A stretch of DNA of 64,000 nucleotides from Escherichia coli phage NG_S8. The position numbers were made by a program, and so were the translations under genes. How positions within the stretch are numbered: position 1 is the first letter of the stretch; every line of letters begins with the position of its first letter. Below are positions 1 to 64,000 of this stretch, piece by piece. The DNA is taken from the sequence record LC788711.1; one strand, 5' to 3'. The notes below the pieces were generated by a model. The model was given only the letters and a program-made list of their open reading frames with translations. It did no database searches and was not told the origin of the DNA.

Positions 1-1
1 T

Positions 2-35
2 CTAAAAAACTCAGGCAAATATGGGCCTTCGGCCC
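2..35 (-). terminator. possible intrinsic terminator (hairpin gggcc-ttc-ggccc)
   Basis: GC hairpin at 23-35 at end of leftward transcript; U-tract is distal, so weak. Confidence 0.3.
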
Positions 36-624
36 GAAATAATGCTGCTATTTTCAGTGTTCCTAAAAACTTTGGAGACTCCTATCAATGTGCAAATCCG
101 ACCATAAATTTCTAGAAACATAGTGTGCAAATCCGACAGTAAAATCCAGAAATGTGTTTTGGAAAAATGTTGTCTAGAAATAACCGCCCTCCCTATAACC
201 GCCCTGTATAGGAAAACCGGCCTAGGATATGTGACGTTGGAGAGAAACTGCCCTAGAATGCGTGAGAAACAGATTTAAAGTTTAGTGTAAACTCTAGAGT
301 TAGTGCTCAACTATTCCTAGAAACTTAGGAGTCTACTAGAAAGTGTTGGCCGTCCTAGCAGATGAGCGGCAACCGGTGTATCATCTTGAACACAAATATT
401 GCCTTTAAATATTATAAGGTAAATAAAAGTTAATATACCCCCATTTCATGAGAGTTAGCACCTCTAGGCGCGTGCGATTTGATACATCCTCCTGAGTCTC
501 GGGGAGGAAGAACAATTGACGAGAACCTGCAAGCAGAACCGTCATCAAGTATTTTCCTACGAGGAATGATGTAAATCTACGGCCTAGAGGTAAAAACAAG
601 TTGATGTTTTTAATCTATGAGATT

Positions 625-653
625 ATTATAACATGCAGCTCAAATAATGTCAA
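625..653 (-). promoter_or_regulatory. sigma70 consensus promoter, leftward
   Basis: minus-sense TTGACA (648-653) - 17 bp - TATAAT (625-630). Confidence 0.6.
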
Positions 654-670
654 GAAGATTTTGCTAACGT

Positions 671-1396
671 TTATAGATCGTGATTGACTTTGAGTATGAC
701 TCCCTTCGATGCCATGAAAAGGAATGTTGCTAGGTAAGATGACTCGGAATTTAGCGCAGAATAATCTACACTTCCCCTAGATCTAGTTTCTTGTTTAGTG
801 TCAAGAATTGTTTCGATATCAAACTTAACAGATCTTGCAACTTTTCTAGCTTGTTCAGGATCACGTAAGATTTCAAAGTGAGCAGCATCTAGAATATGGT
901 TAGATGATGTTGATTCGTCAACTATACTTAGATGAACCTGCGCAAGTGTAGATACGATTCCTAGCTTTAATTCAGATAGAGAAGAATATGGTGGTTCTAC
1001 TTTCTTTGTAAGTCTAGGGAGATGATCGTATTTACATTGCTTTTGAGGAATCATCAGAATATTAGGATAACATTCTAAACATGACTTTGCATTTCCTTCT
1101 TTAAAATGCGGGAGTTCTTTATCTGCAAAGACGTGGAATGAATCTGCTGAAAATCCTTTAATAGTAGGATCAACAGTTTGAATCAGACGACGTAAACTAA
1201 TATAAGAAGGTGCTAGAGTAACTTCTTCTGCATCTTTATTATATTTAGGTTGCCCACTAGCATTAATATATGCTGGATAAAACTCTGCACAAAATGCTAC
1301 TGCATGAGCTTCTAACTCATTAAGTTCGGAAACATTCTTTCCATTACAAGCTCTAGCTAACTTAATAATCTCTGCTAAATTCTTTTTTATACTCAT
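671..1396 (-). CDS. hypothetical protein (241 aa)
   Basis: ORF track; no motif recognised. Confidence 0.5.
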   Translation of the reverse strand: MSIKKNLAEIIKLARACNGKNVSELNELEAHAVAFCAEFYPAYINASGQPKYNKDAEEVTLAPSYISLRRLIQTVDPTIKGFSADSFHVFADKELPHFKEGNAKSCLECYPNILMIPQKQCKYDHLPRLTKKVEPPYSSLSELKLGIVSTLAQVHLSIVDESTSSNHILDAAHFEILRDPEQARKVARSVKFDIETILDTKQETRSRGSVDYSALNSESSYLATFLFMASKGVILKVNHDL

Positions 1397-1701
1397 ATAT
1401 AATCATCCGGTTTTGGTTTAGTTTTTGTTACTGATTTCACTGAAGGATCTAACTTAATCCACGTAAACCCTAGCTGCTCAGATAAGTGAGATATATTTCT
1501 AGGTGTTATTTTTATATTTGGAGGTAACTTAAATACTAGGTCTTTAAGTAACTTCATATCATCTGAACCAATGAAGAGAATATACTGCATATCTTCTTTT
1601 TGTTCATATTCGTTTTCAGATAATGTACTAACTCCGACTGTATGTTTATTGAGTGTGGCCACCTTACAGCGGCCTACAGTAAACTGAGTAATTATATCCA
1701 T
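1393..1701 (-). CDS. hypothetical protein (102 aa)
   Basis: ORF track; start overlaps upstream stop. Confidence 0.45.
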   Translation of the reverse strand: MDIITQFTVGRCKVATLNKHTVGVSTLSENEYEQKEDMQYILFIGSDDMKLLKDLVFKLPPNIKITPRNISHLSEQLGFTWIKLDPSVKSVTKTKPKPDDYI

Positions 1702-2312
1702 TAACGACCTCTAGCCTTATCTGCATCAATAGCTTCGAATACTTTCGTTAACATTTCTTCAAGCTCACCTTCTTTGCTAGGATTGCTCAAACGAATAGTA
1801 TATGAGTTCCTAGAAACTCCGGAGTCTTCTTGTGCTCCGCGATCTTTTGCAAAGCCCATCATTGCAACGCCAGCTTTATTCCACTCGTCTACGCTAGATG
1901 CTTCCCCAAACTTATATGCTTGCATATTGCTTACCACGCCACCACAAGGAACATTGTGCATATCCGACATTAATCTTTTATCAGAATTATTCAGCATTGC
2001 GATTGGCCCCGACTGCCACGGATCCCGAATAGTCACTGGAGTACTAGGGCGATTCACCTCAGTCTTCACGAGTTTGTACCCAGCATCGATTAGTGCATTA
2101 ATCAGATTATCAGCCGGGATACGAGCCGTGCCAAAGATAGCACGAGCATTCATAAGCTTAGCCTGAAATTCCTTGCAACCTTGAAGATCAGTGTGCAAAA
2201 ACGACAGTTGCATAGATTTAAACTGTACTGTAGCAGTCAGATCTTTAAAGCTGTAATCCCATGTGTCGAGTTCATGATCTGCTACTACTTTAATGGTTTG
2301 TTGTGTAAACAT
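1701..2312 (-). CDS. hypothetical protein (203 aa)
   Basis: ORF track. Confidence 0.5.
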   Translation of the reverse strand: MFTQQTIKVVADHELDTWDYSFKDLTATVQFKSMQLSFLHTDLQGCKEFQAKLMNARAIFGTARIPADNLINALIDAGYKLVKTEVNRPSTPVTIRDPWQSGPIAMLNNSDKRLMSDMHNVPCGGVVSNMQAYKFGEASSVDEWNKAGVAMMGFAKDRGAQEDSGVSRNSYTIRLSNPSKEGELEEMLTKVFEAIDADKARGR

Positions 2313-2497
2313 TATTTATTCTCCAGTTTATCTAACAGCTTACGAGCTGCGATATTGTGTTGTTTAATTTCTCTGTTAAGAATCTCGTTCTCACAGTTTA
2401 ACTCTAGATTCTTAGTATTAAGACGACTGCAAATCAGTATCAAGCCTAGAATAGTTAAGAGTGAACCGCCCAGTAATATAAGAAGTAATGTTTCCAT
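2312..2497 (-). CDS. small membrane protein (61 aa)
   Basis: ORF track; hydrophobic N-terminus. Confidence 0.35.
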   Translation of the reverse strand: METLLLILLGGSLLTILGLILICSRLNTKNLELNCENEILNREIKQHNIAARKLLDKLENK

Positions 2498-2730
2498 TAT
2501 TTGATTCCCATGTAACGTTTAAGATAAACAATGAAGTCTTCCGGTGCGTGCTCTAGGCTACCTTGAGCCACGAATAACTTCAGAGCTTCACGCTGTTGTT
2601 TGAGATTAGTAACTTTGCTACGCAACTTCACGTTATCGTCAATAACCTGATTGGCTTCACGAGTCTTATGCACAGCAGTGTTAATAGCAAATACTAATGC
2701 AATTGCTAAGATAATTAATACATATTCCAT
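2497..2730 (-). CDS. small membrane protein (77 aa)
   Basis: ORF track; N-terminal hydrophobic helix. Confidence 0.35.
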   Translation of the reverse strand: MEYVLIILAIALVFAINTAVHKTREANQVIDDNVKLRSKVTNLKQQREALKLFVAQGSLEHAPEDFIVYLKRYMGIK

Positions 2731-3017
2731 TAGTTACTCCAAATTAACATCCAACTCTTATCAAAGTTAGATGCTCTATTAATTAATTCGCCCATAGAAA
2801 TGTTATTGTTGTCTATGGCTTTTTGTACAAACTCTTTACCGAAATCATCTACTAGGTATCCTGTACCATTTATAATAATCTTGTAGAGAGCTGGAACTAA
2901 AGGATGTTGATGATTAAGAGGACTCTCGTTAACAATTATCTCATTCCTTCCCCACGTCGTCTTGAACAGTTTGTGGGAGAGTAGAGCTAAGGGGTTTGAC
3001 CAGACTACGTACTCCAT
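2730..3017 (-). CDS. hypothetical protein (95 aa)
   Basis: ORF track; overlaps upstream gene by 77 nt. Confidence 0.35.
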   Translation of the reverse strand: MEYVVWSNPLALLSHKLFKTTWGRNEIIVNESPLNHQHPLVPALYKIIINGTGYLVDDFGKEFVQKAIDNNNISMGELINRASNFDKSWMLIWSN

Positions 3018-3483
3018 CTTTCTTTAACTCCTGTTTTAACTTTTGATCTTTATTATACCAAATTATGTGCTCACCGTCAACTACAAATTTGTGGAAAGGT
3101 GCTGGTACGGTGTACACTCCATATTCTGTTAAGCGTGTCACAACTTTATGTGCACATAATCGGCAACCATGCCCTTCTAAGTGAGATCTAGCCGTTTGCC
3201 AGTAATAACCATCGTGATCTGGGCAATAGATCTCAACCTGCTGTTGCATAGTTCTATACTTAACTCTCTCATACCCAAAGAACTTACCATGTGCTTCTAC
3301 AGCTCTCCTAATAAAAATAAGATTAAGTGCGTCTTGCTGGAAGTCTGGATGAAGTTGTTTTAGCTTAGTTCTATTAATAGATCCATCTGATTTAGTGAAT
3401 CTATTTATGGGGAATTGTAATGCTTCCTCATAAAGTAATTCGTTTATTTTATTTCTCATAGTATACATGAAAGGCCAGAACAA
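2941..3483 (-). CDS. hypothetical Cys/His-motif protein (180 aa), possible nuclease-like zinc site
   Basis: ORF track; motif CPDHDGYYW...HLEGHGCRLCAH. Confidence 0.45.
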   Translation of the reverse strand: MFWPFMYTMRNKINELLYEEALQFPINRFTKSDGSINRTKLKQLHPDFQQDALNLIFIRRAVEAHGKFFGYERVKYRTMQQQVEIYCPDHDGYYWQTARSHLEGHGCRLCAHKVVTRLTEYGVYTVPAPFHKFVVDGEHIIWYNKDQKLKQELKKDGVRSLVKPLSSTLPQTVQDDVGKE

Positions 3484-3504
3484 TTAAGTCCTGGCCTCTA
3501 GAAA

Positions 3505-3927
3505 TTAGGTAGCGTCAATGCTCACTAAATCCGTTATAAATTCACCTGATTCCATAGGGATAGCGATCGCAGGGTCACACTCACAGGAGGTTATCCATTC
3601 GTCCCATTTACTATCAAGTAAAGAGATAAAGCTATCAGGACTTCCTCTTTCTTTATACCTAGCTAAATATTCTTCTTTTAGCTCTCGTTCTGGATAAAGC
3701 AAAATAAAATCTATTCCAGCAGCATGAAGAGCATCTCGTACTTCTTTATGACTAGAAACTAAGATCAGTTTACCTTCTTCTATAGCTTGTGAAATGTGCT
3801 CAATATAGTTCGCTGGAAAGTTATCCTTCTGGAACTTAGAAGAATCCGAATCTAGTACACGTGGAAAACACTTAGTGAAGTAAGTCTTACCACACCCTGG
3901 AAAAGCAGATATAACATTAAATTGCAT
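3505..3927 (-). CDS. P-loop NTPase-like protein (140 aa)
   Basis: Walker A FPGCGKTYF near N-terminus. Confidence 0.55.
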   Translation of the reverse strand: MQFNVISAFPGCGKTYFTKCFPRVLDSDSSKFQKDNFPANYIEHISQAIEEGKLILVSSHKEVRDALHAAGIDFILLYPERELKEEYLARYKERGSPDSFISLLDSKWDEWITSCECDPAIAIPMESGEFITDLVSIDAT

Positions 3928-3937
3928 AATTATTTCC

Positions 3938-4321
3938 TTAATGAAGTTGCTTGCCGTTTAAGGCCATATCAGCGGTTTCCAGAAGAGATTCAGTAATCTC
4001 ACGAGAAACTAGATATTCATCAATTGAGTGGCGGCGTTTGCAGGCATAAGCATTAACAATCAGATCTAGAGCACCAAGAACATCATGAATAGTTACTTCT
4101 TCATCCTTGTCTAACTCTTCTTTGGTAATCTCAATTAACTGGCCAACTGCCATTAAAAGCCCAAGAATATCTGCTGTTTCGCCTGCCACCAGCGGATTAG
4201 CACATCCTACTGTAAGATCGAAAGCATGATTGACAATTGACTGCCCATCAACGCTTCCTTCCTCAATCTGCTTCTCCAACTGCTTCATCTGCTCTAGCAC
4301 TGGATTTTTCTTTTGTGTCAT
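3938..4321 (-). CDS. hypothetical protein (127 aa; start moved to ATG 4321)
   Basis: AGGAA RBS 8 nt upstream of ATG at 4319-4321; track ORF 3938-4387. Confidence 0.45.
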   Translation of the reverse strand: MTQKKNPVLEQMKQLEKQIEEGSVDGQSIVNHAFDLTVGCANPLVAGETADILGLLMAVGQLIEITKEELDKDEEVTIHDVLGALDLIVNAYACKRRHSIDEYLVSREITESLLETADMALNGKQLH

Positions 4322-4730
4322 GGTAAAGATTTCCTGTATCAGTTGGAAGGAATGCCGATTGTGCCTTCGGCGGATGTTGTTTAGCAATCCAGTTGAGGAT
4401 CAGTACACGGCTAGGAACGATATCGGTATTATACCAGAAATCATGAACCCAATGTCGTGCATTTTCAAACTTACCGAACTTATACGCTTTCTTGAACAGC
4501 TCAAAACCAAAACAGTCAGGTGCAAAATCTACATCACGATAAGGAATTACCTTAGATCCGGTGAGATCTTGAATCGCTGCGTTAATCTCTGTATGCGAGA
4601 ACTTCGTTTCATGGAAAGTATTAAAGAAGCGGTAATTAAAACGTCCGTTCGTTTCGACAAACAACTGGATGAATAAATCATTAAATTGGCCATCAAACCA
4701 GTAATTCTGTAATCTTTGCAGTGCTGTCAT
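4263..4730 (-). CDS. hypothetical protein (155 aa)
   Basis: ORF track. Confidence 0.45.
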   Translation of the reverse strand: MTALQRLQNYWFDGQFNDLFIQLFVETNGRFNYRFFNTFHETKFSHTEINAAIQDLTGSKVIPYRDVDFAPDCFGFELFKKAYKFGKFENARHWVHDFWYNTDIVPSRVLILNWIAKQHPPKAQSAFLPTDTGNLYHDTKEKSSARADEAVGEAD

Positions 4731-4927
4731 TTACGAACCCCATTTATTGCTGCGATAACGCCTTCATACATGAAAGGAAGAACTTGTGAAATGTGGAAAT
4801 CTTGGACTGTCCAACCAGCTTCTTGATACATAATGTTAATGATTGCACAACTTAACATAAAAGCTGGTAGAATTATAAAGTAATCCCACGTTGCTTTCTG
4901 CAAGTTAGGGTTATAAAAATTAATCAT
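4727..4927 (-). CDS. small membrane protein (66 aa)
   Basis: ORF track; hydrophobic. Confidence 0.35.
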   Translation of the reverse strand: MINFYNPNLQKATWDYFIILPAFMLSCAIINIMYQEAGWTVQDFHISQVLPFMYEGVIAAINGVRK

Positions 4928-5027
4928 CTGTTTTTAAGTCTCCGTATTACTTTGGCCTGCTCAACGATTATGAAAGCGGCAACCACTAAACCGAAGATTA
5001 GGATTGCCGTAACAGTTGTTAAATCAA

Positions 5028-5360
5028 TCAAGGCAGACGCCAAATATAATGGGCTGTCCAAAGTGTTTCTGGTTCATCGTCATGATGCATCACTAGGGAC
5101 TCTGGAGAATAACTATTAGCCAGTTCTTTACGAACCATCTCACGTTCTTCACCAGTTTCAATATTTTTAACAATCACTTTCATATTAAGAGGAGTTAGCT
5201 CAGAAAGTGGTCGCCATAAGTCTTCCAGATCTGTTTTAGTTTTATTCTGGATGGATTGCAAGACTTCTAGTGTCTGAGGATCTACATTAATAAACCCACG
5301 TTCAGTAACAAAACCTAGAAACTCGTCCAGCAGGGTTAATTCACTAAAATTAAGCTTCAT
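5028..5360 (-). CDS. hypothetical protein (110 aa)
   Basis: ORF track. Confidence 0.45.
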   Translation of the reverse strand: MKLNFSELTLLDEFLGFVTERGFINVDPQTLEVLQSIQNKTKTDLEDLWRPLSELTPLNMKVIVKNIETGEEREMVRKELANSYSPESLVMHHDDEPETLWTAHYIWRLP

Positions 5361-5595
5361 CTTTCAGAATATCCTCGATCATGTCAGAAGATTGCTGTAG
5401 TTCGTCTACAATGCGTTTAACGTCAGTTTTTGTCACTTTACCGGCCAACATCGTGAACAGCATTGCAACGATGATGATAGGAACTGGCAGAACAAACAGT
5501 GCTACTTTACCAACGTTCTTCGGGGTCCAGGTATGATACTTAGTAACCAGAACACCAACAATAACCAGATAAAAAGCTAAGATAATTAACATCAT
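5350..5595 (-). CDS. membrane protein (81 aa)
   Basis: two hydrophobic segments. Confidence 0.45.
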   Translation of the reverse strand: MMLIILAFYLVIVGVLVTKYHTWTPKNVGKVALFVLPVPIIIVAMLFTMLAGKVTKTDVKRIVDELQQSSDMIEDILKDEA

Positions 5596-5873
5596 TTCTT
5601 AATCTCCGTGATTACCTGAGCGCGCAGGACTTTAATAGGAAGTTTAGTGTTACCAACAAGAGTTTCAATATTCGTTAGCTTTTCTTTAAGAAGATCTGAG
5701 CGTCTTTGTGCTAATTCGATATCTTCTTCCTGTTCAACGAGACGTTTAACTAGCCCATCATTGGTGAGGCGCATCCTATCCATATTTTTATTAGCATTAA
5801 TAATGCCAATGATTCCGCCAATTGCTGCTAAAGTCGTGAGAACCAGCAATCCAATTAAAATTTCTGTAATCAT
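5592..5873 (-). CDS. membrane protein with coiled coil (93 aa)
   Basis: N-terminal TM segment then charged helix. Confidence 0.45.
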   Translation of the reverse strand: MITEILIGLLVLTTLAAIGGIIGIINANKNMDRMRLTNDGLVKRLVEQEEDIELAQRRSDLLKEKLTNIETLVGNTKLPIKVLRAQVITEIKK

Positions 5874-6268
5874 TTAAATACTCCGTTGCCACATTCAATA
5901 TATGGGCTTATAGTTCTATAAAACGTGATTTTTTCTAAAGATTGGTCAATTGATTTACAAAATCTTTTGGCCTCTTCAATTTGATGCTTTATTTCTTCCA
6001 AGTCTTTCATAACGTGTGCATCTTTTACTTCAGCACCGGAATATTTTGAGAGAGCTATATCAAACTCTGCTTGATTAAGCACAAGGTTTGCTTCTGAGAG
6101 CATTTTATTACGTTTTGCTTGTTCTTTGATTTCCGGGCTAATGTACACTTGTTCAAGAGCTTCTTTCTTCTCATGCTGATTAAGCATGAGGTCACTAACA
6201 CCGAGTGTGATAGCTAGGGAGACTAGGGCATTCAGCCCTAGTACAAGTAAGAATTTTCCATTAGTCAT
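5870..6268 (-). CDS. membrane-anchored protein (132 aa)
   Basis: N-terminal TM segment. Confidence 0.45.
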   Translation of the reverse strand: MTNGKFLLVLGLNALVSLAITLGVSDLMLNQHEKKEALEQVYISPEIKEQAKRNKMLSEANLVLNQAEFDIALSKYSGAEVKDAHVMKDLEEIKHQIEEAKRFCKSIDQSLEKITFYRTISPYIECGNGVFK

Positions 6269-6537
6269 TATTTCTTACCTTTCAGTTGCTTAACTTCACG
6301 CTCAAAAGATGCTGCACGACGTTCGGCAGTTGCCTGATGCTCTTTCGCAAAACGTGCTTCTTGTTTCGCAAGGTTGAATGCCATAGCATTCTTGTTCAGA
6401 GAATCATACATCTTTTTCATTGCCGGAATAGACATCTTCATGAGCTGACCTTCAAAACCCTGCATATCGAGGAGAATTGCCAGAACGTTAGCCATTTCAG
6501 TTTTAGTCATGTTTTCCATTAGAATTTCCTCTCTCAT
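6268..6537 (-). CDS. hypothetical protein (89 aa)
   Basis: ORF track; promoter and GAGAGG RBS directly upstream. Confidence 0.5.
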   Translation of the reverse strand: MREEILMENMTKTEMANVLAILLDMQGFEGQLMKMSIPAMKKMYDSLNKNAMAFNLAKQEARFAKEHQATAERRAASFEREVKQLKGKK

Positions 6538-6551
6538 TAATTTATGAACTT

Positions 6552-6580
6552 ATTATACAGAATTTTAAAGCTAAAAGCAA
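6552..6580 (-). promoter_or_regulatory. T5-type early promoter (TTGCTT-17-TATAAT)
   Basis: plus-strand attata 6552-6557 and aagcaa 6575-6580. Confidence 0.6.
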
Positions 6581-6597
6581 TTGAATTTTTTATTTAC

Positions 6598-7029
6598 TTA
6601 CCAATCGTTAACGAAACCTGAGAACTCAGAAGCAAATACTAACTCAAATTTCTCAGCAATTTCAGGGTGATCTTTACAGATCAGTTCAATGCACTTCTCA
6701 GGTTCCATACCATCTTCTTCAGGATCACCGTAATACTTGTCCCAAAGATCATCAGGAATAACTTGCTCAGCTAGATCTTGGAAGTTCACTAACTGATAGC
6801 GTGGAGTATCCTCATTAATAAAAATCTCATGCAATTCCTCAGATACTTCTCCCTTATAATCGGAAATTAGCAGAGCATTGCAAGCAAAACATTCCCACAT
6901 CATCAAACGCTCAGAAATCGGGTTCGATTTGTCTTGAACATAGGACTGAAAGACTGCCTTAAAAGTAGATTTAACTTGCTCAAACTTATCTGCTGTTGCG
7001 ATTAAAAGTGCTTTATCAATCTTTTGCAT
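6598..7029 (-). CDS. hypothetical protein (143 aa)
   Basis: ORF track. Confidence 0.5.
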   Translation of the reverse strand: MQKIDKALLIATADKFEQVKSTFKAVFQSYVQDKSNPISERLMMWECFACNALLISDYKGEVSEELHEIFINEDTPRYQLVNFQDLAEQVIPDDLWDKYYGDPEEDGMEPEKCIELICKDHPEIAEKFELVFASEFSGFVNDW

Positions 7030-7059
7030 TTTGATTCCTTCTCATCAATTTATAAAGTA

Positions 7060-7088
7060 ATTATACAGAAAACTAAGCATTTTAGCAA
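7060..7088 (-). promoter_or_regulatory. T5-type early promoter
   Basis: attata 7060-7065, tagcaa 7083-7088. Confidence 0.55.
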
Positions 7089-7191
7089 ATGAAGTTTTTA
7101 AAATAAAAGGCCTAAGCCTAGGCCCGTAAAGAAAGAGATAAGAACTACTATCCCTATTGCTATAAATATCTCACGAGCCATGCCATCAAAA

Positions 7192-7782
7192 TCAAACATT
7201 GATATCTCCCCTCAATACCGCTGCCACATCTTCATCGATTTGGAGTACTTCACCAGTAGTGCAGTTAACCACTTTATCATAGCTTGTGAATTTGCCAGAC
7301 ACAATATCCTCTAGAGGAATAGGAGTCTTGCTCATCTCAAAAGAGACGTTGATATAACGTGGGTCACGCACAGAATTAGTGTGCACATGTCCGTGAATGT
7401 TTAGCCTACCACGAAGTTCTGCTTCGTGCAATGGACAATGTGACAGCCAAAACTTCTTGCCACCACCTGTTTGCTTACCTAGAGCCTGAATATCATCATA
7501 AACGTCTACAAGATCTTTAATATGCAGACCCTGACGCTCAGCATCGTGGTTTCCCATAATTAGTTGGTTAGGCACGTTGTGGATAACCGACTTCAACTTG
7601 GCCAACCCTTCTCGCCCCACGGCACTATCTCCTAGCAGCACAAGTTTTGTACGCTTGCCAATGTGCTTGGACAAAGTATCTAGGATATACTCATCGTGCT
7701 CTTTCATGTTCTTAAACCAGGGGCGAAAACGAAGAATCCCTGGGTGGTCTAAGTGGAGTTCACTCCAGAATTTAACTTTCAT
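7192..7782 (-). CDS. calcineurin-like metallophosphoesterase (196 aa)
   Basis: motifs GDSAVGR, GNHD, GHVH. Confidence 0.6.
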   Translation of the reverse strand: MKVKFWSELHLDHPGILRFRPWFKNMKEHDEYILDTLSKHIGKRTKLVLLGDSAVGREGLAKLKSVIHNVPNQLIMGNHDAERQGLHIKDLVDVYDDIQALGKQTGGGKKFWLSHCPLHEAELRGRLNIHGHVHTNSVRDPRYINVSFEMSKTPIPLEDIVSGKFTSYDKVVNCTTGEVLQIDEDVAAVLRGDINV

Positions 7783-7987
7783 TATTATTCCTTACACAGG
7801 TGGATGTAATAGTATAACTATCGTAGAATATACCTTTTGTGAGTCCAATTTGAATACTGGAATAATCTAGCTCACCTCCAGCTACATCACATAAGTGTTT
7901 TGTATCTTCTGCAGTAAATCTCATATTATCGTCGTAGGAATCACATCCAGCTAGTATTAGTACTGATAATAGTAGTAATCTCTTCAT
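7772..7987 (-). CDS. small lipoprotein (71 aa)
   Basis: signal peptide with lipobox LAGC. Confidence 0.5.
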   Translation of the reverse strand: MKRLLLLSVLILAGCDSYDDNMRFTAEDTKHLCDVAGGELDYSSIQIGLTKGIFYDSYTITSTCVRNNNES

Positions 7988-8355
7988 TACAGAACTTCCT
8001 CCGCATATTTATTCCAACCCTGACAATAACTACTAATACCACGAAGTTTGAATATTTCATCATAAACCTCATGGTGCTCTTTCGCTTCTTGGTAGCCTTT
8101 GTCAACCTCTTCCTGTCGTGCTTGTTCAAATTCAACACGATTCTCTAGCATCTTCCAGACTTCTTCGTACTCTGGCCAATTATGCTCTACTACGACTGTT
8201 TTAAGATCCTCTTTACCACGTTGTGCTCGACTATACCATAGTTTGGACAAGATATGCTCCAAAGTAGTAAAGTTACTTTGAGTGATATGCCCTAATTCTA
8301 TGGCTTTCTCAATATCAGATAGCTTTATAACTACATAACGTTCTTCACGTTCCAT
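7987..8355 (-). CDS. hypothetical protein (122 aa)
   Basis: ORF track. Confidence 0.5.
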   Translation of the reverse strand: MEREERYVVIKLSDIEKAIELGHITQSNFTTLEHILSKLWYSRAQRGKEDLKTVVVEHNWPEYEEVWKMLENRVEFEQARQEEVDKGYQEAKEHHEVYDEIFKLRGISSYCQGWNKYAEEVL

Positions 8356-9233
8356 TATAGAATCCTCTGTACACCACAGCTATCATTTTTATCTGTGGTA
8401 AATGTCATGATTTTACCGGCTTCATCATTAAGTTGCGCAACCGTCAACTGCCCGTTGAAAACACCGCCAGTATCGAGATAAACACGGTTCTTGTACAGAA
8501 TTGGGTAAGGAACACCAGTGTGACCATGGAATACGAAATCTACACTTTCAACTTCTGGCACTTCCACAGTCAGTTCATCTTTAAATCCTGCATAACGCTG
8601 GAAATAGGGGTGCTCTGCACCTTGCTTAGACAGATGAAAACCAATTTCCTGAATTACATCACGATCCCATAGATATGGCTCAATGTAATAACTAGGATGA
8701 TCATTAGGATCATTTTCACTTGCAGCGATATGATCAATAATATCGTCCCAATTAGGTGTATGTACATCTAATCCCGCATCTTTATATCTGAATGGTATTC
8801 CACCATGAACAACACCATATTTCTTGCCACGATGGAGTACAGTCATGAATACTGGCATTTTAACTGCCATATCTTCTGCGATACCTTTAATTGTATCGGT
8901 ATCTAGATCATTCATTGCCCACATTCCACCATTATACATCCAGTTGGCGTAGTCACCAGCAATCATAAACTGATCATGGTTGCCACGAACGCTGCGGAAG
9001 CGTGGGTTATATAAGAATTTGGCTAGAACCTGTAAGTTCTGCGGGCCACGGTCAATTAAGTCGCCAACACAGACAACATAGTCACGCTTTTCTTTATATC
9101 CTGCTAGTTTAAGAGCATCTTCCAGCATATCATTACAGCCGTGAATATCTCCTACGAAGAACAGGTTAACATCGTCTGGTACTACTAACATTTCGTGCAG
9201 GTTAAATTCTTTTTTCATTATCGAGTCATCCAA
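8355..9233 (-). CDS. serine/threonine protein phosphatase, PPP family (292 aa)
   Basis: motifs GDIHGC, GDLIDRG, RGNHD. Confidence 0.75.
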   Translation of the reverse strand: MDDSIMKKEFNLHEMLVVPDDVNLFFVGDIHGCNDMLEDALKLAGYKEKRDYVVCVGDLIDRGPQNLQVLAKFLYNPRFRSVRGNHDQFMIAGDYANWMYNGGMWAMNDLDTDTIKGIAEDMAVKMPVFMTVLHRGKKYGVVHGGIPFRYKDAGLDVHTPNWDDIIDHIAASENDPNDHPSYYIEPYLWDRDVIQEIGFHLSKQGAEHPYFQRYAGFKDELTVEVPEVESVDFVFHGHTGVPYPILYKNRVYLDTGGVFNGQLTVAQLNDEAGKIMTFTTDKNDSCGVQRIL

Positions 9234-9598
9234 TTAGTGTGTTTTTCAGCTTCTGTATCATTTGGCTCAAAGACAACGTGACAGTCTACTGCTTCCCAGA
9301 AAGATTGACGGATGATAGCATTTTGTTCTGCAATATCCAATTCTTCCCATTCTTCAAGTGTTTCTAGATCTGTATCAACTTCGGTATCACAGCCCACCAG
9401 CCCCAAAGTAACAACAATAGTAACACGGCCTTCACGTTCTTCGGGATAAGCCTCAGCATATTCCCAAGCAGCCTGTTCAACATAGTATTCTTGCTCCGAT
9501 TTAGACAAAGAGTTATACTTTTCTTCTGTGATTCCCATCTCTACAGCTCGAGTACCACAGACCACGTTGTTATGTATTATAAGATATACGTAATTCAA
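9218..9598 (-). CDS. hypothetical acidic protein (126 aa)
   Basis: ORF track. Confidence 0.5.
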   Translation of the reverse strand: MNYVYLIIHNNVVCGTRAVEMGITEEKYNSLSKSEQEYYVEQAAWEYAEAYPEEREGRVTIVVTLGLVGCDTEVDTDLETLEEWEELDIAEQNAIIRQSFWEAVDCHVVFEPNDTEAEKHTNWMTR

Positions 9599-9629
9599 TG
9601 TGATACTCCTCTTATCAATTTATACATAT

Positions 9630-9658
9630 ATTATATCAAAATTTTTAGCAGAAAGCAA
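9630..9658 (-). promoter_or_regulatory. T5-type early promoter
   Basis: attata 9630-9635, aagcaa 9653-9658. Confidence 0.6.
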
Positions 9659-9660
9659 GT

Positions 9661-9691
9661 AATAAAAAACCCAGATCAGCTAAGATCTGGG
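9661..9691 (-). terminator. intrinsic terminator
   Basis: stem cccagatc/gatctggg with U-tract on minus strand. Confidence 0.55.
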
Positions 9692-9700
9692 TTAGATTTA

Positions 9701-9991
9701 TTAATCTTCTGGATTATCTTCCAGGAAGTTTTTGATTGCGTCATGCATAGTTTCTTTACGAAGTTGACGACCAATCAGAATGTGGTTGGCTTCCACACGA
9801 CCATTAGGGAGACGATCTGCTAGAACTACTACAGGAACCTGACGAACGCCAAATTTCTGCATAAGTTCTGTGTTATCAGTCTCTTTATGAACTTCTAGAC
9901 TGTAGTCCTGTACTACTTTATCGAATACAGGCTCGAACATTTTGCACGGATTGCAGGTAGATCCCTTTAATAGATATACTAATTTACTCAT
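9701..9991 (-). CDS. thioredoxin-fold protein (96 aa)
   Basis: CNPC active-site-like motif. Confidence 0.55.
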   Translation of the reverse strand: MSKLVYLLKGSTCNPCKMFEPVFDKVVQDYSLEVHKETDNTELMQKFGVRQVPVVVLADRLPNGRVEANHILIGRQLRKETMHDAIKNFLEDNPED

Positions 9992-10394
9992 GTTTACTAA
10001 TGGCCTCCAAAAATGCCTTCATCACTTTAACAGTTGCAGTGCTAAGATCTAAGGTAGCACCTAAGCACTCAGATACAGCAGCCTGATAAGGGGCTTTTAG
10101 CCTGCCTTCCGGTACTTGTACTTTCTTATAGGTTTTCTTTTTGACTTTATCCAGCATCGTTTCAAGAACATTGAGAGGCAACTTCTGACCTTCAATATTC
10201 ACGCCAAGCTCTTCCATTAGCATGGTATTTAAGTCAATACGAGTAAGTTTCTTGCCTTTGCTAGACATACGAATTCCCACCTTTTTCTCAAGTTTTGCAC
10301 GCTCTGGTGAATCGAGGTCACGTAATGCGATGTTCAATTCATACGGAGCCATATTGTAATGGTTAGCCATCTGAGTATAGTAACGATCTGACAT
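9984..10394 (-). CDS. hypothetical protein (136 aa)
   Basis: ORF track. Confidence 0.5.
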   Translation of the reverse strand: MSDRYYTQMANHYNMAPYELNIALRDLDSPERAKLEKKVGIRMSSKGKKLTRIDLNTMLMEELGVNIEGQKLPLNVLETMLDKVKKKTYKKVQVPEGRLKAPYQAAVSECLGATLDLSTATVKVMKAFLEAISKHE

Positions 10395-10427
10395 TTGTGA
10401 AACTCCTCTGATTCAATTTATATAAAT

Positions 10428-10456
10428 ATTATATAAAAATTTCAGCGGAAAGTCAA
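10428..10456 (-). promoter_or_regulatory. T5-type early promoter (TTGACT -35)
   Basis: attata 10428-10433, agtcaa 10451-10456. Confidence 0.55.
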
Positions 10457-10469
10457 CTACTTTTTTATA

Positions 10470-10886
10470 TTAGTGTGCTTGATGTGGGAATCTCTTCCTA
10501 ACTAAGTACATAGTTATTGGATATATTGAATACATAAGTATAGGGGAGAAAAGGGTGAAATAAGCCGTGACTCCCCCAGCTAACATTAGTGGTATCAATG
10601 CTAGAGTAAGGGCCATAAGAATCATACCGAATGAGACAGCCAGGGCTACTGTGATGCAGTTCTCTAACTCCATCCAAAGCCAACAATATTTCGTATTCCT
10701 CTGGCAGTTGCATTTGCAAACGCCGAATGTGCCCATAATTATATACTCTAGCCCATGAACGACTTTCTTTAATGTATCATTTTGGGTAACTAGTGCGACA
10801 ACAGTGAGAATTATCATTAAGATGAAAATTACTAGGCTTATTTTCCATATTCCTAGTAATATCATGGTGAATAGTTCTGCAAACAT
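10470..10886 (-). CDS. holin-like membrane protein (138 aa)
   Basis: multiple TM helices, immediately upstream of endolysin. Confidence 0.5.
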   Translation of the reverse strand: MFAELFTMILLGIWKISLVIFILMIILTVVALVTQNDTLKKVVHGLEYIIMGTFGVCKCNCQRNTKYCWLWMELENCITVALAVSFGMILMALTLALIPLMLAGGVTAYFTLFSPILMYSIYPITMYLVRKRFPHQAH

Positions 10887-10961
10887 GGCTTTCTCCTATC
10901 ATTAAGTTTTTAAAGCCCCCTTTGCTTTAAAAGGCGGGAATTACCCCGCCTTGATTTATTA

Positions 10962-11375
10962 TCAGACTAATTCTACGTGACCACCGTCGTAAGTACCACG
11001 ATCGATCTCATCATGATAATCACCAGAACTATTCCAGTCGGCACCAAAACGAAGTTTGACACCAAGTTCCTTACCGGCTTGTTCAAAAGCCTTCTTAACA
11101 GCCCAAAATGCTTCCAGATCTTTCCAATCAATCTTTCCATTAATATATGGTGCAAAATCGATAGCGTCTCCAGTTACATGCTTACTCTTGCTAGGGTCTT
11201 TCAAAAATGAAGTACCATTAGCAATGTTTTGGGCACTTTGTGCTACTGTACGAATACCCTGTACGATTGTGAAATCATATGGAGATAATTCTAAAGCCCT
11301 ACGAGCTACCTTTTGTAGCTCGGGCTTAACAGTTGCTAATTGTTTTTCGCTATTTTTACCAAATTTAAAACTCAT
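10962..11375 (-). CDS. lys: endolysin, L-alanyl-D-glutamate peptidase type (137 aa)
   Basis: size and sequence recalled as EndoT5-like; zinc peptidase His/Asp residues. Confidence 0.7.
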   Translation of the reverse strand: MSFKFGKNSEKQLATVKPELQKVARRALELSPYDFTIVQGIRTVAQSAQNIANGTSFLKDPSKSKHVTGDAIDFAPYINGKIDWKDLEAFWAVKKAFEQAGKELGVKLRFGADWNSSGDYHDEIDRGTYDGGHVELV

Positions 11376-12028
11376 ATAGATCTACCTAATGATCTCCGTT
11401 GTGGGGAACAGAGCTTTGCTAAGTACTCATTAAATTGTTCCGAATCAGCTGTATCTACGGGTTTATCCTTCCATGCAATACCTATGTATCCAGCATAGGT
11501 ATTATTTAGGTTGAAATATGGACAAGTGTAGACGTAATTAAAAGTAATGTTCTTAAATGCTGGTATATTTGACCCAGTATATTTATTTACTTTTACACTT
11601 AAATCCGCAGCGTAGTTAAAGCCTTCCAGGTGACGTCTATAAAGTTCAGACGTCTTATTTACTGCTTTATCGGCCAAGTCAGCCCTATCCAATTGCGCAT
11701 TGCTTTCCCATGCAATAATGTTTGAATAATCATTTATAGCATCTGGTTTATACTTTACTACAAAAACGGCATCCGCACCAGTCTGGGAGAAAAGAACCAT
11801 ACTCTTTTCTCGTGCTACATTAGGAAAGTTATCTATCCTTTGGGTTTGAACATCCTGTAAAACCGAAGACGTGGAGAAAGTCTTTAAAAATGACATCACC
11901 TCGCTAGTGTTACTTACAAACAAGAAAATAATGACAGCAACTAAGATAGTTAGCAGACGTTTTAGTAGCGAAGCTGGATCTTTCGCTTCTTGTAGCAGTA
12001 TCGTTAATAGTTGTATAAACTTTTCCAC
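11372..12028 (-). CDS. membrane-anchored hypothetical protein (218 aa, GTG start)
   Basis: ORF track; GAGGAGG RBS; N-terminal TM. Confidence 0.5.
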   Translation of the reverse strand: MEKFIQLLTILLQEAKDPASLLKRLLTILVAVIIFLFVSNTSEVMSFLKTFSTSSVLQDVQTQRIDNFPNVAREKSMVLFSQTGADAVFVVKYKPDAINDYSNIIAWESNAQLDRADLADKAVNKTSELYRRHLEGFNYAADLSVKVNKYTGSNIPAFKNITFNYVYTCPYFNLNNTYAGYIGIAWKDKPVDTADSEQFNEYLAKLCSPQRRSLGRSI

Positions 12029-12052
12029 TTGTAACCTCCTCTAACCACTACC

Positions 12053-12083
12053 ATTATACTAATTCTAGAGTAAAATTACAATG
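12053..12083 (-). promoter_or_regulatory. possible promoter (TTGTAA-17-TATAAT)
   Basis: minus-sense -10 TATAAT with weaker -35. Confidence 0.4.
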
Positions 12084-12143
12084 TGTTTTTTAAGATCACT
12101 TCTGGAGCACAATTTTTTGTCGTTGTCAAGAAGAATTTTAGGC

Positions 12144-12175
12144 AAAAGAAAAGCCAGAGTCGTTAAACTCTGGCT
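12144..12175 (-). terminator. intrinsic terminator
   Basis: stem agccagag/ctctggct plus U-tract on minus strand. Confidence 0.55.
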
Positions 12176-12184
12176 TAAAACTAC

Positions 12185-12784
12185 TTACACTTCTCCATGT
12201 TCTTCTGGATGCGGGGCTTGAGCTTTACTACACTGCTCTTTACGATAATTCGCCAAAATTTCAATACGCTTATTGATTTCTTTGCTGTTGAGATAGATAT
12301 TCTTATTCTCTTTTACCATGTCCTCGATTTCGTCGACAGAGAAGAACGGAAAGTAAATATCTAGCATCATATCTTCTACAAACTGGTTGTAGGATTCATA
12401 TGCTTTCTTGATTTCTTGACCTTTCTCGCAGAATCCGCCAGAGAACGTATGTCCCATAAGCGTAGCATGTGGATGTACAACCCAACCGTGGCAAGATAGG
12501 AAGATTGTGCAGTAAGCAGAAGCACTAGGACCGAGTAGGTGTCCAATAACAGTTCCACGACAGTTAGCGATTAGGTTAGATAGTTGTGCAGCAGTATCAA
12601 CGTAACCACCCGGCCCATTAATCATCAGATTAATTTCATCATCTTCACCAGCCTGCATCAGTATCATGGATAGGTCACGATACTCATCCGGTGAGCCTAA
12701 TTCTTCATCAAAGAAAAAGGTATATTCGTTAGATTGGCGAACAGTGTGAAACAGGTTAGTCTTTTCTTCTTTCTTATTAGTCAT
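12185..12784 (-). CDS. clpP: ClpP-like serine protease subunit (199 aa)
   Basis: INGPGG..GPSASA..HPHA pattern typical of ClpP. Confidence 0.65.
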   Translation of the reverse strand: MTNKKEEKTNLFHTVRQSNEYTFFFDEELGSPDEYRDLSMILMQAGEDDEINLMINGPGGYVDTAAQLSNLIANCRGTVIGHLLGPSASAYCTIFLSCHGWVVHPHATLMGHTFSGGFCEKGQEIKKAYESYNQFVEDMMLDIYFPFFSVDEIEDMVKENKNIYLNSKEINKRIEILANYRKEQCSKAQAPHPEEHGEV

Positions 12785-12796
12785 AGTGATCCTTAA

Positions 12797-13549
12797 TTAT
12801 CCAACTAGTGGTTCTAGCTCTAAGTCACAGAAGTGGTATACATCAGTACGAAGTGCATCAAGTCCGTTGAAGGTATTCTCAAATTTATGAGAAATGTATT
12901 TTTCAGGAATACCGCTTTCAGACGGATGATCTGTCTCGATGCGATACTTATTAGTAATACCAGATTCAACCTTAATAAGTATGGAATCCATATCTAGAGT
13001 ATTGGTTTCCATGATTAGCTCTCCCTCATTGGGAAAACGCACATCGGTAACGATTGCGACGTCTGGGTCGTCTTTATCGATGGATTGCTCCAGAATTATG
13101 AGCCAAATGCGTTCATGCACCAGCTGCCTTCCTAACTCAGTACCTACAAGCTGTAGCACTTTTCTTGGGGAGATAAATACGCTATACAGCGCATCATCAG
13201 CTTGCTCAATTAACTGCTGAGGATCAAGGTATTTTCCTTCAAAAATCGGCCAAACGTACGAGAAGTCCTCAAACTTATCGATACCATACTTAAACCATAC
13301 GTCTCTAGCTCGCTCCAATTGAGATTGTGTGACCGTAAACCATTGGTCAATCTCTTTTCCCCTGCGCTCTCCCAGAAACTCTGGAGTTACCCCGAGGATT
13401 ACGGATGCAAGTTCGTAAACGGGTTTAGCAAAACTGTAACGACGGGATAAACACGTTGGGAACGTGTCATTACACCAGTCAATCATTAATTCTGCAACGG
13501 TATCTTTTCCCGCACCAGCCTCACCATGTAAACCGACTAATACTGACAT
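12797..13549 (-). CDS. dnk: deoxynucleoside monophosphate kinase (250 aa)
   Basis: P-loop GEAGAGKDT; recalled as T5 dNMP kinase-like. Confidence 0.65.
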   Translation of the reverse strand: MSVLVGLHGEAGAGKDTVAELMIDWCNDTFPTCLSRRYSFAKPVYELASVILGVTPEFLGERRGKEIDQWFTVTQSQLERARDVWFKYGIDKFEDFSYVWPIFEGKYLDPQQLIEQADDALYSVFISPRKVLQLVGTELGRQLVHERIWLIILEQSIDKDDPDVAIVTDVRFPNEGELIMETNTLDMDSILIKVESGITNKYRIETDHPSESGIPEKYISHKFENTFNGLDALRTDVYHFCDLELEPLVG

Positions 13550-13902
13550 TAATCTTTCCTATTTGTAATGGGTGGATAGTAAACTAAGCAACGTTTTTCT
13601 TGTAAATCTTGACGATAGAAGCAAACCATACCGGTCAGTCGTGAAATGTAAGAGTAAACTGCTTCCTCGCATTTTGCTTTTGCATTCCAATCTTTGTAAG
13701 GTACAACAACTACTACGCCATCTTCGCCATTTGTAGCTAATTTCTTTTCGAATTTGAAATCAAAGCTACACGGCTGAAGTCCTTTAGGCCAGTCAACATG
13801 GGCTTGCTTTAACTCATGTGAAGGCTCTGGTTTTATTTCTTCTGCACAGCCTGTGATTGTGATTGCGGCTGCGAGCAGTACTCCAAGTTTCCAGTTAAAC
13901 AT
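13549..13902 (-). CDS. lipoprotein, possible o-spanin (117 aa)
   Basis: signal peptide with lipobox ITGC; overlaps 3-prime end of upstream TM/coiled-coil gene. Confidence 0.45.
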   Translation of the reverse strand: MFNWKLGVLLAAAITITGCAEEIKPEPSHELKQAHVDWPKGLQPCSFDFKFEKKLATNGEDGVVVVVPYKDWNAKAKCEEAVYSYISRLTGMVCFYRQDLQEKRCLVYYPPITNRKD

Positions 13903-14282
13903 GCTAATCTTTCCTCGAACTCCTTACTCTGCTTTTTAGCAATTAATGTAACCAATCCAGGCTTTGCAGATATAATGTCTTGACGACTAAGTGCTTTATC
14001 AAGCTGACTAATTTTCTTGTCTAGATCTGCTTGGGAAACATTATTCATTGTGAAATACTGATTCATACGAGTTTCACGAAGTTCACTCTCAGCTTTCACA
14101 TTATTAAGGGAAGTCTCTAGGGACGTAATCTTTTTAGTAGCTACTGCAAGATCACCTGCTAGAGTCTCAACCTTATTTACTAAGTGATAAGCACCGAATC
14201 CGATGCCTATCGCTAGACCTGCTCCCAGGATATACCACTTACCTTGCCATATTCCTGAAAGAAGTTTTTGTATCAAATCCAT
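13833..14282 (-). CDS. type II membrane coiled-coil protein, possible i-spanin (149 aa)
   Basis: N-terminal TM segment then long coiled coil. Confidence 0.45.
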   Translation of the reverse strand: MDLIQKLLSGIWQGKWYILGAGLAIGIGFGAYHLVNKVETLAGDLAVATKKITSLETSLNNVKAESELRETRMNQYFTMNNVSQADLDKKISQLDKALSRQDIISAKPGLVTLIAKKQSKEFEERLACLTGNLEYCSQPQSQSQAVQKK

Positions 14283-14937
14283 GTGCTGCTAACCTGTCTT
14301 TATCTGATACGGTAATCATATCAGGCTCACCAGTTCCTAGTACACCGAAGATATACTGTTCGAGAACTTGGTGTAAACGGTATAAGTTACTTTCAATTTC
14401 CTGCCACGGAATACCTGACTGGTGGAAACGAATGTTTGTCTGAATTACGAAGTTACGAACATCATCGTTATCGTTCTTCTTAATACCTTTCACATATGCA
14501 ATTGGTACGCGCAGTTCAGATAAGATACGTTCTGCTTTAGGTTTTGCTTCAACCAACATATCTCGCATGGTTTCACGAACATCACCACGATTCTTGTCTA
14601 GTAAGTAAGAACGGGCATGTAATCCCATTTCTTCCATTTTATCAAATACAGCATCGATGTTGAACGTTTTGAAACTGAATGCCGGATGCCAGCAGGACAG
14701 CTCATGTAACCAGTAAACTTCACCTGCAATAAACAGCGGATTTACTGAGTATTCGAAATCACCACGGAAGGATAAGGAACCTTCACGAAACACCTGACGA
14801 TTATGAACAATATTCTTTTCTACATCGTCGGTTACTTTTACTAGCAGCTCTTCAGTTTTACGCTCCCAGACACGATCTGGATCAAATAAACTATTCTGCA
14901 AATCGTATACATCATTGAACTTTGAAATGATTCTCAT
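14239..14937 (-). CDS. hypothetical protein (232 aa)
   Basis: ORF track. Confidence 0.5.
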   Translation of the reverse strand: MRIISKFNDVYDLQNSLFDPDRVWERKTEELLVKVTDDVEKNIVHNRQVFREGSLSFRGDFEYSVNPLFIAGEVYWLHELSCWHPAFSFKTFNIDAVFDKMEEMGLHARSYLLDKNRGDVRETMRDMLVEAKPKAERILSELRVPIAYVKGIKKNDNDDVRNFVIQTNIRFHQSGIPWQEIESNLYRLHQVLEQYIFGVLGTGEPDMITVSDKDRLAAHGFDTKTSFRNMAR

Positions 14938-14968
14938 AAATTATCCTTTTGCCTCAATCTATAAACAT

Positions 14969-14997
14969 ATTATACAATACTTGTGGCATCTGAGCAA
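14969..14997 (-). promoter_or_regulatory. T5-type early promoter
   Basis: attata 14969-14974, gagcaa 14992-14997. Confidence 0.5.
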
Positions 14998-15010
14998 CTG
15001 AAATTTTATT

Positions 15011-15047
15011 ACAAAAATAGCCCAGTCGCAAAATTGCAGGCTGGGCT
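15011..15047 (-). terminator. intrinsic terminator
   Basis: stem agcccag/ctgggct with U-tract on minus strand. Confidence 0.5.
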
Positions 15048-15082
15048 TTGTCATTATTATTCTTGCTAGGAGGTGATTATCA

Positions 15083-15472
15083 TCACTCTTGTTTACTTAA
15101 TTCTCTAGCACGACGTAGCGATCCAGCGGTTCTCCATAGTTTAATGTCGTCAACAACTTCTTTGTAGGGAGCAATAGTAAGACCTAGCGGCCCCGCTACC
15201 AACAGTCCAAAGAAACCAATTACACGCATGTAAAGCAAGCATTCTTTGGGAGTCATTGACTGGACAGCCTGTCTTTCCTCAGCACTGTCGAACTCGTGTT
15301 CTTGATCGTCTAAACGTAGGTACTTAATAAACCATTCAGCAGAATATTCATCCAGATGACGAATAACTGCAATAGCATAGCCTAAACCAATAATAAACCA
15401 TGCTGCTACAATGAATAAAATAAAGCTCATGATATCTCCAGTTAAAGTTGAGGTCAGCGACCAACTCACCAC
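15083..15472 (-). CDS. membrane protein (129 aa)
   Basis: two TM helices. Confidence 0.45.
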   Translation of the reverse strand: MVSWSLTSTLTGDIMSFILFIVAAWFIIGLGYAIAVIRHLDEYSAEWFIKYLRLDDQEHEFDSAEERQAVQSMTPKECLLYMRVIGFFGLLVAGPLGLTIAPYKEVVDDIKLWRTAGSLRRARELSKQE

Positions 15473-15546
15473 TTACCGCACTAAGGGGCACGACTCCCTT
15501 ATCCGTAACAGTTGCAGGTGACGCAACTCGGTCCTACGCGAGTTCT

Positions 15547-15831
15547 TTACTTGCTCTGCATTTCAGCGCGAAACTTTTTCATCTTACGAGTTTTACGGAA
15601 GAAGAAGTAAGTAGCTACTGGCCCGAACAAGGTGTCCATGATAAGCATACCTGACATAATGAATTTGAACATCTTTTCATCGTCAAATTCTGCTAATTCT
15701 GGTGGACGATATTTGTTTATAACATAAAGAATAACATCTTTATTTTTAGAGATATACAGATCATCAATCAGGCTGTAAATCGCGACAACTGCACCAATAA
15801 CAAACCACAAAGCAAATGGAGAGATAATCAT
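15547..15831 (-). CDS. membrane protein (94 aa)
   Basis: TM helices. Confidence 0.45.
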   Translation of the reverse strand: MIISPFALWFVIGAVVAIYSLIDDLYISKNKDVILYVINKYRPPELAEFDDEKMFKFIMSGMLIMDTLFGPVATYFFFRKTRKMKKFRAEMQSK

Positions 15832-16121
15832 TTAAGATCCTTTTCATCAATTAGAATAGTAACAAACAATGGTACACAACCTGGGCACAAATCTTTACCA
15901 AACTTTTCCATCACATCCCAAAGTGGTAAAGTAATCACACCATTCTTAACTCTAGAATCTGTATACTCAGCTATTCGTTTATTTGCAAAATCAGTAGCTA
16001 AATCTGAGTTATGCTCGTAGCTATAATCAGTCCAGAATTTAACATGATCCTTTCTAAGATATTCTAGTACAGCATCAGTTGCTGGAATCTGTACTAGACT
16101 GTTGAGATTTAGCTCTTTCAC
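15828..16121 (-). CDS. hypothetical protein (97 aa)
   Basis: ORF track. Confidence 0.45.
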   Translation of the reverse strand: MKELNLNSLVQIPATDAVLEYLRKDHVKFWTDYSYEHNSDLATDFANKRIAEYTDSRVKNGVITLPLWDVMEKFGKDLCPGCVPLFVTILIDEKDLK

Positions 16122-16572
16122 GTTCTTCTCTCCGACGTTTGCGTTCTTTCATCATGTAAGCTGCTACAACTTCATGGTAGTAGTCGTTAATGTTACCTTC
16201 AGGCAAGAAATGCTTAATCGTTTCTAGCTGGCAGACAACACGGTAAAGATGTTTATTTGGTAAACATAATTTCATGCCCATAACAAATCCAGAGAAGCCT
16301 GGAACACTGAACATGGGTTGGGCTTCTACGTTGCCCTCTGGATTGATACTAAGTTCAATCGAGATGCCCATTTTCATGCTATAAAGCTGACAGCCTTCAC
16401 CATTGCCAAATCTTGACCAAACAGTGAAGTCCTCATCTATCTGATCTTGGATTTCTTCGACTGCATGTTTAATTCTAGGGTCTAAATTACTCATCTTCAC
16501 CTTCAAAGCCGCAGTCATAACGGCAAGTAAAAGAATCAGAACTATTAGTACGTTGAGTAGTGATTTCACCAC
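16075..16572 (-). CDS. hypothetical protein with N-terminal TM (165 aa)
   Basis: ORF track. Confidence 0.45.
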   Translation of the reverse strand: MVKSLLNVLIVLILLLAVMTAALKVKMSNLDPRIKHAVEEIQDQIDEDFTVWSRFGNGEGCQLYSMKMGISIELSINPEGNVEAQPMFSVPGFSGFVMGMKLCLPNKHLYRVVCQLETIKHFLPEGNINDYYHEVVAAYMMKERKRRREERERAKSQQSSTDSSN

Positions 16573-16852
16573 GTTTACTAACAGTAATAGCCGGAGTAGA
16601 GAAGTTTTTATTAGTATAGATTTCTACTTTGCCATTACGTTCTTTAACATCACGTACTTTACCATATTCGGTGGTAATGCCGTTCTGCTGAACTTTAACA
16701 TTACCATTTTTCATAGAAACTTTGGTAGATGCCAGAGAACCGAAACTAACTGCTGAGATTACTAGAGCAATAATAAACTTATTCATCTTCATCGTCCTCT
16801 TTACAGTCACGGCATACATCATAATCATTGAAAGAATATTCGTGAGCTTCAC
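16487..16852 (-). CDS. secreted/periplasmic hypothetical protein (121 aa)
   Basis: signal-peptide-like segment. Confidence 0.4.
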   Translation of the reverse strand: MKLTNILSMIMMYAVTVKRTMKMNKFIIALVISAVSFGSLASTKVSMKNGNVKVQQNGITTEYGKVRDVKERNGKVEIYTNKNFSTPAITVSKRGEITTQRTNSSDSFTCRYDCGFEGEDE

Positions 16853-17060
16853 ACCACCAAGAACAAGAATCGCACAAGAAAATTTCTGTTTTCTCTATTG
16901 CCTGTCCAAGTAGTTCGTCTGCTTCATCTTCTGTAATTTTCAAACTACAAACATCAGCAACACGTTTAACAATCATTTTACCCGCTTCATGATAAGACAT
17001 ACAAGTCCCAACAACATCATGCTCAAGTACGTGAACAGCACAGTCTAGTCGAGTTTTCAT
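16779..17060 (-). CDS. Cys-rich hypothetical protein (93 aa)
   Basis: CDSCSWWC and CRDC motifs. Confidence 0.4.
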   Translation of the reverse strand: MKTRLDCAVHVLEHDVVGTCMSYHEAGKMIVKRVADVCSLKITEDEADELLGQAIEKTEIFLCDSCSWWCEAHEYSFNDYDVCRDCKEDDEDE

Positions 17061-17090
17061 TTCAAAGCCCTCTCATCAATTTATATAAAT

Positions 17091-17119
17091 ATTATATCAA
17101 AAGGAGAGGGTTTTAGCAA
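17091..17119 (-). promoter_or_regulatory. T5-type early promoter
   Basis: attata 17091-17096, tagcaa 17114-17119. Confidence 0.6.
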
Positions 17120-17136
17120 ATGAATTATTTACGAAA

Positions 17137-17532
17137 TTAGTCGTAGCACCACCATAACCCACGCTTACGCAGATCATGATCGCGATTATAGTCGTAATTT
17201 TCTGGATCTTTCATCACACGATGAAGTTCGCGACGGTTTCCCTGCCGAACCATTTTGTTAGAATGCCACTTAACATTCCTACTAACAGAATCCCACCAGT
17301 GCCCATCTTTCTTCTCGTTACGGATGATATTTTCCTGAATCTCCTTCTCAATTTCATCCCAAGTTTTAGCCCATGCTTCATTGGATCGAACTTGATAATA
17401 CTTCCACTGCTTACCATCCCTATCCGTGTAGGTATACGGAATACGGATATTAGTGCTATGAAAATTATAAGTAGAACGATGTGCATCACGCCAGTGACGA
17501 TCACCAGATTGTTTACGATATGTACGGCTCAT
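17137..17532 (-). CDS. hypothetical basic protein (131 aa)
   Basis: ORF track. Confidence 0.45.
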   Translation of the reverse strand: MSRTYRKQSGDRHWRDAHRSTYNFHSTNIRIPYTYTDRDGKQWKYYQVRSNEAWAKTWDEIEKEIQENIIRNEKKDGHWWDSVSRNVKWHSNKMVRQGNRRELHRVMKDPENYDYNRDHDLRKRGLWWCYD

Positions 17533-17590
17533 ATTACCTCCATTAAGTCTTTTAAATTAACTTAATGTGGGCGAACTTCAAAATATAACA

Positions 17591-17776
17591 TCAGTAATCT
17601 CCGTTGTTGTTGTATACTACCCCACTGCTCGGGAGTTCTTCTACTGTCACATCCTCGAATTCTATAGAACTTCTATGGTTTCTAGTCAGTTCGATTGCTT
17701 CTTCTGCAGTTTCTGCAACGACAATAGCTGTACCACCTAACCACAGGCCGCTATAGTTCACTTTAAAAATTTTCAT
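17591..17776 (-). CDS. hypothetical small protein (61 aa)
   Basis: ORF track. Confidence 0.35.
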   Translation of the reverse strand: MKIFKVNYSGLWLGGTAIVVAETAEEAIELTRNHRSSIEFEDVTVEELPSSGVVYNNNGDY

Positions 17777-17794
17777 TTCGAAAATCCTACATAC

Positions 17795-17832
17795 AAGAAA
17801 ACCCCAGACTACCTATTCAATAGCTGGGGTTT
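17795..17832 (-). terminator. intrinsic terminator
   Basis: stem ccccag/ctgggg with U-tract on minus strand. Confidence 0.5.
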
Positions 17833-17840
17833 ATTATTAA

Positions 17841-18140
17841 TTAGATAATTTCGACAATATCCTGAGTTACAAAACCGTCGAATTCATCAGAGATACCACC
17901 TGTAAAGGTGATGCCCATAATCATTGCATCCATCTTTTTAATCTCCGAGATTTTCATGCCTGCTTTACTATTCTTATAGTATTTGCGAGGATTCCCACAC
18001 ATCCAACAAGAACAGATGCAAGGAGTGGTAGTGATAATGCCTAACCGCTTAGGACTTTCTTCATGTGGGAAGACTGTCCAATACTTTTTGCGATTGTTTT
18101 TCACACGTTGCCGGTGATGACGTCTTAATGCTCGATCCAC
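17841..18140 (-). CDS. Cys-rich hypothetical protein (99 aa)
   Basis: CICSCWMC motif. Confidence 0.4.
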   Translation of the reverse strand: MDRALRRHHRQRVKNNRKKYWTVFPHEESPKRLGIITTTPCICSCWMCGNPRKYYKNSKAGMKISEIKKMDAMIMGITFTGGISDEFDGFVTQDIVEII

Positions 18141-18221
18141 ACATTTCTCCTAAAACTTGGGAGATAAATGGAGTTTGCTCGACTACCTTGCGTAGCTGGG
18201 AGAAATCGTATCCAAACCCCA

Positions 18222-18590
18222 TTATATCGCCTGAGTAAATGTACGACTAATAACGTCGTTCTGTTGTTCACGCGTCAATGCGTTAAATCGAACAGCATAG
18301 CCAGAGACACGGATGGTCAACTGAGGATATTTTTCAGGATGTTTCTGTGCATCCAAAAGCTGATCACGGCTTAACACATTGACATTTAGGTGCTGACCAC
18401 CCTCGACTTGAGGAACCACTTCCACATCTACAATGCGAAAGGCCTCAGGGTCAAAGTGAGGTGTGATACCTTCTAGATCTTCGACTAGAACTTTCTGTTT
18501 AAGTTCACCATCTTTAGAATATAGTTGAATGATCTGATTGTTATGAACAATGTTAATTACGCCAGACTTAAGACTTTGATATGCTTTCAT
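18222..18590 (-). CDS. hypothetical protein (122 aa)
   Basis: ORF track. Confidence 0.5.
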
Positions 18591-18962
18591 TAGATCTCCC
18601 TGATGTTAGAATTTGGCTCAGCTTTTTGTTAACCCAGAAGCAAGATAAAAACTGGAAGGCAGGCTTGCTTATTATCTAATCACTAGCTGCTGTTGGGGTG
18701 CTAGCATTCCGGTGAGATTGATGGTCTCGATTAGATAAATAAGCACTGGAACTTTGATTTTAACGTTGCGATCTTCCAGGTCTGTTGCAACTACGTGATT
18801 GCTCACGCTAAGACAATGGCTATCTAAAGTCCTAGCTTCTACATTTATACTCCTGGATAGCATGGAGTTGCAGTCTACTTCCTGCTGTCACGCCCGACCA
18901 TTTATAGAATGTGGACTCTCTTCTCAGCAGGATCTGGTACAATGACCTGATCCTCTGTTTAG

Positions 18963-19035
18963 TAGTTAGTAGTGGATTTGAACCACTGTAGTCACTCCGT
19001 ATGAAGGAGGTGCATAACCGCTCTGCCAACTAACT
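18963..19035 (-). tRNA. tRNA with CAT anticodon (Met/fMet or Ile-lysidine)
   Basis: T-arm agtgg-atttgaa-ccact; acceptor agttagt/actaact; loop TTCATAC. Confidence 0.65.
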
Positions 19036-19041
19036 ATAATT

Positions 19042-19117
19042 TGGTACTCCGACTTGGGATCGAACCAAGATTTGACGATTATCGGTCGCCTGTTCTAACC
19101 GTTTGAACTATCGGAGC
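19042..19117 (-). tRNA. tRNA-Ile (GAT)
   Basis: CCA encoded; T-arm cttgg-gatcgaa-ccaag; loop CCGATAA. Confidence 0.65.
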
Positions 19118-19118
19118 A

Positions 19119-19412
19119 TTACATCATTTCGTCTAAGTAAGAGGTATACTGGTATTTAGCTTCTCCAGTTTTATCTACTTCGACTTCTGTTCTAGGTACT
19201 TTTCGTACCAGACCATGAATCATCTTATAGTTAATAGACTTAGATGGTTCGTGATCTTTTGGAAATACTTGTTTAACCGTTACTACTTTGAAGCCTTCAC
19301 GAGGTGTTAGCACAACAACTTGATCACCTTCTTTTATTTTCCAAGACTCAGGAAATTCGTAAGTGTAGCGTTGACCACCCGTTTGGAACACGACAGAAAG
19401 ATAACGTTTCAT
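19119..19412 (-). CDS. hypothetical protein (97 aa)
   Basis: ORF track; promoter upstream. Confidence 0.5.
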   Translation of the reverse strand: MKRYLSVVFQTGGQRYTYEFPESWKIKEGDQVVVLTPREGFKVVTVKQVFPKDHEPSKSINYKMIHGLVRKVPRTEVEVDKTGEAKYQYTSYLDEMM

Positions 19413-19442
19413 TTGGTTTCCCTCTCATTAATTTATATAAAT

Positions 19443-19471
19443 ATTATAACAAGAAATAAGAGAGAAGGCAA
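19443..19471 (-). promoter_or_regulatory. T5-type early promoter
   Basis: attata 19443-19448, aggcaa 19466-19471. Confidence 0.55.
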
Positions 19472-19486
19472 ATGAATTTTTAAATT

Positions 19487-19561
19487 TGGTGCTCCCACCA
19501 GGAATCGAACCCGGTTCAGATGCTTACAAGGCAACTGCATCGCCAGCAATGCTTTAGGAGC
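19487..19561 (-). tRNA. tRNA-Thr (TGT), tentative
   Basis: CCA encoded; T-arm and acceptor pair; loop CTTGTAA; one anticodon-stem mismatch. Confidence 0.55.
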
Positions 19562-19728
19562 AATAAACCCGTTATTTCAACGGAATTTCTTTTTCAAATA
19601 CAGGAGACTTATCAGACATTACTGTCATAGCCAACTGTTGTAAGAATTCGAAGGAGAGTTTTAAACGTTCTTCACCCAACTCAACCTCAACGCACTACAT
19701 TTGTTTATCTACCTTTAGCTTTAGATTA

Positions 19729-19950
19729 TCAGCCATCTTCGGGTTCTCTTTGCTCAGCTATTGCTAGCCAGTCTGGTAAAAGAAACTTAGTACGAAATTC
19801 CTCATATGTTTCTTCTGGATGAAAACTATAGCCTTGCTTTTCATCATTTAATAAAACCGAACCATCTTCTTGCTCATAAGCTCGATATGTTTCACCAATA
19901 ATTAAAACTCGTCTATTAGGGTTTTTATTACGAAACTCAAAAACGTGCAT
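19729..19950 (-). CDS. hypothetical protein (73 aa)
   Basis: ORF track. Confidence 0.4.
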   Translation of the reverse strand: MHVFEFRNKNPNRRVLIIGETYRAYEQEDGSVLLNDEKQGYSFHPEETYEEFRTKFLLPDWLAIAEQREPEDG

Positions 19951-19966
19951 AACGTTTCCTTATATT

Positions 19967-20041
19967 TGGTGCGGGATACGAGAGTCGAACTCGTGTCTAC
20001 TGGTTGGAAGCCAGTTATTCTAGCCACTGAACTAATCACGC
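19967..20041 (-). tRNA. tRNA-Gly (TCC)
   Basis: CCA encoded; T-arm acgag-agtcgaa-ctcgt; loop CTTCCAA. Confidence 0.65.
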
Positions 20042-20047
20042 ATAAAT

Positions 20048-20123
20048 TGGCTGGAGAAGGAGGAATCGAACCTACCATTAACGGAGTCAAAGGCCGTTGT
20101 GCTAACCGTTACACTACTCTCCA
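20048..20123 (-). tRNA. tRNA-Gln (TTG)
   Basis: CCA encoded; loop CTTTGAC. Confidence 0.65.
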
Positions 20124-20129
20124 AGTATT

Positions 20130-20205
20130 TGGCTGGGATGCCACGGATTGAACGTGGAACCTTCGGAGTCAGAGGCCGACGATCTGCCAATTGATCTACA
20201 TCCCA
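20130..20205 (-). tRNA. tRNA-Gln (CTG)
   Basis: CCA encoded; perfect acceptor tgggatg/catccca; loop CTCTGAC. Confidence 0.7.
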
Positions 20206-20212
20206 ATAATTT

Positions 20213-20413
20213 TTATTCTACAGGAACCGTGGCAATTGGATCTGGTTCTTCTAGACGTTTACCATTATGATCAACACGAATAATACCACAACCTTCACAG
20301 ATTACAACAGCACCATAGCCTTCTTTAACTTCGGCTTCTGTAATCAGACCAGAAAGATCACCAGTATCTTTGCCCCACATATCGATAGAGCATTCTTTGC
20401 AGAAATCAGCCAT
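20213..20413 (-). CDS. small Cys-containing protein (66 aa)
   Basis: CKEC...CEGC motif. Confidence 0.4.
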   Translation of the reverse strand: MADFCKECSIDMWGKDTGDLSGLITEAEVKEGYGAVVICEGCGIIRVDHNGKRLEEPDPIATVPVE

Positions 20414-20437
20414 ATTTTAGTTCCTATATAAGTTAAT

Positions 20438-20512
20438 TGGTGCATCCTCAGGGAATCGAACCCCGATCGTAAAGTTCGTAGCTTTACATTCTTTCCATTG
20501 AAATAAGGACGC
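20438..20512 (-). tRNA. tRNA-Arg (ACG)
   Basis: anticodon arm GTAAAG-CTACGAA-CTTTAC. Confidence 0.65.
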
Positions 20513-20518
20513 AATATT

Positions 20519-20595
20519 TGGGGTGGCTAGTGGAATTCGAATCCACATAGGCCTGATTCACAATCAGGATCATTAACCAATTATGATATAGCCAC
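20519..20595 (-). tRNA. tRNA-His (GTG)
   Basis: perfect acceptor gtggcta/tagccac; loop TTGTGAA. Confidence 0.7.
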
Positions 20596-20807
20596 AATTG
20601 AAAACTCGCAGGGTTAGCGAAACCATCCTCAAATAGCATTTTCTAGAATACTAATCAAGTTATCTTCTATTGCACGAAGCTCAAGACGAGTACGAATTTT
20701 CAATTGTGGCGGCTCTCCGAAACTCATCACACTAACAACTAGTTGATTACACCTGGATTCTCGCCCAGGAAATTCTCTAGAAAGGTGCACCGTTACTCTT
20801 TGAGCCA

Positions 20808-20890
20808 TTGAATATCAAGAAGCAGAAGGACTTGAACCTTCACGAGATAGACCATTTATCTCAGCCTCGTTTTCGGGTATCTTATGAGGA
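20808..20890 (-). ncRNA. tRNA-like element (T-arm only, no acceptor partner found)
   Basis: hairpin gaagg-acttgaa-ccttc at 20815-20831; boundaries approximate. Confidence 0.3.
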
Positions 20891-20961
20891 GTGGATGTTC
20901 CCCTTACGCCCTTTAGGAAGCCCCGTCTACCGATTCCGGCATACTTCAAGAATACTAGTTG

Positions 20962-21297
20962 CTAAACATCTTTAGGTTTCCAAAGTCTAGCAAATTTTAA
21001 AACATTTGGCATATCAACAGAACTCATAGGCATAACTACTAAACAGCTAGGTTCTGCATTACAGATAGTGCGCTCAAAACCTACGTAACACTCTAGGGTA
21101 GATATGATCTTTTTAAATTCTTTTTTATTAACCCTAAGAATTACTTTCTTAAAAGAATTATCAAGCCAATCCCCATACCTAGGGTCATCCTGAAACTTAA
21201 TATGAGCGTTTAAAACAGAGTGAGCAACTAGAGTTGGTACCATATAATCGGGTGCTTCATCTAGTACTGCAATATACATTTTAATATAACTACTCAT
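20962..21297 (-). CDS. hypothetical protein (111 aa)
   Basis: ORF track. Confidence 0.45.
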   Translation of the reverse strand: MSSYIKMYIAVLDEAPDYMVPTLVAHSVLNAHIKFQDDPRYGDWLDNSFKKVILRVNKKEFKKIISTLECYVGFERTICNAEPSCLVVMPMSSVDMPNVLKFARLWKPKDV

Positions 21298-21313
21298 ATT
21301 TTTCCTTATTAGT

Positions 21314-21403
21314 TGGAGGAAGGTAATGGAGTCGAACCATCACCATATCGCTACAGCGGGCAGGTTTTCAAGACCTGTTACATACCACTATGTCCTACCT
21401 TCC
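21314..21403 (-). tRNA. tRNA-Ser (TGA), type II
   Basis: long variable arm; anticodon arm CAGGT-CTTGAAA-ACCTG; acceptor ggaaggt/accttcc. Confidence 0.65.
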
Positions 21404-21410
21404 AGTTGTT

Positions 21411-21502
21411 TGGCGGAAGAAGAGAGATTCGAACTCTCAAGCCTGCTTTAACAAGTCAGCCACTTTCCAAGCGGTTTTCGTCACCTATCGATTTGCTCTT
21501 CC
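21411..21502 (-). ncRNA. type II tRNA-like element, cloverleaf not resolved
   Basis: CCA, T-arm gagag-attcgaa-ctctc and acceptor pair present; no D-stem or anticodon stem could be placed. Confidence 0.4.
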
Positions 21503-21666
21503 GTAGATCTCAGGATTAAATCATAAACTTCATTAGCGGATACTGGAAGTATGAGATTATACATCTTTTGGTCATACCTCTGACCATACTCTATAAACAC
21601 ATACTCTTTAGTTAATGTATTAACAGCTAACCAGATATCAGTTATAGGAGTTTTCATCATGAGTTA

Positions 21667-21747
21667 ATCCAATGTTTGGTAGGGATGGAGGGACTCGAAC
21701 CCACACCCGAAGACTAGAACCTAAATCTAGCGCGTCTGCCAATTTCG
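21667..21747 (-). tRNA. tRNA-Leu (TAG)
   Basis: D-arm GCG-loop-CGC; anticodon arm CTAGA-TTTAGGT-TCTAG. Confidence 0.6.
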
Positions 21748-21764
21748 CCACATCCCCATTTTAT

Positions 21765-21983
21765 TTAGTTAGAAATAAATAATAATCCCGCAACAATGGA
21801 ACCTACGCCACTGAATACCATTATCAGCATAGCTTCTAAGCTGATAAAGCGGACAGTATATGGAGCGCCCCAAGAATAATCAGTAAAGAAAGTTTTCTTT
21901 TCTTTAGCTAAATCTTTAACAGTTCTAAAATAGATAGCTAGTGCTAAAGCTGCAAGAACTACAGAGGCTGCTAAGAATACCAT
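21765..21983 (-). CDS. small membrane protein (72 aa)
   Basis: two hydrophobic helices. Confidence 0.4.
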   Translation of the reverse strand: MVFLAASVVLAALALAIYFRTVKDLAKEKKTFFTDYSWGAPYTVRFISLEAMLIMVFSGVGSIVAGLLFISN

Positions 21984-22002
21984 ATTATTTCCTTAATTTG
22001 TT

Positions 22003-22078
22003 TGGTGGAGTCACTCAGAATTGAACTGAGTTCCACTGCTTGCAAGGCAGTAAGTTTAACCAAATAACCTATGACCCC
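22003..22078 (-). tRNA. tRNA-Ala (TGC)
   Basis: G3-U70 pair; anticodon arm ACTGC-CTTGCAA-GCAGT. Confidence 0.7.
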
Positions 22079-22083
22079 GAATT

Positions 22084-22162
22084 TGGTGGAGAATAAGAGA
22101 TTCGAACTCTTCTGATATCCTCGGTGCAAGCGAGGTGTCCACTCCAAGCAGACCCATTCCCC
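22084..22162 (-). tRNA. divergent tRNA-Ala-like (TGC)
   Basis: G3-U70 pair; anticodon arm CCTCG-CTTGCAC-CGAGG; G at position 8 and 7-nt variable loop. Confidence 0.5.
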
Positions 22163-22171
22163 AAAATTTAT

Positions 22172-22435
22172 TTATTCTCTATACATATCGAGAACAGTTG
22201 CTACAATCTGAGCTTCTAGCCTAGCAATATCTTTATTCACTATATCAGATTCTACTACTAAGTGATTATATATTGCTTCAGTTTTAGCAAGATCTACGTC
22301 AGATAGCTTATTAAGACTATTATAATACTTAGCATTATTGCAACGTTTCTTCATATCGGAAACTCGTTTATGAAGTGTTCTTTGTTGATAACGTTGCGAC
22401 ATTAGTTTCTTAGCCATATCTTTCAGATCAAACAT
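22172..22435 (-). CDS. hypothetical coiled-coil protein (87 aa)
   Basis: ORF track. Confidence 0.4.
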   Translation of the reverse strand: MFDLKDMAKKLMSQRYQQRTLHKRVSDMKKRCNNAKYYNSLNKLSDVDLAKTEAIYNHLVVESDIVNKDIARLEAQIVATVLDMYRE

Positions 22436-22700
22436 AGATATTCCTTCTAGTTTACTAAGGCTATTAGCTCGGTGTGCGTATTACCCTCAGACATTAGCCA
22501 GTAGAGGATAACCGCTCTTCACAAACCCGATACACTATTCAGTTGCCGCTGAATCTAGTGGACTAATCTAGAACTTCTTGCAAAGTATCCCCCGCCATTA
22601 GGGGTCTAATTGCAGTTGTGCTTTTTGGCAGCCAGTCCTAGGTCGAGCTAATACCTTAGTGAACTTTGATGAGGATTTCTCCTCATCAATTTATATAAAT

Positions 22701-22729
22701 ATTATAACAAGAAATTAAGCATCAAGCAA
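22701..22729 (-). promoter_or_regulatory. T5-type early promoter with hairpin-sequestered RBS-like leader
   Basis: attata 22701-22706, aagcaa 22724-22729; leader forms 8-bp hairpin gatgagga/tcctcatc. Confidence 0.55.
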
Positions 22730-23081
22730 GTACATTTTTAGCGATTTCTTGTAGTTCCTTAACGTCGCTAACGAAAAGGTAATCAGAGCTTCCAGAGTGC
22801 ATACTCTGCATAACCACACCATCCTCTGGTGCATCTTCCTTCAAAGTAAGTCCTAACCAGAACTCGGCAAAACTAGGTGTTACCTCACCTTGACTTGCCT
22901 TGAACACATCGCCTTCTGTGATCTCTTGACCAGTGGAGAGTCCCATGTACGGTACGTTCAGATCAATATCTTTGTAGAACTCAGCTAGATCTTGCTCGAA
23001 ATCCCAACCTTTAGAGATAGCGAACTCCACTGTTACATGACCGAAATAGCCTTGAACCTTGCTTGATAATTGCATTTGCAA
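22722..23081 (-). CDS. hypothetical acidic protein (119 aa)
   Basis: ORF track. Confidence 0.5.
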   Translation of the reverse strand: MQMQLSSKVQGYFGHVTVEFAISKGWDFEQDLAEFYKDIDLNVPYMGLSTGQEITEGDVFKASQGEVTPSFAEFWLGLTLKEDAPEDGVVMQSMHSGSSDYLFVSDVKELQEIAKNVLA

Positions 23082-23100
23082 TTCCTTATTTTGAGTTAAT

Positions 23101-23174
23101 TGGTACTCGGTGATAGAATCGAACTATCGCAACCGTCGTGTAAAGACGGGGTTCTCCCATTAAACTAACCGAGC
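23101..23174 (-). tRNA. tRNA-Val (TAC)
   Basis: CCA encoded; anticodon arm CCGTC-TTTACAC-GACGG. Confidence 0.65.
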
Positions 23175-23308
23175 AAAAGACGTCCTATAATATAGGCTTC
23201 AACTACAAATTCACAGAAACCTGCTAAAAACATACCTATTGTAAAATCGGCAGAGAATACATAGGAATCTTTTATTTTCTGCTTCATTAAGTAAAACCAG
23301 ATAGTCAT
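23165..23308 (-). CDS. small hydrophobic peptide (47 aa), below track threshold
   Basis: ATG overlaps upstream stop; GGAGAG RBS; 3-prime end overlaps tRNA-Val. Confidence 0.35.
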   Translation of the reverse strand: MTIWFYLMKQKIKDSYVFSADFTIGMFLAGFCEFVVEAYIIGRLLLG

Positions 23309-23625
23309 TAAAATCTCTCCATTCTAAAGCCAATGAAGTAAGGTGCATTACATGGAACATGCTTAAGATCTTTAAGAGTAATTTTACGTCCTAAGCGTCG
23401 TTCCATACAAGTGAAACATAGAACAATATCTTTGGGCTGCTCTTTTCTTATCTGATCCCAGACCCAATCTTCAACCATACACATTTCATGGTATTGTTCA
23501 CAGTCTCGACAATAATGACACTGATGTTCTGGTACTTTTTGATTTTTAATACACAGTTCAGTAAAGCGTTTTCCGGCTCTGCCAGACATTTCTGATATTG
23601 TTTCTAGAACTTTGTTAATATTCAT
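23308..23625 (-). CDS. Cys-rich zinc-finger-like protein (105 aa)
   Basis: CHYCRDC...C motifs. Confidence 0.5.
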   Translation of the reverse strand: MNINKVLETISEMSGRAGKRFTELCIKNQKVPEHQCHYCRDCEQYHEMCMVEDWVWDQIRKEQPKDIVLCFTCMERRLGRKITLKDLKHVPCNAPYFIGFRMERF

Positions 23626-23642
23626 AACAAATTCCTTTAAAT

Positions 23643-23721
23643 TGGTAGACCGCCTGGGACTCGAACCCAGAACCTTCCGGTTAAAAGCCGGGTGCTGCTA
23701 AACCAATTGAGCTAGCGATCT
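23643..23721 (-). tRNA. tRNA-Lys (TTT), divergent D-arm
   Basis: CCA encoded; anticodon loop CTTTTAA; D-stem poorly paired. Confidence 0.6.
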
Positions 23722-23723
23722 AT

Positions 23724-23888
23724 TTAGTACATATATACTTCTTTAATAGAGTAGACTTTTAAGTAAGGATGATTAATACCAAATTCCGCCATCACTTCGT
23801 TTTCATCTTTACCGTAATGAGCTAGTGGATACTTCTTACGATCTTTGCTAGAACGCAGATCACTTACTTTTAAACGAAATAATTTCAT
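23724..23888 (-). CDS. small basic protein (54 aa), below track threshold
   Basis: ATG with AAGGA RBS 7 nt upstream. Confidence 0.4.
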   Translation of the reverse strand: MKLFRLKVSDLRSSKDRKKYPLAHYGKDENEVMAEFGINHPYLKVYSIKEVYMY

Positions 23889-23909
23889 TTCGAAATCCTT
23901 CTATTAAAT

Positions 23910-23987
23910 TGGAAGCGGGTGTAGGAATCGAACCTACCTCTTTCTAGCTTATGAGACTAGCGATCTCTACCAGAGATCTAACCCGCA
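23910..23987 (-). tRNA. tRNA with CAT anticodon (Met type; U1-U72 unpaired)
   Basis: anticodon arm CTAGT-CTCATAA-GCTAG; position 1-72 mismatch. Confidence 0.6.
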
Positions 23988-23993
23988 ATTGTT

Positions 23994-24071
23994 TGGTCTC
24001 CGTGGGAGGATTTGAACCCCCGACCCTACCGCCCCAAACGGAACGCTCTGGCCAAACTGAGCTACACGGAG
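23994..24071 (-). tRNA. tRNA-Pro (TGG)
   Basis: perfect acceptor ctccgtg/cacggag; loop TTTGGGG. Confidence 0.65.
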
Positions 24072-24103
24072 AATATTCTTTGTTAACTCACTTTATAAGA
24101 TAT

Positions 24104-24132
24104 ATTATACAGAGAATTAAGTGAAATAGCAA
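24104..24132 (-). promoter_or_regulatory. T5-type early promoter driving a tRNA operon
   Basis: attata 24104-24109, tagcaa 24127-24132; no ORF follows, tRNA-Pro starts about 30 nt downstream. Confidence 0.55.
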
Positions 24133-24382
24133 ATGAGTTTTTAATAAATTTACTTATTGTGTAGGCCACCTCACGCTTCAAACGCTCTGCTGACAAAGAA
24201 GTTTGCGAGACTTCTCTTAAATGCCAGAATAGATCCGCCGATCTATCGGAACCTACTCAATAAGTAAACTTTCGTTTACCTACACCTACCTGGTCGGGAG
24301 GATTTTCAGCGACTAGAACCGGCCGGAAACTCATCGCCTTGTTTATCTAGGATCCGTTCTCTAGGAAGCAGAAACCTAAATT

Positions 24383-24456
24383 TGGTGCGGTCGGAGGGAA
24401 TCGAACCCTCAACTTCTGGTTGGCAACCAAAAATTATACCTTTTAACTACGAACGC
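24383..24456 (-). tRNA. tRNA-Gly (GCC)
   Basis: CCA encoded; anticodon arm TTTGG-TTGCCAA-CCAGA. Confidence 0.6.
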
Positions 24457-24465
24457 ATAATAAGT

Positions 24466-24587
24466 CAATCTAGGCAGGACTTGAACCTGCTATCACTTGT
24501 GCGGATTTACGAGAACCATTCTTTCACTCGAATCGAACGAGCTTCTACCCTCGGCAAGCTGGTGTCCCCTCTCCACCACGCTAGAAT
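24466..24587 (-). ncRNA. atypical 122-nt tRNA-like element with two T-arm hairpins
   Basis: T-arms at 24474-24490 and 24526-24542; outer acceptor aatctag/ctagaat pairs 6 of 7. Confidence 0.4.
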
Positions 24588-24654
24588 GTTTGATAAAGAG
24601 TCCGGTGTAGCAATCCGTAAGGGTGCACCTACTGTAGCCTTTACTCTTTAAATT

Positions 24655-24730
24655 TGGTACACCCACTAGGACTTGAACCTAGAACCCTCCGCTTAAGAGG
24701 CGGTAGCTCTAACCATTGAGCTATGGATGT
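24655..24730 (-). tRNA. tRNA-Lys (CTT)
   Basis: D-arm GCTC/GAGC; anticodon loop CTCTTAA. Confidence 0.65.
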
Positions 24731-24736
24731 ATTATT

Positions 24737-24813
24737 TGGCGCGACCGATGGGATTCGAACCCACATTCTCTCCCGTGACAGGGAAGTACCATTACCAAGC
24801 CAGCCCCGATCGC
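24737..24813 (-). tRNA. tRNA-Asp (GTC)
   Basis: anticodon arm CTTCC-CTGTCAC-GGGAG. Confidence 0.6.
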
Positions 24814-24822
24814 ATAATTTGT

Positions 24823-25008
24823 TTACTCAGCTTTGAGTTTTTCGATAGCTTCCTCAACCTCTTTTAGAGCTTCACGACGTGCATTCTGTTGCTGCATATC
24901 TTGAATTAATGTCAGTTTTTGGTTTTCAATTTCTTGATCCCAAACCTTAATATTATTAATCAGACTATCACGATCAGCTTCTAGTCGAGCAATTGCACGA
25001 GTTGTCAT
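24823..25008 (-). CDS. small coiled-coil protein (61 aa)
   Basis: ORF track. Confidence 0.4.
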   Translation of the reverse strand: MTTRAIARLEADRDSLINNIKVWDQEIENQKLTLIQDMQQQNARREALKEVEEAIEKLKAE

Positions 25009-25111
25009 ATCTATTTCCTCAGTTGTTAATGAAAAATGGTATCTGTGACTGAATTCAATATCAGTAATGATAGCTGGTTGGCTACCGGTTTACTTAACTC
25101 TACACAGAATA

Positions 25112-25194
25112 TGGCGGGCCGTGTAGGATTCGAACCTACGTTGTCTTTCGACATGGATTAACAGTCCACCGCCAAACCGCTTGGCTAACGACCC
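25112..25194 (-). tRNA. type II tRNA with GTT (Asn) anticodon and G73
   Basis: Ser-like D-arm GCC-AAGCGGTTT-GGC, variable hairpin GTCGAAAGAC, anticodon arm GTGGA-CTGTTAA-TCCAT. Confidence 0.55.
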
Positions 25195-25201
25195 TAAAAT
25201 T

Positions 25202-25277
25202 TGGACGACCGCATGAGATTCGAACTCACATAAGGAGGTTTTGCAGGCCTCCGCCTAAGCCATTCAGCCAACGGTCG
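25202..25277 (-). tRNA. tRNA-Cys (GCA)
   Basis: anticodon loop CTGCAAA. Confidence 0.6.
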
Positions 25278-25455
25278 ATTTATCTTGCTTTTCGAGATTA
25301 GTAAACTCTAGATCTTTAGAATGTCCTATAGATCTAGCATAATAGCCATCTCCAGCATCATAGCCTGACTTACCACACTCACACATCTTAAACTCTCTAT
25401 AACGAGTGAAAATATGTTCAGAACCACAACACTTAAATTTAACTAACATTTTCAT
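25264..25455 (-). CDS. small zinc-ribbon-like protein (63 aa)
   Basis: CCGSEH...CECGKSG motif. Confidence 0.4.
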   Translation of the reverse strand: MKMLVKFKCCGSEHIFTRYREFKMCECGKSGYDAGDGYYARSIGHSKDLEFTNLEKQDKSTVG

Positions 25456-25694
25456 TTAACACGCTCCGGTAAATCTTCGAGTTTATATTGAGTAGCCACA
25501 TTAGCAGCATCTAGTAACAAACCCATATGTTTAAGAATTCTAGTGATAGCCTCGCCTTCTGCTTCTTCTACAAAGCAACGTAGTTGCATGAAGTCAATAC
25601 CACCATCCATACCAGAGAAAATGTTAAGTAAGCGAAGCATTACCAGCTTACGTTCTTTCAATTCTTGTTCTGTCATGTTGCTTCTCCAGTTCAA
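25452..25694 (-). CDS. hypothetical protein (80 aa)
   Basis: ORF track. Confidence 0.45.
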   Translation of the reverse strand: MNWRSNMTEQELKERKLVMLRLLNIFSGMDGGIDFMQLRCFVEEAEGEAITRILKHMGLLLDAANVATQYKLEDLPERVK

Positions 25695-25705
25695 TTTATG
25701 TAATA

Positions 25706-25734
25706 ATTATACAGAACTTTAAGCGGTTAAGCAA
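25706..25734 (-). promoter_or_regulatory. T5-type early promoter
   Basis: attata 25706-25711, aagcaa 25729-25734. Confidence 0.6.
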
Positions 25735-25999
25735 CTACATTTTTCAGAAATATGATGCCTTTCTTTTTCTTCTTATACTTCCACGTTAACGGATTCTGTC
25801 GATTATGAACGCTTGAGATCTTTGTCTCGTCAAAGTTCTTCAATACCATGTAATCACAAGCCAACTGCTCTAGTGGAATGGTTTCTCCGTCAAAAGCATA
25901 AACATAAGGCTGTTGACTGGCACGATAATGATAGACTTTGTTAATTCTGCGTTTTAATGACTTATCCGCACAATAAATAAAGAAGTTTTCAGGATGCAT
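25727..25999 (-). CDS. hypothetical protein (about 90 aa; ATG 25999 preferred)
   Basis: AAGGAG RBS 6 nt upstream of ATG at 25997-25999; track ORF uses TTG at 26014. Confidence 0.45.
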   Translation of the reverse strand: MHPENFFIYCADKSLKRRINKVYHYRASQQPYVYAFDGETIPLEQLACDYMVLKNFDETKISSVHNRQNPLTWKYKKKKKGIIFLKNVVA

Positions 26000-26016
26000 C
26001 AGCATCTCCTTCAAAT

Positions 26017-26091
26017 TGGTGCACCCCGTTGGTAACGATCCAACCTCTCAAGCTCTTCAGGCAAGCGCTAATCCATCTCAGCTAAAGGTGC
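26017..26091 (-). tRNA. divergent tRNA, possibly Phe (GAA)
   Basis: CCA, acceptor and D-arm pair; T-loop ATCGTTA atypical; loop CTGAAGA with weak stem. Confidence 0.4.
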
Positions 26092-26097
26092 AAATAT

Positions 26098-26176
26098 TGG
26101 CAAACCTACTAGGACTCGAACCTAGACCGTACGGTTTTGGAGACCGACATGCTGTCCAGTAACACTCTAGGAATGC
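26098..26176 (-). tRNA. tRNA-Trp (CCA) candidate with weak acceptor stem
   Basis: CCA encoded; T-arm ctagg-actcgaa-cctag; anticodon arm TCGGT-CTCCAAA-ACCGT. Confidence 0.45.
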
Positions 26177-26182
26177 AGAAAT

Positions 26183-26259
26183 TGGCGTCCTGTGCGGGGA
26201 TCGAACCCGCAAATCCTACCTTGAAAGGGTAGTGACTTTACCAGTTTGTCTAACAGGAC
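26183..26259 (-). tRNA. tRNA-Glu (TTC)
   Basis: perfect acceptor gtcctgt/acaggac; anticodon arm CTACC-CTTTCAA-GGTAG. Confidence 0.7.
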
Positions 26260-26266
26260 TTAAATT

Positions 26267-26357
26267 TGGTGTTGGATGATGGAGTCGAACCACCCGAGAC
26301 CCTTCCGAGTCGGCAGATTTACAGTCTGCTTCGCTACCTCTACGATACTAATCCAAC
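26267..26357 (-). tRNA. tRNA-Tyr (GTA), type II
   Basis: anticodon arm GCAGA-CTGTAAA-TCTGC; long variable arm; perfect acceptor. Confidence 0.7.
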
Positions 26358-26482
26358 ATATTTGAATGAAAAGTAAGTCGGTTAAACTCAAGGTGGAATA
26401 TTTCAGGATTTCCTGACTTTACCCCTAAAAGCAACTCGCTTAGTTACTTCTCATTCAGATATGTTTTCCAAATTAGATAACT

Positions 26483-26511
26483 ATTATATCAAGTTTTGAA
26501 GGACTGAGCAA
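26483..26511 (-). promoter_or_regulatory. T5-type early promoter driving a tRNA operon
   Basis: attata 26483-26488, gagcaa 26506-26511. Confidence 0.55.
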
Positions 26512-26547
26512 GTCAAATTTTAAAGAACTTGCTCAGTGCTATATCAG

Positions 26548-26823
26548 TTACTCGAAGCTAGGAGTGACACTCAGTTTGAATGGAAGCTCGAACACTTCTT
26601 CATAATCATCATTGAGCGTAATTACACGACCTTCTAGCTTAGTCATGGTGATTTCGATATCAGCCTTTGCATCAGGAGCCATACCAGCTTCCACACATTT
26701 AGCTTTGACTTCCGGCAGAAGTTCTACATCGTAGAAATAAAGCCATTCAATCTCACCTTCCCAGCCACCCCAGGATTTACAAACAGCACTTTCAACACCA
26801 GTTGCAGTAACACGTTTTGACAT
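26548..26823 (-). CDS. hypothetical protein (91 aa)
   Basis: ORF track. Confidence 0.45.
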   Translation of the reverse strand: MSKRVTATGVESAVCKSWGGWEGEIEWLYFYDVELLPEVKAKCVEAGMAPDAKADIEITMTKLEGRVITLNDDYEEVFELPFKLSVTPSFE

Positions 26824-26853
26824 TCGTTAACTCCTTCATCAATTTATATAACT

Positions 26854-26884
26854 ATTATAGCAGAAATCTTAAGTAAAAAGCAAG
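26854..26884 (-). promoter_or_regulatory. T5-type early promoter (18-bp spacer)
   Basis: attata 26854-26859, aagcaa 26879-26884. Confidence 0.55.
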
Positions 26885-26913
26885 TACATTTTTAAAATTT
26901 CTGCTTGGAGGAG

Positions 26914-27120
26914 TTAAACTCCTGATTCTTCAGCCAGATCAAGCCCAACCAACGTGATTGCCATAATAGCCGCGCCATGTTCTTTCTCTCCTAGCTCTTT
27001 GGCTTGAGTGAGAATATTGAGGAATTGCTTTTGAAAATCTGCAACTTCTTCTGTCAAGCCTGCTTCAGCAATAATTCCTTTCAGCATAAAGCGTTGTGCC
27101 GTAATTTCAGGATTAGCCAT
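26914..27120 (-). CDS. hypothetical protein (68 aa)
   Basis: ORF track. Confidence 0.4.
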   Translation of the reverse strand: MANPEITAQRFMLKGIIAEAGLTEEVADFQKQFLNILTQAKELGEKEHGAAIMAITLVGLDLAEESGV

Positions 27121-27133
27121 TTATTATCTCCAG

Positions 27134-27256
27134 TTATTTAGAGTGTAAACCAAACTTAGGATCATAGCGATCGTAAGTCGTACCATTAGTTGAAGCCTTG
27201 ATGCTATGAAAACGACAGTACATAAATTTACGCAGTGCTTTCTTAATAGCTTTCAT
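27134..27256 (-). CDS. small basic protein (40 aa), below track threshold
   Basis: ATG with AAGGA RBS 7 nt upstream. Confidence 0.3.
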   Translation of the reverse strand: MKAIKKALRKFMYCRFHSIKASTNGTTYDRYDPKFGLHSK

Positions 27257-27271
27257 TTTATTTCCTTAATT

Positions 27272-27349
27272 TGGTAGGGGTGGTGGGATTCGAACCCACA
27301 AAACCTGAATTTTAAGTCCAGTACCTATGCCAATTCGATTACACCCCCA
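27272..27349 (-). tRNA. tRNA, anticodon read as TAA (Leu), class I-like
   Basis: CCA encoded; T-arm gtggg-attcgaa-cccac; loop CTTAAAA; D-arm unclear. Confidence 0.45.
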
Positions 27350-27356
27350 TGTAATC

Positions 27357-27710
27357 TTAGCGAATCTCTAAACCCTGGAAATATCGAGGGAATGGAGAGC
27401 CAACTTCAAAATTGATGCCCCAATTAAGTTCAACGAGTTCAGATTTATTAAGATCTAGGCCATTACCTTCAAAGATATAGCCGTAAACCGCAGGGAACAT
27501 AGCTGCTAGATCTTCCATATCGGAATGAGCATTGTGTTCTTCACGGAACTGCTCAAACTCTTCAAAGAACTTTTCTAGGAAGAACTCAGGTACGATAAAA
27601 GTTACCACATCAGTAGAATCATCGGTACGATACACCGTAGCTTGGAACAAGCCAACACCTAAAAGGTTTATTGCCGGAGTAGTAAAAATATCCATCTTAG
27701 CCTCTCTCAA
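27357..27710 (-). CDS. hypothetical acidic protein (117 aa)
   Basis: ORF track. Confidence 0.45.
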   Translation of the reverse strand: MREAKMDIFTTPAINLLGVGLFQATVYRTDDSTDVVTFIVPEFFLEKFFEEFEQFREEHNAHSDMEDLAAMFPAVYGYIFEGNGLDLNKSELVELNWGINFEVGSPFPRYFQGLEIR

Positions 27711-27882
27711 TGTCTAGACAAATTGCATATTCAGGGTTGATACCAGTACCTTTACATGTAGGACATTCCCATTCTCTACAGAAAATATCCCCAGGCTCTG
27801 CATCATCCTGCCTACCACCACCATGACAGTCCTTACACCGACATTCTTCTAATGCTTTCTTCATTTCATAGAATCTGGACAT
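27697..27882 (-). CDS. small zinc-finger-like protein (61 aa)
   Basis: CRCKDCHGGG...CPTCKG motifs. Confidence 0.4.
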   Translation of the reverse strand: MSRFYEMKKALEECRCKDCHGGGRQDDAEPGDIFCREWECPTCKGTGINPEYAICLDIERG

Positions 27883-27898
27883 ATAGTCTCCTAGTTAA

Positions 27899-27976
27899 TT
27901 GGTGGCTCCCGGAGGATTCGAACCTACCTACCTTTCGCTTATGAGGCGACGGCTCATACCAAATGAGCTTGAGAAC
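27899..27976 (-). tRNA. tRNA with CAT anticodon (Met/Ile2 type)
   Basis: D-arm GCTC/GAGC; anticodon loop CTCATAA. Confidence 0.6.
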
Positions 27977-27981
27977 CAAAT

Positions 27982-28075
27982 TTGGAGGAAGATGCCAGAC
28001 TCGAACTGGCACACCATGTCTCCACAGCTACTGGCTGTTTAGCAAACAGCTCCCTTACCTTTAGGGTTAATCTTC
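27982..28075 (-). tRNA. tRNA-Ser (GCT), type II
   Basis: perfect acceptor ggaagat/atcttcc; anticodon arm GCTGT-TTGCTAA-ACAGC. Confidence 0.7.
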
Positions 28076-28089
28076 CAAATTTATGAATA

Positions 28090-28118
28090 TATTATACAGA
28101 AAATTTCGGCATTAAGCA
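28090..28118 (-). promoter_or_regulatory. T5-type early promoter driving a tRNA operon
   Basis: attata 28090-28095, aagcaa 28113-28118. Confidence 0.6.
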
Positions 28119-28127
28119 AGTGAAATT

Positions 28128-28424
28128 TTACTGAACATTGCACTGATATACCTGTTTGATACGTGTCACTGACTTCTTAGTTGGGTTGATAGAAGAACCC
28201 TGCCACCAACGTGACTCTGAGCTAAGAACAGCACCAGGAACAGCCTGCTCTTTTGGCAGAACAATATCAAAACACTGTTCACCCATATTATCTTTAATGT
28301 GTGACCAAATATCCAAAGTAAATCGTTCTAACTTATTACAAACCTGAACTTGACAAAGTTCCTGTTGCGGAGCAGCAAATACAGAAGTAGATACTAGAGT
28401 CAATGCAAATACAATGCGTTTCAT
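28128..28424 (-). CDS. secreted hypothetical protein (98 aa; start at signal-peptide Met)
   Basis: GAGAGAGGAA RBS; N-terminus MKRIVFALTLVSTSVFA. Confidence 0.45.
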   Translation of the reverse strand: MKRIVFALTLVSTSVFAAPQQELCQVQVCNKLERFTLDIWSHIKDNMGEQCFDIVLPKEQAVPGAVLSSESRWWQGSSINPTKKSVTRIKQVYQCNVQ

Positions 28425-28454
28425 GTTTGATTCCTCTCTCGAATTTATAAATAT

Positions 28455-28483
28455 ATTATACAGAGAATTTAGCATTCAAGCAA
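28455..28483 (-). promoter_or_regulatory. T5-type early promoter
   Basis: attata 28455-28460, aagcaa 28478-28483. Confidence 0.6.
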
Positions 28484-28626
28484 TTGAATTTTTAAACTTT
28501 TTAGTGGAAAATCGCAGGGCACTTAAGGGTAGCACGTTGTTGCTGCAATAATAGTATATGATTCTAAAGAATTAAATACTAAAGACCTTAGTTGAATAAC
28601 TTATGGGCTTTTCTTTTGCCTTAAAT

Positions 28627-28662
28627 ACAGAAAAGCCCGCGCTCTCGGGGGAAACGCGGGCT
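28627..28662 (-). terminator. intrinsic terminator
   Basis: 8-bp GC stem agcccgcg/cgcgggct with U-tract on minus strand. Confidence 0.6.
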
Positions 28663-28686
28663 TGTTTCGAAGATTACGTGTAACTA

Positions 28687-28854
28687 TTACTTATTACGCA
28701 TATCCATGATCATTTGACCATCGTAGCCAGTACCGACAACAGTCTGTGGTACACCACCTTGGTATTTTTCAGCACGAAGCATTTCAACTTCCAGCTGCTT
28801 CCAACGAATTACTTTTTGATCGGAAGTCAGTTCTTTAGTGTTTTTAGTAAACAT
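28687..28854 (-). CDS. small hypothetical protein (55 aa), below track threshold
   Basis: ATG with AAGGAA RBS. Confidence 0.35.
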   Translation of the reverse strand: MFTKNTKELTSDQKVIRWKQLEVEMLRAEKYQGGVPQTVVGTGYDGQMIMDMRNK

Positions 28855-28865
28855 ATATTTCCTTA

Positions 28866-29066
28866 TTATTTAGAAGAGTTAGCTACTACAGTTACTTTAG
28901 TTGCAGAAATAAACAGGCTAGCATCCACAGCAAATTCAGGAGCTTTGATATCTCCGTTATGAAATATGACTATACCGGAGACTACTTCAAATGCTAGTGC
29001 TGTAACATCGGTGGTATTTACTTGTGAATGTTCACCTACTACTTTTACTATATATCGTGTTTTCAC
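28866..29066 (-). CDS. hypothetical protein (66 aa)
   Basis: ORF track. Confidence 0.4.
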   Translation of the reverse strand: MKTRYIVKVVGEHSQVNTTDVTALAFEVVSGIVIFHNGDIKAPEFAVDASLFISATKVTVVANSSK

Positions 29067-29092
29067 TTTATTTTCCTAGCAGTTAATAAAAT

Positions 29093-29167
29093 TGGCCGAG
29101 GTGACAGGATTCGAACCTGCATAAAGGAATTTAGAAGACTCCTGCCTATCCCTTAGACTACACCCCG
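29093..29167 (-). tRNA. tRNA-Arg (TCT)
   Basis: CCA encoded; anticodon arm GGAGT-CTTCTAA-ATTCC; acceptor pairs with one G-U. Confidence 0.7.
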
Positions 29168-30281
29168 TTTAGGTATTTTTAAGAACTCTTATAAAAGCTC
29201 TTAAAGATACCCGACGATAGGTAGGGTCAGCCCCCTCAGATTAAGCTCTGCAGCCCTTCCGTCAGACAATATCTTCCAGTTTAAGTCAGGGTGACTTTGT
29301 GGTTATGCCCTTCGTATGTGAAAGACTCGGTTAGGCTTAGGTCATGACTCCCAGCCTACTGCTGCTCCTCAACAGGAATTATCGCGTTTACCTGTACTAT
29401 TGTGCACCATTAGTGGCATCTCTCATGCCAGCATTTCCCACTCTCATAGTTACGCGGTCTGTTAGAATCGCACCTCCGATTTTCGATGCGAAGCTGGATG
29501 CCTAGTCTCAGGTTAAACGGGGCACACACTAGGCAGTGATCCCGAGTTCCGAGTTTGGTTGAGGCCGTCAGGTTTCCTCGTGGTTTAGCTGTTTCGCCCT
29601 AAACAATTCCTGCAACATTAAGGATGCAGGGGGATAGGTGGTACTCCAGCAGCGAGTGCTTATCCGGTATAAGCCCGAGTTATCCGATTCTTTCCGACCG
29701 TAGGATTCGAACCTACATCTTCCACCAGTTGCGGCTTGATATTACCGTTTATACTAGGACGGCAGTGTTATCGCATAAGTCAGTTCGACACCCCACATTG
29801 TGACTGGTAAGTCCCCCAATGAAGCCATCAGTCGTTAGACCTCCATCATTCATTAAAAACTTACGCTATTCACTATTCGATGGACAATCGCCGCATTGTG
29901 GTATACATACGTCTTGACTTGCATCCTAGACGGGTCAGCGTTGAAAGTTATATGGATTTCTCAAGCCCAACCTTCAGTCTTCTACCCCTGGGACACGCAC
30001 CGTACTTCACACTATGCCTAGCTCATGTTGAGAACCATCGTTTTGTATAAATTAGAGAAGAGTTTACGAGGTTTCGGGACAGCTCCCGAATTTTACAAGA
30101 CGTCTCGAATCTGACCGCAAAGTCGGCTCATTGGCCGGATATACCGGACTAGGCGTCATAAGTCTCACAGATGATCTTTCTTAACTCACCGACTCTATTC
30201 AGTGGAGTAGCTATCTCGGCATCCGAGAATCACTAAACTCACTCAGCGTAATCGGCTCGCTGTTCTCTAATTTATGAATCT
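29168..30281 (-). ncRNA. candidate large non-coding RNA / long ORF-free transcribed region
   Basis: about 1.1 kb with no ORF of 60 aa or more on either strand; promoter at 30282-30310; several local hairpins; embedded tRNA-like hairpin. Confidence 0.35.
29692..29767 (-). ncRNA. degenerate tRNA-like element (T-arm only)
   Basis: T-arm gtagg-attcgaa-cctac at 29700-29716; no complementary 5-prime acceptor strand. Confidence 0.3.
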
Positions 30282-30310
30282 ATTATACAGAATTTTGAAG
30301 CGTTTAGCAA
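30282..30310 (-). promoter_or_regulatory. T5-type early promoter driving the ORF-free region
   Basis: attata 30282-30287, tagcaa 30305-30310. Confidence 0.6.
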
Positions 30311-30318
30311 ATCAATTT

Positions 30319-30762
30319 TTAATTAAATTCGCCAGCAACCTGAGCAGCGATGCCACCGTCATAACGACCAGGGAATTCTTCCTTAATCGCTTTCATCAGC
30401 ATACCTTTTGTAATCCCAGGGTTCAACTTAACTAATTCTGCAAAGTATTTGCGAATCTCAGAATCAGAAAGCTGAGGAGGCAGATACTGTTGTAACCATT
30501 TGTTCAGTATATATTCATACTGAGCAGACTGCAAGCTATAATTATCAAGGTCTTGACCATGAAGTTTAGCTTTCGTCTGATTAATGCTTTTCAGTTGAGC
30601 TTTTAGATAAGATACAAACTGCTCAGAAGTAATGAAGTCTTTATCAACACGCTGAAGATCTCCGATTATGGTCTGATAGCTTTTAGCTACTTCTTTATCA
30701 GAACCATCAACCTTAGATTCCTGCAAAGCCCTACGCAAAACATCTAGAATATTCTCTTCCAT
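30319..30762 (-). CDS. GatB/YqeY-domain protein (147 aa)
   Basis: C-terminal pattern YLPPQLS...GITKGMLMKAIKEEFPGRYDGG resembles YqeY family. Confidence 0.55.
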   Translation of the reverse strand: MEENILDVLRRALQESKVDGSDKEVAKSYQTIIGDLQRVDKDFITSEQFVSYLKAQLKSINQTKAKLHGQDLDNYSLQSAQYEYILNKWLQQYLPPQLSDSEIRKYFAELVKLNPGITKGMLMKAIKEEFPGRYDGGIAAQVAGEFN

Positions 30763-30932
30763 TATTTAATTCCCAGTGCTTGGTTAAAAGATTGTTCTGT
30801 CATAACTGCCGAGACTTTAGCGAAATCAAACTTCTTAGGGTTTGTAGTAATTTCAGCAACGTTAGTAGTTTTAACTGTTTTCGTAGTACGGATACCACGA
30901 GTATTAACACCAATAATTACAACTGATTTCAT
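30762..30932 (-). CDS. small hypothetical protein (56 aa), below track threshold
   Basis: GAGAGGAAG RBS; stop overlaps downstream ATG (TAATG). Confidence 0.4.
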   Translation of the reverse strand: MKSVVIIGVNTRGIRTTKTVKTTNVAEITTNPKKFDFAKVSAVMTEQSFNQALGIK

Positions 30933-30963
30933 ATTTCGCTTCCTCTCATTAATTTATGAAAGT

Positions 30964-30992
30964 ATTATACAGAAATTTAAGGCTTTAAGCAA
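30964..30992 (-). promoter_or_regulatory. T5-type early promoter
   Basis: attata 30964-30969, aagcaa 30987-30992. Confidence 0.6.
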
Positions 30993-31000
30993 TCGAATTT

Positions 31001-31468
31001 TTAAGTTTTCTTAACCACAGGCTTGTAGAACGTATGGCCTTGAATCTTCGTTGTTTTCTTAAACTTCTTTGTCCAGTACGGTTTATCTTTACCACTATGG
31101 AAGTATAACGCTCCATGTGTTGGATCTTGTGGTAAATCAACGTAGTATATCACTCTAGCTAAATTCTTAGCAACTTGCCAAGCCTCATCGGTTTTATCAA
31201 CTTTTGGTCTCTTGGCCACCCAAGAGAACTGGTTAGACTGATATACTACTTTACAGTAAGAATCAGGAAAAGTACCAGAGTTAACACGGTTTTTAGTAAC
31301 CTGTGCAACTGCGATCATTCCTTTAGTGCCCTCACCTCGTGCTTCGAAGTAGATATTTTTTGCAATGCAATCAATCTGCTTTGAGTCGTAGGTCGCATGA
31401 CTATTGAAGCTATAGGTTAGGGCAGCTATTAAAAGCAAAGCTGCCTTCATTTTATTTACTCCGGCCAA
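31001..31468 (-). CDS. SleB-like cell wall hydrolase with signal peptide (155 aa)
   Basis: motif NIYFEARGE...AVAQVTKNR. Confidence 0.55.
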   Translation of the reverse strand: MAGVNKMKAALLLIAALTYSFNSHATYDSKQIDCIAKNIYFEARGEGTKGMIAVAQVTKNRVNSGTFPDSYCKVVYQSNQFSWVAKRPKVDKTDEAWQVAKNLARVIYYVDLPQDPTHGALYFHSGKDKPYWTKKFKKTTKIQGHTFYKPVVKKT

Positions 31469-31773
31469 TCGTACTCAATACGATTAGGGCTTTCTTGATA
31501 CCCTTCGTCTAAGAGATCATTACGCATGGTCTCTTTAGCTACTGGGTTCGAGGTTACTAGTACCACTTTCTTGGGTCTCTGACCAAATTCTAGGAGTAAA
31601 CGAAGAATTTGATAACCTTCCATACCATCTACAGCCAGATCGTTATCCATATAAACGAAATGACCTGTGGTATCGGTTTTATTCAGAAACTCAACAGCGG
31701 CTTCGGGGGTTCGAATGATAATGTCCATTCCATGAAGGTTACGCACATCATCAATCAGAATATGAAAAATCAT
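31456..31773 (-). CDS. stand-alone receiver-domain-like protein (105 aa), tentative
   Basis: ILIDDV...YMDNDLAVDGMEGYQILRLL resembles a CheY-like acidic pocket. Confidence 0.35.
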   Translation of the reverse strand: MIFHILIDDVRNLHGMDIIIRTPEAAVEFLNKTDTTGHFVYMDNDLAVDGMEGYQILRLLLEFGQRPKKVVLVTSNPVAKETMRNDLLDEGYQESPNRIEYDWPE

Positions 31774-31803
31774 AATAGCCTCGTCTCATCAATTTAAAAA
31801 TAT

Positions 31804-31832
31804 ATTATACAGAAAACTAAACTAATTAGCAA
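31804..31832 (-). promoter_or_regulatory. T5-type early promoter
   Basis: attata 31804-31809, tagcaa 31827-31832. Confidence 0.6.
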
Positions 31833-32216
31833 ATACATTTTTAAATTGAGAGACTAGTAAACCGATAAACAGCCTAGAGGCGCCACAGGCCATATCTTAT
31901 GAGCCATGTACCTTTGATCTAGGGTTTGAATCATCAACGAATACTTTGCATCTTTTAGCTTTAGAAGGTTAGAAGTTTGAGTGCTTTTAACTTTTCAGCT
32001 TTCATACTTGAGCGTTGATCTTTGAAGTTGTGTTGGTACTACCAACGACCTTTTGTTTTTACGTGTCAGATTAAATGTCTGATGTAATAAACATAATCTC
32101 CAATAGATTATACTTTATAGTATGGTCAGCGGTCTTATTTAACCTCGTATTTCAACCGCTGCTGCGAGGTAAGATGCTTGGGCTTTCGTCTACCGATTTA
32201 CTAGTCTTTTAAATTA

Positions 32217-32855
32217 TTACTCTACTTCGATAAAAGTAGAGGCGTTGGACTCAGACAGAACAAAGTCAACGTTGGTTGCAAAGTCCTGGTACTCTTCGTC
32301 GTGTTGCTTGATCAGCTTTTCCAGCTCCAGCGGATCGATCAGGAACGGAGTGTTCTTGAGTTCCAGCAGGTTAAGCTGCATCTTAACTTCATCCTCGGAA
32401 GTCTTCTTGTCACGGGTAGCCATGGTATCCTGCAAACGCTCATACTTGGCATCAAACTGAGCCTTTTGAGTGTTAAACTTAACAGTAGCAGCATGGAACT
32501 GCTTACGCATGTTAGCCAGCAACTGAGCTTTGAGTTCCATAGAACGCTTAGCTTCGATTGCTTCCGCAACAGTCATAGAGCGGGAACCGATCTCTACAAC
32601 AGTTTCAGCATTGCTCTTGATCAGCGCTGCTTTCAGATGATCACGCTGGGTCATCATATCCAGCAGAGACTGGAAATCAGTTTTAATACGAGTAGACAGA
32701 GCATCTACTTCGATTGCAGCACCAACGACAACTTGATTCTTGTCTTTACCTTCACCAACAGCAATCAAAAGCTGTTGTTCAGTAGCTTTACGGATTTTAG
32801 CTTCCAGAGACTTGATAGTTGCCAGAGCACGAGTTTTAGAGATACGAGTAGTCAT
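32217..32855 (-). CDS. hypothetical coiled-coil protein (212 aa)
   Basis: ORF track. Confidence 0.5.
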   Translation of the reverse strand: MTTRISKTRALATIKSLEAKIRKATEQQLLIAVGEGKDKNQVVVGAAIEVDALSTRIKTDFQSLLDMMTQRDHLKAALIKSNAETVVEIGSRSMTVAEAIEAKRSMELKAQLLANMRKQFHAATVKFNTQKAQFDAKYERLQDTMATRDKKTSEDEVKMQLNLLELKNTPFLIDPLELEKLIKQHDEEYQDFATNVDFVLSESNASTFIEVE

Positions 32856-32909
32856 TATTTGCTTCCTTATATGAAGTTTGAGATTTGAATTTGTTTTAAA
32901 AACGGTCTA

Positions 32910-33092
32910 TTACAGACCGATTGCGAGCAGAGTGCGCAGAACAGTATCAGAACTGTTATCAATATTCGGATTGGCGCGATTCAGTACGTTAAAGATTTTC
33001 TGGATGCCGGACTGACGTTCAGCCATACGACGCAGACCCAGGTTACGTTTTGCTACTTTACCATTTTTACGGACGTTTTTAGATACTGGCAT
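32910..33092 (-). CDS. small basic protein (60 aa)
   Basis: ORF track; promoter upstream. Confidence 0.4.
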   Translation of the reverse strand: MPVSKNVRKNGKVAKRNLGLRRMAERQSGIQKIFNVLNRANPNIDNSSDTVLRTLLAIGL

Positions 33093-33132
33093 AATTGTTT
33101 TCCTTTTGTTGTTCTCTCAAATTTATGAATAT

Positions 33133-33161
33133 ATTATACAGAATTTTGGAGCTGAAAGCAA
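33133..33161 (-). promoter_or_regulatory. T5-type early promoter
   Basis: attata 33133-33138, aagcaa 33156-33161. Confidence 0.6.
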
Positions 33162-33162
33162 A

Positions 33163-33864
33163 TCAAATTTTGATTTTTTCGATCATGATGGCTACACAAT
33201 AACTTTCAACTAAAGCATCGAATGCGGGATCATGTTTCACTGGATAGATTCCATAACGAATGGTATCCATCTTTTCCATTTTAGCTTTTGCCCAGCTAGC
33301 ACCTTCGGCTTCTAGATCTTTATAACTATAACCAGCTTGCATCCACTGATTACGGAAAGATCGAACGTTACCTAAGTTCCAGAATTTCCATGGAACTATT
33401 TCTTCATGGGTTCCGGCATGGAATGTATTTGCAGAGTAGATAGTCATATCAAACTCTGGGCCATTGCCGTAGTACAGAGCATTATCTCCTAGAGACAATT
33501 CCATAATGTTCTGAGCCATAGAGAAGGCAGCATAATTAGAGCCTACGTCATTAGTGCAGTGATGCTTACCATCACGGAAGGCAATCAGTTTAGGATTACG
33601 ACCATTTAGAGCCTCCATAATATGGAGCGCAGATGGACTGTTTTTAGCTTGATCCATCCAGAATGCAATAGTAGAGGCAGTTACCTTAGCACCCGCATTA
33701 AGCTGATCTTGAACGTCTAGAGTAACGAATACCAGATCAGGATCTTTATCAATTCCGTGCATCGCTACAAAAGAGAAAGAAGGCATTGCAATATGAGTAG
33801 TACCGCAATTTCCTGGAGTACCTAGAGATTCAATGTCCAGCATACCAAAGGGCTTGAATTTCAT
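33163..33864 (-). CDS. DEDDh-type 3-prime-5-prime exonuclease-like protein (233 aa)
   Basis: LDIESLG (Exo I-like) and HDPAFDALV (Exo III-like) motifs. Confidence 0.5.
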   Translation of the reverse strand: MKFKPFGMLDIESLGTPGNCGTTHIAMPSFSFVAMHGIDKDPDLVFVTLDVQDQLNAGAKVTASTIAFWMDQAKNSPSALHIMEALNGRNPKLIAFRDGKHHCTNDVGSNYAAFSMAQNIMELSLGDNALYYGNGPEFDMTIYSANTFHAGTHEEIVPWKFWNLGNVRSFRNQWMQAGYSYKDLEAEGASWAKAKMEKMDTIRYGIYPVKHDPAFDALVESYCVAIMIEKIKI

Positions 33865-33894
33865 AATTATGTCCTTTATTGTTGTAGAAAACTA

Positions 33895-34107
33895 TTAAAG
33901 AGCTGTCTCTTTAATAGACTCCCACTGTTTGGGGTCTTTCAGAGGAAGTTCCTCTTCTTCAAACAGGTCTGTTCCATTTTCGTTAACATCCCAGTTTTCT
34001 TCCATGATCTCTTCTAGAAGCTCATGTTTAGAAAGACGAGTGTAGTCTCTAGCAGATTTATGAGTGCTAGCACGGTTAAAATCATTCTTTGCAACGAAGT
34101 TACGCAT
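33895..34107 (-). CDS. hypothetical protein (70 aa)
   Basis: ORF track. Confidence 0.4.
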   Translation of the reverse strand: MRNFVAKNDFNRASTHKSARDYTRLSKHELLEEIMEENWDVNENGTDLFEEEELPLKDPKQWESIKETAL

Positions 34108-34114
34108 AGTTTCT

Positions 34115-34140
34115 CCAAATAAGAGGGGCTTTCGCCCCCT
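34115..34140 (-). terminator. possible intrinsic terminator (ggggc-tttc-gcccc)
   Basis: GC hairpin; same hairpin recurs at 34402-34419. Confidence 0.4.
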
Positions 34141-34148
34141 GATTTAAA

Positions 34149-34364
34149 TTACTTGCCCAGCAGTTTAAGGATATTTTCCTTAATAGTTTGAGCAGATTTT
34201 TCACTCTTATTGGTTTCAGCCAGTTTCAGAGCGAGTTCTTCTTGCTGTTTCTGAATATCAGCAGCAGTTTTCTGGTCAGCTTCAATACGAGCTTGAAGTT
34301 CATCAGTAATAGTGGTAAAGGAAGCAACGATTTCAGTAACGGAACGTGGTTTCTTAGAGAACAT
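34149..34364 (-). CDS. hypothetical coiled-coil protein (71 aa)
   Basis: ORF track. Confidence 0.4.
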   Translation of the reverse strand: MFSKKPRSVTEIVASFTTITDELQARIEADQKTAADIQKQQEELALKLAETNKSEKSAQTIKENILKLLGK

Positions 34365-34425
34365 AAAAATATCCTTAATTAGTCAGAGAAAGAGTTAATA
34401 TATGGGGCTTTCGCCCCATCAATCA

Positions 34426-34941
34426 TTACTTCGCTTTACGCTTACGAGCAGGTTTAGCGGATTTACGATCAGAAGCACCAGTAAACTTAATACCGATACC
34501 ATAGCACAGAGCGCGAACGTTGTCACGGCTGTACTCTACACCGAAGATATTCGGTTTAACGGAGCCAAACTGTCCACGCGATTCACGCATTACGTCAGCC
34601 ATTGGCTTACGCTTCTGATTGACTGCTTTTTCGTAGTCTTTCAGAGCCATACCGTTGCGGGCGAACATCTCAGCACCGCCGTTAAAGCTCAGAGTTACCG
34701 GTACAGACTTATGACCTTCACCCTTGATGAACACAACCTGCTTAGCAGTTGCGCGAGTAGAGTTCTTGGCCTTCGGCTTCTGGCGAACCGGAGCCGGAGA
34801 CTTCAGGGCAGTCTGAGCCTGAGCATCAGTAGGATGCTTACGCAGATGACGTTCCAGACGAGCCTTACGATTGGCTTCGGTCTGAGTGAAAGTTTTAACT
34901 GCCGGAGCTGCCTGAGTTTTTGCGTTTTTCTGCTTAGCCAT
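34426..34941 (-). CDS. highly basic protein, possible DNA/RNA-binding (171 aa)
   Basis: Lys/Arg-rich N- and C-termini. Confidence 0.5.
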   Translation of the reverse strand: MAKQKNAKTQAAPAVKTFTQTEANRKARLERHLRKHPTDAQAQTALKSPAPVRQKPKAKNSTRATAKQVVFIKGEGHKSVPVTLSFNGGAEMFARNGMALKDYEKAVNQKRKPMADVMRESRGQFGSVKPNIFGVEYSRDNVRALCYGIGIKFTGASDRKSAKPARKRKAK

Positions 34942-34979
34942 TATTTGTTTTCCTTTTTGTTGATCAATTTATGAGATAT

Positions 34980-35008
34980 ATTATACGAAATTTTGAAGCG
35001 TTTAGCAA
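34980..35008 (-). promoter_or_regulatory. T5-type early promoter
   Basis: attata 34980-34985, tagcaa 35003-35008. Confidence 0.6.
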
Positions 35009-35024
35009 ATGAATTTTTTAAAAA

Positions 35025-35303
35025 TTATCTGCCGATCATCTTAGCTTGTTCCTCACTGGAAACGTACTGATAACCACCCTTGTTATATGCAGGAGCAGTA
35101 CACAGTTTCTTGCGCTCAATTTCTTCTTGAGCTTTGCGTTCCCTTTCGGCTAATTCTTCATCTAGGTAAACTAGACGTTGCTCCGGAGGTGGTGGAAGCC
35201 TAGTTTCTGGCTCACCAATATTTGCCTTTCTGATCTGACGCGGAGATTGTGCGCGTTTTCTCAAAGGTTTAAATCCTAATGAATTTGAGTTGTAAATTCG
35301 CAT
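35025..35303 (-). CDS. hypothetical protein (92 aa)
   Basis: ORF track. Confidence 0.45.
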   Translation of the reverse strand: MRIYNSNSLGFKPLRKRAQSPRQIRKANIGEPETRLPPPPEQRLVYLDEELAERERKAQEEIERKKLCTAPAYNKGGYQYVSSEEQAKMIGR

Positions 35304-35330
35304 AAAGCCCTCCTCACTTTCAATACGAAT

Positions 35331-35359
35331 ATTATACTAAATTCGAGGGCTTTAAGCAA
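35331..35359 (-). promoter_or_regulatory. T5-type early promoter
   Basis: attata 35331-35336, aagcaa 35354-35359. Confidence 0.6.
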
Positions 35360-35379
35360 GTGAATTTTTAAATTATTTA

Positions 35380-35868
35380 TTACATCTCAGCAAGTTCTTG
35401 CTCAGTAATTACAGTATTGCATAGAGCATCAACTTCTTCATTACCACGAATACCTGAGTGACCTTTAACCTTAACAAAGGTTGGATTGGTATCATGGAAG
35501 TTAATATACTGTTGAGTTAGTTTAAATGCTTCTTGCCAGAGTTCTAGATTAAGAGGAGTTTCACCATCTCCCTTCTTCCAGCCTTTCTTCTGCCAAGACC
35601 ACATCCAGCTTTCCATACCATTTTTGCAGTAAGCAGAATCAGTGTAGATAATTACTGGACGATTATCTTTCTTAGTAGACCAACGAAGAACTTCTACAAT
35701 TGCAGTAAGTTCCATTTCGTTATTAGTAGTTTTAGGGCTGAAGCCAGATTTAGAGCCAATACGATCATCATTATCATTATAGACAACGAATCCCCACGCA
35801 CCTAAACCAGGATTGCCTTTACATGCACCATCTGTATATATGTGGAAAACCGACATTATTTGCTCCAA
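35380..35868 (-). CDS. rnh: ribonuclease H (162 aa)
   Basis: YTDGAC...NNEMEL...YTDS motifs of RNase HI. Confidence 0.8.
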   Translation of the reverse strand: MEQIMSVFHIYTDGACKGNPGLGAWGFVVYNDNDDRIGSKSGFSPKTTNNEMELTAIVEVLRWSTKKDNRPVIIYTDSAYCKNGMESWMWSWQKKGWKKGDGETPLNLELWQEAFKLTQQYINFHDTNPTFVKVKGHSGIRGNEEVDALCNTVITEQELAEM

Positions 35869-36125
35869 TCAATTTCAAGCCAAAAACCTTCACGCTGTTC
35901 ATACTTAGCTTCTACAACATAACCTAGTTTGCTAAGTTTTTGCATGACGCTATTTCTAGCGTTTTCTGAGTATTCAGTTAATCCCTGGATGTGACAGTTA
36001 AATTCTTTATCTTTAATAGCTTTGTCAATCTCTACGGCAATAAGTGATTCTAGGTCAATTACTTCCTTTTTAATGCTAGCAATAGTATTTTGTTTTGCTT
36101 CTAAAGCAGATAAAAGAATAGACAT
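35856..36125 (-). CDS. hypothetical protein (89 aa)
   Basis: ORF track. Confidence 0.45.
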   Translation of the reverse strand: MSILLSALEAKQNTIASIKKEVIDLESLIAVEIDKAIKDKEFNCHIQGLTEYSENARNSVMQKLSKLGYVVEAKYEQREGFWLEIDWSK

Positions 36126-36127
36126 AT

Positions 36128-36706
36128 TTATTCTCCAATTACTAAAACATCATGTTGGGAAGATACACCACACATATAATCTGCACAATGCGTAAAAGCC
36201 AGATCAATGATTTCAAATATATCATCTACATCTAAATCTGTGGCTCGACAATCCGCAATAGCTAAACCTGTACGAATACTGGAAAGTACATCTTCTCCTC
36301 CACAGCCTACACCGGCATATTCAACTTCTAGAATAGAAGCATTAGATTGGAAAATAAAGATTCTTCCTTTGTAGAGCATAATAAATTGTCCCAGATTAGG
36401 TTCAGCATATTTTTCATTTTTCTTTTCGCCAAAATCTTTCTGGTTAAACATATCACGTAATTTAGGTACTATTTCCGTATATAAATATTTATCATCGGAA
36501 ATATCTGCTAAACGTGGTGGTACAGTAAAGCTATGCTCTAGTAATTGTCCCATGTAGAAGGAACTAGTGTATCCGAAGTACAAATCATCAGAGATTTTGA
36601 ATACTTTCGGATTTTTAACCAGCAGTTTCGTATAGCCATTAGAACCCATACGATCACCAGCTAAGTATACTTTATCTTTATATTTAAATGCTACTATGGC
36701 TGTCAT
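36128..36706 (-). CDS. HslV/proteasome-beta-like Ntn hydrolase (192 aa)
   Basis: N-terminus MTAIVAFKYKDKVYLAGD aligns gap-free with HslV TTIVSVRRNGHVVIAGD; GVGCGG matches the GSGG region. Confidence 0.5.
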   Translation of the reverse strand: MTAIVAFKYKDKVYLAGDRMGSNGYTKLLVKNPKVFKISDDLYFGYTSSFYMGQLLEHSFTVPPRLADISDDKYLYTEIVPKLRDMFNQKDFGEKKNEKYAEPNLGQFIMLYKGRIFIFQSNASILEVEYAGVGCGGEDVLSSIRTGLAIADCRATDLDVDDIFEIIDLAFTHCADYMCGVSSQHDVLVIGE

Positions 36707-36736
36707 TATTAAATCCTTCTGTCAAATTAGAAGTAT

Positions 36737-36765
36737 ATTATATTTGAATTTCACTCAGTAAGCAA
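36737..36765 (-). promoter_or_regulatory. T5-type early promoter
   Basis: attata 36737-36742, aagcaa 36760-36765. Confidence 0.6.
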
Positions 36766-36804
36766 ATGAAATTTAAATATAATAGCCCCGAAGGGCTATT
36801 TGAA

Positions 36805-37158
36805 TTAGATTATAATCAAGATTATTAGGGCGTATGTCAGATAATGCAGTAACTGATCAAATCCTAAAGCTATCCAAAACTTAGCATCGCTTATAGCGTA
36901 TTTACAGCGTTGTGCTTTCCAATAATCTATAATAAAGTGTAGAATTAATTCCATAATAGCTAAAGCTATAGACATTCCTGGTGATGTGAATAGGATTAGA
37001 ATTGCAAATGTTAATCCAGCATGTACTAGCGAATGGGTTAATAATGGAAGTTTCCACCCTATTTTATGCGTCTTTCTTAGCATATATGGTGTTTGGAGTG
37101 GATAATCGGCCATAAAATGTTTTAGAAAGAATATGACAAATAATAGTATAATTAACAT
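36805..37158 (-). CDS. integral membrane protein (117 aa)
   Basis: three or more TM helices. Confidence 0.45.
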   Translation of the reverse strand: MLIILLFVIFFLKHFMADYPLQTPYMLRKTHKIGWKLPLLTHSLVHAGLTFAILILFTSPGMSIALAIMELILHFIIDYWKAQRCKYAISDAKFWIALGFDQLLHYLTYALIILIII

Positions 37159-37161
37159 ATG

Positions 37162-38016
37162 TTACACCGTAAATGGATATGCAATAGCAGGATGGTGTTC
37201 ATAGCCACGAACAGTAAAATCATCCTTACTTACCCACGTTAATACATCATCCAAAGTTCTAATATTTGGATTGATTTCTAAAGTAGGAGGTGCAAAAGGT
37301 TCACGATCGAATTGCTTGTGCTCCATCAGAACATTATACTGATCTTCATAGATATGAAGATTAATAATCTTTTGACGAGCAATACCTGGCTTAAGACCTG
37401 TAATCTGTGCCATAATAGCTAGAAGTGCATAGCATTGCACCATATTAAATACTTGGCCCAGCAAGAAATCATTAGACCTCTGGAAAGAGTTTAGGTATAG
37501 TGTATCACCTAAAATAGAGAATTGATGGGTATGCATACACGGACGTAGGCATCCTTTACGAAATTCCCCAGGGTTCCAAAAAGTTAAAATTTCTCCACGA
37601 TCGTCAATCCCTCTTTTCAAATTATGATAGACTTTGGCTAACTGATCAAATACCATACCATCAGAATTAGTCCAATGACGTCCTTGAACACCATAGACTC
37701 GTCCCATATCATCCTCGCCTTTACGGAATGGATTACCTAGCCAGGCAATATTTTCATTTGCATTAGCATTCCATGTATTAACACCAATAGCGCGGAATTG
37801 TGCTGCTGAGTCGTACCCACGGAGATATCCGATCATTTCCATTATTGCTTGTTTAGCAAATGCTTTACGAGTAGTTACTAGCGGCAGTTCTCCTGCTCCT
37901 ACGTTAAAGGTAAAGTCTGCATCAATAATGGTTAGGCAACGAACCCCTGTTCTAGGATTCGTTACCCATACACCCTCTTCAAGAATACGTTTTCCAGTTT
38001 CAATATATTGCTTCAT
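37162..38016 (-). CDS. thyA: thymidylate synthase (284 aa)
   Basis: ThyA-like length and conserved blocks including catalytic-Cys region PCMHTHQF. Confidence 0.85.
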
Positions 38017-38543
38017 TTAAATATCACCAATTCTTGTAAGAATGAAAGCGTTTTATCTGCATTCTGTCCTGCCACATAGTCCATTCTAGTTGCCATTGAA
38101 TTAGTTAAAGTAATATGATGATGCAGATGTACATCAGCAGATAATGGTGTGGCTGAAGTAATAGTAGAGATATACGCCATATCTAGATGATTTTTGACAT
38201 ACATTTCAAGAAGCAGAGTTGCTCCCCCTAATACTACAGTTACCTCTTCCTTGAGAAAATCAGGCAGACGGTATCCAATGTTGCTTATGCGTGTAGCTGA
38301 TCTTATAGAGTTCGGTAGTGGTCTATTTGCATAAATAAATAGGTCAGAATCTCCTAGTATTCTTTTTTGCAGAGTCTCAGGGAATGCTAACCAAGTTCCT
38401 GCTCCTACAATAATATTGTCAGGTGCCAGAGAATCCAATGTAGCATAGAAGATATCTAGTTCTTCTTTGAAAGAACCCCAGGGGAGCTTACCATTGAGGC
38501 CGAACTCCCCATTCGGCCCAGTTGCATAGATTGCTGCTATCAT
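38013..38543 (-). CDS. dihydrofolate reductase (176 aa)
   Basis: N-terminus [22 protein letters not shown]; overlapping-stop coupling with thyA. Confidence 0.75.
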
Positions 38544-39688
38544 TAGAACATATCCTCAAATTCGTTGCCAAGATCTTTCAGAGTATCAGCAGAGGTTTCA
38601 GTTACTTGACCTACACGATATGCTGCACCAATCTGAATCTCTTGCGGAGCAGGTTGTAAAGATGTAGTATCCAACCAGTTCATAATCCACGGAATAGGGT
38701 TCTTAGTAATTACAGGTAAGTGGCTTGGCCATTCTACACCAATGTGCATAAATGCGTTACGTCCTACAAAGTAAAGATATTCTTCAAGCAGTTCTGCGTT
38801 CAAACCAATCAGACTACGGCCTTTAAAGATAAAGTGACCCCATTCAATCTCAGTTTTCAGAGTTTTTAGGAGTTGTGCTGGTGCTTTAGCTAATGCTTCA
38901 TCTACCAGATCTTTATCAAACTGCTGAAACATAATCTGGATGATAGCTTTAGACATTTGAGTGTGCAGAGCTTCATCTTTAGCAATTAGTTGCAGGTTCT
39001 TGGCAATACCTTGCAGAATATCGTTCTCTGCTAGAGCAAAGGTACATGCAAAAGATGCGTAGAACTGCATTGCTTCCAGACCGTAGATTGCAAAGTAAGC
39101 ATCTAACAGCTTAGCTTGAGTTTCACGTTTAACTTCAGGGAACTCAGTTTCTGGATAAGTATTATCACCCTGATGATCACGTACTGCAAGGAAATACTGA
39201 CCTAACAGATACAATTCATCAAACAGTTCAACAGAATCTGCGATACGTGCAAATGCTTCTTGGTTTTTAGTTACAGAATCAATAAATTCTGCTGGGTCAG
39301 TCAGAACGTTACGAATAATGTTACTATACGCACGGCTATGTAGATCTTCGAAGTAGCTCCACTGCTTGAGCATACCTTCCAATTCAGGACGGCTTACAAG
39401 TGGCATAATAGCTGCCTCAGGAGCACGACTAATGAAAGAATCTGTTTGAGTTTGCCATGCTAAGTTCAGGAGAGTAATTTCCTGGATATCACGCGGGAGG
39501 TTTGGCCATTGTTTCTTATCAGCTTCCAGACTGATTTCAGTTTCAGTCCAAAATTGAGAACGTTGCAGAAGTGCTAGACGCTCAAGTTCAGGATGTGCTA
39601 CACGAACGTAATCTGCGATACCAAGAGAATCGCCCAGGAAAAGGTCAGCGTTAGTATGATCCCAATTCAGGTTTAGTAAAGTAGTCAT
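38543..39688 (-). CDS. nrdB: ribonucleotide reductase class I beta subunit (381 aa)
   Basis: diiron/tyrosyl radical protein pattern; adjacent to nrdA. Confidence 0.8.
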   Translation of the reverse strand: MTTLLNLNWDHTNADLFLGDSLGIADYVRVAHPELERLALLQRSQFWTETEISLEADKKQWPNLPRDIQEITLLNLAWQTQTDSFISRAPEAAIMPLVSRPELEGMLKQWSYFEDLHSRAYSNIIRNVLTDPAEFIDSVTKNQEAFARIADSVELFDELYLLGQYFLAVRDHQGDNTYPETEFPEVKRETQAKLLDAYFAIYGLEAMQFYASFACTFALAENDILQGIAKNLQLIAKDEALHTQMSKAIIQIMFQQFDKDLVDEALAKAPAQLLKTLKTEIEWGHFIFKGRSLIGLNAELLEEYLYFVGRNAFMHIGVEWPSHLPVITKNPIPWIMNWLDTTSLQPAPQEIQIGAAYRVGQVTETSADTLKDLGNEFEDMF

Positions 39689-39719
39689 TGATTTTCCTCT
39701 TTCTCACTATTTCAGGAAT

Positions 39720-39748
39720 ATTATAGCAAATCTGGTAGCGATTAGCAA
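39720..39748 (-). promoter_or_regulatory. T5-type early promoter
   Basis: attata 39720-39725, tagcaa 39743-39748. Confidence 0.6.
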
Positions 39749-39794
39749 GTAAAATTTCAAAGAAAAAGGAGACCCGAAGATCTCCTTGTTTTTA

Positions 39795-42185
39795 TTACAG
39801 GTTACAACCACCTGATGCACAACCTGCTGCTTCTTCACCAGCTCCACCACCATTTTCAGTGTTGAAGTTAGCGTAGTACCAAGTTTTCCAACCGTACTTA
39901 ACAGCAGTCATGAAATCACGAACTACTACTGGACCAGGAATGATTTCATTCTCAAACTTGGTGTAGTCATAGTACATATTCGTACTGATAGACTGACTGA
40001 AAAATTTCTGCATGGTTGCTACCCATTTGATCCACTCGATACGATCTACATCATAAGCCAGTTTATAGCTCATTAATGTATCCCAATCAGTTGCACCTGG
40101 AGCAATTGCAATTACTTTATTCACTGCACTACCCTTGATAGATACGATCTTACGAGGCGGTTCAATAGAGTTAGTAACACCTAGCAGTACAGAGGAACTT
40201 TCACCTGGCATCTGAGCAGTCAGAACAGAGTTACGCATACCATATTTCAGAATATCTGCACGCAGAGATTCCCAATCCATTTCTAGACCTACAGTTACCA
40301 GTTCATCAACAGTTTTCTTATACGTGTCGATTACCAGAGTTCCTTGTGAAGGCTTAGTACGATTAAACCAGTCACATGCACCCTGTTCTTTGGCCAGACG
40401 TACAGAGGCTTTGTGCAGGAAGTAGGACAGCTTTTCAGCTTCACGGTGAATCCAGTTACGTGCTTCAACACCTTCGTAAGCCAAACCTTCTGCTGCCATT
40501 GCACCTGCTGCGTTCATCAGACCAATACCAACGTTACGACGTTTCTTAGCCGTGTATTCCATAGTTGGGAATGGATAATCCTGAATCTCGATGATTGTAT
40601 CAACGAATTTCAGAAGGATGTAGCAAGTTTTCTCCCATTCAGCCAGAGATTCCATGCGGCCTAGTACAACACCACCTAAGTTACACAGAGATACTTCACC
40701 AATATCTTCTGGACGCATATCGTCTAACTGATCTTGGGTTTTATACAGTTCCGTAATGTGATGGAATGGACGGGTTGGCTGAGTAATTTCAACACAAAGG
40801 TTGGTCATACGAATCGGGTCAAGGAAGTTACCATGACGGTTAGATTCACCAATGTGATGAGCATACATACGCCCCGTTTCCATACGGATACGCAACCAAG
40901 TATCTAGGATTTCTTTTGCAGAGATTCTAGGAGCTGCTGGAATTGTTTTTCCTTCGTGGTCGATCTTTGTAAGAGATGCCACACGTTTCTCCGCTGCCAC
41001 GTAGATTTCTTCAAACTTAGCCTCATCTTCGCCATAAAACGCTTCATGAACTTCTGGTGCGTAGAAATAGGACATTAGCGTAATATCTTCGCTTTTCAGG
41101 TAACGTTTTAACAGAAGGTTGTTAAAGCTCAGAGAGTAATCCATTTTATCGATTTTATTCTCGTCTGTAGCACGTTGTTGTTTAACCTGCATCAACTGAA
41201 TGATTTCAGGATCGAAGTATGGATAAGACACAGTAGCAGAACCGCCACGGGTTTGCTGAGTGTTAGCTTTTACTGAACGGTCAATGTGTCGATAATATGG
41301 CAGTTTTCCGGAATGCGGGAATGCCCCATTTCGCACCGGATCAGCAATTGATCGGCTTTCAAGATGATACCCGATTCCCGCTCTGGCTGCGACCATTTTG
41401 AAGACGATGTGCTCGGCTGTGTCGATTGAATCCAGCGTGTCAGTGGAATCCACGAGGCAACAACTAGCAAATCCACGGTCACTAGAGCGCAGGCCAACCA
41501 GTGGCGGCGTAGGAACGTTGATTTTGTGGAGCGACATTGCATTGTAGAGGTCGATTGCATCTAGAATTGTCCAGTTAGGTTGAGATAACATCGCCATTGC
41601 CATACCCATGTAGGCAAACTGCGGGGTTTCATAAATTTCACCAGTTGCAATATTACGACGAGAATACTTGTCGAAGAACTGTTTCAGTCCACCACTGGTG
41701 AATAAACGATCGCGATCATGATCAATAACTTGGTTCAGAGCGTCAAACTGATCATCGCTAATCCATGCACTCATGTCTTCCCAAGCGCCAACACGAACCA
41801 TATGATCGTGGAAGAAACGCAGAGAAGGTGGTTCGAAGGAATCATATAGGCGTTTACGCATCTGCGCAAGACGTAATTCCTTTGCTGGCACATCGTATGC
41901 TGGATTATCTTTGATAAGACCTTCAGCGGCTTTAATTAACGCATCCATTAGGGTATCGGAATCTACAACACCTTTAGGTAGAGTTTTTTGAGCAGACATA
42001 GTGATGGCTGACCAGCTCACATCAACTGTTTTGCAGCCATATACTGCCCAACCATTGAGTTTTTCAGGAGCAAAGTCTTCTACAGTACCGTCACGTTTAA
42101 TTACTTTTGTAATTCTAAAGTCCATTGCGGTTTCCTTTTTATAGTTCTCAGGATTTAGATAGTATTCTACTTTGTTTTGAGTCAT
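39795..42185 (-). CDS. nrdA: ribonucleotide reductase class I alpha subunit (796 aa)
   Basis: ATP-cone N-terminus, active-site NLCxE block, C-terminal Cys pair. Confidence 0.9.
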   Translation of the reverse strand: MTQNKVEYYLNPENYKKETAMDFRITKVIKRDGTVEDFAPEKLNGWAVYGCKTVDVSWSAITMSAQKTLPKGVVDSDTLMDALIKAAEGLIKDNPAYDVPAKELRLAQMRKRLYDSFEPPSLRFFHDHMVRVGAWEDMSAWISDDQFDALNQVIDHDRDRLFTSGGLKQFFDKYSRRNIATGEIYETPQFAYMGMAMAMLSQPNWTILDAIDLYNAMSLHKINVPTPPLVGLRSSDRGFASCCLVDSTDTLDSIDTAEHIVFKMVAARAGIGYHLESRSIADPVRNGAFPHSGKLPYYRHIDRSVKANTQQTRGGSATVSYPYFDPEIIQLMQVKQQRATDENKIDKMDYSLSFNNLLLKRYLKSEDITLMSYFYAPEVHEAFYGEDEAKFEEIYVAAEKRVASLTKIDHEGKTIPAAPRISAKEILDTWLRIRMETGRMYAHHIGESNRHGNFLDPIRMTNLCVEITQPTRPFHHITELYKTQDQLDDMRPEDIGEVSLCNLGGVVLGRMESLAEWEKTCYILLKFVDTIIEIQDYPFPTMEYTAKKRRNVGIGLMNAAGAMAAEGLAYEGVEARNWIHREAEKLSYFLHKASVRLAKEQGACDWFNRTKPSQGTLVIDTYKKTVDELVTVGLEMDWESLRADILKYGMRNSVLTAQMPGESSSVLLGVTNSIEPPRKIVSIKGSAVNKVIAIAPGATDWDTLMSYKLAYDVDRIEWIKWVATMQKFFSQSISTNMYYDYTKFENEIIPGPVVVRDFMTAVKYGWKTWYYANFNTENGGGAGEEAAGCASGGCNL

Positions 42186-42248
42186 TATGCAAGTACAATT
42201 TTTCAGATAAAAAGAGCCCGGATATTTTCATACCCAGGCTCGTCTGTC

Positions 42249-42491
42249 TTACCATTTAAGTTTATCGGCTTGATCAAGTAATTGCTGTTGTATTTCTTGG
42301 TTAAAGAGAATATCTACAGAAGTACTTAGTTCATTATAATTGAAAGGCCGATTTGGATTAGAGGCTACAATTTTCCACGCTAGGGTAGTCTTAGGACTTT
42401 CTTCCCCTTCCTTACGTGTAATCATATTAGCAGCGCTCAGTGAAGTACGGTGGATCTTAGTTTTGCGGTGCAGATGTACGACGTTTCCCAT
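42249..42491 (-). CDS. hypothetical protein (80 aa)
   Basis: ORF track. Confidence 0.45.
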   Translation of the reverse strand: MGNVVHLHRKTKIHRTSLSAANMITRKEGEESPKTTLAWKIVASNPNRPFNYNELSTSVDILFNQEIQQQLLDQADKLKW

Positions 42492-42492
42492 A

Positions 42493-43254
42493 TTACACCT
42501 TCCCCATATCCTTAAAGATATCGTAGAATGCTTTAGACTCTGGTGAGCGAACGTTGTCGATCAGTTCGATCATAGAGAAAGGAGAGTTTTCGTACTTCTC
42601 ATAGACTTCCATAAGAAGTGCTAGACCTGAATCACCCTTGATGTCTTTCTGAGCTATATCCCCACAGATAATTAAACGACAATCTTGTCCTACACGAGTC
42701 AGGAGACAGATCATTGCTTCAACGGAGATATTCTGAGCTTCATCGACAATAACATAGGAGTTGTTGAAAGTTCGACCACGGGCATGTTCGATAGCCAGGA
42801 ATTTGATTTTCTGACGTTCGACATATCCTTTGTAGGCGTGATCACCGATTGCCCATTTCATGCCATCGGCTATTGGTTCCAACCAAGGCTCTAGCTTTTC
42901 TGCCAGATCACCTGGGAGCATACCAAGAGATTTACCTAGAGGTTCGTTCGGACGCACGAGGATCACTTGCTCAATATCTGAGTGAATGTCTACGAGTTCC
43001 TGAGCTGCAAGAACGGATGGAATAAAGGTTTTACCAGTACCTGGTTCACCAATACCCACAGTCACTGTATTGTTCTTGATCATATTGATATATGATTTTT
43101 GCTCACGGTTTTTACCAACTAGGGATTTAGCAACTGGATTGGCGTAATCACCAGAGAAATCTGCTTGAATTACGTTACTCTCATACTTGTTGCCACGCTT
43201 TCTTGAACCATTGCGGTTCTCTCTTTTTTGACGTGCTTTTCCCATAAATAACAC
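42493..43254 (-). CDS. phoH: PhoH-like ATPase (253 aa)
   Basis: Walker A GEPGTGKTF; PhoH-like blocks. Confidence 0.85.
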   Translation of the reverse strand: MLFMGKARQKRENRNGSRKRGNKYESNVIQADFSGDYANPVAKSLVGKNREQKSYINMIKNNTVTVGIGEPGTGKTFIPSVLAAQELVDIHSDIEQVILVRPNEPLGKSLGMLPGDLAEKLEPWLEPIADGMKWAIGDHAYKGYVERQKIKFLAIEHARGRTFNNSYVIVDEAQNISVEAMICLLTRVGQDCRLIICGDIAQKDIKGDSGLALLMEVYEKYENSPFSMIELIDNVRSPESKAFYDIFKDMGKV

Positions 43255-43318
43255 TCCTATAGTGTACTTCGCTAACAGAGGATCAACAAAAAGATCTTGT
43301 TTATCAACTTACAAATAT

Positions 43319-43347
43319 ATTATACCAATATATACGGGAGAAAGCAA
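43319..43347 (-). promoter_or_regulatory. T5-type early promoter for phoH (divergent region)
   Basis: attata 43319-43324, aagcaa 43342-43347. Confidence 0.6.
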
Positions 43348-43539
43348 CTACAATTTTAAATAAGCCTATGATATTGCATTTAAATAAAAAATTTGCTTGC
43401 TTTTATTGGGAGATGTATGGTACTAGATAATCATTTTATATCGCGTACACGGGTGCGTGATTATACTATTTTTAGTAGAGGTTGGCAAATAAAATTTTTT
43501 GACTCAGATCATGTTACAGAACTTTATAGTAAAATATTG

Positions 43540-43568
43540 TTGACATCCGCCTTCGAATGAGTTATAAT
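43540..43568 (+). promoter_or_regulatory. sigma70 consensus promoter for nrdD
   Basis: TTGACA 43540-43545, 17-bp spacer, TATAAT 43563-43568; possible second promoter about 40 bp upstream. Confidence 0.65.
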
Positions 43569-43597
43569 AGTAGTCTTAGTTAGAGAAGGAGGGTATA

Positions 43598-45472
43598 ATG
43601 AATCGCAATGAAGAACTAAAGTATAAAGGAATGCAGTCCTTGATTCGAAACTGCAAAGAAATTATCGAAGGTTCAGCAGATGAAGAGCTGCTGTTTAATA
43701 ATGCCAATAAGCCCTCAGAACGTTTCCCTACACAAAGGGATATGCTTGCAGGGGAATTGAGTAAATATCTGATTCTGGAAGAAATGCCAATCCAGATTCG
43801 AAATGCTCACATGATTGGTGATATTCACTTCCATGATGCTGATTACGCTGCGTTAGGTATGACTAACTGTTGCCTGGTTGCTTTGGAAGATATGTTGAAG
43901 AATGGTATGAAGGTTGGTAATGCTGAAATCAGTACACCAAACTCTATTACTACTGCGGCTGCTATCACAGCTCAGATTATCACTCAGGTTAGTTCACATC
44001 AATATGGGGGTACTTCTGTAGACCGATTAGATGAAGTATTGGCTCCTTATGTTCGTAAGTCTTATGATAAGAATCATGCGTTTGCAAAGCGTTGGACTAA
44101 GGATGAAGCTAAAGCATCTGTAATGGCTACGGAAATGACTGAGAAAGAAGTTTACGATGCCTGTCAGGGCCTGGAGTATGAAATCAATACGATGTTCAAC
44201 TCTAATGGTCAAAGTCCGTTTATTACCTTTGGTTTTGGTCTAGGAACTTCTTTGGAAGCACGTCTTGTACAGAAAGCAATACTAGAAGTACGTATGGATG
44301 GTTTGGGTATCAATAAACGTACAGCTATCTTCCCTAAACTGGTATTTGTTTTGCGTGAGGGCGTAAACATGAAACCTGGTGATGTTAACTATGATATCAA
44401 GAAGTTAGCTATGAAATGTACTGCTGAACGTATGTATCCTGACTACATCAGTTATGATAAGGTTGTAGAAGTTACGGGGGACTACAAAGTCTCTATGGGC
44501 TGTCGTTCGTTCCTGGCTGCTGCGGAAGATGGTGAAACTTCTGGTCGTAACAACTTAGGCGTTGTTTCCGTAAACCTTCCTCGAATCGCTATCGAAGCGG
44601 AAGGAAATATTGATCTATTCTTCGATCTGCTTGAGCTGCGTGTGGATACCGCGTTAAAAGCATTGGAGTGGAGGGTTGATCGCTTAAAATACATTCAAGC
44701 TAAAGCTGCGCCCATCCTCTATATGTCAGGAGCCTTTGGATTACGTCTGGGGCCAGATGAATATGTATTTGATCATTTCTACAAGCGTGCTTCTGTATCT
44801 CTAGGGTATATTGGTTGCCACGAAATGTTGCAGCTCATGTTTGGTAAAGATGTAGATACAATGTCTGAGTCTTGTATCAAGTTCGTTCAACGTGTGCTAC
44901 AATACATGCGTGATCGTGCTGATCAGAAGAAGGAAGAGACTCAATTAGGGTATAGTCTGTATGCTACACCATCTGAATCTCTATGTGACCGCTTCTGTCG
45001 CCTAGACCGTGAGTATTTCCCAGAGCATGAAGATATTCTGGCTAAAGGATATTACACTAATTCCCATCACCTTGATGTAGAACGTAAGGTTGCTCCAAAT
45101 GTGAAGTTTGATTATGAGTCTAACTTTACTCCTATTGCTTCTGGTGGGTGCATTTCCTATGTGGAATTACCGGATATGAAACGATTCCCTGATGCACTGG
45201 AATGGGTTATTAACTATGCTGCAAGTAAAGTTCATTACTTCGGTATTAATACTCCAGTAGACTCTTGTGGGGAATGTGGGTTCTTGGGTGAAACTATAGC
45301 TTCTGAGGATGGTTTCAAATGCCCAATTTGTGGCAATCATGATCCTGAGACTCTTGAGGTAACTCGTCGAGTTTGTGGATATCTTGGAAATCCAGGTGCT
45401 CGTCCGTTTAACCCAGGTAAACAACATGAGGTTATGGGTCGAGTGAAACATCAAGACATTCGCGCTAAATAA
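43598..45472 (+). CDS. nrdD: anaerobic ribonucleotide reductase, class III (624 aa)
   Basis: C-terminal glycyl-radical motif RVCGYLG and Cys zinc site. Confidence 0.9.
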   Translation: MNRNEELKYKGMQSLIRNCKEIIEGSADEELLFNNANKPSERFPTQRDMLAGELSKYLILEEMPIQIRNAHMIGDIHFHDADYAALGMTNCCLVALEDMLKNGMKVGNAEISTPNSITTAAAITAQIITQVSSHQYGGTSVDRLDEVLAPYVRKSYDKNHAFAKRWTKDEAKASVMATEMTEKEVYDACQGLEYEINTMFNSNGQSPFITFGFGLGTSLEARLVQKAILEVRMDGLGINKRTAIFPKLVFVLREGVNMKPGDVNYDIKKLAMKCTAERMYPDYISYDKVVEVTGDYKVSMGCRSFLAAAEDGETSGRNNLGVVSVNLPRIAIEAEGNIDLFFDLLELRVDTALKALEWRVDRLKYIQAKAAPILYMSGAFGLRLGPDEYVFDHFYKRASVSLGYIGCHEMLQLMFGKDVDTMSESCIKFVQRVLQYMRDRADQKKEETQLGYSLYATPSESLCDRFCRLDREYFPEHEDILAKGYYTNSHHLDVERKVAPNVKFDYESNFTPIASGGCISYVELPDMKRFPDALEWVINYAASKVHYFGINTPVDSCGECGFLGETIASEDGFKCPICGNHDPETLEVTRRVCGYLGNPGARPFNPGKQHEVMGRVKHQDIRAK

Positions 45473-45480
45473 TGAATCAG

Positions 45481-45516
45481 CCAGGTTGCTAGTCGACCTG
45501 GCTTTTATTTTATTTG
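45481..45516 (+). terminator. intrinsic terminator after nrdD
   Basis: hairpin ccaggttgctagtcgacctgg followed by T-run. Confidence 0.65.
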
Positions 45517-45542
45517 CTTTCGAGCTAAAACTTATGTATAAT
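45514..45542 (+). promoter_or_regulatory. T5-type early promoter
   Basis: TTGCTT 45514-45519, TATAAT 45537-45542, conserved leader. Confidence 0.65.
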
Positions 45543-45570
45543 TGATTTATAAATTTGAGAGGAGAAAGCT

Positions 45571-45852
45571 ATGAGCGAATTGCTTCCGAAAGTAGATGTT
45601 TCCCATCTTGGAGAGCCTAGTGAAGAACGTAAGGCTCTAGATTGGTTGGGCGGATTTGATTATCGTCGTGTTGTTGCAACATGGAATGATAAGAAAGTTA
45701 AGAAGTTTCGGGTACATTATGTAGGTAAAGACAAGTGGCTCTGGATTGATTATGAAGAATCGAAGGGGTCTACTAAGGCTGTGAAAATTTATCGTATGTA
45801 TGGGTATTATTATGCTCACTGTGATAAGAATGAATTTACAGTACAGAACTAA
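45571..45852 (+). CDS. hypothetical protein (93 aa)
   Basis: ORF track; GAGAGGAG RBS. Confidence 0.5.
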   Translation: MSELLPKVDVSHLGEPSEERKALDWLGGFDYRRVVATWNDKKVKKFRVHYVGKDKWLWIDYEESKGSTKAVKIYRMYGYYYAHCDKNEFTVQN

Positions 45853-45861
45853 GGAATAAGA

Positions 45862-46065
45862 ATGAAAAACGTAAAACATCTTAAATATCGCTTAATTTAC
45901 AACGGACGTATGGAAACAGAAGATCTAGCTCAGCTAGCGATCAATTCAGATGAAGTTACAGTTCGTGCTTTGTCCATCGAGAAGCTGCGTGCTTCTTATG
46001 AAAATCGTATTATGGAATTGGAGGAAAAACTTTATGGACTTCTTGAATCAGAATCTAAAAAGTAA
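45862..46065 (+). CDS. hypothetical protein (67 aa)
   Basis: ORF track. Confidence 0.45.
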   Translation: MKNVKHLKYRLIYNGRMETEDLAQLAINSDEVTVRALSIEKLRASYENRIMELEEKLYGLLESESKK

Positions 46066-46228
46066 TTTAGAAAATATGCTTATGGAGCAGTGGAATGCTG
46101 GGTATAATGCTGGAGTAGCTACCTGTATTGCTGGTTTGGATATGCTTATTAAGCAAGAGAAGGTTCGCCCAGAAGAAGCAATTCTGCTCCAAAATATCAT
46201 CGAAGGATTCAAGCAAGGAATCATATAA
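46034..46228 (+). CDS. hypothetical protein (64 aa; start moved to ATG 46034)
   Basis: in frame with track ORF 45950-46228. Confidence 0.4.
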   Translation: MDFLNQNLKSNLENMLMEQWNAGYNAGVATCIAGLDMLIKQEKVRPEEAILLQNIIEGFKQGII

Positions 46229-47079
46229 TGCGTAGACTAATCGTTGTTAGTGGTGCAGGTTTGAGTGTAGATAGTGGTGTTCGTGCTTTCCGTACTGATA
46301 CTGCTAGTGGGAAATCCTTGTGGGATGAGTACGATCTAGAGGAAGTATGTAGCTTGCCTAACTTTGAAGCTGGCTTCCGTCGCTTCTGTGGTGAAGATGA
46401 TCCTAACTACTTCAGTGCTCGTTTCCCTGGCATTGATAAAGATGGTAACGATCTGTATCTCAAGACTCATGAGTTCTACAACATGCGTCGTCAGGAATTA
46501 CAGACTGTTGAGCCTAACATTGCCCATCTGCGAATTGCAGAATGGTTCCAGCGTTATGGTGCGGATAGCGTGAAGAACTTCACTACTAACGTTGATGACC
46601 TTCTGGAACGTGCTGGTATCCCTCGTGATGAAATCATTCACGCTCACGGGTACTTGAAAGAGGTGATCTATCGTCAGGGTCGCAACCAAATCATCGAAGA
46701 TGTTGGGTATACTGCGATTGCCCCTGAGGATTACGAATGGGTAAAACCAAACGTAACATTCTTTGGTGAGACGGCTCCGTGGTATATGGGTCAGATTAAC
46801 CTGTTTGATACACTTACTAGCAATGATATGGTTATTGTAGTAGGTTGTAGCAACCAAGTAATCGACTTCAACTGGGAGCTATTTCCTGCTGTATGTCGTG
46901 GAACTAAGATGATGGTTGTTAACCCACAAGTTCGTTATGACGAACAGCTTGAGTATGAGAAACGTGGTGTTACTGTATGGCGTGCTGGAGCTGCCGAAGT
47001 TTTTGGTAATAAACACTTTATTGATCAAGTTGAAGCTTTTATGGAGGGAAATATTTATGTCCCAGAAAAGCATGTGTGA
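46228..47079 (+). CDS. Sir2-family NAD-dependent protein (283 aa)
   Basis: N-terminal GAGLSVDSGVRAFR matches the Sir2 NAD-binding signature. Confidence 0.7.
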   Translation: MRRLIVVSGAGLSVDSGVRAFRTDTASGKSLWDEYDLEEVCSLPNFEAGFRRFCGEDDPNYFSARFPGIDKDGNDLYLKTHEFYNMRRQELQTVEPNIAHLRIAEWFQRYGADSVKNFTTNVDDLLERAGIPRDEIIHAHGYLKEVIYRQGRNQIIEDVGYTAIAPEDYEWVKPNVTFFGETAPWYMGQINLFDTLTSNDMVIVVGCSNQVIDFNWELFPAVCRGTKMMVVNPQVRYDEQLEYEKRGVTVWRAGAAEVFGNKHFIDQVEAFMEGNIYVPEKHV

Positions 47080-47239
47080 TCTTTTAGTATGGCCAGACGG
47101 TAGTTGGTGCTACCGTTTCGAATTTGCTACTGATGACTTCTCATGGAAGAGTGATGATTTCTGCGTTATCTATGAGGATACAGCAGAATGGAAAGAGTTC
47201 CTTATTAAGGAGGGAGAATATGGTGAAGAAGATTTTTAA
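47072..47239 (+). CDS. small acidic protein (55 aa)
   Basis: ATG overlaps Sir2 stop. Confidence 0.35.
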   Translation: MCDLLVWPDGSWCYRFEFATDDFSWKSDDFCVIYEDTAEWKEFLIKEGEYGEEDF

Positions 47240-47405
47240 GGGTATCTGGAAAGGTCTAGTATGGTTTGTCAACCTAATCGGTATGATTACCATTTATTCT
47301 CTGTTCCTATCTGTTATGTGGGGTAAAGGTGAATTGAAGGTTCCAGTTCCTTTTACTGATGAAGTTAAAGTCTGGACGTGGGATGCTACTGGTGGAAATA
47401 AGTAA
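47220..47405 (+). CDS. small membrane protein (61 aa)
   Basis: AAGGAGGG RBS; hydrophobic helix. Confidence 0.4.
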   Translation: MVKKIFKGIWKGLVWFVNLIGMITIYSLFLSVMWGKGELKVPVPFTDEVKVWTWDATGGNK

Positions 47406-47899
47406 TACTCCTGTGATTTTCCTGGATATTGATGGGGTGCTCAATTCGAGCATCTCTCACCATCATGCTCCAGATAGTGAGAAGCTATTCTTTGGGGGTG
47501 ATTGGGTTTACAAGCCATTACTCCAGGCTTTTCAGAACTTTCTTGAGCCATCCCCAATAATGATTGTTGGGGTATCTTCATGGTTTTCTGTACGAAATGA
47601 AATGGAGAACGTTCAGATTATGACCGGACTCGGTTTGATCGATCGTTTTCTTGGTACAACAGATTTTACTGGAGGTGGTTTATCTCGGGGGTAATTCTGT
47701 TTTACGTTTTGTCGAAAAATATAAGCTCAAGCATTGGTGTGTCCTAGATGATGCTGGTGCTATGATGTATCAATTTCCTACTGTTATTGTAAACGGCAGG
47801 ACTGGAATAAACCTTCAAGATTTAAACGCTATCAGCTATATGCTGGAGTTTAGTCCAGATCTTGAAATGTGTAAGGCTCTTCAGAAACTTAAGGTATAA
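47383..47899 (+). pseudogene. HAD-superfamily phosphatase-like gene interrupted by a +1 frameshift at a G5 run
   Basis: N-part carries VIFLDIDGVLN; C-part in +1 frame carries HWCVLDDAG; frames meet at ggggg 47687-47691. Confidence 0.5.
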
Positions 47900-47901
47900 G
47901 C

Positions 47902-48330
47902 ATGTTCAATAATATTTTCATGAAAGAGGTAAATCCTATGCTTCTCAACTTCTGGCGCTCTCTCCCTAATGGTATGTATAATGAAACCATCAATCTCCTT
48001 AAGATTTGGTGTGAGAATAACGATATCTTCCTGTCTTTTAAAGGCCCGCTAGAGGAAGCTCCGTGTATTGGAGTTAGTGTGGATTTAGGCGAGGGAGTAG
48101 AAGAGATTGTAGACTGGAAAGAACTTGATGAAATGGGTCTGGTTTTTGCCTTGAACCATAAGCTGTTTATGCCTGCAAATCACCGTCTTATTGTAAATTA
48201 TCGCACTGGTGAAGCTCCTGCTTTCCAGGTAAATGAACGTGAGGGCTGGTCATACTCGCCCGGGGAAGTAAATGAGGGGATTCAGAAACTTCGTCGTTTC
48301 GGGTATATGATCCCAGGTTTAACTGCTTAA
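47902..48330 (+). CDS. hypothetical protein, paralog A (142 aa)
   Basis: shares DW.EL..MGL..ALN...F.P and PGL pattern with next ORF. Confidence 0.5.
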   Translation: MFNNIFMKEVNPMLLNFWRSLPNGMYNETINLLKIWCENNDIFLSFKGPLEEAPCIGVSVDLGEGVEEIVDWKELDEMGLVFALNHKLFMPANHRLIVNYRTGEAPAFQVNEREGWSYSPGEVNEGIQKLRRFGYMIPGLTA

Positions 48331-48339
48331 GGAGGCAGA

Positions 48340-48735
48340 ATGGAACAAGTATTTTGGCGTCAGATAGATCCTAGTTTGGTAGAGCGTGCTGAGGGGCTCC
48401 TTGCACGTTGGTTGGGGGTTGACAAGGTTAGTGTAACATTTCCGTTTACTTCTGTAACAGACCCTAGTGTAGGAGTCTTTGTGGATGAAGATGAAGATGA
48501 TGGTTGGGAAGCTGACTGGAATGAATTGTCCAGCATGGGCTTGATTGTTGCCCTCAACTTCTCTATATTCCATCCACGTGGCTTAGCCATTACACGTGAC
48601 CCCGAAACTGGTGAATCCCCTTATCTTTTGCAAGTAGAAGATGATATTTGGGAGTACACCGAAGATATTCTCGAAGAAGCTAAAGGTCACTTAAATCGCA
48701 TTGGGATCTATGTCCCAGGCCTAAATGATGATTGA
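48340..48735 (+). CDS. hypothetical protein, paralog B (131 aa)
   Basis: tandem paralog of 47902-48330. Confidence 0.5.
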   Translation: MEQVFWRQIDPSLVERAEGLLARWLGVDKVSVTFPFTSVTDPSVGVFVDEDEDDGWEADWNELSSMGLIVALNFSIFHPRGLAITRDPETGESPYLLQVEDDIWEYTEDILEEAKGHLNRIGIYVPGLNDD

Positions 48736-48826
48736 TTTTCATTAGCCCAATCCTGATTACCGAGTCATTTTGGCTCGGTTTTCTCTGTGCTCAAAGACAC
48801 TGATAGCACCTTCGGAAAAATTTTAC

Positions 48827-48855
48827 TTGCAGGATGCTCAAAATCTTGATATAAT
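48827..48855 (+). promoter_or_regulatory. T5-type early promoter with long leader
   Basis: TTGCAG 48827-48832, TATAAT 48850-48855; no start codon for about 500 nt. Confidence 0.55.
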
Positions 48856-49351
48856 ATTTATATTGAATTGAGAGACATTAGTAAAAATTGATTTTGCTAA
48901 TTTTTCTTGTTTACAATCCGCAATACGGAACAGTTAGGCTGCCCCATTAAGGGTTGTTTTAACTATTACTAGTGTTTATACTGCATTAGTTAATTATCAA
49001 TTAAGTGATCTGCGTACCCTGAATTCGGAAAGGTAAATCCAAACCGTGCATATTTAGCTCGTTATATAGGCAGAGCTTTATATGGGGGTGCGAACGAAAA
49101 GAGCAGCGAATGGTGACACGTCCAGTAGCCACCTACCAATAGGATAGTGAGGGCAATCAGAATCGGCTTAGCGGCCAATGACCTAGGTTCTGATCTGGAT
49201 AAGAGTTAAGAGAGCGCAGCACTGAGGTATGATAACTTATTCATACTGCTTGATGGTGATTAATGTTTGTGTAAATGGTAGTAATAGTTGTTCTATTCTT
49301 TTGAATAGTCCTAAAGAAAGATATCCGAATAACCAACATAGGAGTATTGTT

Positions 49352-52141
49352 GTGTTCTCAATCCTACAAGGTCACGCAGGATTTTCCAGAGATAAAGCCA
49401 CTGGCATCTGGAAAGAGATCAAAGTGGAAGATTACACCTTTGCAAAGCGATTCTCTAAAGAGCATCCAGAAGGTAAACCAGCTTCCATGCCCTTCAAATT
49501 TGATGTACTTGAAGAACTTGACCCGCAAAACCTTGCTGAAATGTTACCTATCATGCGTCGTCTTACCAAAGACCCGCATATTGTAGCTATTCGGGGTAAG
49601 TGTCTAGCTCCAAAAGATAATGTGCGTCGTACCAGAGGAAACTTTAACGTATCCAATCCTAGTCATATTATTGCTATGGACGTGGATGGTATTGTAGATA
49701 CTGGTGGCTATGACAAGTTTAATCTTGTTGGCATGGCACGTCATATTATTAAGATGTTGAATAGTATTAGTGAGGATATGTTTCCTCTTGATGCAGGGTT
49801 TATTGCCCATGCATCGTCTTCGGCTGGATTAAAACCAGGTATCCGAATGCACTTAATGCTAGAATCTAATGTCAAGGTAACGCAGGGACAGTTAAAGTTC
49901 TTATTTACATCTATCAATGATAGTAGTAAGCAAAAGTACGGCTTTGATATTGCTGACTTAGCTTATTATTCTTCTGTTCAGCTTCACTATTTCGCAGATC
50001 CCTTATTTGATGATGGTATAGTCGATCCGTTTAAAGCGGAGAATAAACCACGTCTTGTGTATGTTAAGGGTTCGAAGGTGAATCTACCTAATAACCTAGT
50101 TGACTTTGAAACAACTAGAGGTGAGTTTAAAGAAGAATTCTACTCCTTACTTGACCAAATTAAAGGCAAGAAGGCTGCATCTGATAAAGTGGAAGAAACC
50201 ATCAGCGAACTAGAAGAAGCTGAGGATGGGGTGTACCTGCGTATTATTCCAAAACTTTACCACAGAGCGTTAGAAGATGGTGTTGACTTTACATGGTTAG
50301 AACGTGAGATTAAACCAGCTTTATCTGAATATATTGCAACTAAAGATAATAGTCGTAATATTCAAGATTACTTTAATAACGGTCGTAAGCAGGCTCTCAA
50401 AGCCTTTGTAAATAACTCCAAACGTGAGATTCCACCAAACTTAAAAGGTGTACCATTAAAACGTCTAGACACAGATTCTCCACCAGAAGTTCCATACCTG
50501 AAAATTAACATTGTACCACCAAAAGGACATTTAACATTTGTTAAGGCAAGTCTTGGTACGGGTAAAACTACAGCAGTAACTAAGTGGCTAGATGCAGGTG
50601 TTCTTCCAGGAAACTTTATTGCAATCACAAATACTAGGGCACTTGTATCTTCTAACGCGAAGAAATTCGGTGCTGGTCAGTATGATAAGTCAGTTGATAT
50701 GCTGAACTTCAAACGTGGTGCCATTGATCGTATGTCTTCAACTATTCACTCTATCCATAAGTTCAAGAGCTTTGTGGGTCAGATTGATACGATCTTTATT
50801 GATGAATGTGACGCAGTAATGAATGATCTGTTATTCGCTCCGGTTGTTAAAAACCGTCGTGAATGTATTCAGGTTCTTCGTGATATCCTTATTACTGCTA
50901 AAACTGTTATCTTATCCGATGGTGATATCAGTGCAGAAACGATTGAAGCCTATGGTTCTTTGATTGATTTTGATAAACCAGTCGCATTTTATAATCACCA
51001 CCGTAAAATGCTGGCGAAAGCTCATGCTTATGAATTCCCTGATGAATCCAGTATTTGGGTTGCACTTCAAACATCTTTAGAGATGGGGGAGAAATCAATC
51101 CTAGTATCTGACTGTGGCCCGGATGAACTGAATGAGAAGGGAATGGCATTACGTCGTAATACTGGTGCGTTAGTTAAAGAAATTCACTCAAACTCTACGT
51201 CTGATGTAGATATCCGACGTATTCTGGATTATACAACTAATGAGCTAATTGATCAACAGATTGATTGTTTATTATGTAGTCCATCTGTAACGAGTGGTGT
51301 TGACTTTAACTATTTTGATAACGTATTCGTAATCACTAGAACCTCAAACCAAGCGCCAAACATGCGTTTTCAAGCAATCAGGCGCGACCGTGGTGCTCAG
51401 AACATTTATTATTTTATTGATAAATCTACGAGTGGATTTTCTGCGGGTTCCGAGCAATATAATATTGACGAAGGTTGGATTGAGTTAGCCCAACAACTGT
51501 ACGCACGTCGTCGTGAGCTGGAATCTAGAAACTATACTAGTACTTTGCGTTATTATCTGCTTGATCAGGGTGCAACTATCGATATTTTCAGCGAAAGCTG
51601 GGGAACTATCGAAGGTGCAGGCAAAGAGTATACAGAAGAGCGAATCAAAGCTATTTTGCACTCAACTCCTGAATATTGTGCACCACGTCATGCAGATGCC
51701 TATGAAGCCAAGTTACTTCTGGTTCGCTATTATCATCTGGATTCTATTAAAGATGTAACAGTGGAACACGTTGAACAGTATATCAAGGATAAACCAAACG
51801 ATAGAGCTGCATTCTTCCATAAGATGCACGACATGTTCTGGGAAGATATTAAAAAGTGTTCAAACGTAACAATCAAACCGTTTATCGAAGCTCTTAAGAA
51901 TAAGAAGAAGGATTTCTTCCTTAAGACAGGTCAGAGCGCTAACCCAAAATATGCTCGTATGTATCTTGGCATGATGGGTATCGGTAAAGATCTGGATACG
52001 GAAAAGATTGTGGACTGGTACAGAACTTACTGTAAGATCGAATGTATGCCGATTCCAGTTAAGTTTATGACAGATGAAGAACGTCAGATGCATGAGGAAG
52101 CTCTTGCTGAATTGGGGGCTAGAAATGACAGCGAAGAATAA
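49352..52141 (+). CDS. SF2 helicase-like replication origin-binding-type protein (about 929 aa, GTG start)
   Basis: Walker A SLGTGKTT, Walker B IFIDECDAV; AGGAG RBS before GTG 49352; track ORF extends to 49229. Confidence 0.7.
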   Translation: MFSILQGHAGFSRDKATGIWKEIKVEDYTFAKRFSKEHPEGKPASMPFKFDVLEELDPQNLAEMLPIMRRLTKDPHIVAIRGKCLAPKDNVRRTRGNFNVSNPSHIIAMDVDGIVDTGGYDKFNLVGMARHIIKMLNSISEDMFPLDAGFIAHASSSAGLKPGIRMHLMLESNVKVTQGQLKFLFTSINDSSKQKYGFDIADLAYYSSVQLHYFADPLFDDGIVDPFKAENKPRLVYVKGSKVNLPNNLVDFETTRGEFKEEFYSLLDQIKGKKAASDKVEETISELEEAEDGVYLRIIPKLYHRALEDGVDFTWLEREIKPALSEYIATKDNSRNIQDYFNNGRKQALKAFVNNSKREIPPNLKGVPLKRLDTDSPPEVPYLKINIVPPKGHLTFVKASLGTGKTTAVTKWLDAGVLPGNFIAITNTRALVSSNAKKFGAGQYDKSVDMLNFKRGAIDRMSSTIHSIHKFKSFVGQIDTIFIDECDAVMNDLLFAPVVKNRRECIQVLRDILITAKTVILSDGDISAETIEAYGSLIDFDKPVAFYNHHRKMLAKAHAYEFPDESSIWVALQTSLEMGEKSILVSDCGPDELNEKGMALRRNTGALVKEIHSNSTSDVDIRRILDYTTNELIDQQIDCLLCSPSVTSGVDFNYFDNVFVITRTSNQAPNMRFQAIRRDRGAQNIYYFIDKSTSGFSAGSEQYNIDEGWIELAQQLYARRRELESRNYTSTLRYYLLDQGATIDIFSESWGTIEGAGKEYTEERIKAILHSTPEYCAPRHADAYEAKLLLVRYYHLDSIKDVTVEHVEQYIKDKPNDRAAFFHKMHDMFWEDIKKCSNVTIKPFIEALKNKKKDFFLKTGQSANPKYARMYLGMMGIGKDLDTEKIVDWYRTYCKIECMPIPVKFMTDEERQMHEEALAELGARNDSEE

Positions 52142-52358
52142 AAAGTGGGAAACAAGGAAGTTTTCCGTAAAAGAACGGAAAACTTCTGTTTACGATACTG
52201 CGGAGAAACTATGTAGGGTTGTACCACCTCGTCTCGCTGGCATCCCTAACGTCTCCATATGGTTACTTAAACAACGGAAGACTCGTGTGTCTCTTCGCAT
52301 TGGCTTTGAGTTAGATAAAGTCTATGCTGAACTTGCTTCTTTGCTCAAAGAATCGTAA
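52125..52358 (+). CDS. hypothetical basic protein (77 aa)
   Basis: ATG overlaps end of upstream gene. Confidence 0.35.
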   Translation: MTAKNKKWETRKFSVKERKTSVYDTAEKLCRVVPPRLAGIPNVSIWLLKQRKTRVSLRIGFELDKVYAELASLLKES

Positions 52359-52366
52359 AAATTTAT

Positions 52367-52395
52367 TTGCTTTTAGGAAAATTTTTCTGTATAAT
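52367..52395 (+). promoter_or_regulatory. PN25-like strong early promoter
   Basis: TTGCTT 52367-52372, TATAAT 52390-52395; sequence nearly identical to the T5 PN25 promoter as recalled. Confidence 0.8.
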
Positions 52396-52426
52396 AGATT
52401 CATAAATTTGAGAGAGGAGTTTAAAT

Positions 52427-53131
52427 ATGGCTGGTTCTCGTAGAAAGAAACTTATCCATGAAATCCCTGATGAAACCTTTAAAAAGGTTATTGAACATCT
52501 GGAGAATGGTGGTACTAAGAAAGCAGCATGTGAAATGCTCGGTGTTTCTTCTAACCCAACTATGGAACGAATGATCGAAGAATGGAGAGATCGTCAGGTT
52601 CAAGTTGCGGAAATGAAAAAGAAGAAGCGTGGAACACTGATTGAGGGTGTTGAGCTTGCAAACGTAATTGAACAGTATCTTTCTGGTGATTCTTTTGAAG
52701 AAATTGCTGATCGTAACTATCGTTCTGTAGCGATGATTAAATCTGTTCTGGAACGTTATGGTGCTCTGCTTCGTTTAAACGATATTGTTGATCCATTGAA
52801 TCCTCCGTTGATTCCTGATGATGCAATGGCAGAAGAATTTGAAGTTGGTGAACTTGTTTGGGTTCCTGGCTATCAGTGTATTGGTGAAATCAAGAAAGCA
52901 ATGACTAACCCAGTTGGCTGCTACCGTGTTTGGTTGTTATCAGAAGGTAAACAACAGAACGTTCACTATATGCACTACGAATTAGCTTCTGTTAAACATC
53001 TGGAAAAGCTGGGTGTTGATGTTAAGGCTCTGGGCTTTAAGTGGAGTCGTGAAGAAGTTATCACGTTGGTTAATGAAGCTGTTAAAGCTGCCCTGAAACT
53101 AGATAAAGAGAAAGGAAAACGTCGTGAGTAA
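52427..53131 (+). CDS. HTH-containing protein, possible regulator (234 aa)
   Basis: N-terminal helix-turn-helix-like GTKKAACEMLGVSSNPTMERMI. Confidence 0.55.
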   Translation: MAGSRRKKLIHEIPDETFKKVIEHLENGGTKKAACEMLGVSSNPTMERMIEEWRDRQVQVAEMKKKKRGTLIEGVELANVIEQYLSGDSFEEIADRNYRSVAMIKSVLERYGALLRLNDIVDPLNPPLIPDDAMAEEFEVGELVWVPGYQCIGEIKKAMTNPVGCYRVWLLSEGKQQNVHYMHYELASVKHLEKLGVDVKALGFKWSREEVITLVNEAVKAALKLDKEKGKRRE

Positions 53132-53360
53132 ACTAACTGATCTGTTAAAAGCTGGAGACGTAAAATATCTCCAGCGAACTAGTTGGGAAAATAATAAAGA
53201 TTACACAGTAATCCTGAAATTCTTTGTAGATAGCAATACCGTACGCCAGTACGTGTGGATGCCTTTTGATACATCATTATTCCCAAGTGATGAAGTGTGT
53301 GAACTAACCCTAGAAGAAGCCCTGGCCGACGATTGGGAGATCGTTGAACTAGATGTGTAG
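53124..53360 (+). CDS. hypothetical protein (78 aa)
   Basis: ORF track; overlaps upstream stop. Confidence 0.5.
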   Translation: MSKLTDLLKAGDVKYLQRTSWENNKDYTVILKFFVDSNTVRQYVWMPFDTSLFPSDEVCELTLEEALADDWEIVELDV

Positions 53361-53380
53361 CAGTTACTGAAAAATTTCAG

Positions 53381-53409
53381 TTGCTTAATCCTGTAATTCT
53401 TGATATAAT
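53381..53409 (+). promoter_or_regulatory. T5-type early promoter
   Basis: TTGCTT 53381-53386, TATAAT 53404-53409. Confidence 0.65.
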
Positions 53410-53467
53410 ATTCTCATAGTTTGAAAGAACTATTCTGTTTAATTCTTAATTAAGGAAATCGAAAAAT

Positions 53468-53878
53468 ATGACTACTCCAACTCAGTGGACTGATGAACTG
53501 TTCGAAAAAATGTCTTCCGACTACGTTGCTCGTATGGAGCAATTCCCAGAAGATGAGCGTCCGGGCGTTAGCATGGAAATTGTTAGCGAAATTGCTCAGG
53601 AAAATGGTGTAACTCCGAACGGTTTCCGTATGAAGCTGACCAAAGCAGGTCTGTATATCAAGAAAGCTGCTGGCTCTACTTCTAAATCAAGCGCATCTAC
53701 TGGAGAAAAAGCTTCTGGTGGTTCTCGTACTTCCAAAGCTCAGGCTCACTCCGATCTTCGCTCCGCATTCTCTGATGCTGGCTTAGCCCCGGACTTCCTG
53801 GACGACGCAATCATCGACAAGCTGACCGGTAAAGCAGCTGCTCATCTGGCAGAAGCTATCCGAGCTATCACTAAGTAA
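53468..53878 (+). CDS. hypothetical protein with D5-like repeat unit (136 aa)
   Basis: segment TPNGFRMKLTKAGLYIKK resembles repeats of the 56795 protein. Confidence 0.5.
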   Translation: MTTPTQWTDELFEKMSSDYVARMEQFPEDERPGVSMEIVSEIAQENGVTPNGFRMKLTKAGLYIKKAAGSTSKSSASTGEKASGGSRTSKAQAHSDLRSAFSDAGLAPDFLDDAIIDKLTGKAAAHLAEAIRAITK

Positions 53879-53914
53879 TTCTTAGATAAATCCACCAACA
53901 CAAGGAATACAGTT

Positions 53915-54211
53915 ATGAATAAAGCTGAAATTATTGCTCAATGCGAAAAATTTGGTGAGTTTTATCTTCATTACGAAAAACTTCGTCAGAAAGGAACCAC
54001 GTACCTTCAGGGTACGATGGAATTTGATCCAGCTCAGGATAAATACCTGGCTGAGCGTATTAAACGTGAGCGCATCCGTAAGCCGAAAGAAGATGAAATC
54101 CTCGTTTTCTCTCGTACTAACGATAGCTTCCGTTTCATTCCTGTTGCGAAAGTTCGCCGTGTGACGAGCCTCCAGTCAGAGTTAGATCGTGCTTCTCCAG
54201 TAGGCCGATAA
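53915..54211 (+). CDS. hypothetical protein (98 aa)
   Basis: ORF track. Confidence 0.5.
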   Translation: MNKAEIIAQCEKFGEFYLHYEKLRQKGTTYLQGTMEFDPAQDKYLAERIKRERIRKPKEDEILVFSRTNDSFRFIPVAKVRRVTSLQSELDRASPVGR

Positions 54212-54221
54212 GAAACCAATT

Positions 54222-54243
54222 AGCCCCTATATGGGGCTTTTTG
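54222..54243 (+). terminator. intrinsic terminator
   Basis: hairpin agcccc-tatat-ggggct followed by ttttt. Confidence 0.6.
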
Positions 54244-54261
54244 TGTATTTGGGATATGTAA

Positions 54262-54570
54262 ATGAGCGATCAGGTAAATCAAAACTATGAAGGACACGTT
54301 GACGACCAGTCCATCATGCTTTGGGAGAAGGAGGGGGAACAAGTAAGACTAACCGTATCTGAATTTCGTGGGAATCTATACATGGGAATTCGTTACTGGC
54401 TCCAAGATATTACTGGAGAGTGGTTTCCAACGAAATCCGGCTTCTCTTTTCCTTATACCCTAGAAACTACATCACAGCTATTCTACGCTTTTACGCAAAT
54501 CCTCAGTGAATCCGAGGTCTTGCATGAAGTACAGAAACGAGCTGAAGAACTCAAAGCCAAGAATGCCTAG
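54262..54570 (+). CDS. hypothetical protein (102 aa)
   Basis: ORF track. Confidence 0.5.
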   Translation: MSDQVNQNYEGHVDDQSIMLWEKEGEQVRLTVSEFRGNLYMGIRYWLQDITGEWFPTKSGFSFPYTLETTSQLFYAFTQILSESEVLHEVQKRAEELKAKNA

Positions 54571-54588
54571 TTCTTGGCTTTTTCTTTA
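54555..54588 (+). terminator. intrinsic terminator
   Basis: hairpin agccaagaa/ttcttggct followed by T-run. Confidence 0.6.
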
Positions 54589-54597
54589 TAAATGTAC

Positions 54598-54626
54598 TTG
54601 CTTTCGACTCAGTTTTCATATATAAT
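54598..54626 (+). promoter_or_regulatory. T5-type early promoter
   Basis: TTGCTT 54598-54603, TATAAT 54621-54626. Confidence 0.65.
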
Positions 54627-54637
54627 ATTTATATAAA

Positions 54638-54856
54638 TTGATGAGAGGATCAATTATGGCAATGACAATAACACTTCCAAAGATTCAAGCAAAACTTAAT
54701 TTGCTCTCCATAGCAAGAATCAATTACCAGGATAGTATCGGCACTCCAAACCAGAAAGCGTACAAAGATGCGTGGTTGAAAGAAGCTGCTGATTTAGCTG
54801 GTATGGCTGCTCAGTATAATAAAGAACTCAAAATGGAAATCGCAGACGATGAATAA
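54638..54856 (+). CDS. hypothetical protein (72 aa)
   Basis: ORF track. Confidence 0.45.
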   Translation: MMRGSIMAMTITLPKIQAKLNLLSIARINYQDSIGTPNQKAYKDAWLKEAADLAGMAAQYNKELKMEIADDE

Positions 54857-55820
54857 TGTAAAAGACTTTATCAAACGTTGTCAAGAAGCGTACTACCAGG
54901 GAATGAGTCTTATTTCCGATGAAGAATATGATCGTCTGATTAAAAGATTCCCACTAGAGGAAGAAATCGGACCGAAAGGTGATATCCCTCATTTGTATCG
55001 TATGTATTCTTTACAGAAAGTCTATTACGATCGTGGTGATAAAGCTCCATTTAACCCATTAGGTCAGGTTGAAACTGATAAGTTAGATGGTTGTGCGATT
55101 TCTCTATTATATATTAATGGTGAATTTGTTCAAGCGTTAACTCGTGGTAACGGTATTCTAGGGAATGATGTAACGCATAATGTTAAAATGCTGAACATTC
55201 CCAAAACTATTTCCCAAAAAGTACCAACTCAAATCACTGGTGAAGTTCTCATTACTAAAGAAGTAGAGAACAAACGTAACTACGCTTCGGGTGCTATTAA
55301 CCTGAAAGATAGTGATGATTTCATGCAACGTATTGGTGAAGGTGGTTTAATCTTCGTTGCATATGGTATCCAGTGTTCAGCGGAAACAGTCGGTATTACA
55401 GAAGCCTATTTAAAAGATATGCTTTGGCTAGAGAATGAGAACTTCTTGACAGTTATTAATGTTCGTTCCTTCTTTAAATGGATTCCGACAGATGGTAAAG
55501 TTGTTCGCATTAACGACAACAATAAATTCTTCCGTGAAGGTTGGACTAATAAATTTCCTCGTGGTGCATTTGCTATTAAAGAGGATGAAGAAGGCGAAAT
55601 TACCACACTTGTTAAAGTTGAATGGCAAGTAGGGGCTTCTGGTAAAGTAACTCCAGTTGGTTATTTCGAACCGGTGATTATTGATGATGCCACAATCGTT
55701 AAAGCAACTCTTAATAACGTTGATTATATTAACGCTCTCGATTTAGAGATCGGTTGCCAGATTCGAGTGATTCGTGCTGGTGGTGTAATCCCTTGTATAG
55801 TAGAGCGAGTATACGACTAA
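54849..55820 (+). CDS. ligA: NAD-dependent DNA ligase, N-terminal adenylation/OB part (323 aa)
   Basis: adenylation motif KLDG (TDKLDGCAISLLY); ends before Zn-finger/HhH/BRCT regions. Confidence 0.75.
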   Translation: MNNVKDFIKRCQEAYYQGMSLISDEEYDRLIKRFPLEEEIGPKGDIPHLYRMYSLQKVYYDRGDKAPFNPLGQVETDKLDGCAISLLYINGEFVQALTRGNGILGNDVTHNVKMLNIPKTISQKVPTQITGEVLITKEVENKRNYASGAINLKDSDDFMQRIGEGGLIFVAYGIQCSAETVGITEAYLKDMLWLENENFLTVINVRSFFKWIPTDGKVVRINDNNKFFREGWTNKFPRGAFAIKEDEEGEITTLVKVEWQVGASGKVTPVGYFEPVIIDDATIVKATLNNVDYINALDLEIGCQIRVIRAGGVIPCIVERVYD

Positions 55821-55963
55821 TTCGTAACCCTTTGCTACCCGTTTACCATGTCGGAATTATAAAGTGGTTATTGACATTTTCGCCGCTTAGGTATATACTA
55901 TTATCATTCAGTTGAGGGATAGAAAGTTATGGCGAGGGTAAGCAAAGTTAGTTAAAATTGTAG

Positions 55964-55992
55964 TTGCTAAATGCTTAAATACTTGCTATAAT
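55964..55992 (+). promoter_or_regulatory. T5-type promoter between the two ligase parts
   Basis: TTGCTA 55964-55969, TATAAT 55987-55992. Confidence 0.6.
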
Positions 55993-56019
55993 ATTTATAT
56001 AAATTGATAAGGAAGAAAT

Positions 56020-56802
56020 TTGATGAAAATCGAAATTCCAACACAATGTCCCTCTTGTGGTTCTAAGCTAGATCTTGTCAACGGGCAATTATTCTGTAGG
56101 AATAAGTCCAACTGTCCAGCGCAATCAAGTAAGTTAATCGAGAACTTCTGCACAAAAATGAAGTTAAAGGGCTTTGGCCCGAAAACTATTGAGAAGCTGG
56201 AGCTGACTAAGATCTCAGAACTGTTTTACCTGACCGAAGAAGATTTGGTCGGAGCTGTGGGTAGCAAGGTTGCCGCTAAATTGATTAGCGAGTTAAATAC
56301 TAAGGTTCGCGGAGACATTAACTTTGGTTCAGTTCTCGGTTCTTTAGGAATTCCTCTTATTGGAGAGGTTGCAGCAAAGAAACTGTCCCAAAATTGCACT
56401 AGCTTCCACGATGTGAAGGCTGACGGCAAGGCTGGAGAAAATTACAAAACCTGGCTAAATTCCCCACAAGGCAAGGATGTTATTGAATTACCGTGGAAAT
56501 TCTCAACGGGTATTCGAGGTGCTAAAGCGGATATCATCATTACAGATGATTTAGTTGCCCAGCCAAATGGAATCACGGTCTGTATTACCGGATCTTTGCA
56601 AGATTTTGCAAATCGAACGGATGCAACAAACTATTTAGAAAGTCTAGGATATACGGTTAAGAAGTCCGTTACCAAAGACGTCAAATACCTAATCTGTGAG
56701 GATGAATCAAAACGTTCTTCCTCATCTTATAAGAAAGCCGAAACGAATGGGATAGAAATCCTGTCGATTAAAGAACTATTGGAGAAAAATAATAATGTCT
56801 AA
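56020..56802 (+). CDS. ligB: NAD-dependent DNA ligase, C-terminal Zn-finger/HhH/BRCT part (260 aa)
   Basis: Cys4 zinc finger CPSCGSKL...CRNKSNCPAQ, HhH-like GFGPKT, BRCT-like C-terminus. Confidence 0.75.
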   Translation: MMKIEIPTQCPSCGSKLDLVNGQLFCRNKSNCPAQSSKLIENFCTKMKLKGFGPKTIEKLELTKISELFYLTEEDLVGAVGSKVAAKLISELNTKVRGDINFGSVLGSLGIPLIGEVAAKKLSQNCTSFHDVKADGKAGENYKTWLNSPQGKDVIELPWKFSTGIRGAKADIIITDDLVAQPNGITVCITGSLQDFANRTDATNYLESLGYTVKKSVTKDVKYLICEDESKRSSSSYKKAETNGIEILSIKELLEKNNNV

Positions 56803-57562
56803 ACTGAACTGGAACGTAGAAGGTGTAACCGAGTCTCTGAAAGCAAAAGCCACTGCTCTGGGTGTTGCTGTAATCTCTCAAGAACAAGTAGCTGCTATCG
56901 CTGCTGAACTGGCTACCGAGACTGGTAAAGACGTTACCGCTCGCTCTGTTGGCTCTAAGCTGCGTAAAGAAGGTTTCGAAGTACAGAAAGCAAACGAAGT
57001 ACAGAAATCCCCGTGGACTCCTGAGCAGGAAGCTGAACTGGTTGATTTCCTGAACGCTCATGCTGGTCAGTATACTTACGCTGAAATCGCTGCTGCTGTA
57101 GCTGGTGGTCAGTTCGGTGCTAAGCAGGTACAAGGTAAGATCCTGAGTCTGGAAATGACTGCTTCTGTTAAGCCAACCGAAAAAGCTGCTGCTGTTCGTT
57201 CCTTTACTCCTGACGAAGAAACTGATTTCGTTAATCAGGTTGTTGCTGGTGCTACTATTGAAGCTATCGCTGCTCACTTCGGTCGCAATATTAAGCAGAT
57301 CCGTGGTAAAGCTCTGAGTCTGCTTCGTGAAGGTCGTATCGCTGCTATGCCGGTACAGGAAACTTCAAGTGCTAAAACTCGTGAAGATCTGTTAGAAGGT
57401 CTGGATCTGGCTAACATGACTGTTGCTGAGATCGCTGAGAAAACTGGTAAGTCTGAGCGCGGTGTTAAATCTATGCTGTCTCGTCGTGGTCTGGTTGCTA
57501 AGGACTATGATGGTGCCGCTAAGCGTGCTAAACTGGATGCAAAAGCTGCGGCTGCTGAATAA
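56795..57562 (+). CDS. repeat-built DNA-binding protein, T5 D5-like (255 aa)
   Basis: four internal repeats of about 60 aa; Ala/Lys-rich with highly biased codons. Confidence 0.55.
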   Translation: MSKLNWNVEGVTESLKAKATALGVAVISQEQVAAIAAELATETGKDVTARSVGSKLRKEGFEVQKANEVQKSPWTPEQEAELVDFLNAHAGQYTYAEIAAAVAGGQFGAKQVQGKILSLEMTASVKPTEKAAAVRSFTPDEETDFVNQVVAGATIEAIAAHFGRNIKQIRGKALSLLREGRIAAMPVQETSSAKTREDLLEGLDLANMTVAEIAEKTGKSERGVKSMLSRRGLVAKDYDGAAKRAKLDAKAAAAE

Positions 57563-57580
57563 TCTGGTAAATTAAACCTA

Positions 57581-57612
57581 AGGGGAGGGGGCTATGCTCC
57601 TTCCCCTTTTTG
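57581..57612 (+). terminator. intrinsic terminator
   Basis: 10-bp GC-rich hairpin followed by ttttt. Confidence 0.65.
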
Positions 57613-57644
57613 CATTTAGAAGGCACGAAAGCGTGCAAAGGAGA

Positions 57645-59117
57645 ATGACCTTGTTTAACGTGCAAGCTGTAGTGTTGAAGATGCTTCTCGCTTCTGGACA
57701 GAAGCAAATAGCATTGGAAACATTCTCAAAACTGCATAAAGATCATTTTAATGACGCTTTCTCCTCAATTTACCAAGCCGTCCAGAATTATTATAAGAAA
57801 TATAACGCAATGCCGTCCATTGACGCACTGATGCTTGAGGCCAATAGGAACGCCCGCCTTTCTCAAGCTCTTGTCGTCTTAGCTAACACTCAAATTCCAG
57901 AAGTGAGCATGGAACAGGCGCTTGAAGTCCTAGAAGCCGAATATACACAGGATCTATTCCTGAAACTTCTAGAAACAGACGTGCTTCAAGATTTAACAAT
58001 GCTGGATCAGGGAGAAATTCTCAACCGAGTTGCCTCCCTTCACTTAAAATTAGAAGAGAAAGTAACGAATACTGGAAAGGTATTCAACGCAGACACAATG
58101 CGTATTTTCCAGAGAGAAGAAGATACCAAACTGAACTTGATCGCTCTTGGTATTTGTAATGAGTTCGACGCTCAAATTGGTTTAGCTCGCACAGAAACGT
58201 TACTGCTTGGTGGTTGGCGTGGTACTGGTAAATCCATTATCTGTTCAAACATACAGGTTCAGCAATATTTGAATGGAGACATTGCTCCATATTTCTCAAT
58301 TGAGATGAAAGAGCACGAAGTGTTTAGACGTAATCTGGCTATGTTAGCTGGAGTATCTGCATTAGCAATGCGTAACAACACTCTTGAAGGTGCTGCTCTG
58401 TTGAGATTAGCCAGAACTAGGGCTAGGATGTTTAATGGTGGTGAAGAGCTTTTCGATAACTTCGTTAAGCAATACACTATGGCTAAAATGAGTGACTTCT
58501 ATGATATGGAAAGTAAACTCCTTGAAGGCTATGAGCTTCACACTCCTATGATCATCGTTTACGATCCTGAACTGTCTATTACGACGGTTGACGTAGAATT
58601 AAATAAACTAGTTGCTAAGTATGGTGATAAGGTTACTGTAGCTCTTCTAGACTATATTAACCAAACAAGACTTCCAGATTCAAAGACCATTGATATGTAT
58701 GACTGGAAAGAACAGATGGTTGTTAGTTCATCTTTCAAATCTATCTGCCAGAAACATAACGTGGCTGGTGTTGCCCCTTACCAGATTGACCAAGATGGTA
58801 GAACGCGTATGTCTAAAGGGATTCTTGATTCCGCAGATATGGCTGCTAATCTTAATGCTGCAAAAGCTGATAACGGTCAAGGTGCTATTATGTTTGACTT
58901 CGTTAAGACTCGTTCCTCTGATAGTGTGAAGTTTATGCCTAAGATGAACTGGGAAACTCTACGAATGGATAACACTACCAACCTAGCAATGGAAGATATT
59001 GCGCAAATGGAAGCTGAGTTCGTTATTCCTATTGAAAAGGATAAACCAGCTCAACCTAAACGTGCTAAGAAAGACAAAGCTGAAAATTCAACAGGTGAAC
59101 AGGCCAGCGATATATGA
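57645..59117 (+). CDS. replicative helicase-like ATPase (about 490 aa)
   Basis: Walker A GGWRGTGKS; AAGGAG RBS before ATG 57645; track ORF starts at 57594. Confidence 0.65.
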   Translation: MTLFNVQAVVLKMLLASGQKQIALETFSKLHKDHFNDAFSSIYQAVQNYYKKYNAMPSIDALMLEANRNARLSQALVVLANTQIPEVSMEQALEVLEAEYTQDLFLKLLETDVLQDLTMLDQGEILNRVASLHLKLEEKVTNTGKVFNADTMRIFQREEDTKLNLIALGICNEFDAQIGLARTETLLLGGWRGTGKSIICSNIQVQQYLNGDIAPYFSIEMKEHEVFRRNLAMLAGVSALAMRNNTLEGAALLRLARTRARMFNGGEELFDNFVKQYTMAKMSDFYDMESKLLEGYELHTPMIIVYDPELSITTVDVELNKLVAKYGDKVTVALLDYINQTRLPDSKTIDMYDWKEQMVVSSSFKSICQKHNVAGVAPYQIDQDGRTRMSKGILDSADMAANLNAAKADNGQGAIMFDFVKTRSSDSVKFMPKMNWETLRMDNTTNLAMEDIAQMEAEFVIPIEKDKPAQPKRAKKDKAENSTGEQASDI

Positions 59118-60004
59118 GTAGAATAACAGAACTACTTGATCTGAAAGGCATTGAATACAAAGACACAGGTGGGGACATCCTCATCTGTTGTCTCAATCCA
59201 GATCATGATGATAAACACCCAAGCTTGCGTATTGACCCTGAATCAGGTATTATGCATTGCTTGAGCTGTGGCTTCGGTAGAGGAATACCGAGCATTTACC
59301 ATTATTTTAATGAGACTCAGTACAGACAGTCACCAAGATTGTCACAAGTACGTAAAAAGATTTCAGAGATTAGGAATGGATCTACGAATCTTGCAATTCC
59401 TGAATCTGCTTACCTTTTCGAAGGTGATTTCCGAGGTATCAGTTCTAAGACCTTGAAGAAATATTTTGCTTTCCAACATCAAGCAGACTGGGAAGGCAGA
59501 ATTGTATTCCCAATAACAGATGCTGTTGGACGCAATATCCTATTTCTGGGACGTTCTATAAACAGTTCTGCCCCTCCTAAATACTTAGTAAAACCAAAAC
59601 AAGTTTCACCACCGATTTTCCCTGTACGATATAATACACCAGTTCTTGTTCTAGTTGAAGGTATCTTTGATATGTTAAATCTAGAAGATAACGGTGTGGA
59701 TTATGCTTCTTGCTGCTTTGGTACACATCAGTTTACATCTGATAACATTGCTGATAAGTTCAGTCCTTACATTATTGCTGGGGTAAGAGTAGTAGTTATC
59801 CTATTAGATAATGATGCCTCTGGTAATAAAGCTGCTCAAGCACTAGCGAAGCTAATTCGTACAAAAACACGTTTAACACCTGTAGTTGGTAACTTCCTTC
59901 TTCCAGAAGGCAAAGACCCAGGTGATTTAAATAAAGAAGAGATCGATATGTTGGCTCAACGTATTGAAATTTTAGTTGCCGAATCGCTCAAAGATTTGGT
60001 ATAA
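59114..60004 (+). CDS. DNA primase, zinc-ribbon plus Toprim (296 aa)
   Basis: CCLNPDHDDKHPSLRI...CLSCGFG zinc ribbon; Toprim-like LVEGIFDM and LLDND. Confidence 0.75.
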   Translation: MSRITELLDLKGIEYKDTGGDILICCLNPDHDDKHPSLRIDPESGIMHCLSCGFGRGIPSIYHYFNETQYRQSPRLSQVRKKISEIRNGSTNLAIPESAYLFEGDFRGISSKTLKKYFAFQHQADWEGRIVFPITDAVGRNILFLGRSINSSAPPKYLVKPKQVSPPIFPVRYNTPVLVLVEGIFDMLNLEDNGVDYASCCFGTHQFTSDNIADKFSPYIIAGVRVVVILLDNDASGNKAAQALAKLIRTKTRLTPVVGNFLLPEGKDPGDLNKEEIDMLAQRIEILVAESLKDLV

Positions 60005-60066
60005 TATATTGGTAAGTTAGAGAAGAAACACTGAAGTTATACTTACTTACCAAAAGGAGACTAAAT

Positions 60067-62634
60067 TTGAAAATTGCAGTAGTTGATAAAGCTCTAAATA
60101 ACACTCGTTATGATAAACACTTCCAGCTTTACGGTGAGGAAGTTGATGTATTCCATATGTGTAACGAGAAGTTATCTGGCCGTTTGCTGAAAAAGCATAT
60201 TACAATCGGAACTCCAGATAACCCGTTCGATCCGAACGATTACGATTTTGTTGTACTAGTTGGTGCTGAACCTTTCCTGTATTTCGCAGGTAAGAAAGGT
60301 ATCGGTGATTATACTGGTAAACGTGTAGAGCATGGCGGCTATGCCAATTGGATTGCAAGTATTAGTCCAGCTCAGTTACACTTTAAACCTGAAATGAAAC
60401 CAGTTTTCGATGCAACTGTAGAAAGTATTCACGATATTATTAATGGTCGTGAGAAGATTGCAAAAGCTGGTGATTATCGTCCTATTACTGATCCAGATGA
60501 AGCTGAAGAATACATCAAGATGGTGTATAACATGGTTATCGGTCCTATCGCATTCGACTCCGAAACCTCAGCTTTGTACGCTCGTGATGGTTATCTGCTT
60601 GGTGTTTCTATATCTCACCAAGAGTACCAGGGTGTTTATATTGACTCTGACAGCATAACCGAAGTAGCTGTACATTATCTCCAGAAAATTCTGGATAGCA
60701 AGAATCATCAGATCGTTTTTCATAACTTGAAGTTCGATATGCACTTTTATTCCTATCACTTAGGACTTTCCTTTGAGAAAGCACATAAAGAGCGTAGACT
60801 TCATGATACCATGTTACAACACTATGTTCTCGATGAACGTCGTGGTACTCACGGCTTGAAATCTCTGGCTATGAAGTATACTGACATGGGCGATTACGAC
60901 TTTGAACTGGATAAGTTCAAGGATGATTATTGCAAAGCACATAAAATCAAGAAAGAAGATTTCAGCTATGATCTGATTCCATTTGATATTATGTGGCCTT
61001 ATGCTGCAAAAGATACCGATGCTACTCTGCGTCTGCATAACTTCTTCTTACCGAAAATTGAGAAGAATGAAAAACTTTGCAGTCTATACTATGATGTTCT
61101 GATGCCTGGTTGCGTATTCCTGCAACGTGTTGAAGATCGTGGTGTACCAATTTCTGTTGATCGCTTGAAAGAAGCTCAGTATCAGTTAACTCACAACCTG
61201 AGCAAGGCTCGTGAAAAGCTGTATACTTATCCAGAAGTCGTTCAGCTAGAGAAAGATCAGAACGAAGCGTTTAACCCGAACTCTGTTAAGCAACTTCGTG
61301 TTCTTCTGTTTGATTATGTTGGTCTGACTCCAACGGGTAAATTGACGGATACAGGTGCAGATTCTACAAACGCAGAAGCTCTGAATGAATTGGCTACTCA
61401 GCACCCGATTGCGAAAACTCTGCTAGAGATTCGTAAGCTGACTAAGCTGATCTCTACTTATGTTGAGAAGATTCTTCTGAGCATCGATGCAGATGGTTAC
61501 ATTCGTACTGGTTTCCACGAACACATGACTACTTCTGGTCGTCTGAGTTCTTCTGGTAAGCTAAACCTGCAACAGTTACCGCGTGATGAATCTATTATCA
61601 AGGGTTGTGTAGTAGCTCCCCCTGGATATCGTGTAATCGCATGGGACTTAACAACTGCGGAAGTTTATTACGCTGCTGTACTGTCTGGTGACAGAAACAT
61701 GCAACAAGTATTTATCAACATGAAGAATGAGCCTGATAAATACCCTGACTTCCACTCAAACATCGCACACATGGTATTTAAACTGACCTGTGAACCACGT
61801 GATGTTAAGAAGCTGTTCCCAGCTCTGCGTCAGGCTGCTAAGGCAATTACCTTCGGTATTCTGTATGGTTCTGGCCCAGCTAAAGTAGCTCATTCTGTTA
61901 ACGAAGCTCTTCTGGAACAGGCTGCTAAGACAGGCGAACCGTTTGTTGAATGTACCGTTGCAGATGCGAAGGACTATATCGAAACTTACTTCGGTCAGTT
62001 CCCTCAGCTTAAGCGTTGGATTGATAAGTGCCACGATCAGATCAAGAACTTTGGATTCATCTATAGTCACTTTGGTCGTAAGCGTCGTCTGCACAACATC
62101 CATTCCGAAGATCGTGGTGTTCAGGGTGAAGAAATCCGTTCTGGATTTAACGCAATCATTCAGTCTGCATCTTCTGATAGCCTGCTGTTAGGTGCTATTG
62201 ATGCTGATGAAGAAATCCTATCCCTGGGTCTAGGAAAAGAGATGAAGATCGTCATGTTGGTTCACGACTCCGTGGTTGCTATTGTACGTGAAGATCTGAT
62301 TGATCAATATAACGAGATTCTGATTCGTAACATCCAGAAGGATCGTGGTATTAGTATCCCTGGCTGCCCAATCGGTATTGATTCTGATTCTGAGAAAGGT
62401 GGTTCTCGTGACTACTCTTGTGGTAAGATGAAGAAACAGCACCCATCAATCGCTTGTATTGATGATGATGAGTATACTCGTTATGTTAAGGGTGTATTAC
62501 TCGATGCAGATTTCGAGTATAAGAAGTTAGCTGCAATGGATAAAGAGCATCCAGACCACAGCAAGTACAAGGATGATAAGTTTATTGCTGTATGTAAAGA
62601 TCTGGATAATGTGAAAAGGATTTTAGGTGCTTGA
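60067..62634 (+). CDS. family A DNA polymerase with 3-prime-5-prime exonuclease domain (855 aa, TTG start)
   Basis: N-terminus recalled as T5 DNA polymerase; exo motif FDSETS; Pol A motifs DYSQIELR-like and KAITFGILYG. Confidence 0.9.
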   Translation: MKIAVVDKALNNTRYDKHFQLYGEEVDVFHMCNEKLSGRLLKKHITIGTPDNPFDPNDYDFVVLVGAEPFLYFAGKKGIGDYTGKRVEHGGYANWIASISPAQLHFKPEMKPVFDATVESIHDIINGREKIAKAGDYRPITDPDEAEEYIKMVYNMVIGPIAFDSETSALYARDGYLLGVSISHQEYQGVYIDSDSITEVAVHYLQKILDSKNHQIVFHNLKFDMHFYSYHLGLSFEKAHKERRLHDTMLQHYVLDERRGTHGLKSLAMKYTDMGDYDFELDKFKDDYCKAHKIKKEDFSYDLIPFDIMWPYAAKDTDATLRLHNFFLPKIEKNEKLCSLYYDVLMPGCVFLQRVEDRGVPISVDRLKEAQYQLTHNLSKAREKLYTYPEVVQLEKDQNEAFNPNSVKQLRVLLFDYVGLTPTGKLTDTGADSTNAEALNELATQHPIAKTLLEIRKLTKLISTYVEKILLSIDADGYIRTGFHEHMTTSGRLSSSGKLNLQQLPRDESIIKGCVVAPPGYRVIAWDLTTAEVYYAAVLSGDRNMQQVFINMKNEPDKYPDFHSNIAHMVFKLTCEPRDVKKLFPALRQAAKAITFGILYGSGPAKVAHSVNEALLEQAAKTGEPFVECTVADAKDYIETYFGQFPQLKRWIDKCHDQIKNFGFIYSHFGRKRRLHNIHSEDRGVQGEEIRSGFNAIIQSASSDSLLLGAIDADEEILSLGLGKEMKIVMLVHDSVVAIVREDLIDQYNEILIRNIQKDRGISIPGCPIGIDSDSEKGGSRDYSCGKMKKQHPSIACIDDDEYTRYVKGVLLDADFEYKKLAAMDKEHPDHSKYKDDKFIAVCKDLDNVKRILGA

Positions 62635-63124
62635 TTTCAAATTGCCCGTATATGCTTTACGGGCGTTTGTATCAATTGAGCAGGAAGGTGATTATTCCGT
62701 AATTACAACAAGATATAATAAATATGTGCTAGATAACAGGGAGTTGCCTGGCACATTCTCTCAACGTAGGTTAGCCTTATTTGAGAAGCGGAAAGAATTA
62801 CCTTATAAGCTCTATCCTATTCGTGGTAGAATATCAATGTTGTCCCAATTAGTTGGGTCAAAGCGTAGCCAGTTCATAGATTCTGATGGAAATCTCATTA
62901 ACTGGAAGAAAACTACGTTCTATGATGTTATCACGTCTAAAGTTCTGCATTCTGCAAGAATTTATAATGGAAAGTATCAATGCTATGTGGCTAAAGTCCC
63001 GTATCCATTCGTGCTATCCTATGTTCCAGCTTATATAAGCTATATTCTGGTAAATAATAGCCCTGTTATTTATCAAGTCCATCAAGAGGAGCCTGAAATT
63101 CCTAGACTTAGAATAAAATTATGA
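62627..63124 (+). CDS. hypothetical protein (165 aa)
   Basis: ORF track. Confidence 0.45.
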   Translation: MLDFKLPVYALRAFVSIEQEGDYSVITTRYNKYVLDNRELPGTFSQRRLALFEKRKELPYKLYPIRGRISMLSQLVGSKRSQFIDSDGNLINWKKTTFYDVITSKVLHSARIYNGKYQCYVAKVPYPFVLSYVPAYISYILVNNSPVIYQVHQEEPEIPRLRIKL

Positions 63125-64000
63125 AGGTTGTTATATCTAATAAAGCCTATTTCAAGCCCGATGATGAACTCTGGGATTATTGTAGTAAGCAAACCACTTA
63201 TCACATCGAGACAATGACTAGTAAATACCCTATTATGTATAAGAATAGTGGTGTTGTTGCTAAAGAGATTAAGTGGATTCCCATTACGCGCCTGGATTTA
63301 CTAGATGCTAAGGGAGTAAAATACGAATTAGTTGATAAACGCACATTAGCTCCGGTAGAAATACCAGAACCTCAGTTCAAGCTACGTGAAGAAGATCAGC
63401 TTCCTATATATGAAGAGTGCGATGATACCTGTATTATTAATGGTAAGCCTGGATTTGGTAAAACTATCCTAGCTCTAGCTCTTGCATATAAGTTTGGCCA
63501 GAAAACTCTGGTAATCTGCACTAACACATCCATTCGTGAAATGTGGGCTGCAGAAGTTCGTAAATGGTTTGGATTCGAGCCGGGTATTATAGGTTCTGGA
63601 AAGTATAACATTGATCCACCAATCGTGGTCAGTAATATACAAACAGTGAACAAACATGCGAATAATCTTTCTAAGGTATTCGGTACTGTTATAGTTGATG
63701 AAGTTCACCACTGTGTAGCTACAACTTTCACTAATTTCCTAGAGATCTCATGTGCTCGCTACAAGATCGGTCTATCAGGTACATTAAAACGTAAAGATGG
63801 GCTACAAGTTATGTTCAAAGATTTCTTTGGATATAAGATCTTTAGTCCCCCTGTTAATAACACTGTTCCACCCACAATCCATAGGTACTCCGTACCTGTC
63901 GAGTTATCAGGAAACCAGAACGTACCATGGGCACTACGTGCTAATGATGTATATAATCATCCTGAATATCGGGAAACTATTATAAACCTAGCACATTTAT
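63121..64000 (+). CDS. SF2 DEAH-box helicase, 5-prime partial (runs off window)
   Basis: Walker A GKPGFGKT and DEVHH box; ATG 63121 overlaps upstream stop. Confidence 0.6.
   Translation, partial: MKVVISNKAYFKPDDELWDYCSKQTTYHIETMTSKYPIMYKNSGVVAKEIKWIPITRLDLLDAKGVKYELVDKRTLAPVEIPEPQFKLREEDQLPIYEECDDTCIINGKPGFGKTILALALAYKFGQKTLVICTNTSIREMWAAEVRKWFGFEPGIIGSGKYNIDPPIVVSNIQTVNKHANNLSKVFGTVIVDEVHHCVATTFTNFLEISCARYKIGLSGTLKRKDGLQVMFKDFFGYKIFSPPVNNTVPPTIHRYSVPVELSGNQNVPWALRANDVYNHPEYRETIINLAHL

What the first reader, a model, noticed from the sequence alone, without database searches (positions are those of the whole stretch)
29168..30281. Promoter-driven 1.1 kb ORF-free region inside the tRNA cluster: candidate large structured RNA
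Coding density elsewhere is very high, yet this 1.1 kb has no ORF of 60 aa or more in any frame, and the minus-sense ATGs I checked lack ribosome-binding sites. A consensus T5-type promoter (30282-30310) points into it; the same transcript runs on to tRNA-Arg (29093-29167). It holds several perfect local hairpins (ccggtatatccgg, gcttat-ccggt-ataagc, cctgca...tgcagg) and a lone tRNA-like T-arm with no acceptor partner (29700-29716). Large ornate phage RNAs are often reported next to tRNA genes, so this is the best candidate here for an undescribed RNA element; decayed tRNA genes are the alternative.
Basis: partly seen in the sequence, partly recalled or inferred. Interest (0 to 1): 0.75.

Follow-up and report, generated by a model that had tools for sequence, protein, structure and literature searches.

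The report
Large structured RNA in T5-like phages
The 1.1 kb gene-free stretch is very probably the gene for a large, intricately folded non-coding RNA that T5-like phages have kept for a long time, belongs to no catalogued RNA family, and has no known function.

Summary
Window 29168-30281 has no ORF of 60 aa or more. It lies downstream of a T5 early-type promoter (30310-30282, minus strand) and upstream of tRNA-Arg(UCU).

It is not decayed tRNA DNA. The stretch is conserved in more than 500 T5-like phage genomes: Tequintavirus, Epseptimavirus, Sugarlandvirus, Hongcheonvirus, Myunavirus and Novosibvirus. Its predicted helices are kept by compensatory base changes:
- 5' domain: 95% of cells paired, 14 of 25 pairs changed on both sides.
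- Core domain: 98% paired, 15 of 27 pairs.
- In both, 0 of 500 shuffles reached the observed values, and slid controls were far lower.

Substitutions show no codon periodicity, and indels are not multiples of three.

The RNA is modular:
- a 5' domain closed by the transcript's first 13 nt, with a pseudoknot;
- an optional second domain;
- a core holding a tRNA-like module inside a 12-bp helix;
- a 3' region with an invariant self-complementary loop;
- a terminal 18-bp hairpin.

No Rfam family matches except a borderline tRNA hit on the tRNA-like module. No bacterial homolog was found.

The closest analogues are GOLLD and ROOL, large phage RNAs found next to tRNA genes. It is analogous to them, not homologous. 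Function is unknown. My inference is a stable, trans-acting early RNA.

The parts
30282..30310 (-). Sigma-70 early promoter of T5 N25 type (TTGCTA-17-TATAAT). The inferred transcript start is about 30275.
   Evidence: Consensus scan, 10 of 12 matches. The same promoter plus CATAAATTA start motif precedes the element in all 69 homologous loci where both ends were found. A TTGCTA/TATAAT pair is also present in Proteus phage 2. The start site is inferred by analogy with PN25 (own knowledge) and was not measured.
30047..30275 (-). Domain 1 (5' domain). P1 is a 13-bp helix between the first transcribed bases (30275-30263) and 30059-30047. P2 is a hairpin, 30262-30258 with 30248-30244. A pseudoknot joins the P2 loop (30256-30252) to 30192-30188. 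The domain also holds variable hairpins and invariant junction strands (UGAAUAGAGUCGGUGAGUU, GUAAACUCUUCUC).
   Evidence: Alignment A2, 15 sequences from 5 lineages: 95.4% of cells paired, 14 of 25 pairs changed on both sides, 0 of 500 shuffles, slid controls 3-7. P2 and the pseudoknot each carry one compensated position in the same three sequences (DU_PP_V, My1, Proteus phage 2), so the support is at most two or three events. P1 is rewritten but still paired in DU_PP_V, My1 and Proteus phage. In T5 the domain is reduced to the P1 hairpin alone.
29797..30046 (-). Domain 2: an optional multi-helix domain, with a sub-hairpin at about 29870-29800 that is itself present or absent among relatives.
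   Evidence: Present in 15 of 46 unique homologs. RNAalifold on 14 sequences: 90% paired and 21 pairs changed on both sides, against 2-6 in slid controls.
29580..29796 (-). Domain 3 (core). Closing helix GUGG/CCAC, 29796-29793 with 29583-29580. A 12-bp helix, 29783-29770 with 29688-29675. Hairpin 29674-29658. Variable hairpin about 29650-29588.
   Evidence: Alignment A1, 19 sequences: 98.4% paired, 15 of 27 pairs changed on both sides, 0 of 500 shuffles, slid controls at most 4. The closing helix is compensated in KKP_3711 (AUGG/CCAU), DU_PP_V (ACGG/CCGU) and Proteus phage (AUGGGU/ACCCAU).
29692..29763 (-). tRNA-like module at the tip of the 12-bp helix. It has a T-arm with GGUUCGAAUCC, a D-arm with GG, and a 7-bp acceptor-like stem with 2 mismatches. 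The 'anticodon' arm is shortened and there is no encoded CCA.
   Evidence: Rfam tRNA model: 29.3 bits here (gathering score 29), and 38.3 bits in T5 and DU_PP_V. ARAGORN does not call it here. In relatives it calls Ser(act), Ser(cga) or Leu(tag). It is replaced by plain hairpins in Eps7-type and Novosibvirus elements.
29445..29579 (-). Domain 5: a variable region with alternative versions in different clades. It includes the conserved hairpin GCAUCGAAAAUCGGAGGUGC.
   Evidence: Alignment and RNAalifold. Only 15 consensus pairs could be aligned across clades: 94% paired, 6 changed on both sides.
29299..29441 (-). Domain 6, closed by GUGG (29441-29438) with CCAC (29302-29299). It contains a hairpin that presents the near-invariant, self-complementary motif GGAGUCAUGACC (29351-29340).
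   Evidence: RNAalifold on 39 sequences: 90% paired, 33 pairs changed on both sides against 11-17 in slid controls. The motif is identical in Markadamsvirinae, Sugarlandvirus and DU_PP_V, and has one change in My1. The closing helix is compensated in DU_PP_V (AUGG/CCGU).
29212..29297 (-). Domain 7: hairpin AGUCACCCUGACU (29297-29283), the conserved strands UAAACUGGAA and CUUAAU, and small covarying hairpins.
29172..29211 (-). Terminal 18-bp hairpin that ends the element in every lineage except Novosibvirus. It is not followed by a run of U.
   Evidence: Nearly invariant in sequence and compensated in KKP_3711. It holds two conserved G-U pairs that would be C-A mismatches on the other strand. 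It is always the last element, whatever follows it: tRNA-Arg, or an inserted ORF.
29093..29167 (-). tRNA-Arg(UCU) gene, co-oriented and 4-5 nt downstream of the terminal hairpin. It is not part of the RNA, but is probably the site where RNase P creates the RNA's 3' end.
   Evidence: ARAGORN and Rfam, 49.3 bits. The RNase P step is inferred.

Best explanation
Window 30275-29172 (minus strand) is the gene for a large, multi-domain, structured non-coding RNA that is specific to T5-like phages (Demerecviridae). It is about 1.1 kb here and 0.64-1.3 kb in relatives.

Shown here:
- Host-type sigma-70 promoter of the strong T5 early class directly upstream.
- No coding signal.
- Conservation across at least four deep lineages of the family.
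- A secondary structure kept by many compensatory changes. It includes a 13-bp helix that locks up the very 5' end, a pseudoknot in the 5' domain, long-range domain-closing helices, a tRNA-like module capping a 12-bp helix, and a terminal 18-bp hairpin.
- Modular gain and loss of peripheral domains around a conserved 3' core.

Inferred:
- The RNA is made early in infection as the first part of the transcript that continues into tRNA-Arg(UCU).
- RNase P cutting at the 5' end of tRNA-Arg, and possibly at the tRNA-like module, frees it.
- Because both ends are buried in helices, it accumulates as a stable RNA.
- It acts in trans as an RNA scaffold or decoy, in the manner proposed for the other large phage RNAs found in tRNA islands (GOLLD, ROOL).
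- It may self-associate through the invariant self-complementary loop.
- It may engage tRNA-binding proteins through the tRNA-like module, within the tRNA and RNA-damage conflict between phage and host.

My estimates: about 0.9 that this is a functional structured RNA, about 0.6 that it is a discrete trans-acting RNA rather than only a leader, and at most 0.3 for any specific role such as decoy or multimer.
For: Conservation. blastn finds the region in 527 phage records, including Klebsiella Sugarlandvirus at about 70-75% identity. Syntenic homologs occur in Pectobacterium DU_PP_V and My1 and in Proteus Novosibvirus.

Covariation. On 11 full-length sequences the consensus fold has 281 pairs, 93% paired, and 88 pairs changed on both sides. 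Slid controls give 17-23 such pairs and 38-41% paired. The tool counts for the 5' domain and the core are given under 'parts'.

Non-coding. Substitutions by position mod 3 are 51:43:37, 70:72:56 and 112:113:112 in the element. In the adjacent YqeY-like gene they are 14:2:0 and 58:19:10. The element has many 1-2 nt indels and the gene has none.

Strand.
- Promoter orientation.
- In a Watson-Crick-only consensus, G-U cells (75) outnumber A-C cells (46).
- Conserved G-U pairs in the terminal hairpin.
- Folding z-score of -2.6 for the RNA sense against +0.2 for the opposite strand.

Discrete unit. The element always begins at the promoter's start sequence, which is itself paired into P1. It ends with the same hairpin even when an ORF has been inserted before tRNA-Arg.

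Single copy. There is no second copy in the window.

Parallel with known RNAs. GOLLD and ROOL are phage-encoded, lie near tRNA islands, have no known function, and GOLLD has a conserved 3' region and a variable 5' region (PMC12286853, read).
Against: - There is no expression data. Transcription, processing sites, stability and trans action are all inferred.
- The 5' half is dispensable in nature: T5 and the 640-nt class lack it. The tRNA-like module is also dispensable: Eps7-type and Novosibvirus elements lack it.
- In STWB21, KKP_3711, phiR2-01 and My1 an ORF separates the terminal hairpin from tRNA-Arg. In Sugarlandvirus two ORFs do. RNase P at tRNA-Arg therefore cannot be the universal way of making the 3' end.
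- Folding energy of the 5' half is no better than that of shuffles.
- The sequences fall into only about 5 or 6 independent clades, so many 'changed on both sides' cells descend from few events.
- The self-complementary loop could equally be a protein-binding site.
Confidence: 0.68

Rival explanations
1. It is a cis-acting structured leader or processing scaffold, not an independent RNA. The folded 1.1 kb exists to control synthesis, RNase P/E processing or stability of the downstream tRNA-Arg(UCU) and the small ORFs on the same transcript, and it is degraded afterwards.
For: The element is always upstream of, and co-oriented with, tRNA-Arg(UCU). No terminator lies between them, and the first terminator-like site is at 28663-28633. 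The synteny YqeY-like gene, element, tRNA-Arg is conserved from Markadamsvirinae to Novosibvirus.
Against: - At 0.64-1.3 kb with more than 250 conserved pairs, it is far beyond any known tRNA leader.
- What follows the terminal hairpin varies: tRNA-Arg directly, one inserted ORF, or two ORFs in Sugarlandvirus. The element's own boundaries stay fixed.
- The other 28 tRNA genes of the cluster have no such leader.
Confidence: 0.2
2. It is a DNA-level or R-loop element. One version is a replication origin whose promoter-driven structured transcript primes DNA synthesis, in the manner of ColE1 RNA II, T7 or T4 origins. Another is a single-strand initiation signal whose hairpins form in DNA.
For: A strong promoter firing into non-coding DNA is typical of phage origins (own knowledge). 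T5 origins have never been mapped at sequence level (own knowledge). Hairpin covariation alone cannot distinguish RNA from single-stranded DNA of the same sense.
Against: - There is no inflection of cumulative GC skew at the site.
- Long-range helices, a pseudoknot and a tRNA-like fold with a T-loop are hallmarks of RNA tertiary architecture, not of origins.
- No iterons or AT-rich unwinding element were noticed on reading the sequence. The repeat finders were not run.
- The promoter-proximal half can be lost.
Confidence: 0.06
3. It is decayed tRNA genes or a neutral spacer: remnants of former tRNA genes in a recombination-prone tRNA island, with hairpins that are leftovers of cloverleaf arms.
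For: One pseudo-tRNA sits in the middle. GC content resembles that of the tRNA genes. The region is mosaic, with frequent module gain and loss.
Against: - Only 72 nt match the tRNA model, even at E-value up to 10.
- Helices are maintained by compensatory changes across genera at 70% sequence identity, which neutral decay does not do.
- Invariant unpaired motifs persist from Salmonella phages to Pectobacterium phages.
Confidence: 0.03
4. It encodes one or more small proteins that were missed by the 60-aa cut-off.
For: Some GenBank records annotate short hypothetical ORFs inside the homologous region: TrudiGerster, Sugarland, K7_rec20.
Against: - Those ORFs differ in position and strand between records.
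- The sense strand here has no ORF of 40 aa or more.
- Substitutions show no third-position bias, and indels break frames.
Confidence: 0.02

Closest known systems
[quoted passage not shown]
   Same: It is a large (over 800 nt) non-coding RNA encoded by phages and prophages, often next to tRNA islands. [quoted passage not shown] Its function is unknown, and its structure relies on kissing loops and pseudoknots (PMC12286853). The T5-type element shares the size class, the phage origin, the position inside a tRNA island, and the pattern of a conserved 3' core with a variable 5' part.
   Different: The Rfam scans, which cover every Rfam 15 family, returned no match other than tRNA even at E-value up to 10. 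So there is no evidence of homology. The hosts are enterobacterial virulent phages rather than Lactobacillales, mycobacterial or marine elements. The T5-type element contains an internal tRNA-like module and starts exactly at a mapped-type early promoter. Multimer formation has not been tested.
ROOL RNA (rumen-originating, ornate, large)
   Same: It is phage- or prophage-encoded, often near tRNA islands, has a complex fold with pseudoknots, has no known protein partner or function, and forms RNA-only cages through kissing loops (PMC12286853).
   Different: No covariance-model match. The domain organisation is different, and the T5-type element is larger (ROOL is about 500-600 nt, from my own knowledge).
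Bacterial Y RNAs (YrlA)
   Same: A non-coding RNA in which a long stem carries a tRNA-like module with conserved T- and D-arm features. The Mycobacterium smegmatis member is cut by RNase P and receives CCA (PMC4201824). The 5' strand of the T5-type core helix is preceded by GUCGAA, which resembles the YrlA motif GNCGAA(N0-1)G.
   Different: In YrlA the tRNA-like domain is permuted: the stem enters at the anticodon position and the 'acceptor' is a closed hairpin. Here the cloverleaf is in normal order and opens through its acceptor stem. YrlA is about 100-150 nt and lies next to a Ro60/TROVE gene. None of the six window ORFs scanned here is a TROVE protein. T5-type elements have GUGGAA instead of GUCGAA. 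No Rfam family other than tRNA matched the core.
MALAT1 / MEN-beta with the mascRNA tRNA-like element (eukaryotic)
   Same: The 3' end of a long non-coding RNA is made by RNase P cutting at a downstream tRNA-like structure, and the new end is protected by a terminal structure (own knowledge). Here a terminal 18-bp hairpin sits 4-5 nt before a real tRNA.
   Different: This is an analogy of mechanism only. The cleavage is inferred here, and in several relatives an ORF lies between the hairpin and the tRNA.
Small stable RNAs of unknown function in the phage T4 tRNA gene cluster (species 1 and 2, rnaC/rnaD)
   Same: They are phage-encoded non-tRNA stable RNAs, embedded in and co-transcribed with a tRNA cluster and processed by the tRNA-processing machinery, with no known function (own knowledge, not checked here).
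   Different: They are about 120-140 nt rather than 0.6-1.3 kb. No sequence relationship was tested.

Membership tests
GOLLD RNA (Rfam) | Match to the family covariance model | tested here: not met
   cmscan against all 4227 Rfam 15 families at E-value up to 10 on 29150-30320, and at E-value up to 5 on six homologous loci, gave no GOLLD hit.
GOLLD RNA (Rfam) | Phage or prophage origin, next to tRNA genes; conserved 3' region and variable 5' region | tested here: met
   The element lies at the edge of a 29-gene tRNA cluster of a T5-like phage. The 3' ~640 nt is shared by all Markadamsvirinae, Sugarlandvirus and Mccorquodalevirinae homologs, and the 5' domains are optional. This is a resemblance, not membership.
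ROOL RNA (Rfam) | Match to the family covariance model | tested here: not met
   No hit.
Large ornate RNA as an operational class (several hundred nt or more, non-coding, complex conserved fold) | Length of several hundred nt or more, no ORF, and many helices supported by covariation, including long-range helices and pseudoknots | tested here: met
   Length 640-1296 nt. Non-coding. 281 consensus pairs, of which 88 changed on both sides. Pseudoknot and domain-closing helices are compensated.
Large ornate RNA as an operational class | Homo-oligomeric RNA-only assembly (shown for GOLLD, ROOL and OLE) | not testable with these tools
   The only hint is the invariant self-complementary loop GUCAUGAC at 29348-29341.
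tRNA (RF00005), for 29692-29763 only | Covariance-model score at or above the gathering threshold | tested here: met
   29.3 bits against a gathering score of 29 here, which is borderline. 38.3 bits in T5 and DU_PP_V, 30.1 in KKP_3711, and not detected in Sugarland.
tRNA (RF00005), for 29692-29763 only | Canonical anticodon arm, and a consistent isoacceptor identity among orthologs | tested here: not met
   The CM alignment leaves the anticodon region unaligned, and the acceptor stem has two non-pairs. ARAGORN makes no call here and calls Ser(act), Ser(cga) or Leu(tag) in relatives. The T5 record flags the site as a pseudogene. By eye the arm is 3-4 bp with a 6-nt loop G(Y)AACU. The module is absent in Eps7-type and Novosibvirus elements.
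Bacterial Y RNA (YrlA) | Permuted tRNA-like domain (T arm, closed 'acceptor' hairpin, D arm) on a Ro-binding stem | tested here: not met
   The cloverleaf here is in normal order and opens through the acceptor stem into the 12-bp helix. The family features are taken from PMC4201824.
Bacterial Y RNA (YrlA) | GNCGAA(N0-1)G motif near the 5' end, and an adjacent Ro60/TROVE gene | tested here: inconclusive
   GUCGAA is present at 29789-29784 but is followed by CU rather than G. T5-type elements have GUGGAA. None of the six window ORFs scanned against Pfam is TROVE. The whole phage genome was not scanned.
Group I / group II introns, RNase P RNA, tmRNA, riboswitches, self-cleaving ribozymes (Rfam) | Match to any of these covariance models | tested here: not met
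   No such hits at permissive E-values. ARAGORN finds no tmRNA.

The most novel reading that the evidence does not exclude
T5-like phages make a previously unrecognised, abundant early RNA machine. It would be a ~1 kb RNA that assembles into a higher-order particle, RNA-only like ROOL and GOLLD or together with the neighbouring YqeY-like tRNA-binding-domain protein. It would use its tRNA-like module and invariant loops to capture or mislead host tRNA-directed enzymes, for example anticodon nucleases, RNA-repair or RNA-decay factors. That would be an RNA-based counter-defence or takeover device in a classic model phage.
Probability: 0.2. Interest if true: 0.92.

Novelty: new variant of a known kind. 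Interest (0 to 1): 0.78.

Why it matters
T5 has been a model phage for seventy years, and T5-like phages are among the most commonly isolated and therapeutically used coliphages and Salmonella phages. Yet about 1% of their genome, sitting behind one of their strongest promoter types, is annotated as nothing or as spurious short ORFs.

If this is a real RNA, it adds a third family of large ornate phage RNAs associated with tRNA islands, besides GOLLD and ROOL. This one occurs in a genetically tractable virulent phage of E. coli K-12. The long-standing question of what such RNAs do would then become directly testable by deletion, complementation in trans, pull-down and cryo-EM.

The natural series of variants already serves as a dissection kit:
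- with or without the 5' domains;
- with or without the tRNA-like module;
- with alternative hairpin cassettes.

At the least, genome annotators should stop calling ORFs and 'tRNA-Sec/tRNA-OTHER' genes in this region.

Tried and rejected
- **Rfam 15.** Scanned at permissive thresholds on the window, on the core alone and on six relatives. Only tRNA hits appeared.
- **Host origin.** No blastn match in 5,426 complete E. coli genomes. One chance 45-nt match in plasmids.
- **Wider distribution.**
  - A metagenome scan with the terminal-hairpin motif gave only 7 close relatives.
  - IMG/VR scans with two motifs gave only T5-like genomes.
  - A scan of 185,579 species genomes with the 5'-hairpin motif gave 49 hits. 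By my estimate this is about the number expected by chance (~35). None extended beyond the seed with nhmmer.
- **Paralogs in the window.** None by nhmmer.
- **Vibrio phage Thalassa (Ermolyevavirinae).** It has the YqeY-like gene but no element beside it. Its whole genome was not searched.
- **YrlA / Y-RNA idea.** Rejected on topology.
- **YqeY-like protein as an obligatory partner.** Weakened. Sugarlandvirus has the element but shows no tblastn hit to the protein, and Vibrio phages have the protein without the adjacent element.
- **Pseudoknot between the 5' hairpin loop CCGAUU and AAUCGG in the core.** Rejected, because the core strand varies without compensation (read from the alignments).
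- **Thermodynamic z-scores.** Not decisive.
- **Alignment problems.** mafft-qinsi was unavailable. The tool's MAFFT misaligned the Klebsiella sequences in the 3' region, so only the terminal part of A3 was used.
- **Literature.** Ten searches found no description of this RNA. One possibly relevant 2026 preprint on mining of non-coding elements could not be opened.
- **Not done.** No covariance model was built and the repeat finders were not run. Neither was needed for the conclusions.
Full report
**What the window is.** The window is part of a T5-like phage. The closest record is Salmonella phage STWB21 (genus Epseptimavirus), at 97.8% identity over the queried stretch. The finding lies at the promoter-proximal end of a cluster of 29 co-oriented tRNA genes, all on the minus strand.

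**The observation.**
- Between 29168 and 30281 the longest ORF in any frame is 59 aa. The minus (transcribed) strand has none of 40 aa or more.
- 29067-30318 is the longest stretch of the whole window free of ORFs of 60 aa or more. On its own this is weak: 11% of composition-matched shuffles also lack such an ORF.
- GC content rises to 45-52%, like the tRNA genes, against 35-40% in the neighbouring genes.
- The consensus scan finds TTGCTA-17-TATAAT at 30310-30282 on the minus strand. With the following CAUAAAUUAGAGA, this is nearly the sequence of the strong T5 early promoter PN25 (own knowledge).
- No terminator-like site occurs until 28663-28633. That is beyond tRNA-Arg(UCU) (29167-29093) and two short ORFs.
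- The quoted hairpins exist.
- The 'lone T-arm' is in fact part of a full but defective cloverleaf at 29692-29763. It scores 29.3 bits against the Rfam tRNA model, with a gathering score of 29.

**Conservation.**
- blastn finds the region in 527 phage records. Almost none carries a convincing annotation there: 'none', scattered short hypothetical ORFs on either strand, or 'tRNA-OTHER/tRNA-Sec/pseudo' for the cloverleaf.
- Klebsiella Sugarlandvirus phages match at only about 70-75% identity over about 1.3 kb.
- Pectobacterium phages DU_PP_V and My1 (Mccorquodalevirinae) have a syntenic non-coding stretch of about 1 kb with the same motifs.
- Proteus Novosibvirus phages have a rearranged ~0.8 kb version between the YqeY-like gene and tRNA-Arg.
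- Vibrio phage Thalassa has the YqeY-like gene but no such region beside it.
- From 69 loci I extracted 46 distinct elements, bounded by the promoter start motif and a terminal hairpin. They fall into length classes of 640, 723 (T5), about 790-805, 830-950, 987-1107 (this window: 1105) and 1250-1296 nt.
- The 3' ~640 nt is common to all. The promoter-proximal ~470 nt is present, partly present or absent.
- There is no homolog in 5,426 E. coli genomes, in plasmids, or in 185,579 bacterial and archaeal species genomes. A metagenome scan gave only close relatives. There is no second copy in the window.

**It is not coding.** Against Eps7 and TrudiGerster, substitutions in the adjacent YqeY-like gene fall 14:2:0 and 58:19:10 by codon position, with no indels. 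In the element they are spread evenly (51:43:37, 70:72:56, 112:113:112, 71:70:66) and are accompanied by many 1-, 2- and 4-nt indels. ORFs annotated by some depositors differ in place and strand between records.

**It is structured, and the structure is under selection.**
- RNAalifold on 11 full-length sequences gives 281 consensus pairs. Of the cells, 93% pair, and 88 pairs show a change on both sides. With the 3' partners slid by 1-3 columns the values are 38-41% paired and 17-23 pairs.
- For the core domain (alignment A1, 19 sequences), 98.4% of cells pair and 15 of 27 pairs changed on both sides. None of 500 shuffles reached this, and slid controls reached at most 4. The 12-bp helix 29783-29770 / 29688-29675 has 8 covarying positions and only one unpaired cell across the 19 sequences.
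- For the 5' domain (A2, 15 sequences spanning five lineages), 95.4% pair and 14 of 25 pairs changed on both sides. The result was 0 of 500 shuffles, with slid controls of 3-7.
- Domain 2 and the 3' region behave the same way in my own counts: 90% paired, with 21 and 33 pairs changed on both sides.
- Caveat: the sequences represent only about five or six independent clades, so counts of cells overstate the number of events. Still, the same helices are rewritten independently in Sugarlandvirus, Mccorquodalevirinae, Novosibvirus and the Enterobacter phage KKP_3711.

**Architecture, in RNA sense (descending window coordinates).**
- *P1.* The first 13 transcribed bases (30275-30263) pair perfectly with 30059-30047 and so close domain 1. 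In DU_PP_V, My1 and Proteus phage both strands differ but still pair. In T5 the whole domain is replaced by the P1 hairpin with a 7-nt loop.
- *Domain 1.* The hairpin P2 (30262-30244) has a 9-nt loop. Five of its bases pair with 30192-30188, forming a pseudoknot. P2 and the pseudoknot each carry one compensated position in the same three sequences (DU_PP_V, My1, Proteus phage 2), so the support is at most two or three events.
- *Domain 2* (30046-29797) is optional.
- *Domain 3* (29796-29580) is closed by GUGG/CCAC, which is compensated in KKP_3711, DU_PP_V and Proteus phage. It contains the 12-bp helix, which is capped by the tRNA-like module.
- *tRNA-like module.* It has a canonical T-arm and T-loop, a D-arm with GG, and a 7-bp acceptor-like stem. 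The stem is perfect in T5 and has two mismatches here. The 'anticodon' arm is shortened to 3-4 bp with a conserved 6-nt loop, and there is no encoded CCA. ARAGORN gives it inconsistent identities in relatives. Eps7-type and Novosibvirus elements have a plain hairpin in its place. It is therefore a structural module, not a decoding tRNA, and it is dispensable.
- *Domain 5* (29579-29445) exists in alternative versions.
- *Domain 6* (29441-29299) is again closed by GUGG/CCAC. It presents GGAGUCAUGACC (29351-29340) in a hairpin loop. The motif contains the 8-nt self-complementary GUCAUGAC and is almost invariant from Salmonella phages to Pectobacterium phages.
- *Terminal hairpin.* After a few more small helices, the element ends with an 18-bp hairpin (29211-29172). 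It is nearly invariant, compensated in KKP_3711, and contains two conserved G-U pairs.

**Which strand.** Four lines of evidence favour an RNA read from the minus strand:
- the promoter orientation;
- the G-U pairs of the terminal hairpin, which would be C-A on the other strand;
- the excess of G-U (75) over A-C (46) cells in a structure predicted with Watson-Crick pairs only;
- folding z-scores of -2.6 against +0.2 for the 3' 636 nt.
The 5' half folds no better than shuffles.

**How it most likely works.** What is shown is a promoter, a non-coding and selectively maintained multi-domain fold, fixed boundaries, and modular evolution. The rest is inference.
- The transcript starts at about 30275 and runs into tRNA-Arg.
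- RNase P, which must cut 4-5 nt after the terminal hairpin to mature tRNA-Arg, would thereby create the RNA's 3' end. This is the logic known from MALAT1 and mascRNA (own knowledge).
- With the 5' triphosphate end buried in P1 and the 3' end in an 18-bp hairpin, the product should resist the 5'-end-dependent and 3'-exonucleolytic decay pathways and so accumulate.
- The element keeps the same two ends even when an ORF has been inserted before tRNA-Arg (STWB21, KKP_3711, phiR2-01, My1) or when two ORFs intervene (Sugarlandvirus). This argues that it is a unit in its own right and not a leader tuned to the tRNA. It also means that RNase P at tRNA-Arg cannot be the only route to the 3' end.
- What the RNA does is unknown. 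Its size, its phage origin, its place in a tRNA island and its pattern of conserved 3' core with variable 5' part match GOLLD and ROOL. Those RNAs assemble into RNA-only cages through kissing loops, and their function is also unknown (PMC12286853). The invariant self-complementary loop is the kind of feature that could mediate such self-association.
- The tRNA-like module recalls bacterial Y RNAs (PMC4201824).
- The neighbouring genes point loosely to tRNA and RNA-end biology. One is a YqeY-like protein (25 bits, just below Pfam's threshold) and one has a cREC cyclic-phosphate-processing receiver domain.
- The YqeY link is not obligatory.

**Comparison with known families.** No Rfam 15 family matches apart from tRNA on the cloverleaf. 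The element is therefore not a member of GOLLD, ROOL, OLE, raiA, HEARO, group I or II introns, RNase P RNA, tmRNA or any riboswitch or ribozyme class as modelled there. It is not a YrlA-type Y RNA either. Its tRNA-like domain is not permuted, and no Ro60 gene is among the six window ORFs scanned. It works, as far as one can tell, like the large ornate phage RNAs, without being homologous to them.

**Novelty and verdict.** Ten literature searches found no description of this RNA, and the T5 reference annotation marks only a pseudo-tRNA there. I rate it as a new RNA family within the known, still unexplained kind 'large structured phage RNAs in tRNA islands'. It has distinctive features of its own: an embedded tRNA-like module, a 5' end paired from the first nucleotide, and direct linkage to a strong early promoter and a tRNA gene. 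It is well supported as a real, selected RNA structure. Its expression, processing and function remain to be shown.

Noticed in passing
window 31456-31773 (-) and 30319-30762 (-): The two genes just upstream of the promoter region suggest RNA-end and tRNA biology. One is a 105-aa protein with a cREC_REC (cyclic-phosphate processing receiver) domain, 55 bits. The other is a 147-aa YqeY-like protein (Pfam 25.4 bits, below the cut-off of 27; PHROG 'tRNA amidotransferase', 158 bits). GenBank records name the latter inconsistently, often as 'recombination-related exonuclease'.
   Followed up: partly
window 28687-28854 (-): This 55-aa ORF matches only the C-terminal end (positions 318-361 of 379) of the PHROG lipoprotein family. 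It looks like a truncated remnant of the ~945-bp band-7/lipoprotein gene that is full length downstream of tRNA-Arg in T5, Eps7 and STWB21.
   Followed up: partly
L001 1577-2086, L040 441-917, L076 5200-5745, L006 about 960-1500: Several relatives carry an extra ORF of 158-181 aa inserted exactly between the element's terminal hairpin and tRNA-Arg. My1's ORF has weak homing-endonuclease PHROG hits. The ORFs of STWB21 and KKP_3711 match no family.
   Followed up: partly
L004 (T5), homologous to window about 29297-29275; also L071: T5 and one metagenomic relative have an ~82-nt insertion in the 3' region, flanked by a ~23-nt direct duplication (AGUCACCUUGACUUAAACUGGAA). This looks like a footprint of insertion or slipped recombination.
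   Followed up: no
L077 3966-4724; L081; L082 (Proteus Novosibvirus phages): The Novosibvirus homolog is rearranged. It has the 5'-domain motifs and the core helix without a tRNA-like module, and a GUCAUGAC hairpin lying 5' rather than 3' of the core. A separate T-arm-like hairpin (CUGGGUUCAACUCCCAG) lies further upstream.
   Followed up: partly
window 30089-30074 and homologs: Closely related phages carry one of two alternative hairpin cassettes at the same place in domain 1: UUCGGGAGCUGUCCCGAA or GAGGCGUCUGAAACCUC. Similar cassette swaps occur in domain 5. This indicates recombinational shuffling of whole hairpins between co-infecting relatives.
   Followed up: no
window 31798-32216, 43255-43597, 48736-49228: These are other stretches of 340-490 nt without any ORF of 60 aa or more, and they do not overlap any of the 29 tRNA genes. 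They were not examined.
   Followed up: no
window 29789-29784 (-): GUCGAA immediately precedes the core helix and resembles the Ro60-binding motif GNCGAA(N0-1)G of bacterial Y RNAs. T5-type elements have GUGGAA, and the tRNA-like topology differs, so this is probably coincidence.
   Followed up: partly

What the first reader, a model, noticed from the sequence alone, without database searches (positions are those of the whole stretch)
30319..31773. YqeY-domain protein, SleB-like hydrolase and receiver-like protein adjacent to the tRNA block
Immediately upstream, in transcript sense, of the ORF-free RNA region are three genes with their own promoters: a GatB/YqeY-domain protein (a domain associated with tRNA-dependent amidotransferase and RNA binding), a signal-peptide SleB-type cell wall hydrolase distinct from the endolysin at 10962, and a small protein with a CheY-like acidic pocket. 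A YqeY protein beside a tRNA cluster suggests a tRNA-related role.
Basis: inference. Interest (0 to 1): 0.45.

Follow-up and report, generated by a model that had tools for sequence, protein, structure and literature searches.

The report
T5-type accessory early genes beside tRNAs
This stretch holds four small, well-conserved early genes of a T5-like phage (a receiver-like predicted phosphoesterase, an exported cell-wall hydrolase, a tiny unknown protein and a YqeY tRNA-binding-type protein); they are already annotated in phage T5, dispensable in the laboratory, and of untested function.

Summary
The window is a T5-like phage (Epseptimavirus, 96.6% to Salmonella phage HMD-P2). The finding covers the orthologs of T5.084–T5.081. 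All three domain calls hold up.

- The 105-aa protein is a cREC receiver-like domain (PF20274) with an invariant acidic pocket.
- The 149-aa protein is a Hydrolase_2/SleB-type catalytic domain with a signal peptide. It is separate from the holin–endolysin cassette.
- The 147-aa protein has the full YqeY fold.

Two corrections. A fourth gene (DUF7616, 56 aa) was missed. There are two bicistronic units, not three single-gene units; the third promoter drives the ORF-free region, which T5 annotates as rnaX, a stable RNA of unknown function.

The tRNA-related idea for YqeY is plausible but untested. The gene stays at or inside the tRNA block in four Demerecviridae lineages while its neighbours change. 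Its conserved part matches the tRNA D-loop pocket of GatB.

In a published T5 knock-down screen, T5.081–T5.085 are not needed on a laboratory host. The genes are already known.

Found in passing: a 371-nt intergenic element (31844–32214) with strong covariation, and a covarying helix inside rnaX.

The parts
31804..31832 (-). T5-type early promoter (TTGCTA-17-TATAAT, preceded by an A-rich stretch) driving cREC + Hydrolase_2
   Evidence: Consensus scan gives 10/12. The sequence is shown. The T5 record annotates a promoter at the equivalent place before T5.084. The roughly 55-nt module recurs at other early promoters.
31456..31773 (-). cREC protein, 105 aa (T5.084 ortholog): a divergent receiver-like domain and predicted Asp-dependent phosphoesterase
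   Evidence: PF20274 E 1.1e-14. The AF2 model has pLDDT 91 and its best PDB matches are receiver domains. D8, D9, R21, D43, D45 and G53 are invariant in 37 diverse family members. dN/dS 0.09-0.14.
31001..31450 (-). Exported Hydrolase_2 (SleB-type catalytic domain) protein, 149 aa (T5.083 ortholog). It starts 5 nt after the cREC stop.
   Evidence: PF07486 E 4.4e-26. It matches the SleB catalytic domains 4F55/4FET at E 7e-9, with YFEARGE aligned to YGESRGE. The N-terminus MKAALLLIAALTYSFNSHA|T reads as a signal peptide (by inspection). It scores 54 bits against the 236.5 cut-off of the true SleB equivalog model. dN/dS 0.10-0.14.
30964..30992 (-). T5-type early promoter (TTGCTT-17-TATAAT) driving DUF7616 + YqeY
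   Evidence: Sequence. It is equivalent to T5 promoter 'P-D/E 33'. The simple consensus scan does not list it because its -35 hexamer matches only 3 of 6 positions.
30762..30932 (-). Its stop overlaps the YqeY start (TAATG).
   Evidence: PF24592 E 5.6e-34 over its full length. PHROG 5077 E 1.6e-40. dN/dS 0.04-0.09.
30319..30762 (-). Stand-alone YqeY protein, 147 aa (T5.081 ortholog)
   Evidence: PHROG 1460 E 2.8e-46. PF09424 25.4 bits against a cut-off of 27. The family profile matches 1NG6 at E 0.005. The AF2 model has pLDDT 92, and its top six PDB matches are all YqeY, led by 8XJE at TM 0.70. dN/dS 0.07 within its allele class.
30282..30310 (-). T5-type early promoter (TTGCTA-17-TATAAT) lying after YqeY. 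It drives the ORF-free RNA region, not a protein gene.
   Evidence: Consensus scan gives 10/12. It is equivalent to T5 promoter 'P 16-17', annotated directly upstream of rnaX.
29168..30280 (-). Context: homolog of T5 rnaX ('stable RNA with unknown functions'), followed by tRNA-Arg(UCU) at 29093-29167
   Evidence: T5 annotation. No ORF of 60 aa or more. Mosaic conservation. A covarying helix encloses a tRNA-like insert at 29692-29763.
31844..32214 (-). Context: conserved, unannotated structured intergenic element directly upstream of the cREC promoter
   Evidence: It is 95-97% identical to T5-like phages whose flanking genes are 86-90% identical. It is detectable in My1-like phages. Of 76 predicted pairs, 33 show compensatory changes. 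93.6% of cells are paired against 34-43% in slid controls.

Best explanation
This is an ordinary, conserved piece of the early region of a T5-like phage, corresponding to T5.084, T5.083, T5.082 and T5.081. It is expressed as two bicistronic units from strong T5-type early promoters.

Unit 1 encodes two proteins.
- A cytoplasmic cREC protein: a stripped-down receiver fold that keeps the Asp-Asp...Asp-x-Asp metal/phosphoryl pocket. I infer, following the authors who defined the family, that it hydrolyses a cyclic phosphate. Candidate substrates are 2',3'-cyclic RNA ends or nucleotides, or cyclic ADP-ribose derivatives.
- A Sec-exported SleB-type muramidase or lytic transglycosylase domain. It would act on peptidoglycan in the periplasm, separately from the holin/endolysin/spanin lysis set.

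Unit 2 encodes a 56-aa protein of unknown role, translationally coupled to a stand-alone YqeY protein. I infer that YqeY uses its conserved C-terminal sub-domain to bind the elbow (D-loop region) of phage tRNAs or of the tRNA-like part of the adjacent rnaX RNA. That sub-domain is the counterpart of the GatB tail pocket. E. coli has no YqeY of its own.

What is shown: gene identity, folds, conserved residues, promoters and gene order. What is inferred: every biochemical activity and the tRNA link.

The four genes are accessory, most likely conditionally useful (for example against host defences that attack tRNA or use nucleotide signals). I see no evidence that they form one machine.
For: - Identity and synteny with T5 and about 500 relatives.
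- Family and fold assignments.
- Invariant acidic pocket across 37 diverse cREC proteins out of 422 cluster representatives.
- Catalytic-Glu motif aligned to solved SleB structures.
- A separate lysis cassette in the window, plus spanins annotated in T5.
- Purifying selection on all four ORFs.
- YqeY stays with the tRNA block in Markadamsvirinae, My1-like, Thalassa-like and Proteus (Novosibvirus) phages while its neighbours change.
- A 6-tRNA cluster lies 3.5 kb from YqeY in the unrelated jumbo phage RsoM2USA. A tRNA-adjacent YqeY is also reported for phage pf16 (PMC5587285).
- The YqeY residues most conserved in the phage family (K119, M123, K127, G132, Y134, D135, G136) align to the B. subtilis YqeY-C stretch. 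That stretch superposes on the GatB tail pocket (PMC2811023).
- The YqeY domain raises tRNA affinity in Deinococcus GlnRS (PMC1865053).
- yqeY is absent from E. coli (PMC13374519).
- The cREC prediction and its gene contexts come from Iyer et al. 2021 (PMC7824862).
- A cREC homolog lies 2 kb after the tRNA cluster in KVP40-like Vibrio phages.
- T5.081-T5.085 are all 'Not Fit' in the T5 CRISPRi-ART tables.
Against: - No activity of any of the four proteins has been measured, here or in the papers I could read.
- The YqeY-tRNA adjacency is mostly one inherited arrangement within one phage family. Three of four unrelated YqeY-bearing phages have no tRNA within 6 kb.
- In Deinococcus GlnRS the YqeY domain worked only in cis (PMC1865053).
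- This YqeY scores just under Pfam's own cut-off.
- cREC's closest companions in the defining paper (RNA ligases, Macro/NADAR and other NAD-processing enzymes) are not next to it here. The NAD-salvage genes that relatives carry in this region are missing at the syntenic place in this window.
- One sentence of the CRISPRi-ART supplement calls T5.084 'Fit', contradicting its own tables.
Confidence: 0.6

Rival explanations
1. The genes are functionally unrelated to the tRNA block. Their position is inherited gene order in a mosaic early region, and YqeY acts elsewhere in translation (for example with ribosomal protein bS21 or the small subunit), supplying a factor that E. coli lacks.
For: - In bacteria, yqeY is typically co-operonic and co-regulated with rpsU (bS21) (PMC13374519; PMC12054373).
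- phiM19, JohannJBalmer and Deifobo carry YqeY with no tRNA within 6 kb.
- Every gene in this segment has divergent alleles in some relatives, as expected of a freely recombining accessory region.
Against: - YqeY keeps its place at or inside the tRNA block across four lineages despite 31-38% protein identity and loss or relocation of its other neighbours.
- In Thalassa it sits between tRNA-Val and tRNA-Trp.
Confidence: 0.3
2. cREC is a counter-defence enzyme that destroys host immune signalling nucleotides (cyclic ADP-ribose isomers, 2',3'-cyclic or other cyclic nucleotides). It would not be an RNA-end repair enzyme and would have nothing to do with tRNA.
For: - The defining paper offers this as one of two readings (PMC7824862).
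- The protein is a small stand-alone domain in nearly all of 422 cluster representatives, like other phage signal-degrading enzymes.
- It is dispensable on a laboratory host.
- T5-like phages carry NAD-related genes nearby (PnuC, NadR-like, Sir2-like).
Against: - No RNA ligase or Macro partner is present, but no defence-specific context either.
- It lies near tRNA clusters in two unrelated phage families.
- No match in PADLOC, which holds defence rather than anti-defence proteins.
Confidence: 0.3
3. The SleB-type protein is a virion-associated or main lysis enzyme. This covers the first reader's suggestion and the database label 'endolysin'.
For: PHROG 938, 'endolysin', E 1.4e-30. That profile includes very long virion-type proteins.
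Against: - It lies in the early region behind an early promoter, 19 kb from the holin T/M15 endolysin pair.
- It has a short cleavable signal peptide.
- T5 has holin, endolysin and spanins elsewhere, and knock-down of T5.083 gave no fitness defect.
- It was not among the virion proteins identified for AKFV33, though only four bands were analysed there (PMC3326045).
Confidence: 0.05
4. The database names are right: the 147-aa protein is a 'tRNA amidotransferase' or a 'recombination-related exonuclease'.
For: These names appear in many GenBank records and in PHROG 1460.
Against: - The protein consists only of the YqeY helical fold, 147 aa.
- No GatB catalytic domain and no nuclease domain was found at E up to 1.
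- Enteric hosts use GlnRS/AsnRS, so there is no GatCAB partner (established knowledge).
Confidence: 0.02

Closest known systems
Phage T5 genes T5.084, T5.083, T5.082, T5.081 with promoters P-D/E 33 and P 16-17 and the rnaX RNA (NC_005859)
   Same: Same gene order, strand, spacing and promoters. cREC, hydrolase and DUF7616 are 89-92% identical. Identical copies of the window's YqeY and cREC exist in many GenBank phages.
   Different: T5 carries a different YqeY allele (47% identity overall, 30% over residues 10-95). Its rnaX region is shorter: 719 nt against about 1.1 kb here.
Bacterial stand-alone YqeY (B. subtilis 1NG6, C. jejuni 8XJE, V. parahaemolyticus 8XJG) and the GatB/GatE tail domain
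   Same: Same length and all-helical two-part fold. The C-terminal M...G-x-(A/Y)-D-G stretch is conserved.
   Different: Only 14-20% identity. The gene is not next to rpsU. It lacks the Lys-rich KxGKxK insert of GatB and any catalytic GatB domain. The function of free YqeY is itself unknown.
SleB/CwlJ spore-cortex lytic enzymes (Hydrolase_2; 4F55, 4FET)
   Same: Catalytic domain with the Glu-containing E-[AS]-R-G-E motif.
   Different: No N-terminal peptidoglycan-binding domain. It falls far below the SleB equivalog cut-off. It has a Sec signal peptide, a Gram-negative host without muramic-lactam cortex, and a phage early gene context.
cREC domains of jumbo phages and bacteria (Iyer, Anantharaman, Krishnan, Burroughs, Aravind 2021)
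   Same: Passes the family model and has the same invariant acidic residues. It has no two-component partner and is a stand-alone protein of about 100 aa.
   Different: Here it is paired with an exported cell-wall hydrolase, not with an RNA ligase, Macro, NADAR or WYL gene. Activity is untested for any member.
OLE ribonucleoprotein of Bacillota
   Same: A YqeY protein is reported there, as preliminary evidence only, to bind a large structured non-coding RNA (PMC12054373). Here the YqeY gene directly precedes a 0.7-1.1 kb stable RNA gene.
   Different: rnaX has no sequence or Rfam similarity to OLE. No binding data exist for the phage pair.

Membership tests
YqeY (PF09424) | Match to the family profile above its curated cut-off | tested here: inconclusive
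   This sequence scores 25.4 bits against a cut-off of 27, and only over residues 90-141. Close relatives in the same protein family carry a precomputed PF09424 hit. The family profile matches 1NG6 at E 0.005 over residues 18-138.
YqeY (PF09424) | All-helical fold of about 145 aa with N- and C-terminal sub-domains | tested here: met
   AF2 model with pLDDT 92 and seven helices. The six best PDB matches are YqeY proteins, aligned over about 150 columns with TM 0.56-0.70.
YqeY (PF09424) | Conserved C-terminal pocket residues (M, G, A/Y-D-G) flanked by basic residues | tested here: met
   K119, M123, K127, Y134, D135 and G136 are invariant and G132 nearly invariant in 20 phage homologs. They align to the B. 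subtilis YqeY-C stretch.
YqeY (PF09424) | RNA/tRNA binding | not testable with these tools
   Needs binding assays.
GatB tRNA-dependent amidotransferase | GatB catalytic (cradle) domain and GatA/GatC partners | tested here: not met
   The protein is 147 aa and wholly accounted for by the YqeY fold. No other Pfam family scores below E = 0.03.
Hydrolase_2 (PF07486) | Profile match above cut-off and the catalytic Glu motif | tested here: met
   91.9 bits against a cut-off of 27. YFEARGE aligns to YGESRGE of the solved SleB catalytic domains.
True SleB (TIGR02869 equivalog) | Full-length match including the N-terminal peptidoglycan-binding domain | tested here: not met
   54 bits against a cut-off of 236.5. 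Only profile positions 78-201 are matched.
Exported (Sec) protein | N-terminal signal peptide with a -3/-1 cleavage motif | tested here: inconclusive
   By inspection: MK, then an 11-residue hydrophobic core, then S-H-A|T. The N-terminus is conserved in T5. No dedicated predictor was available.
Phage lysis-cassette endolysin | Linked to the holin/spanin genes | tested here: not met
   Holin T and the M15 endolysin lie at 10962-12028, 19 kb away.
cREC (PF20274) | Profile match above cut-off | tested here: met
   55.3 bits against a cut-off of 27, covering profile positions 2-86 of 88.
cREC (PF20274) | Receiver-like alpha/beta fold with conserved Asp residues after strands 1 and 3 | tested here: met
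   AF2 model with pLDDT 91. Its best PDB matches are receiver domains, with TM 0.5-0.59 and weak E-values of 1e-3 to 0.2. D8, D9, D43 and D45 are invariant in 37 diverse members.
cREC (PF20274) | Gene-neighbourhood link to NAD/ADP-ribose-processing or RNA-repair genes | tested here: inconclusive
   No such gene is adjacent here. Relatives carry PnuC and NadR-like genes a few kb away and a Sir2-like gene further off. An Rv2179c-like exoribonuclease lies 1.4 kb upstream.
cREC (PF20274) | Cyclic-phosphate phosphoesterase activity | not testable with these tools
   This is a prediction of the defining paper (PMC7824862). I found no assay.
Canonical two-component receiver (Response_reg) | Response_reg profile match, five alpha/beta units with the conserved Lys after strand 5, and a kinase partner | tested here: not met
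   No Response_reg hit at E up to 1. The CheY sequence match is E 1.4. The model lacks the first and last helices. No conserved Lys appears among the invariant columns.

The most novel reading that the evidence does not exclude
YqeY (with its coupled 56-aa partner) is the protein component of a phage ribonucleoprotein built on the adjacent rnaX RNA. In this reading its conserved C-terminal pocket grips the tRNA-like elbow that sits on the covarying rnaX helix, and its hypervariable N-terminal domain engages a variable host target. The complex, perhaps together with cREC, would protect or decoy the phage tRNA pool against host anticodon nucleases.

This is unexcluded. Its basis is gene adjacency conserved from T5 to Proteus phages, the tRNA-like insert, and the preliminary report that bacterial YqeY binds OLE RNA.
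Probability: 0.12. Interest if true: 0.65.

Novelty: already known. Interest (0 to 1): 0.27.

Why it matters
As found, it matters little. The genes and their domain assignments are already in the T5 record and in hundreds of relatives, and they are dispensable in the laboratory.

Three things are of some use.

1. Corrected labels. 'tRNA amidotransferase', 'recombination-related exonuclease' and 'endolysin' are unsupported or misleading names.

2. A sharper hypothesis. YqeY is the one gene of this group that stays with the tRNA block across the family. Its conserved half is the tRNA-elbow pocket and its N-terminal half is hypervariable. That makes it a reasonable candidate for a tRNA- or rnaX-binding counter-defence factor in a phage whose tRNAs are already known to defeat host tRNA-cleaving immunity.

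3. Two structured RNAs flanking these genes now have covariation support and could be tested directly.

Tried and rejected
- **Word-indexed homolog searches and peptide-pattern locus scans.** They returned only T5-like relatives for both YqeY and cREC, so they said nothing about independent contexts. tblastn against the phage collection was needed.
- **cREC sequence and profile searches against PDB.** These gave only noise. No cREC structure is solved.
- **Domain fusions of cREC.** Among 150 representatives, almost all are stand-alone proteins of about 100 aa. The one informative-looking fusion is an HNH homing endonuclease in a T5-like variant, most likely a mobile-element insertion.
- **NCBIfam and PADLOC.** They added nothing except showing the hydrolase is not a SleB equivalog.
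- **Rfam on the two non-coding stretches.** It found only tRNA-like matches.
- **blastn for more distant copies.** Searches for the rnaX region and for the 371-nt element found only promoters or two Pectobacterium phages. Covariation therefore rests on few lineages.
- **HIDEN-SEQ essentiality preprint.** It has no T5-like phage.
- **Rejected readings.** The hydrolase as main or virion lysin. YqeY as amidotransferase or exonuclease. cREC as a two-component response regulator.
- **One poorly specified literature search** returned nothing relevant.
Full report
**What the window is**

The 3.7 kb around the finding matches about 500 T5-like phage genomes. The best is Salmonella phage HMD-P2 (Epseptimavirus, Demerecviridae) at 96.6% over the full length. 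The window carries 29 tRNA genes on the - strand between 18962 and 29167. Everything in the finding is also on the - strand.

**Checking the observation**

The mechanical ORF list gives four ORFs, not three:
- 31456-31773, 105 aa
- 31001-31468, with an in-frame ATG at 31450 that relatives annotate as the start, giving 149 aa
- 30762-30932, 56 aa
- 30319-30762, 147 aa

Pfam gives:
- cREC_REC, E 1.1e-14
- Hydrolase_2, E 4.4e-26
- DUF7616, E 5.6e-34
- YqeY, 25.4 bits, just under the cut-off of 27 and matched only over the C-terminal third

PHROGs gives phrog_1479, phrog_938, phrog_5077 and phrog_1460, the last at E 2.8e-46 over the whole protein.

All four ORFs are under purifying selection against T5 and two other relatives, with dN/dS 0.04-0.14. 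It missed the 56-aa gene whose stop overlaps the YqeY start.

**Promoters**

The sequence shows three near-identical modules: an A-rich stretch, TTGCT(A/T), a 17-nt spacer, then TTCTGTATAATA. They lie before cREC, before DUF7616 and after YqeY. The same roughly 55-nt module recurs elsewhere in relatives.

The T5 reference record annotates promoters at exactly these three places:
- an unnamed one before T5.084
- 'P-D/E 33' before T5.082
- 'P 16-17' before a misc_RNA called rnaX, described as 'stable RNA with unknown functions', which runs up to tRNA-Arg

The layout is therefore cREC + hydrolase, then DUF7616 + YqeY, then rnaX + tRNA-Arg. 'Three genes with their own promoters' is only partly right.

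**YqeY**

- The single sequence matches B. subtilis YqeY (1NG6) at E 0.023 over nearly its full length.
- A profile of 20 phage homologs matches it at E 0.005.
- An AlphaFold model (pLDDT 92) is seven helices. Its six best PDB matches are all YqeY proteins: C. jejuni 8XJE at TM 0.70, then 1NG6 and 8XJG.
- There is no room for a GatB catalytic domain, and none is detected. The common database names 'tRNA amidotransferase' and 'recombination-related exonuclease' are therefore not supported.
- The residues invariant in the phage family cluster in the C-terminal sub-domain: K119, M123, K127, Y134, D135, G136. They align to the B. subtilis YqeY-C stretch. That stretch superposes on the GatB tail, whose hydrophobic pocket ringed by basic residues is modelled on the tRNA D-loop (PMC2811023).
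- The YqeY domain raises the tRNA affinity of Deinococcus GlnRS, but only in cis (PMC1865053).
- E. coli has no yqeY (PMC13374519).

**Does YqeY go with tRNAs?**

Within Demerecviridae it does.
- In My1 it follows the hydrolase directly and is followed by a DUF4326 gene, then tRNA-Leu.
- In Vibrio phage Thalassa it sits between tRNA-Val and tRNA-Trp, with no hydrolase or cREC nearby.
- In Proteus phage 2 it follows an AAA ATPase and precedes 805 ORF-free bases and tRNA-Arg(UCU).

The presence/absence table shows cREC, the hydrolase and DUF7616 coming and going while YqeY stays.

Outside the family the picture is mixed.
- Jumbo phage RsoM2USA has six tRNAs 3.5 kb upstream.
- phiM19 has none, but has NMN adenylyltransferase, NaPRT, a peptidyl-tRNA hydrolase and a Macro protein nearby.
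- JohannJBalmer and Deifobo have none.
- A paper notes a tRNA-adjacent YqeY in phage pf16.

The tRNA link is therefore suggestive, not established.

**A feature not reported before as far as I could find**

YqeY residues 10-95 are only 30-43% identical between allele classes. This holds in phages whose flanking genes are about 90% identical. The C-terminal 52 residues stay at 67-83%.

**The hydrolase**

- It matches the solved SleB catalytic domains at E 7e-9, with the Glu motif aligned.
- It is far below the cut-off of the true SleB model because it lacks the N-terminal binding domain.
- Its N-terminus reads as a short cleavable signal peptide (by inspection).
- The window's lysis pair, holin T plus an M15 peptidase, is at 10962-12028. 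T5 also has spanins.
- The second 'SleB' hydrolase of T5-like phages has been remarked on in genome papers but never tested.

**cREC**

- The family was defined by gene-context analysis. It was predicted to process cyclic ADP-ribose or 2',3'-cyclic phosphates (PMC7824862).
- The model (pLDDT 91) is a shortened receiver fold. Receiver domains dominate its PDB matches, at modest scores.
- An exhaustive profile search finds 422 cluster representatives, nearly all stand-alone proteins of about 100 aa.
- In 37 diverse members, D8, D9, R21, D43, D45 and G53 are invariant. The 'CheY-like acidic pocket' is thus the family's defining feature.
- It is not a canonical response-regulator receiver.
- A homolog lies 2 kb after the tRNA cluster of KVP40-like Vibrio phages. 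The T5 record already noted that similarity.

**Experimental information**

In the transcriptome-wide CRISPRi-ART screen of T5, T5.081 to T5.085 are all 'Not Fit' in the data tables and absent from the list of 17 Fit genes. One sentence of the supplementary note names T5.084 as Fit, which is inconsistent with the rest. I read the genes as accessory on a laboratory host.

**Explanation and novelty**

The best-supported account is an ordinary accessory early segment. The activities inferred from folds are stated in the explanation section. I find no evidence that the four proteins work together. The exported hydrolase and the cytoplasmic cREC share a transcript but not a compartment.

The finding is already known at the level of annotation. 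What remains open is function.

**Noticed nearby: the intergenic element**

The 'empty' 371 bases between the 212-aa gene and the cREC promoter (31844-32214) are more conserved than the genes around them: 95-97% against 86-90%.
- They are still detectable in My1-like phages.
- They fold into a structure closed by a 25-bp helix.
- Of 76 pairs, 33 show compensatory changes. 93.6% of cells are paired against 34-43% in slid controls. No shuffle out of 500 reaches the observed values.
- Invariant G-U pairs point to the - strand. Both strands fold better than shuffles.
- It has no Rfam match and no feature in the T5 record.

**Noticed nearby: rnaX**

rnaX contains a 12-bp helix with five covarying pairs and no broken pair. 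This holds in seven sequences, including Proteus phage 2.
- The helix encloses either a tRNA-like insert (29692-29763) or unrelated hairpins.
- Its 5' motif occurs once per T5-like genome, always just downstream of YqeY.
- Together with the preliminary report that bacterial YqeY binds OLE RNA, this is the basis of the speculative YqeY-rnaX reading.

Noticed in passing
window 31844-32214 (- strand): A conserved, unannotated structured element fills the gap between the 212-aa gene and the cREC promoter.
- It is 95-97% identical to T5-like phages whose flanking genes are 86-90% identical.
- It is detectable in My1-like phages.
- A 25-bp terminal helix closes it.
- Of 76 pairs, 33 show compensatory changes, with 93.6% of cells paired against 34-43% in slid controls.
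- It has no Rfam match.
- It appears to travel with the 212-aa gene. Thalassa has a similar gap and hairpin after its homolog.

   Followed up: partly
window 29168-30280 (- strand); core about 29650-29800: This is the homolog of T5 rnaX ('stable RNA with unknown functions').
- It is mosaic in length, 0.69-1.4 kb among relatives.
- It has a conserved 12-bp helix with 5 covarying pairs and none broken, including in Proteus phage 2.
- The helix carries a tRNA-like insert in most phages and unrelated hairpins in STG2 and Proteus phage 2.
- ARAGORN calls the insert tRNA-Ser(ACU) in T5 but not in this window.

   Followed up: partly
window 30478-30735 (YqeY codons 10-95): The N-terminal domain of YqeY is a swapped or hypervariable cassette. 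It shows 30-43% identity between allele classes in phages whose neighbouring genes and promoter are about 90% identical. The C-terminal sub-domain stays at 67-83%.
   Followed up: partly
window 26020-26091 (- strand): Rfam finds a tRNA (33.4 bits) that ARAGORN did not report, just before tRNA-Trp. TrudiRoth annotates tRNA-Phe at the equivalent place.
   Followed up: no
window 28077-29092: Relatives (Eps7, TrudiRoth) carry a PnuC-like NMN transporter and a NadR-like adenylyltransferase between tRNA-Ser and tRNA-Arg. This window has only about 1 kb with small ORFs there. I did not check whether the genes lie elsewhere in the window.
   Followed up: no
window 32217-32855 and 33163-33864 (- strand): The 212-aa early protein is widely labelled 'tail fiber protein' (PHROG 1491). 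It has no Pfam match, lies in the early region, and stays next to the tRNA block even in Thalassa. The 233-aa neighbour, labelled 'metallopeptidase' or 'exonuclease', matches the Rv2179c-like 3'-5' exoribonuclease domain.
   Followed up: partly
L059 (Vibrio phage TCU-VP03-AIR1) 6004-8887; L058 (My1) 5347-6065: In KVP40-like phages the cREC homolog lies 2 kb after the tRNA cluster and 1.1 kb before a 478-aa DUF2828+DUF7788 protein. In My1 the YqeY gene overlaps a DUF4326 gene, a domain that the cREC paper links to NAD/ADP-ribose systems.
   Followed up: no
protein P0079 (273 aa); loci L032 and L053 at about 6995-7291: Some T5-like phages carry a divergent cREC allele, 52% identical. One cluster representative, P0079, combines HNH_3 and cREC domains and has the best score among the non-identical cREC hits. 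GenBank labels the divergent allele 'HNH endonuclease' in two other phages. I did not check whether P0079 comes from L032 or L053. A homing-endonuclease insertion or merged gene call seems likely.
   Followed up: no
PMC11879866 supplementary files 1 and 16: The CRISPRi-ART supplement contradicts itself on T5.084. One sentence lists it as 'Fit'. The tables give 'Not Fit' (p = 0.88), and it is absent from the paper's list of 17 Fit genes.
   Followed up: yes
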